Virus record (IMG/VR): IMGVR_UViG_2541047969_000007
Direction: 5' to 3' (one strand)
Length of the DNA: 9,240 nucleotides
DNA from: a virus
Lineage: Monodnaviria; Loebvirae; Hofneiviricota; Faserviricetes; Tubulavirales; Inoviridae
In this document: one piece after another, positions 1 through 9,240 of the stretch
Layout: each line of letters begins with the position of its first letter
Position numbering within the stretch: position 1 is the stretch's first letter
Program-made: the position numbers and the translations under genes
The notes under the pieces: model-generated
What the model was told of the DNA's origin: nothing
What the model saw: the letters and a program-made list of their open reading frames with translations, nothing else
Database searches by the model: none

Positions 1-95
1 TACATTATGCGCACCAATGGTAAGGATGGCAGAATCTGGCGGGAATCGTTGACACTGGCCGTCAACTGGCTACTATCGACAGTGATTCAAAATCA
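1..95. repeat. Left copy of a 95-bp exact direct repeat; begins with the dif XerC-arm-like sequence TACATTATGCGCACC
   Basis: Identical to 9146..9240 by direct comparison. Nt 5..15 (TTATGCGCACC) is the reverse complement of the E. coli dif XerC arm GGTGCGCATAA (dif recalled from memory). Confidence 0.9.
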
Positions 96-155
96 TCCGT
101 TTCTCCAAACGAATCAGAATCAAATGTCTGTCAGCAGTAAGTGAACGGCCTGACC

Positions 156-404
156 TCACCAATCAGGCCTGTTCATCCAGTTAGTTGGTAAATCTGTACC
201 TGATACACGAGAATCAAACACCACTTCTTCAGTGCCATCACCATGATGCCGGATAATCTGGTAACCGGATTGCGGGTTCTGGCTCTCAGCTTCATAAGCA
301 GCCCGGAATGCTGGATCTTTAAGAAGCATCACTTTCAGCTCCTGATGTGTCATGAATTTTTCCATGATAAGCCCCGATGAATGCTGCCGCGCCGAATCAG
401 CCAT
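156..404 (-). CDS. Hypothetical small acidic protein; likely start at the internal Met (ATG at 363..365, 69 aa)
   Basis: ORF of 82 aa in the same orientation as the phage core genes. The internal start MEKFMTHQ has a weak GGGG Shine-Dalgarno 6 nt upstream. No recognisable domain; the stop codon is embedded in a hairpin (143..174). Confidence 0.3.
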   Translation of the reverse strand: MADSARQHSSGLIMEKFMTHQELKVMLLKDPAFRAAYEAESQNPQSGYQIIRHHGDGTEEVVFDSRVSGTDLPTNWMNRPDW

Positions 405-549
405 AACGCTGAAAATGGAAACTGTACGGCTTGGCCAACCCCGGACAGCAACAAAACAAGTTTTGTCACTGACCGGCGTTATCTTTCAAAACAGACAGTT
501 AACGATTTTTTGTCTGGTGTTTATGCGTGAAATTTCGTGCGTACGAAAT

Positions 550-798
550 TCACCACCAATAAACAAACGGACGATGACTGACCGGAAAAGCAATGCCGTC
601 AGCATCATGACCACGCATTACCTGATTGAGAAGCCTTCTGACTTCACGACGCTCAGGCCTGGTCATCATCATATTGCGATACCAGGACGGCGATTTATCA
701 AACCATCTGGCACAACTGGCAAAATGTGAACCTACACGACGATAAGACTTAAGGCGGCCACCGGGAAGTCGGTCACGCGCCTTATTTTTTACAGACAT
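550..798 (-). CDS. Hypothetical Arg-rich small protein (82 aa); doubtful
   Basis: Good RBS (AGAGGA, 6-nt spacer, ATG). However the Arg-rich N-terminus (KNKARDRLPGGRL) is the antisense reading of a GC-rich plus-strand terminator hairpin (751..790), so the ORF may be a shadow. Confidence 0.25.
   Translation of the reverse strand: MSVKNKARDRLPGGRLKSYRRVGSHFASCARWFDKSPSWYRNMMMTRPERREVRRLLNQVMRGHDADGIAFPVSHRPFVYWW
751..790 (+). terminator. Rho-independent terminator (plus strand)
   Basis: GC-rich stem AAGGCG (751..756) pairing CGCCTT (778..783), with an inner stem ACCGG/CGGT, followed by a T-tract ATTTTTT (784..790). On the minus strand no U-tract follows, so it is plus-strand specific. Confidence 0.55.
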
Positions 799-886
799 AA
801 TAAATCCTCTAAGTAACTGAATACCTAGAAGATGTCGTACTGTTCATACCCCATAAAAGTTAACGCCATAATAAAAATCCATACAA

Positions 887-2131
887 TCAGTTCAGGTTGT
901 CCCGGAACAGTTCACCGCTCCTCGCGGCGCTGCGGGGCGTCGCCCTGCTCCGGTCAACCTTTCTGACCTGAAGCATCACCATAATATCAGTCTTGTTGCT
1001 TTCACTGGTACGGGAACCGAAGAAGCTCCAGCCGGAACTGGCCTTACTGTCTTTCTGTTCAGCAAGGCCACCAAGTAAAATAATATCACCATCTGCAAGG
1101 CTGACTTCGGTTGTTACATCACGCTTGATAAGGGTTGGCGAGTTATTGACGCCGGTTTCAGTGGTCACAAAGTTGGAAAGCTGCTGCTGAATCTTGAGAT
1201 CCATTGTCCGACTTTTGATTGATGGCGTCACGTTAAACAAAACACCGCTGGAACGATATTCAACGGATTGCGTTGTCGTATTGTTATTCACCGTAACACT
1301 GCCCAGTACTGGCACATCAGAGCCGACTGAAAAAGACGCTGAGGCATTATTTTTTACCCGCAGTCGTGGCGCACTGACAACAGTAAAACGACTGTCGGTT
1401 TTCAGCAGATTGAAAATGGCATCAATGGAGCCGGTTCGAATATTGATAAAATTATCCAGTCCGGCAGCACCAACTGAAATATTGAATTTATCAGACAGAA
1501 TTTTAGCCGCTAAAAGAATGCCGGAGCCGTCAGACTGCGAGGTCTGAACCTCAAAAACATAACCAGAAACAACCACTTCATCACTCATCGTATCCAGCGA
1601 AGTGACCAGTGTTTTCAGGATGGCGATATCCTCTTTCGTACCATAATAAACCAGAATATCACCGGTTCGATTGATGTAGTTGCTTGCCCCTGATGAACCT
1701 TTTAGCGAATCGTCAGAAATCACGGCTCCACTGTTATTGAAGGAGCCTGAAACGTAGCCGCCAAGAATATCAGACAGGTAGGCAACAGAACGGTACTGAG
1801 GCGTATAAGTCCATGTATAACGTGGCTTAACCGGCTCTTTCGGCGTATAGGGCGCGATAAAATCAACACCCTTTTTCGTCCATATTCGAATGTTCATATT
1901 GCCAAGATAACGGGTTACAAATTCCCGTTCATCAATATCAGGTGTTAACCTGAATGTAATCATTCGTTCATCATTAACAAGCTGTGGATCTAGCATATAC
2001 GGGACTTTAAGCACCTCACTGTAAATAAGAGAAATAGCCTCCGGTAGCTTGACTTTATTTAATTCAAGCTCTGACCCTGCGAAAGCACATGAAGAAAATA
2101 GTAGCGTTAATGCGAGTAAAATCTTTTTCAT
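887..2131 (-). CDS. Secretin, filamentous-phage pIV-like outer-membrane export channel
   Basis: 414 aa. N-terminal signal peptide MKKILLALTLLFSSCAFA. C-terminal secretin-domain motifs (GSDVPVLGS and VSLADGDIILLGGL). Start overlaps the stop of the upstream Zot/pI gene (ATGA at 2131). Confidence 0.85.
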   Translation of the reverse strand: MKKILLALTLLFSSCAFAGSELELNKVKLPEAISLIYSEVLKVPYMLDPQLVNDERMITFRLTPDIDEREFVTRYLGNMNIRIWTKKGVDFIAPYTPKEPVKPRYTWTYTPQYRSVAYLSDILGGYVSGSFNNSGAVISDDSLKGSSGASNYINRTGDILVYYGTKEDIAILKTLVTSLDTMSDEVVVSGYVFEVQTSQSDGSGILLAAKILSDKFNISVGAAGLDNFINIRTGSIDAIFNLLKTDSRFTVVSAPRLRVKNNASASFSVGSDVPVLGSVTVNNNTTTQSVEYRSSGVLFNVTPSIKSRTMDLKIQQQLSNFVTTETGVNNSPTLIKRDVTTEVSLADGDIILLGGLAEQKDSKASSGWSFFGSRTSESNKTDIMVMLQVRKVDRSRATPRSAARSGELFRDNLN

Positions 2132-3156
2132 TATTTTTTCCCCGTATAAAGCGTCACACGCTCACCATCAATAATTCCGCTCATCAACATCCCTTTGTAA
2201 TTAAAACTGGATGCAGGAACGGCACGCAAAACACCGGCACCATTAACAAGAATCACAAACGCCCTGCCTTCACTGGTCATTCTCCCTGATATACGCCACT
2301 CGGTTGAAAGTGGCGGTTCAGCTGGTTCTGAGGGAGTATCTGGTGCTGGAGTAGCAGCGGAAGAACGAAACATGGCCGCATCACGTACATCTGTTGTAGT
2401 CAAATCTGGCGAGGGATCGCTTCGGCCAAACGTGCTGAAAAATGAGTAAATCAGCCAGCCTGACCCGATAAACATCAATGGAAAAAGCACAAGAAAGAAC
2501 CTGACTTTGCCAGAATTCCAGATGCTCTGGCGTTTATCTGTCTGCTTTTCATTACCGTTATTTCCTTCATAACTTTTGTAAAGTTCAAAAATATCAGGGT
2601 TATATTTATTGCGATAACTGGTGACGAGGTTGCTTTTATAGATTTTGTGGCCTGAATATACGTCAATGCAGTAATGATTATTCAGGCCCAACGCTTTCAG
2701 CTTGCGCATCCGGTAAGTTGTTTCTATTTTGTCTTTCAGAAAGCGAGCAATATTAGAAAGTGACTGATTTACAATAACCAAATCACAGCTAATACCCGTT
2801 TCAGGGTGCGTAAAATGACGATGTTCAGCAATAAATGATTTCTTCTCAGCCGTCATATCCTTATCGCTACCGAAGATTCGCCATGCTTCATCAATAACAA
2901 TTAAATCACCAAACTGGCAAAAGCTCCCTTCCCCACCTTTAAAAGGAAAGAAATCTGCTTTAAGCACATCATCATTATCCACAACAATAATTTCTCCCGT
3001 TGCATCAGGATAACGTTCGGTGATTTTATCTTTTTGTAAACCATAAATGTTCGTCACAACTCTCCGGCCGCTGGTAAATGCCGGAATAATGACATTGCAA
3101 ACGGCTTCATAACTTTTTCCTGAGCCGGGTATGCCAATATATGCAGAAATAGCCAT
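2131..3156 (-). CDS. Zot/pI-like phage assembly ATPase (inner-membrane morphogenesis protein)
   Basis: 341 aa. N-terminal Walker A P-loop GIPGSGKS. Hydrophobic segment (FFLVLFPLMFIGSGWLIYSFF) in the C-terminal third, typical of pI/Zot topology. Sits immediately upstream of the secretin gene. Confidence 0.85.
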   Translation of the reverse strand: MAISAYIGIPGSGKSYEAVCNVIIPAFTSGRRVVTNIYGLQKDKITERYPDATGEIIVVDNDDVLKADFFPFKGGEGSFCQFGDLIVIDEAWRIFGSDKDMTAEKKSFIAEHRHFTHPETGISCDLVIVNQSLSNIARFLKDKIETTYRMRKLKALGLNNHYCIDVYSGHKIYKSNLVTSYRNKYNPDIFELYKSYEGNNGNEKQTDKRQSIWNSGKVRFFLVLFPLMFIGSGWLIYSFFSTFGRSDPSPDLTTTDVRDAAMFRSSAATPAPDTPSEPAEPPLSTEWRISGRMTSEGRAFVILVNGAGVLRAVPASSFNYKGMLMSGIIDGERVTLYTGKK

Positions 3157-3159
3157 AAC

Positions 3160-3447
3160 TCACCCTATAACAGGAATACGTCGAATAATAAAACGAGTAG
3201 CCATTGCGGAGATAATCATACTAATCCCCTGTGGTAATTTACTCAGGTTAATGAAGTACCAGAATCCGTCTGATAAATTGGCAAACAGCGATGAGAGATT
3301 GCTTGAATCTGGCAGTAACTCAACAAGGATTTCAACGAAGCCCTGGACTACAAAATACAGCGCAAAGAATACGACGAATTTAATAATCAATGACCGGAAT
3401 ACAAAACCTAACAAAGTATTTAATGCACTAATCAGAATCCCAAACAT
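3160..3447 (-). CDS. pVI-like minor virion protein (hydrophobic)
   Basis: 95 aa, very hydrophobic. Strong RBS (AAGGAG, 7-nt spacer). Located between the pIII-like and pI-like genes as in Ff and CTXphi (ace position). Confidence 0.5.
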   Translation of the reverse strand: MFGILISALNTLLGFVFRSLIIKFVVFFALYFVVQGFVEILVELLPDSSNLSSLFANLSDGFWYFINLSKLPQGISMIISAMATRFIIRRIPVIG

Positions 3448-3459
3448 AGTTGCACTCCT

Positions 3460-5172
3460 TTAGGCACTCAGAATAATACGGAGCGCAACAAATCCCCATA
3501 TAATCAGAAATATGGTTTCTACGGCGCTTCTGTTCTGCTCAATTAACGGACAATGGGAGTCAATTCTGTACTGGTGATTAAACACGCTGAATTCAACAAC
3601 GGGGCAGGATGCTGAACGAGAGCCGATGTTAAATTCGTTTGTAAAAGGCAACAAGTTAATAATTGGCGTTAAAATATCTCTTGCCGTTGGCGTTTCTTCA
3701 AGCTCAGGCTCTTTTACACCGGGATCTTCTCCCAAATCTATATTGCCATTATTTCCAGTGTCAGATCCTGAGTTGTTATTAATGGTAATATCAATATTGA
3801 CGTCAGCCCCTGCACTGTCAGATACAGGTGAAAGCATATCTAATAACGTTGGAGATAGCCTAAGTTCCGACATCGCAGAAGTTACTTCAGCCGGTGAAAC
3901 CTCTTTAAACGGTAAGCCGTTATAATCGGCATTAACGGCAGCTTCAGACCACAGCTCGTTAATCATGTCGGCAAGAAGTGCTGGCGATACACTAACACTA
4001 TCAAGATACTCCAGATAATCAATCATGGACTCAATATTTCCAGCCTCCAGTACTTCCGTCATGGCTTTATATTTGGTATTGGTCCAGATAGTAAGCTCAC
4101 TCTTTTCATCAATATCTTTTGCGGTGTAATCCTCTTTTTCAGGAACGGCACAAATCGTCGAATATCCACCATTTGACTGATTAGTCGTTTTACAAGGCGT
4201 GTTGTGATACTGATATTGCTTTCCTGCTGTTAAATAAGCAACGCTGTAATACATGGGAAGCCCTGCTACATTTTCATACATGGGAATACCTGCGGGAAAT
4301 GAAGATGCGGCCGGGTTGCTATACAAGTGTGTAATCTCAGGTATTTCATAAAATGAGGAAGGATAAGTAAACTTATAATTCTGTTCAGTAAAGGATACAT
4401 CTCCATTACTGTTGACAACTTTATTCGTCACAGTGCGTTCAAAATTCGTTAGTGTTTCAGTATAAGTACGCGAGTTATAGTCATTAAGATAATTTCTGGC
4501 AATTTCAGTTGGATTATCACCATAGTAATAAATTAGCTCTTTCGAATCCTGATAATAATAAAGTGCATTATCTGGCGTGGAATATCCTGTTTCAACACCT
4601 ACAACTGGAGAACCCGCATCCACATTATTACGACTAACATGAAGGATTACCGGACTTAATTCCTGTGGTTCAAAATTAACGGTTATCGTCTTACTTTCAC
4701 CACTTTGACCACTGTACGTTACTTCATATAAATTATCGGAAATCTTTTTACCGTTAGTCATTACCATTACCGAGCCGTCAGATGAACTCAAAGAAGACGG
4801 AACAAAAGATGATACAGCAGCAGCAATACCCGCCCACGTTGCAACACCGCTCATTTTGTATGATGAGGCAGCAGGCAAGTATTCGGCAGCATTAGCCGCA
4901 GCGCGGCCAACAAAAACACGGGTTGCTGTAAGCTGTGATGCCGTATAAATCGCATCATTGGCAGCAAAGCGACGAACAAGCACCCGGCCAACGACTTTAG
5001 GAATAACAGCCCGCGCAGCCACTGCTGCAATTGCTGGTACAAATGAATATGAATATCGGGGAAAGGAAACCCAGAGAAAGGAAAAAATAAAGGAATAAAC
5101 CGTCAGCCTCTTAGCCCAAGAATAACGACATAAGCTGAGACGATCCCCCATAAAAGGGAACCCAATTTCCAT
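3460..5172 (-). CDS. pIII-like adsorption / minor coat protein; start uncertain
   Basis: 570 aa. Gly/Ser/Asn-rich linker (INNNSGSDTGNNGNIDLGEDPG). C-terminal membrane anchor (IFLIIWGFVALRIILSA). Strong SD GGAGA 7 nt upstream of the ATG at 5172. Position after the major coat gene. Confidence 0.6.
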   Translation of the reverse strand: MEIGFPFMGDRLSLCRYSWAKRLTVYSFIFSFLWVSFPRYSYSFVPAIAAVAARAVIPKVVGRVLVRRFAANDAIYTASQLTATRVFVGRAAANAAEYLPAASSYKMSGVATWAGIAAAVSSFVPSSLSSSDGSVMVMTNGKKISDNLYEVTYSGQSGESKTITVNFEPQELSPVILHVSRNNVDAGSPVVGVETGYSTPDNALYYYQDSKELIYYYGDNPTEIARNYLNDYNSRTYTETLTNFERTVTNKVVNSNGDVSFTEQNYKFTYPSSFYEIPEITHLYSNPAASSFPAGIPMYENVAGLPMYYSVAYLTAGKQYQYHNTPCKTTNQSNGGYSTICAVPEKEDYTAKDIDEKSELTIWTNTKYKAMTEVLEAGNIESMIDYLEYLDSVSVSPALLADMINELWSEAAVNADYNGLPFKEVSPAEVTSAMSELRLSPTLLDMLSPVSDSAGADVNIDITINNNSGSDTGNNGNIDLGEDPGVKEPELEETPTARDILTPIINLLPFTNEFNIGSRSASCPVVEFSVFNHQYRIDSHCPLIEQNRSAVETIFLIIWGFVALRIILSA

Positions 5173-5194
5173 AATTCAATCTCCATAATAACCT

Positions 5195-5223
5195 CAAGTA
5201 AAACGGGCGATATTGCATCGCCC
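5195..5223 (-). terminator. Intrinsic terminator downstream of the major coat gene
   Basis: Perfect 7-bp stem GGGCGAT/ATCGCCC (5205..5211 and 5217..5223) with a 5-nt loop, followed on the minus-strand transcript by GUUUUACUU (5195..5204). Lies between the pVIII stop (5237) and the pIII RBS. Confidence 0.5.
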
Positions 5224-5236
5224 ATGAATAATGAAT

Positions 5237-5470
5237 TTATGCGGATTTAACGGTACGCAATACCCAGCGAACGCCAGCGACACCGGCATAAAGTGTTACC
5301 AGTGAAGCAGCAACGGCCATAATCGCAACCAGAACTGTACTGAAATCAATGCTGTTCGTCAGCGGCGATAAATCAACACCACTTGATGCCGCTCCTTCTG
5401 CAGCGAAAGTCGCGCCAGAAACAGCCATTAATGCAGGTACAGCCAGAAAACTAACGATTTTTTTAAACAT
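5237..5470 (-). CDS. Major coat protein (pVIII-like) precursor
   Basis: 77 aa. Signal peptide MFKKIVSFLAVPALMAVSGATFA. Mature part has an acidic N-terminus (AEGAASSGVD), a hydrophobic core and a basic C-terminus (RWVLRTVKSA). RBS GGAGA with 7-nt spacer. Confidence 0.75.
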   Translation of the reverse strand: MFKKIVSFLAVPALMAVSGATFAAEGAASSGVDLSPLTNSIDFSTVLVAIMAVAASLVTLYAGVAGVRWVLRTVKSA

Positions 5471-5504
5471 AACTCTATCTCCATTACATTTTAAAGGTTC
5501 GCAT

Positions 5505-5756
5505 TCAAGCAGTACGAACCATCTTTATTACCTGTCCCACACCTACAGAAAAAAGCCAGAGCAGCAGGACAGAGCCAAAACCTAATGTCCAGTAATTTCC
5601 CATTGCAGAATAATCAATTTGATGAAATGGTTCAGAACGTACCATTATTGCCTGACATTCTTTTGCATTGTTCGCATTACATAAATAACCTTCAATACGG
5701 TAACCATTTTCAGGAATATGATTATCAAACTGAATATCGAAACCTGATGCATCCAT
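5505..5756 (-). CDS. Small protein with C-terminal transmembrane helix (possible minor virion or assembly protein)
   Basis: 83 aa. C-terminal hydrophobic helix WTLGFGSVLLLWLFSVGVGQVI. Start overlaps the stop of the upstream ssb-like gene (ATGA). Position is between the ssb and major coat genes. Confidence 0.4.
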   Translation of the reverse strand: MDASGFDIQFDNHIPENGYRIEGYLCNANNAKECQAIMVRSEPFHQIDYSAMGNYWTLGFGSVLLLWLFSVGVGQVIKMVRTA

Positions 5757-5758
5757 AA

Positions 5759-6076
5759 TCAGCCTTTTATTTCAGTAATGCCGCCATCTGATGAAATGTT
5801 ATAAGTTACTCCTTCCCTCCCCTCCATTGACCAGACGCGAACATATACAGGTATCTGGACTAACTTACCGATAAAATTATTTGCCTGATTCATTACACCG
5901 GCATTAACAAGAGCCTGAGATACACGAATAATAATCTGGTCTTGCTTAGTGCCGCCAAAACCATCAGGAATCTCTAAGCCAACACCAATTTCATTATAGT
6001 ATCCCTGACCATTGACCTTATTACGCTGGCGAGCACCAAGCATTTTACCTTTTACAAAAAGACCATAATTAGACAT
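5759..6076 (-). CDS. Putative ssDNA-binding protein (gene V-like), assigned by position
   Basis: 105 aa. Immediately downstream of rep with a strong SD (AGGAGAG). Size and location match inovirus gV or rstB-type proteins; no diagnostic motif recognised. Confidence 0.4.
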   Translation of the reverse strand: MSNYGLFVKGKMLGARQRNKVNGQGYYNEIGVGLEIPDGFGGTKQDQIIIRVSQALVNAGVMNQANNFIGKLVQIPVYVRVWSMEGREGVTYNISSDGGITEIKG

Positions 6077-6087
6077 ATCACTCTCCT

Positions 6088-7140
6088 TTAATGCCAGTTA
6101 CTGGCATGTGAAATACGGTTATAATCGAAAATTAAACCTTTCTCATAAACCCATGATGGAATTTTGGCTGGTTTGGCTTCAAGAGTACGAACCAACGGAA
6201 CAACGTTATTAGAATCCGGTGACTCACAATAAAAGTTAATATCTATTCCGAAAGAAAGTAATTCTTTACGGTGTCGGTAGAATGTAGGTTTCGGTAACAT
6301 CTCTTTCATGTTCGCGCCCTGCTTCCACAATAAATATGTAGACTGTATTTTTCTTGGGAGATTAATTATTTTTTCATCAGTTAATATAGTATTTTGATTC
6401 ATTTCTATTCTCCCTACATAGTCAGAGAATAATTTATTGGGCGTCTCAATATTCCAGCTATTACCAAGCGTAAGATTCAAATCAATTAATTCAGTTGTTC
6501 TTAATGTTAATTCAATGCGTAATTTATCTTTTGACCAGTCCAGTAAACCAGCTTTAACGAATTCGTCTGCCATCTGGTGCCCTTTTTTGCCAGATGTATG
6601 CTCATCATATTTTGAATAAAATTTCAGGCTCCAACGACGGGAGTTTTTCCCTAAGTAAACAGTGCCACCTTTACCACAGGCGCGACCGTGGCGAGTTTTA
6701 GCTTTAAATTCTGCGGCATATAACCATGCGCGGACATTTTCTAATGTTGACAATGAATACATGTAATTGATATCGATGCGCGAGATCTTAAATTGCCCTT
6801 CCATGACCTGCCGATAGGATGGTAGATCATGAGGAATATGCAGTAATGCCAATATTCTGGCGTAAGCTGTTAACACCAACCCTTGCAAATCGTCGGAACC
6901 GATAACAGAGTGACCTTGCAAAAACTTTGATGGATTACCGTCAATGTAGAGATGTGTTGCCCGACCTTCACCATCAGATCCAACAGACCTTACTTTCATT
7001 GTGGACTCATGCGAACCGCGAACGGTCAACCGTTTTACTGTTTCCCACTCCACTGCACCGTCAGCATCGACGCTGACGACACTACCAGCCGGTAACGGTC
7101 GGTGTGTGCAAGGCAGGATTCCGGTAAACCAGTCGATCAT
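6088..7140 (-). CDS. Rolling-circle replication initiation protein (pII/RstA-like)
   Basis: 350 aa. First gene of the minus-strand phage operon, divergent from the HTH repressor. Sequence resembles phage replication-initiator proteins, with conserved Tyr/Lys-rich segments (YLGKNSRRWSLKFYSKYDEH, LRIELTLR). Confidence 0.7.
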   Translation of the reverse strand: MIDWFTGILPCTHRPLPAGSVVSVDADGAVEWETVKRLTVRGSHESTMKVRSVGSDGEGRATHLYIDGNPSKFLQGHSVIGSDDLQGLVLTAYARILALLHIPHDLPSYRQVMEGQFKISRIDINYMYSLSTLENVRAWLYAAEFKAKTRHGRACGKGGTVYLGKNSRRWSLKFYSKYDEHTSGKKGHQMADEFVKAGLLDWSKDKLRIELTLRTTELIDLNLTLGNSWNIETPNKLFSDYVGRIEMNQNTILTDEKIINLPRKIQSTYLLWKQGANMKEMLPKPTFYRHRKELLSFGIDINFYCESPDSNNVVPLVRTLEAKPAKIPSWVYEKGLIFDYNRISHASNWH

Positions 7141-7311
7141 AAGTAGTCACACCCATCAAAATATGTGTCAATAGTCATTTGTGAGCAGATTGAATGGTCA
7201 CAATGTAATATGCTCAGTTCTGACAGTCAATACATTTGCAATGTTTAAATTGTCAGAAATGAGCATCAAATCTAACTATTGAAAAACCACTGTTAAGATG
7301 GAGCCAAGTAG
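7141..7311. promoter_or_regulatory. Divergent control region between rep and repressor genes (promoters and candidate operators or origin)
   Basis: 171-bp AT-rich intergenic region between divergent genes. Direct repeats GTCAATA..CATTTG at 7167..7181 and 7226..7238. CATCAAA at 7154..7160 and 7264..7270. TTGTCA -35-like hexamer at 7250..7255. SD GGAG at 7300..7303 for the repressor gene. Confidence 0.5.

Positions 7312-9240: not shown

Follow-up and report, generated by a model that had tools for sequence, protein, structure and literature searches.

Organization of the prophage and its tail

The window, the whole stretch of 9,240 nucleotides analysed here, corresponds to a single 9145-bp unit of a known E. 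coli/Yersinia filamentous prophage (inovirus) of the CUS-1/YpfPhi type, located at the E. coli dif site. Integration of such an inovirus would take place at dif via XerCD. The left junction of the prophage is a perfect dif, and the attP site (9064-9163, minus strand) is a CTX-type forked hairpin, in which two inverted dif-like sites surround a perfect 11-bp hairpin (9094-9127). The fold energy of attP is -31.2 kcal/mol (z -6.9). Its XerC arm, GGTGCGCATAA, is located at 9150-9160 and again at 5-15 of the window, and the site is unbroken in circular replicative-form records. The attP of CUS-1/YpfPhi has been described in the literature (PMC4266046). The phage genes are all on the minus strand of the window. 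Due to this gene orientation, which is as in Ff, and to the G.T wobble bias of a hairpin at 437-480, we infer that the packaged viral strand is the minus strand. Near and distant searches of a phage collection gave zero matches for the window or its segment 380-560, and Rfam covariance models gave two sub-threshold chance matches only, both in the attP region.

The tail after gene IV contains two small cargo ORFs. ORF82 (550-798, minus strand) belongs to the YPO2280a/YPO2281 type described previously (PMC4266046) and encodes a basic protein. It has no Pfam or NCBIfam family and only a weak PHROG of unknown function; no recognised DNA-binding domain was found in Pfam, NCBIfam or PHROGs. ORF65 (156-353, minus strand) falls into PHROG 6642 (unknown function), and Pfam, NCBIfam and PHROGs give it no function. 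In ETEC-2264 and ERP001 its place is taken by an 81-aa ORF on the opposite strand, and in strain A20 most of it is deleted. The original prediction had drawn this ORF as 156-404, which has to be corrected: the RefSeq start is 353, not 404, and the ATG at 404 is within a non-coding block, the 384-436 flank described below, which relatives retain ahead of unrelated ORFs. Many viral-strand hairpins lie between gene IV and attP, and this region very likely contains cis-acting ssDNA elements.

Hairpins H1 and H2

H1 (143-174, minus strand) is formed by a left arm, GAACGGCCTGA (143-153), and a right arm, TCAGGCCTGTTC (163-174), which pair over 11 bp with one bulged base and leave a 9-nt loop. An outer G-C pair lengthens it to about 141-176. 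H2 (527-553, minus strand) is formed by GTGAAATTTCGT (527-538) and ACGAAATTCAC (543-553), with 11 bp, one bulge and a 4-nt loop. It consists of the core TTTCGT-NNNN-ACGAAA and an outer stem, GTGAA/TTCAC, that holds the ORF82 stop codon. Read directly from the sequence, both hairpins are real as first described, including their overlaps with stop codons. The TGA stop of the first small ORF (tca at 156-158) is in the H1 loop, and the ORF82 stop (tca at 550-552) is in the right arm of H2. Judged from the sequences, these overlaps are incidental lineage accidents.

The tails flanking H1 (ACTTACTG and ATCCAGTT) and H2 (GCATAAAC and CACCAATA) contain no U-tract, and a terminator scan gave no site for either strand at 143-174 or at 527-553, in agreement with the earlier view that the two are unlikely terminators. 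A rolling-circle plus-strand origin of the G2P/Rep_trans superfamily should have a Rep-specific nick site in or beside a hairpin, but no f1-like nick site (GTTCTTT/AATAGTGG) was found at the hairpins; the single weak match, which overlaps H2, differs at 3 positions and is at chance level. Neither hairpin has dif-like arms, so they are not part of a CTX-type attP such as the CTXphi attP(+) forked hairpin or the CUS-1/YpfPhi attP, although phage family and genome neighbourhood are the same.

The two hairpins differ in stability. H1 folds as DNA with -11.2 kcal/mol on either strand (z -4.5 and -4.8), and 0-1 of 200 shuffles were equally stable. It ranks 4 in a 44-nt sliding fold of the viral strand over the full 9145-nt unit, and its stability is clearly above chance. 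H2 folds with -8.0 and -8.2 kcal/mol on the two strands (z -2.8 and -3.0; 1-4 of 200 shuffles) and ranks 11 in the same scan. Several hairpins in coding sequence are at least as stable, and by energy alone H2 is not clearly beyond chance. Folding of the ssDNA, proposed originally as a check of both hairpins, thus speaks for H1 (z about -4.6, rank 4) but not for H2 (rank 11).

Sequence variation divides them in the same way. Over 15 variants, 98.8% of the H1 cells are paired. The substitutions comprise wobble changes and, in the lineage L006, a change of the outer pair from GC to AU and a repair of the bulge; in L248, the loop is duplicated and the stem is unharmed. Among 12 H2 variants, 81% of the cells are paired, 6 variants have a broken GC core in the stem, and the covariation is not significant. 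Of the compensatory substitutions that had been called for, H1 shows one at its outer pair, and H2 none at a significant level. The outer stem of H2 was remodelled after a deletion of ~20 nt relative to L225/L004, and re-paired from A-T through G.T to G-C. We read H2 as the remodelled form, specific to its lineage, of a palindromic spacer element. No conserved role can be demonstrated for it, and it would act at most as a local ssDNA or mRNA 3' stem.

Distribution among relatives

We compared ~24 lineages, many of which are prophages that may or may not be viable. The tail after gene IV is mosaic across them, and homology breaks at the hairpin edges. Stem conservation in relatives turned out to be partial. 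H1 is found in ~11 of 24 lineages, including L010, which was counted by eye since its loop duplication hides H1 from pattern scoring. Intact H2 (core) is found in 8 of 24, and both hairpins are missing in sister phages. Searches of plasmids and E. coli genomes gave the H1 module described below in this prophage context only. A 14-mer from the H1 loop matched 120 loci in viral contigs, mostly by chance, the probe being too unspecific.

Two relatives are informative on the packaging question. The lineage L012 has homologues of Rep, G5P, pVIII, pIII, pVI, pI, pIV, ORF82, ORF65 and the HTH protein at 58-93% identity; 91- and 159-aa ORFs were not found in it. It contains neither H1 nor H2 and no substitute fold. 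Both are likewise absent from NZ_CP140410, a circular replicative form from Salmonella that shares its Rep type and attP with the phage of the window and has the universal hairpin at 437-480. The same assembly module occurs without H1 in L012, L004, L225 and L005 and without H2 in L012, L005 and L010, and unrelated assembly modules carry H1 or H2 in L158 and L013. An Ff-type packaging signal works with the phage's own assembly proteins and should be kept wherever these are kept, and H1 and H2 are not. Since neither hairpin tracks the replication or assembly genes, H1 and H2 are unlikely to be the packaging signal. The earlier proposal that they serve in packaging is thus made unlikely by their absence from L012 and NZ_CP140410 and by the lack of covariation with the assembly module.

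The attP-adjacent module containing H1

H1 is the first (5') of three conserved attP-adjacent stem-loops in a non-coding module of ~160 nt (window 19-177), which abuts the XerC arm of attP; attP itself is ~125 nt 3' of H1 on the viral strand. Besides H1, the module contains an invariant TTACTG, the stem-loops Hx and Hy, and a sigma-70-like promoter motif. TTACTG (135-140, minus strand) is directly 3' of H1 on the viral strand, with the T of its first CTG at window 136. It is unchanged in 15 of 15 variants, whereas both adjoining positions are variable. Hx (83-122, minus strand) has an outer stem TGATTC/GAATCA and an inner stem CGTTT/AAACG and is 97-98% paired in the consensus fold. Hy (48-66, minus strand) pairs GTTGAC(G) with (T)GTCAAC at 99%; its stem is nearly invariant and its loop variable (GGCCAGT, GCCCAGT, GCCAAGT, GGACAGT and others). 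The promoter motif TTGACA-16-TACTAT (49-76, plus strand) matches the consensus at 10 of 12 positions and is directed from the attP side towards the cargo region. Its hexamers and spacing show no change across 15 variants. The -35 hexamer is inside the Hy stem, and the -10 hexamer is in a predicted single-stranded stretch.

The module is retained with the adjoining ORF convergent, co-directional or deleted, and H1 is kept even where that ORF is swapped or lost (ETEC-2264, ERP001 and A20). It co-occurs with three different replication and assembly gene sets. The module sequences have a mean column identity of 84% and are too alike for strong covariation. Because the substitution events include only 9 G.T versus 6 A.C, the folding strand of the module is not fixed by them.

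The arrangement at H1 is similar to the complementary-strand origin of G4, a single-strand initiation signal that depends on primase and SSB, where a stable stem-loop is followed after ~3 nt by CTG-C. The motif is CTA-CTG-C in G4, where it follows stem-loop I and carries the annotated primer start, CTC-CTG-C in alpha3 and TTA-CTG-C at H1, where (CAC)TTA-CTG-C is invariant in 15 variants. About three stem-loops across ~130 nt are a further likeness. There are also differences. In the G4-type family, all three stem-loops are 5' of the CTG (PMC6783573), whereas here only H1 is 5' of it, Hx and Hy are 3', and a variable cargo ORF occupies the stretch 5' of H1. Homology is limited to the short motif. 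A search of phages for the G4 origin gave close G4 relatives only, and a literature search for the motif strings gave unrelated primers only. We also considered a G4-type signal using a CTG 3' of Hy, and rejected it as this CTG is not conserved.

TTACTG is therefore named here as a candidate primase start motif. Because this invariant motif follows H1 and resembles the G4 primase start, H1 is a possible optional priming signal, and a role in complementary-strand priming is plausible. The suggestion of such a role in the original prediction is kept for H1, which has TTACTG and persists beside changed ORFs, but finds little in favour of H2, whose core is broken in 6 of 12 variants. The H1 module would most likely be an optional complementary-strand initiation signal recognised by a host enzyme. 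Host-enzyme recognition of the G4 kind would explain its independence from the phage's own genes. Priming may follow either of two routes. As in G4, DnaG could start at the CTG that follows H1; alternatively, the promoter mimic could be used by RNA polymerase, as in Ff. The motif near H1 resembles the Ff origin in its promoter-like -35/-10 hexamers and has the polarity needed for an RNA primer. An Ff-type promoter mimic is doubtful, since the -10 motif is in no predicted duplex. Mutants of M13 without the minus-strand origin are viable, so minus-strand origins can be optional.

The universal hairpin at 437-480

Between H1 and H2 is a hairpin of 44 nt (437-480, minus strand) with a 20-bp stem and a CTTG-type loop, which is present in 24 of 24 lineages. 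Its fold energy is -14.2 on the viral versus -10.3 on the complementary strand, and the viral strand is the more stable in 22 of 24. In 22 variants, 92% of the cells are paired and 5 pairs have double changes, whereas slid controls reach at most 53%. The hairpin pairs well on the viral strand only, with 41 G.T versus 2 A.C cells. On the 3' side follows a conserved flank (384-436, minus strand) of GGCCAAGCCG (427-436), ~33 nt and CGGCGCGGCAG (384-394), whose constancy is partly by construction, as the flank served as search anchor and the loci were pattern-selected. Plasmid copies of the hairpin (L280-L282, L284 and L286) have a different flank. In the metagenome pattern scan, many GC-rich chance matches occurred and were filtered by hairpin presence.

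The hairpin accompanies Rep of three types (strong Phage_CRI, divergent G2P and Rep_trans) and also unrelated assembly modules. Since it is kept whatever the Rep type or the assembly genes, host machinery probably reads it. On the sequence evidence, 437-480 is the best candidate for the main minus-strand (complementary-strand) origin. Alternatively, it could act as RNA, or as a packaging signal of a generic kind that is recognised by its structure. The expectation that the tail holds cis-acting ssDNA elements is thus very likely right as to the region, which is rich in hairpins, but H1 and H2 are not the best candidates; the element at 437-480, within the proposed interval of 143-553, had gone unnamed.

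Related hairpins occur on IncF plasmids between traT and traD. They are well formed on the strand complementary to tra mRNA, which in F biology is the transferred strand. This placement likens them to the single-strand initiation (ssi) sequences of conjugative plasmids, as the strand is the one transferred as ssDNA. The orientation argument comes from one homologous insertion, with a 50% chance of agreement. The IncF hairpins differ from ssi in their place, which is the traT-traD interval instead of the leading region, and are far shorter than Frpo-type ssDNA promoters. The plasmid matches L281 and L282 are not independent evidence, because they are integrated inovirus remnants. Several other readings of 437-480 were rejected. 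A G4-type origin has no adjoining CTG, and a distant CTG is not conserved. An attC-like site, suggested by the AAC...GTT ends, has flanks that are not complementary. REP and IS200-end readings were dismissed by eye from sequence and size.

Alternative explanations

Our explanation as a whole is that H1 and H2 are genuine but optional hairpins of a mosaic tail, that the H1 module is most likely an optional priming signal, and that the strongest candidate for a main minus-strand origin is 437-480. We hold it tentatively, a little short of even confidence. What the data show are the folds, their distribution among relatives, covariation and strand bias; the functions are our inferences from them. 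H1 and H2 would then be optional accessories, and not a packaging signal or an indispensable origin.

An RNA-level role, in which the hairpins form stem-loops at the 3' ends of the transcripts of ORF82 and ORF65 (U-tract-less terminators, Rho end points or protection from 3' exonucleases), is unlikely but has several points in its favour. Both hairpins are at ORF 3' ends in the window lineage, a palindrome (H2, ATTTTAGCCGCTAAAAT, or both) is directly after the stop in 4 of 5 ORF82-bearing lineages, and the wobble pairs of the H2 variants are valid in the mRNA sense. However, U-tracts are absent, and L012 has both ORFs and neither hairpin. H1 also persists without a same-sense ORF ending there (ETEC-2264, ERP001 and A20), a 2-nt indel stops ORF65 ahead of the hairpin in many relatives, and L158 has H2 and the palindrome but no ORF82.

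The elements may instead serve in dsDNA regulation. The H1 module would then be a promoter (49-76, plus strand) from which a structured leader, a small RNA or an antisense RNA is made, and H2 and the neighbouring palindromes would be operators for a DNA-binding protein of the phage. The near-consensus and strictly conserved TTGACA-16-TACTAT could be an ordinary dsDNA promoter, and it faces the same-strand 81-aa ORF in ETEC-2264 and ERP001. Like operators, H2 and ATTTTAGCCGCTAAAAT are nearly perfect palindromes, and their loops are tiny. We consider this reading distinctly unlikely. The A20 type keeps the module with nothing coding downstream of the promoter, and two G.T pairs of the L248 lineage become C.A mismatches in the plus-strand RNA. 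No candidate binding protein was found in the analysis, and ORF82 has no recognised DNA-binding domain.

It is very unlikely that H1 and/or H2 are the packaging signal and/or the principal minus-strand origin, like the Ff hairpins A, B and C. As in Ff (f1/M13/fd), there is a non-coding cluster of viral-strand hairpins downstream of gene IV, which would act on ssDNA. The hairpin-rich tail after gene IV, the lack of U-tracts, the unusual stability of H1 and the G4-like CTG after it fit this reading, and the small size of the hairpins is no objection, because the packaging signals of Xanthomonas phages are 20-26 nt. However, the two hairpins are absent from L012 and from the episomal form with the same Rep type and attP, they do not correlate with the assembly modules, and H2 has its core broken in half of the variants and ranks 11. 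There is no sequence similarity to Ff. H1 (32 nt) and H2 (27 nt) are much shorter than hairpin A, a long imperfect viral-strand hairpin (~78 nt) directly after gene IV; H2 and H1 follow small ORFs, 334 and 713 nt past the gene IV stop. The region is here split by cargo ORFs and ends in attP, and its elements are optional among relatives.

The packaging signal of the Xanthomonas integrative phages is likewise a short DNA hairpin in a Xer-integrating inovirus, of 20-26 nt with GGX(A/-)CCG(C/T)G in the stem and C/T in the loop. By inspection, H1, H2 and 437-480 do not match this consensus. The Xanthomonas signal is bound by the DUF3653 protein PSB15, of which no counterpart was detected here.

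That the hairpins have no function, being chance inverted repeats or recombination scars of a mosaic region, is highly improbable: coding-region hairpins equal H2 in energy, H2 covariation is not significant and homology breakpoints coincide with hairpin edges, but the stability (z about -4.6), the pairing (98.8% over 15 variants), the compensated outer pair and the repaired bulge of H1, and the re-pairing of the H2 outer stem after deletion, argue against it.

Implications for filamentous phages

Compared with these alternatives, the reading of H1 and H2 as optional tail hairpins, with 437-480 as the main origin candidate, is the one we prefer. An extension of it is possible, though doubtful. 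The hairpin at 437-480 may found an undescribed, horizontally mobile family of complementary-strand initiation signals, shared by Xer-dependent enterobacterial inoviruses whose replication and assembly modules are unrelated and by the transferred strand of IncF plasmids, with H1 and TTACTG as a second, optional G4-like primase start beside attP.

To our knowledge, hardly any cis-acting DNA element has been mapped in integrative filamentous phages, Ff and the Xanthomonas phages being the exceptions. We know of no mapped packaging signal or minus-strand origin for CTXphi, for YpfPhi of the plague bacillus or for CUS-1 of E. coli K1/UTI89. The present analysis narrows the search in the CUS-1/YpfPhi family, as H1 and H2 are unlikely to be the packaging signal. 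It also provides testable candidates, namely the universal viral-strand hairpin at 437-480 and the G4-like hairpin-CTG motif. If 437-480 is read by the host and common to conjugative plasmids, phages and plasmids would have a common solution for establishing incoming ssDNA. Phagemid engineering would then also gain a useful part in this host-read priming hairpin.

The phage, its attachment site and its relatives

The window phage is a member of the CUS-1/YpfPhi family. On its minus strand the inovirus gene set is complete, with a G2P-family Rep (6088-7140), the G5P single-strand-binding protein (5759-6076), the major coat protein (5237-5470), a pIII-like protein (3460-5172), pVI (3160-3447), Zot/pI (2131-3156), and the secretin pIV (887-2131). 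An HTH repressor (7312-7758) lies on the plus strand, along with three small ORFs. Because the gene orientation is that of the Ff phages and the 437-480 hairpin has a G.T wobble bias, we take the minus strand to be the packaged (viral) strand. Chromosomal prophages of E. coli strains are 100% identical to the window, and its tail is matched at 99.7-100% identity in UTI89 and at 99.5% in Y. pestis. The plus-strand ORFs of 140, 91, and 159 aa at the attL end (8309-9063) are not in the Y. pestis phage, which fits the published difference between CUS-1 and YpfPhi at that end. YPO2280a and YPO2281, two small attR-adjacent ORFs, are of unknown function according to a review (PMC4266046), which describes the CUS-1/YpfPhi attP as a CTXphi-like inverted pair of XerC/D sites.

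The attP of the window (9064-9163, minus strand) is a forked hairpin of the CTX type, in which two inverted dif-like sites flank a perfect 11-bp hairpin (-31.2 kcal/mol, z -6.9). The prophage in NZ_CP070045 is a tandem repeat of a 9145-bp unit, and window 9146-9240 is a copy of 1-95. The left prophage junction is a perfect dif site, and window 1-15 consists of the XerC arm and TGTA; between tandem copies the site is imperfect with an 11-nt central region. The attP and these sites are at window 9064-9163 and 1-15 and at 5988-6015 of locus L001. The attP is uninterrupted in NZ_CP128883, a 9565-bp circular replicative form of the same phage. This record (NZ_CP128883.1) has a different plus-strand cargo end, and the circular Salmonella record NZ_CP140410.1 (7938 bp), likewise a replicative form of an inovirus, has the Rep type and attP of the window and a different assembly module. 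Both were deposited as untypable plasmids and are in fact episomal filamentous-phage replicative forms.

Two further observations concern the repressor gene. A 135-bp piece of it (7351-7485) has matches of ~93% identity in conjugative plasmids from E. coli, Salmonella, and Klebsiella, several hundred in all, and thus accounts for most of the 465 plasmid records matched in the whole-window search. Just after the gene, a strong plus-strand hairpin (7788-7826, ACGTGCAGT...ACTGCACGT, then TCTTTATTGTG) looks like an ordinary intrinsic terminator; its tail GTTCTTTATTGTG is loosely similar to the sequence nicked in f1, GTTCTTTAATAGTGG, but lies on the non-viral strand.

Relatives were gathered by a protein-anchored genome scan, from divergent E. 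coli prophages, and by scanning viral and metagenome contigs twice for DNA patterns, leaving ~83 family loci in ~24 distinct lineages after filtering. Among them the tail beyond gene IV is mosaic, with homology breakpoints that coincide with hairpin edges. Between the 437-480 hairpin and attP, the cargo varies: it is ORF65, an 81-aa ORF in reverse orientation, a 77-aa ORF of zinc-ribbon-like type, a Brenneria ORF, or none (noted for ETEC-2264, ERP001, A20, and L159). The Brenneria ORF is longer, with only the C-terminal YQIIRH..GTEEV motif in common, and the motif CAGGTACAGATTTACCAAC recurs at cargo junctions.

Two optional hairpins at stop codons

The original prediction placed hairpins over the stop codons of both small ORFs and proposed them as candidate packaging signals or minus-strand origins. 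Direct reading of the sequence confirmed both, H1 (143-174) at the stop of ORF65 (156..353) and H2 (527-553) at the stop of ORF82 (550..798), with the stop codons inside the hairpins and no U-tract behind either. The folding energy is -11.2 kcal/mol for H1 (z -4.5 and -4.8 on the two strands) and about -8 kcal/mol for H2 (z -2.8 and -3.0). When the viral strand of the whole genome was folded in sliding 44-nt segments, H1 (-11.2) came fourth after the attP inner hairpin (-15.5), the hairpin after the HTH gene (-13.3), and 437-480 (-13.2), and H2 (-9.5) ranked 11th alongside several equally strong coding-region hairpins. The ATG at 404, the predicted start of ORF65, lies in a non-coding block (354-404) kept upstream of unrelated ORFs; the true start is likely the RefSeq one at 353 (MEKF...).

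H1 was found in about 11 of the 24 lineages (that of ETEC-2264 counted by eye) and an intact H2 core in 8. In L012, nearly all genes have homologues, both small ORFs included (58-93% amino-acid identity), and neither H1 nor H2 is present, its stop codons having no substitute fold. Both are also absent from Salmonella NZ_CP140410, which has the 437-480 hairpin. Both are optional, and a packaging-signal role is unlikely for either. The literature search returned no description of H1, H2, the H1 module, or 437-480, and a 2023 preprint calls the packaging signals of integrative filamentous phages largely unknown.

The H2 core, TTTCGT-NNNN-ACGAAA, is seen in the window lineage, Brenneria, L225, and L158, the last of which lacks ORF82 entirely. 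Most other ORF82 lineages have a different palindrome, ATTTTAGCCGCTAAAAT, directly past the stop codon and a degenerate H2 core. Relative to L225, the window lineage has a ~20-nt deletion by which the ATTTTAGCCGCTAAAAT palindrome was lost and the stop codon was joined to the left arm of H2. The right arm then changed from GTTTTAC to ATTTCAC in the window lineage, with ATTTTAC in L008 as an intermediate. One pair is compensated (AU in 9 variants, GU in 1, GC in 2), 81% of cells are paired overall, and the GC core is broken in 6/12 variants. The covariation of H2 was not significant, its score being reached in 60/500 shuffles. H2 has no demonstrable conserved role.

H1 and the attP-adjacent module

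H1 opens a conserved non-coding module (19-177) adjoining the XerC arm of attP. In the consensus fold of 15 distinct variants, H1 is joined by two further stem-loops, Hx (83-122) and Hy (48-66). H1 is paired in 98.8% of cells, and its outer GC pair becomes AU in Erwinia and GU in L158. Its variants include four substitutions creating G.T and one A.C mismatch; in Erwinia an extra T pairs with the bulged A, and in the ETEC lineage the loop is duplicated by 9 nt with the stem untouched. Over the whole module, the count of 9 G.T versus 6 A.C substitution events gives no clear preference for a folding strand.

The module is kept with ORF65 convergent (window), with an opposite-strand 81-aa ORF in its place (ETEC-2264, ERP001), or with ORF65 deleted (A20), and in many relatives a 2-nt indel stops ORF65 just short of H1. 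The overlap of H1 with a stop codon is thus accidental. That of H2 is also accidental, and the hairpins themselves are real but optional. The module accompanies three replication/assembly sets (window type, L013 type, and L158) and is missing from others.

Directly 3' of H1, the viral strand has a strictly conserved TTACTG. The phage G4 has CTA-CTG-C after stem-loop I of its complementary-strand origin, with that CTG as the annotated primer start, and alpha3 has CTC-CTG-C, comparable to (CAC)TTA-CTG-C at H1. However, all three G4 stem-loops lie 5' of the CTG (PMC6783573), whereas only H1, and not Hx or Hy, is 5' of its own. The module also holds a near-consensus sigma-70-like promoter motif on the plus strand (TTGACA-16-TACTAT, 49-76), invariant in the 15 variants, with its -35 within the Hy stem and directed into the cargo region. 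Such a motif could be an Ff-like RNA-polymerase mimic or simply an ordinary promoter on double-stranded DNA. It faces the 81-aa ORF in ETEC-2264 and ERP001 and is antisense to ORF65 in the window. M13 reportedly survives loss of its minus-strand origin by deletion. With this precedent for an optional origin, H1 with its CTG may reasonably be kept as a candidate auxiliary priming signal.

A hairpin common to all lineages

Between H1 and H2, the minus strand has a near-perfect 44-nt hairpin (437-480, flank 384-436) that is present in 24/24 lineages and pairs well on the viral strand alone. In an alignment of 22 distinct variants, 92% of cells are paired (slid controls, at most 53%), five pairs have changed on both sides, and the covariation score was matched by no shuffle. 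ERP001 and L153 have perfect 20-bp stems of differing sequence at this place. G.T cells outnumber A.C cells 41 to 2, and in 22/24 variants the fold of the viral strand is the more stable one (mean -15.3 versus -12.0 kcal/mol). Phage loci have GTTGGCCAAGCCG after the hairpin and CGGCGCGGCAG ~33 nt further, a flank whose constancy is partly built in, as these two formed our search pattern.

Related hairpins occur on plasmids, with a different flank common to themselves, GG(A/C)CAACGAGCA. In IncFIA/FIB plasmids (L280 4602-4651; L286 4001-4050) the hairpin lies between traT and traD. It folds well on the strand antisense to the tra mRNA (-15.2 versus -8.8 kcal/mol), which, from textbook F biology, we take to be the transferred single strand. 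In a Yersinia frederiksenii plasmid (L284 4001-4052) it lies just past the hicB antitoxin gene. Other plasmid matches are integrated inovirus remnants and were rejected as independent evidence.

A plus-strand origin is expected to be Rep-specific, and a packaging signal to follow the assembly proteins. Three kinds of Rep occur with the 437-480 hairpin: strong Phage_CRI (window, L148, and L153 types), divergent G2P (L151, L158), and Rep_trans (L017). It also occurs with unrelated assembly modules. As the hairpin tracks neither Rep nor the assembly proteins, host machinery is its likeliest reader. It may instead be a generic packaging signal or act at the RNA level. The 437-480 hairpin is the best candidate for the main complementary-strand origin of this phage family.

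Follow-up and report, generated by a model that had tools for sequence, protein, structure and literature searches.

Putative repressor operators around the predicted gene II promoter in the divergent control region of a CUS-1/YpfΦ-type filamentous prophage

In filamentous prophages, the short stretch between a replication initiator gene and a divergent repressor gene may hold operators of the repressor, iterons bound by the initiator, or the plus-strand origin itself, and the locus studied here, in which an initial annotation had noted repeated motifs, raises the question of which of these its 171 bp contain. We addressed this question computationally in a window of 9,240 nucleotides, that is, the whole stretch of DNA analyzed (IMG/VR record IMGVR_UViG_2541047969_000007), which comprises one 9145-bp filamentous prophage unit plus 95 bp of the next copy, with its first 95 bases recurring at position 9146. 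The phage was identified by tblastn, through a match to I2-2, and by matches to Escherichia coli genomes; a megablast search with positions 6000 to 8300 against a phage collection gave no match. Of 5426 complete E. coli genomes, 98 contain the same DNA at 99% or above, among them UTI89, NC101, NU14, and SF-173, and in UTI89, NC101, and SF-173 the prophage lies in tandem at dif, adjoining hipA. The window itself carries a dif-like attachment site with a perfect XerC arm at about 9133 to 9160. Compared with the window, YpfΦ from Yersinia pestis NCTC5923 has an identical repressor (YPO2273) and differs at 2 of the 171 nt of the control region. Based on the dif/hipA location in E. coli, the identical Y. 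pestis repressor, and the near-identical control region, we assign the phage to the CUS-1/YpfΦ type (PMC4266046).

The features of the window are collected in Table 1. On the plus strand, the gene for the 148-amino-acid (aa) repressor is followed by three open reading frames (ORFs) without assigned function. The repressor matches the helix-turn-helix (HTH) family HTH_3 (PF01381) at residues 27 to 68 with 38.1 bits, against a cut-off of 23, and its AlphaFold model consists of a five-helix N-terminal HTH domain (pLDDT 84 to 90) and a C-terminal half of low confidence (pLDDT 53 to 71). According to this model, the predicted recognition helix spans residues 39 to 46, directly after S38 (S38-VSTLVRIA). 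Pfam detects no peptidase (S24) domain in the protein, and RecA-mediated self-cleavage is therefore not expected.

Table 1. Annotated and predicted features of the window; operator scores are matches to the 14 specified positions of the 18-bp consensus.
Feature	Position	Strand	Description
Secretin gene	887-2131	-	
Gene I/Zot homologue	2131-3156	-	
570-aa ORF		-	At gene III position
Small ORFs		-	Coat size
Gene V	5759-6076	-	
Gene II	6088-7140	-	Rep, G2P family rolling-circle replication initiator; Pfam Phage_CRI 1e-73, G2P_X_C, TIGR01629
Divergent control region	7141-7311		Between gene II (leftward) and HTH repressor gene (rightward); ORF map, Pfam
Swappable immunity cassette	7141-7767		Control region plus repressor gene; bounded by homology breaks versus DA33137-type prophage
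TGTCAAT flank of O_A	7166-7172		Invariant across loci; part of the first repeat copy of the initial annotation
O_A, predicted operator	7171-7188		ATAGTCA TTTG TGAGCAG, 11/14; about +8 to +25 of the predicted P_rep transcript
P_rep, predicted sigma-70 promoter for gene II	7202-7230	-	-35 TTGACT (7230..7225), 17-nt spacer, -10 TACATT (7207..7202)
Alternative candidate rightward -10	7204-7209	+	TGTAAT; TATAAT in L009
O_B, predicted operator	7210-7227		ATGCTCA GTTC TGACAGT, 11/14; inside the 17-nt P_rep spacer
O_C, predicted operator	7249-7266		ATTGTCA GAAA TGAGCAT, 12/14; upstream of the P_rep -35, about -54 to -71
Alternative candidate repressor promoter	7250-7279	+	TTGTCA-18-AACTAT
Candidate repressor promoter and/or translation-initiation region	7291-7303	+	Conserved TGtTAAGAT (extended -10-like), then GGAG Shine-Dalgarno
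XRE-type HTH repressor, 148 aa	7312-7758	+	Pfam HTH_3, PHROG 3557, 100% identity to YPO2273
O_D, possible fourth operator	7312-7329		ATGGGCA ACAA TGAGCAT, 12/14; starts at the repressor ATG, 63 bp from O_C
Two conserved hairpins	7769-7816	-	GTCTCA-GGAA-TGAGAC and AACGTGCAGT...ACTGCACGTT (7786-7816); directly after the repressor stop, outside the switch

The initial annotation had singled out a gapped direct repeat, GTCAATA(GT)CATTTG, a pair of CATCAAA motifs, and a short dyad in the gap between the two genes. Its reading of the letters is accurate: the gap is 171 bp, from the Rep ATG at 7140 on the minus strand to the ATG of the HTH gene at 7312, and it contains GTCAATAGTCATTTG at 7167 to 7181, GTCAATACATTTG at 7226 to 7238, CATCAAA at 7154 to 7160 and 7264 to 7270, and the dyad TGACAGTCA at 7221 to 7229. 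The significance of these strings was assessed with 2000 dinucleotide-preserving shuffles of the 171 bp. Two repeated 7-mers compare with a shuffle mean of 2.2 (56% of the shuffles reach two), and one dyad of the 4-N1-4 type compares with a mean of 1.07 (65% reach one), so that neither the CATCAAA pair nor the TGACAGTCA dyad exceeds chance expectation. The gapped direct repeat is indeed present, but its significance is marginal, 4% of the shuffles matching its combination of a 7-mer and a 6-mer. Motif conservation, which had been suggested as a check, speaks against these strings as well, as they are poorly kept in the nearest diverged relative, the locus L009, where the two CATCAAA copies read CACCATA and CATTAAA and the second repeat copy reads GTCAATTGGTTTG.

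A different parsing emerges from a repeat finder, which returned an imperfect palindrome with 27-nt arms (7210 to 7236 and 7240 to 7266) and a 25-nt unit of it again at 7163 to 7187. Common to these is the core (G/C)TCA-N4-TGA(G/C), or STCA-N4-TGAS, at 7174 to 7185, 7213 to 7224, and 7252 to 7263, with centers exactly 39 bp apart. The core occurs four times in the whole window against 0.45 expected, and three copies within the 171 bp were reached by none of the 2000 shuffles; the match at 7772 to 7783 falls within the hairpin downstream of the repressor gene. Extended with the help of relatives, the core becomes an 18-bp pseudo-palindrome with the consensus ATGCTCA-N4-TGAGCAT, which at a threshold of 11 of 14 positions has five matches in the phage genome where shuffles predict 0.54; four of the five lie within 7171 to 7329 (O_A to O_D in Table 1). 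None of O_A, O_B, and O_C is a perfect palindrome (11 to 12 of 14). An additional left half-site, ATGGTCA, is seen at 7194 to 7200; like the core match in the hairpin, it sits awkwardly with the operator reading given below.

Seen against these sites, the motifs of the initial annotation are, on our reading of the sequence, fragments of the 18-bp sites or of a promoter −35 element instead of functional units: the first direct-repeat copy joins the flank and the left half of O_A, TGACAGTCA consists of the right half of O_B and the −35 element, the second CATCAAA begins in the final 3 nt of O_C, and the second GTCAATA is the −35 element of the gene II promoter read on the opposite strand. The explanation that those motifs are functionless and recur by chance in AT-rich intergenic DNA draws on the chance-level counts of the CATCAAA pair and the dyad and on the marginal gapped repeat, and it holds for two of the three motifs. 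It does not hold for the region as a whole, where the re-parsed 18-bp sites greatly exceed chance expectation and have been retained in independent lineages, and we regard it as scarcely credible as a general account. The region harbors a real feature that had been parsed incorrectly, most likely a control region of the ordinary multi-operator kind in a prophage already known.

Conservation is concentrated in the half-sites. In L009, whose repressor is 85% identical and has the same recognition helix, 38 of 171 control-region positions differ, against a single difference among the 24 core half-site positions (Fisher p = 0.018), a C-to-G change that the degenerate consensus accommodates. Three copies, again with 39/39-bp spacing, were recovered independently by the repeat finder in L009, and O_B is there a perfect GTCA-GATC-TGAC. 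The central 4 nt of the sites vary freely among relatives, and the two nucleotides by which YpfΦ departs from the window are located there, in O_A and O_B. O_A is kept in L009, L012, L014, L016, and L074, together with an invariant left flank, TGTCAAT, and the equivalent of O_C scores 14 of 14 in L012, L016, and L074 and 13 of 14 in L014. O_D scores 10 to 11 of 14 in L009, L012, and L016 at the same distance of 62 to 63 bp and is degenerate in L014; given its position on the repressor start codon, it is a possible autoregulation site, and its conservation may be caused by coding constraint. Some observations fit the operator assignment less well. O_B is absent from the layout of L012, L014, and L016 even though it overlaps the promoter here, which points against this assignment, and the TGTCAAT flank, which persists in loci with other operator half-sites (L006, L024, and L025), is left unexplained by it. 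No −10 element follows TTGACA, the reverse complement of this flank.

Three natural comparisons indicate that the sites follow the repressor and not Rep. The first keeps Rep and changes the repressor: E. coli DA33137 and relatives carry a Rep that is identical at 346 of 350 positions (99%) next to a repressor that is only 40% identical, and their intergenic region is unrelated and lacks the motifs of the window. The homology breaks off precisely at the Rep ATG and is restored about 10 nt past the repressor stop, and between these points the DA33137 type has three repeats of its own (GTGACA...TTGT type), which are also kept in Klebsiella spallanzanii. In E. coli, at least three immunity types are common to one Rep. 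The second comparison keeps the recognition helix and changes the initiator: relatives with the helix S-V/I-S-T-L-V-R-I adjoin a 492-aa G2P (L012), a Rep_trans/RstA-like protein plus RstB (L014, from Aeromonas veronii), a 315-aa G2P (L016), and a 470-aa ORF (L074), and all four loci have a TGTCAAT-flanked O_A and an O_C (13 to 14 of 14) about 80 bp apart and in the same order relative to the repressor ATG. In the third, an altered helix goes along with altered sites, as both a UPΦ-like locus with N38/R40 (L006, repressor 75% identical) and a locus from an Amylibacter metagenome-assembled genome with T38/R40 (L019, repressor 47% identical) have ATAGACA-N4-TGTCTTT sites instead. Residues 38 and 40, which change in these proteins, lie at the start of the modeled recognition helix.

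L074 was found by a reverse search of viral contigs in IMG/VR with the perfect 18-mer ATGCTCANNNNTGAGCAT, which matched at least 120 stretches, almost all of them by chance; among the matches listed, 1 of 120 adjoins a relative of the repressor, namely L074, at a distance of 67 nt. A protein with an identical HTH is encoded on an IncP-like 41.7-kb plasmid, where such sites are lacking within 2.5 kb and no cluster of them exists plasmid-wide, although the same operators had been expected near its gene. The scarcity of repressor relatives in the reverse search and the plasmid result both weigh to some extent against the operator assignment.

These comparisons bear directly on the proposal, raised as an alternative by the initial annotation, that the repeats between 7141 and 7311 are binding sites (iterons) for Rep (gpII) or form the plus-strand origin. 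This proposal has in its favor that the 171-bp region directly abuts gene II and contains a long imperfect palindrome of a kind frequent in origins, but a nearly identical Rep adjoins an unrelated intergenic region, and the same motifs adjoin unrelated initiator families, which makes it highly improbable. The element that does co-vary with Rep lies elsewhere, in the two hairpins directly after the repressor stop, and in particular at 7786 to 7816. On the viral-sense strand, 38 nt of this element are 92% identical to the I2-2 intergenic region, and the strand folds with a z-score of −5.1. The hairpins are kept in all immunity types that have this Rep; they are found wherever the 350-aa G2P type of Rep is found and are absent from loci with other initiators, the exceptions—this Rep without a hairpin match—being contig or locus ends and the shortened array in E. 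coli 90-9280. In that strain, a shortened unit with Rep, the repressor, and a portion of gene V is arranged in tandem with a period of 1831 bp, and the junction of this deletion array falls in the hairpin loop, between window positions 7803 and 7804, possibly as a trace of aberrant rolling-circle initiation or termination at a nick site. Given their conservation, the homology to I2-2, the tracking of Rep, and the junction in the loop, we place the origin outside the 171-bp region and consider the hairpins at 7769 to 7816 the probable Rep-cognate plus-strand origin. A further candidate, CACGTTCTTTATTGTG (7810 to 7825, plus strand), considered as an Ff-like gpII nick site, was rejected: the I2-2 intergenic region does not contain this string, and the strand that carries it is the complement of the packaged strand. 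The homology to I2-2 concerns the hairpin on the opposite strand.

The predicted gene II promoter, P_rep, has the properties expected of a sigma-70 promoter, with hexamers at a spacing in the range of 16 to 18 nt, conservation in relatives, and a position upstream of a gene, and its transcript is predicted to start near 7195. The same layout, TTGACN-17-TAnnnT, is present in YpfΦ (L017), L009, L006, L012, L014, and L016, and in L074 a TTGACA with TAGGAT can be read. In six loci this layout lies 80 to 82 nt from the repressor ATG, whereas its distance to the ATG of the leftward gene or Rep varies from −1 to 98 nt; this fixed distance on one side and variable distance on the other suggest that P_rep belongs to the cassette. 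For the repressor gene, there are three candidate promoters (Table 1), none of which can be placed unambiguously. The conserved block closest to the gene, TGnTA(A/G)nAT-GG, occurs in six loci 12 nt before the repressor ATG, with GGAG 8 nt before the ATG, and if it served as a −10 element at 7291 to 7299, the Shine-Dalgarno sequence GGAG would be excluded from the transcript. A second leftward promoter, TTAACA-16-TAGATT at 7296..7269, was discarded because it is not conserved in L009.

As O_B and O_C together form the long imperfect palindrome, its 57 nt could in principle act not as protein-binding sites in duplex DNA but as a hairpin in the single-stranded viral DNA, for instance as a minus-strand origin, a packaging signal, or a folded attP. 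The viral-sense strand of the O_B-O_C segment does fold strongly (−14.8 kcal/mol, z = −5.2). In L009, however, the segment lacks this hairpin and adopts a different and weaker fold (−7.2 kcal/mol, z = −1.8), only the operator half-sites being kept, without compensatory changes that would conserve a stem; L012, L014, and L016 lack O_B altogether; and the dif-like attachment site is located elsewhere, at about 9133 to 9160. We therefore judge a role as a hairpin very unlikely, and the long palindrome is, as its sequence reads, a by-product of two inverted operator copies.

A somewhat less remote, though still improbable, explanation is that the conserved bases serve mainly host regulators (RovA/SlyA, LexA, IHF, or CRP) instead of the phage repressor. 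RovA has been reported at the putative YPO2274 promoter region, repressing phage genes in Y. pestis (PMC4266046, citing Cathelyn 2006), and the invariance of the TGTCAAT flank irrespective of repressor type would suit a host factor. The palindromes themselves behave otherwise, changing with the repressor helix inside one host species and being common to phages of Escherichia, Yersinia, and Aeromonas. The region and 50 bp on either side (7091 to 7360) contain no LexA box (CTG-N10-CAG); the only TGTGA...TCACA pair, inspected by eye as a CRP site, has a spacing of 13 nt and not 6 nt; and a by-eye reading of an IHF site does not fit the spacing rules. In view of the reported RovA binding, some of the conserved bases may nevertheless serve host factors.

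In summary, 18-bp operator-like sites are present in the control region far above chance, their half-sites are conserved, and they co-vary with the recognition helix of the repressor independently of Rep. We consider it probable, on these sequence comparisons, that they are repressor operators placed around the gene II promoter in the divergent control region of an immunity cassette. The initial annotation, which had listed operators for the HTH repressor among its alternatives, was thus on the right track, as the repeated sites move together with the repressor and differ where its recognition helix differs, but had picked the wrong motifs. In the scheme that we propose, dimers of the 148-aa repressor would bind O_A, O_B, and O_C, with O_D as a weaker fourth site on the repressor's own start codon. 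O_B would fill the P_rep spacer, O_A would lie just downstream of the predicted start, and O_C just upstream of the −35 element, so that occupancy of the sites could bar RNA polymerase from the operon for replication and assembly and leave the prophage quiescent, while O_C and O_D might let the repressor regulate its own gene. The 39-bp spacing corresponds to 3.7 helical turns, which would put adjacent dimers off one face of the DNA and makes a simple face-to-face cooperativity not obvious; from O_A to O_C the distance is 78 bp here and 81 bp in L012, L014, and L074. Without a LexA box and a peptidase domain, induction would imply an antirepressor or a host factor. Repressor binding, with its stoichiometry and cooperativity, the start sites, the direction of autoregulation, and the route of induction are elements of this scheme that we infer from the arrangement of the sites.

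A divergent switch between replication and repression, as the initial annotation had proposed, is a reasonable reading of the region and agrees with work on YpfΦ (PMC4266046), in which YPO2273 is described at the position of rstR, its role said to await "experimental demonstration," and the intergenic region is "believed to be involved in transcription initiation." We found no description of an operator, promoter, or origin in the YpfΦ/CUS-1 literature consulted, and the UPΦ paper mentions neither a repressor nor an operator. In kind, the switch is an ordinary one that resembles rstR/ig-2/PrstA of CTXφ; the operators and promoter of CUS-1/YpfΦ have so far been undescribed.

The CTXφ ig-2 region is compact, with three RstR sites in 138 bp between divergent rstR and rstA (PMC4762005), compared with three to four predicted sites in 171 bp here, between an HTH gene (7312 to 7758, plus strand) and a G2P gene (7140 to 6088, minus strand); three of the predicted sites are conserved pseudo-palindromes at regular intervals, and the spacer of the predicted promoter holds one of the three. 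In CTXφ as in the present phage, the likely origin lies beyond the repressor gene (as in ig-1), and integration occurs at dif as tandem arrays; the shortened tandem element of rep and repressor in one strain recalls RS1. Moreover, repressor and control region vary here as one unit between near-identical phages, which at the level of sequence is the pattern of heteroimmunity. Kimsey and Waldor reportedly described heteroimmune rstR/ig-2 alleles of CTXφ in 1998. There are also clear differences, as the present repressor is not a member of the RstR family (NCBIfam NF041951, phage_RstR, gives 19.7 bits against a cut-off of 80, reflecting generic HTH similarity only), and replication is initiated by a G2P of the Ff/I2-2 type instead of a Rep_trans RstA. 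Finally, PrstA of CTXφ is co-repressed by LexA (PMC9502458), whereas the control region analyzed here lacks a LexA box.

Similarities extend to the lambdoid cI/OR system, which likewise has several pseudo-palindromic operators for an HTH repressor over divergent promoters, mosaic exchangeable immunity regions, and a specificity set by the first residues of the recognition helix. However, the predicted operators here are 39 bp apart instead of adjacent at roughly 23 to 24 bp, the repressor lacks an S24 peptidase domain, and opposite the repressor there is no Cro-like gene, the leftward operon beginning with the replication initiator. With I2-2 (Lineavirus), the phage shares a gene II product that is 58% identical and the 38-nt hairpin element, whereas the 171-bp control region has no I2-2 counterpart; I2-2 is a non-integrating phage that lacks a repressor and an immunity cassette (PMC7307601).

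A more far-reaching reading would join these observations, and we offer it tentatively, as a possibility that we hold to be rather unlikely in its entirety. Repressor, operators, and initiator promoter might form one portable cassette, exchanged among filamentous phages of Escherichia, Yersinia, and Aeromonas that have at least three initiators (the 350-aa G2P, larger G2P-like proteins, and an RstA-type Rep_trans). Replacement of S..S by N/T..R at positions 38 and 40, where the recognition helix starts, might retarget the half-site from TGAGCA to TGTC, which would amount to a natural, readable specificity code for inovirus immunity groups, and the off-phase 39-bp spacing, the TGTCAAT flank, and the start-codon site could point to a higher-order repressor-DNA complex unlike those of lambda and 434.

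For the question of how these prophages are silenced and induced, the operator consensus, the promoter position, and the cassette boundaries provide a short list of mutations and gel-shift probes. CUS-1/YpfΦ-type prophages occupy dif in pandemic Y. pestis as well as in extraintestinal pathogenic E. coli (UTI89, NC101, and ST131 isolates), and a connection with fitness inside the host has been reported for them. With the sites described here, it becomes possible to sort such prophages by sequence into immunity types, which matter for superinfection and for the tandem heterogeneous arrays at dif.

Our comparison of related loci points to a conserved element outside the control region, two hairpins in viral sense directly downstream of the repressor gene, as the probable plus-strand origin, because this element is kept in different immunity types and co-occurs with the 350-aa G2P Rep. 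The hairpin element is 92% identical across 38 nt to the intergenic region of the filamentous phage I2-2. In E. coli 90-9280, a shortened element comprising Rep, the regulator and the 5′ part of gene V recurs in tandem with a period of 1,831 bp, in the manner of a miniphage or of the CTXφ satellite RS1. Its copies are joined within the loop of the origin hairpin, and the position of this junction, equivalent to 7803|7804 in the window, suggests that Rep nicks there.

Coordinates of the features compared (L numbers denote related loci)
Feature	Locus and position	Strand	Remarks
TGTCAAT	window 7166-7172; L006 (UPΦ-like) 2852-2858; L014 (Aeromonas veronii) 2352-2358; also L016, L024, L025, L074		
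Two conserved hairpins	window 7769-7816	− (viral sense)	directly 3′ of repressor stop
Accessory ORFs (three)	window 7858-9063	+	3′ of probable origin; PHROGs 4174, 4852, 6723
dif-like site	window ~9133-9160	−	perfect XerC arm
Second immunity type with this Rep	L003 (E. coli DA33137-like) 3254-3377; L020, L022		repressor WP_000069317, 150 aa
Shortened-element units	L004 (E. coli O114:H49 90-9280; NZ_CP024240.1 582957-589197) 3892-5722 etc.		
122-aa HTH protein gene	L011/L026 (E. coli plasmid NZ_CP127008.1) 15686-16054		
TIR-domain protein gene and second ORF	L002 (E. coli A20; NZ_CP028755.1) 4495-5800		

Within the control region, TGTCAAT abuts the left side of the leftmost predicted operator; it is invariant among the window and the related loci listed for it in the table, and is retained in phages with different operator half-sites as well as in loci from Vibrio and Aeromonas. 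Read on the opposite strand it contains TTGACA, yet no −10 element follows that hexamer. The second immunity type, also present in Klebsiella spallanzanii, carries three repeats of its own (AGAACAATTTTGTGAC, GTCACACAAATGT and GTGACATATTTGTTCT), and its control region, read by eye, shows a predicted TTGAGA-17-TACATT promoter in which the AGATCT spacer motif is kept. An HTH identical to that of the phage repressor occurs in a 122-aa protein of IncP-like, 41-kb conjugative plasmids from E. coli and Salmonella, whose gene (∼93% nucleotide identity to window 7351-7485) lies after a recombinase gene and close to the trb genes. A search of plasmid NZ_CP127008.1 did not find the operator cluster; (G/C)TCATTGCTGA(G/C) occurs there three times, at 4506, 10596 and 37707.

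Tandem prophage copies meet inside the window, positions 1-95 being the same as 9146-9240, and the dif-like site, GGTGCGCATAATGTACGACTCGTTATGT, has an XerC arm that matches E. coli dif perfectly. In SF-173, the prophage array adjoins hipBA. One of the three accessory ORFs carries the annotation of a putative zinc-binding protein of the ECs_2282 family. In a variant of this prophage from E. coli A20, a TIR-domain protein gene and a further ORF replace the accessory genes of window 8309-9063 and may represent defence cargo in the variable accessory slot; the control region of this variant differs by 4 nt, and an IS21-family element disrupts its gene III.
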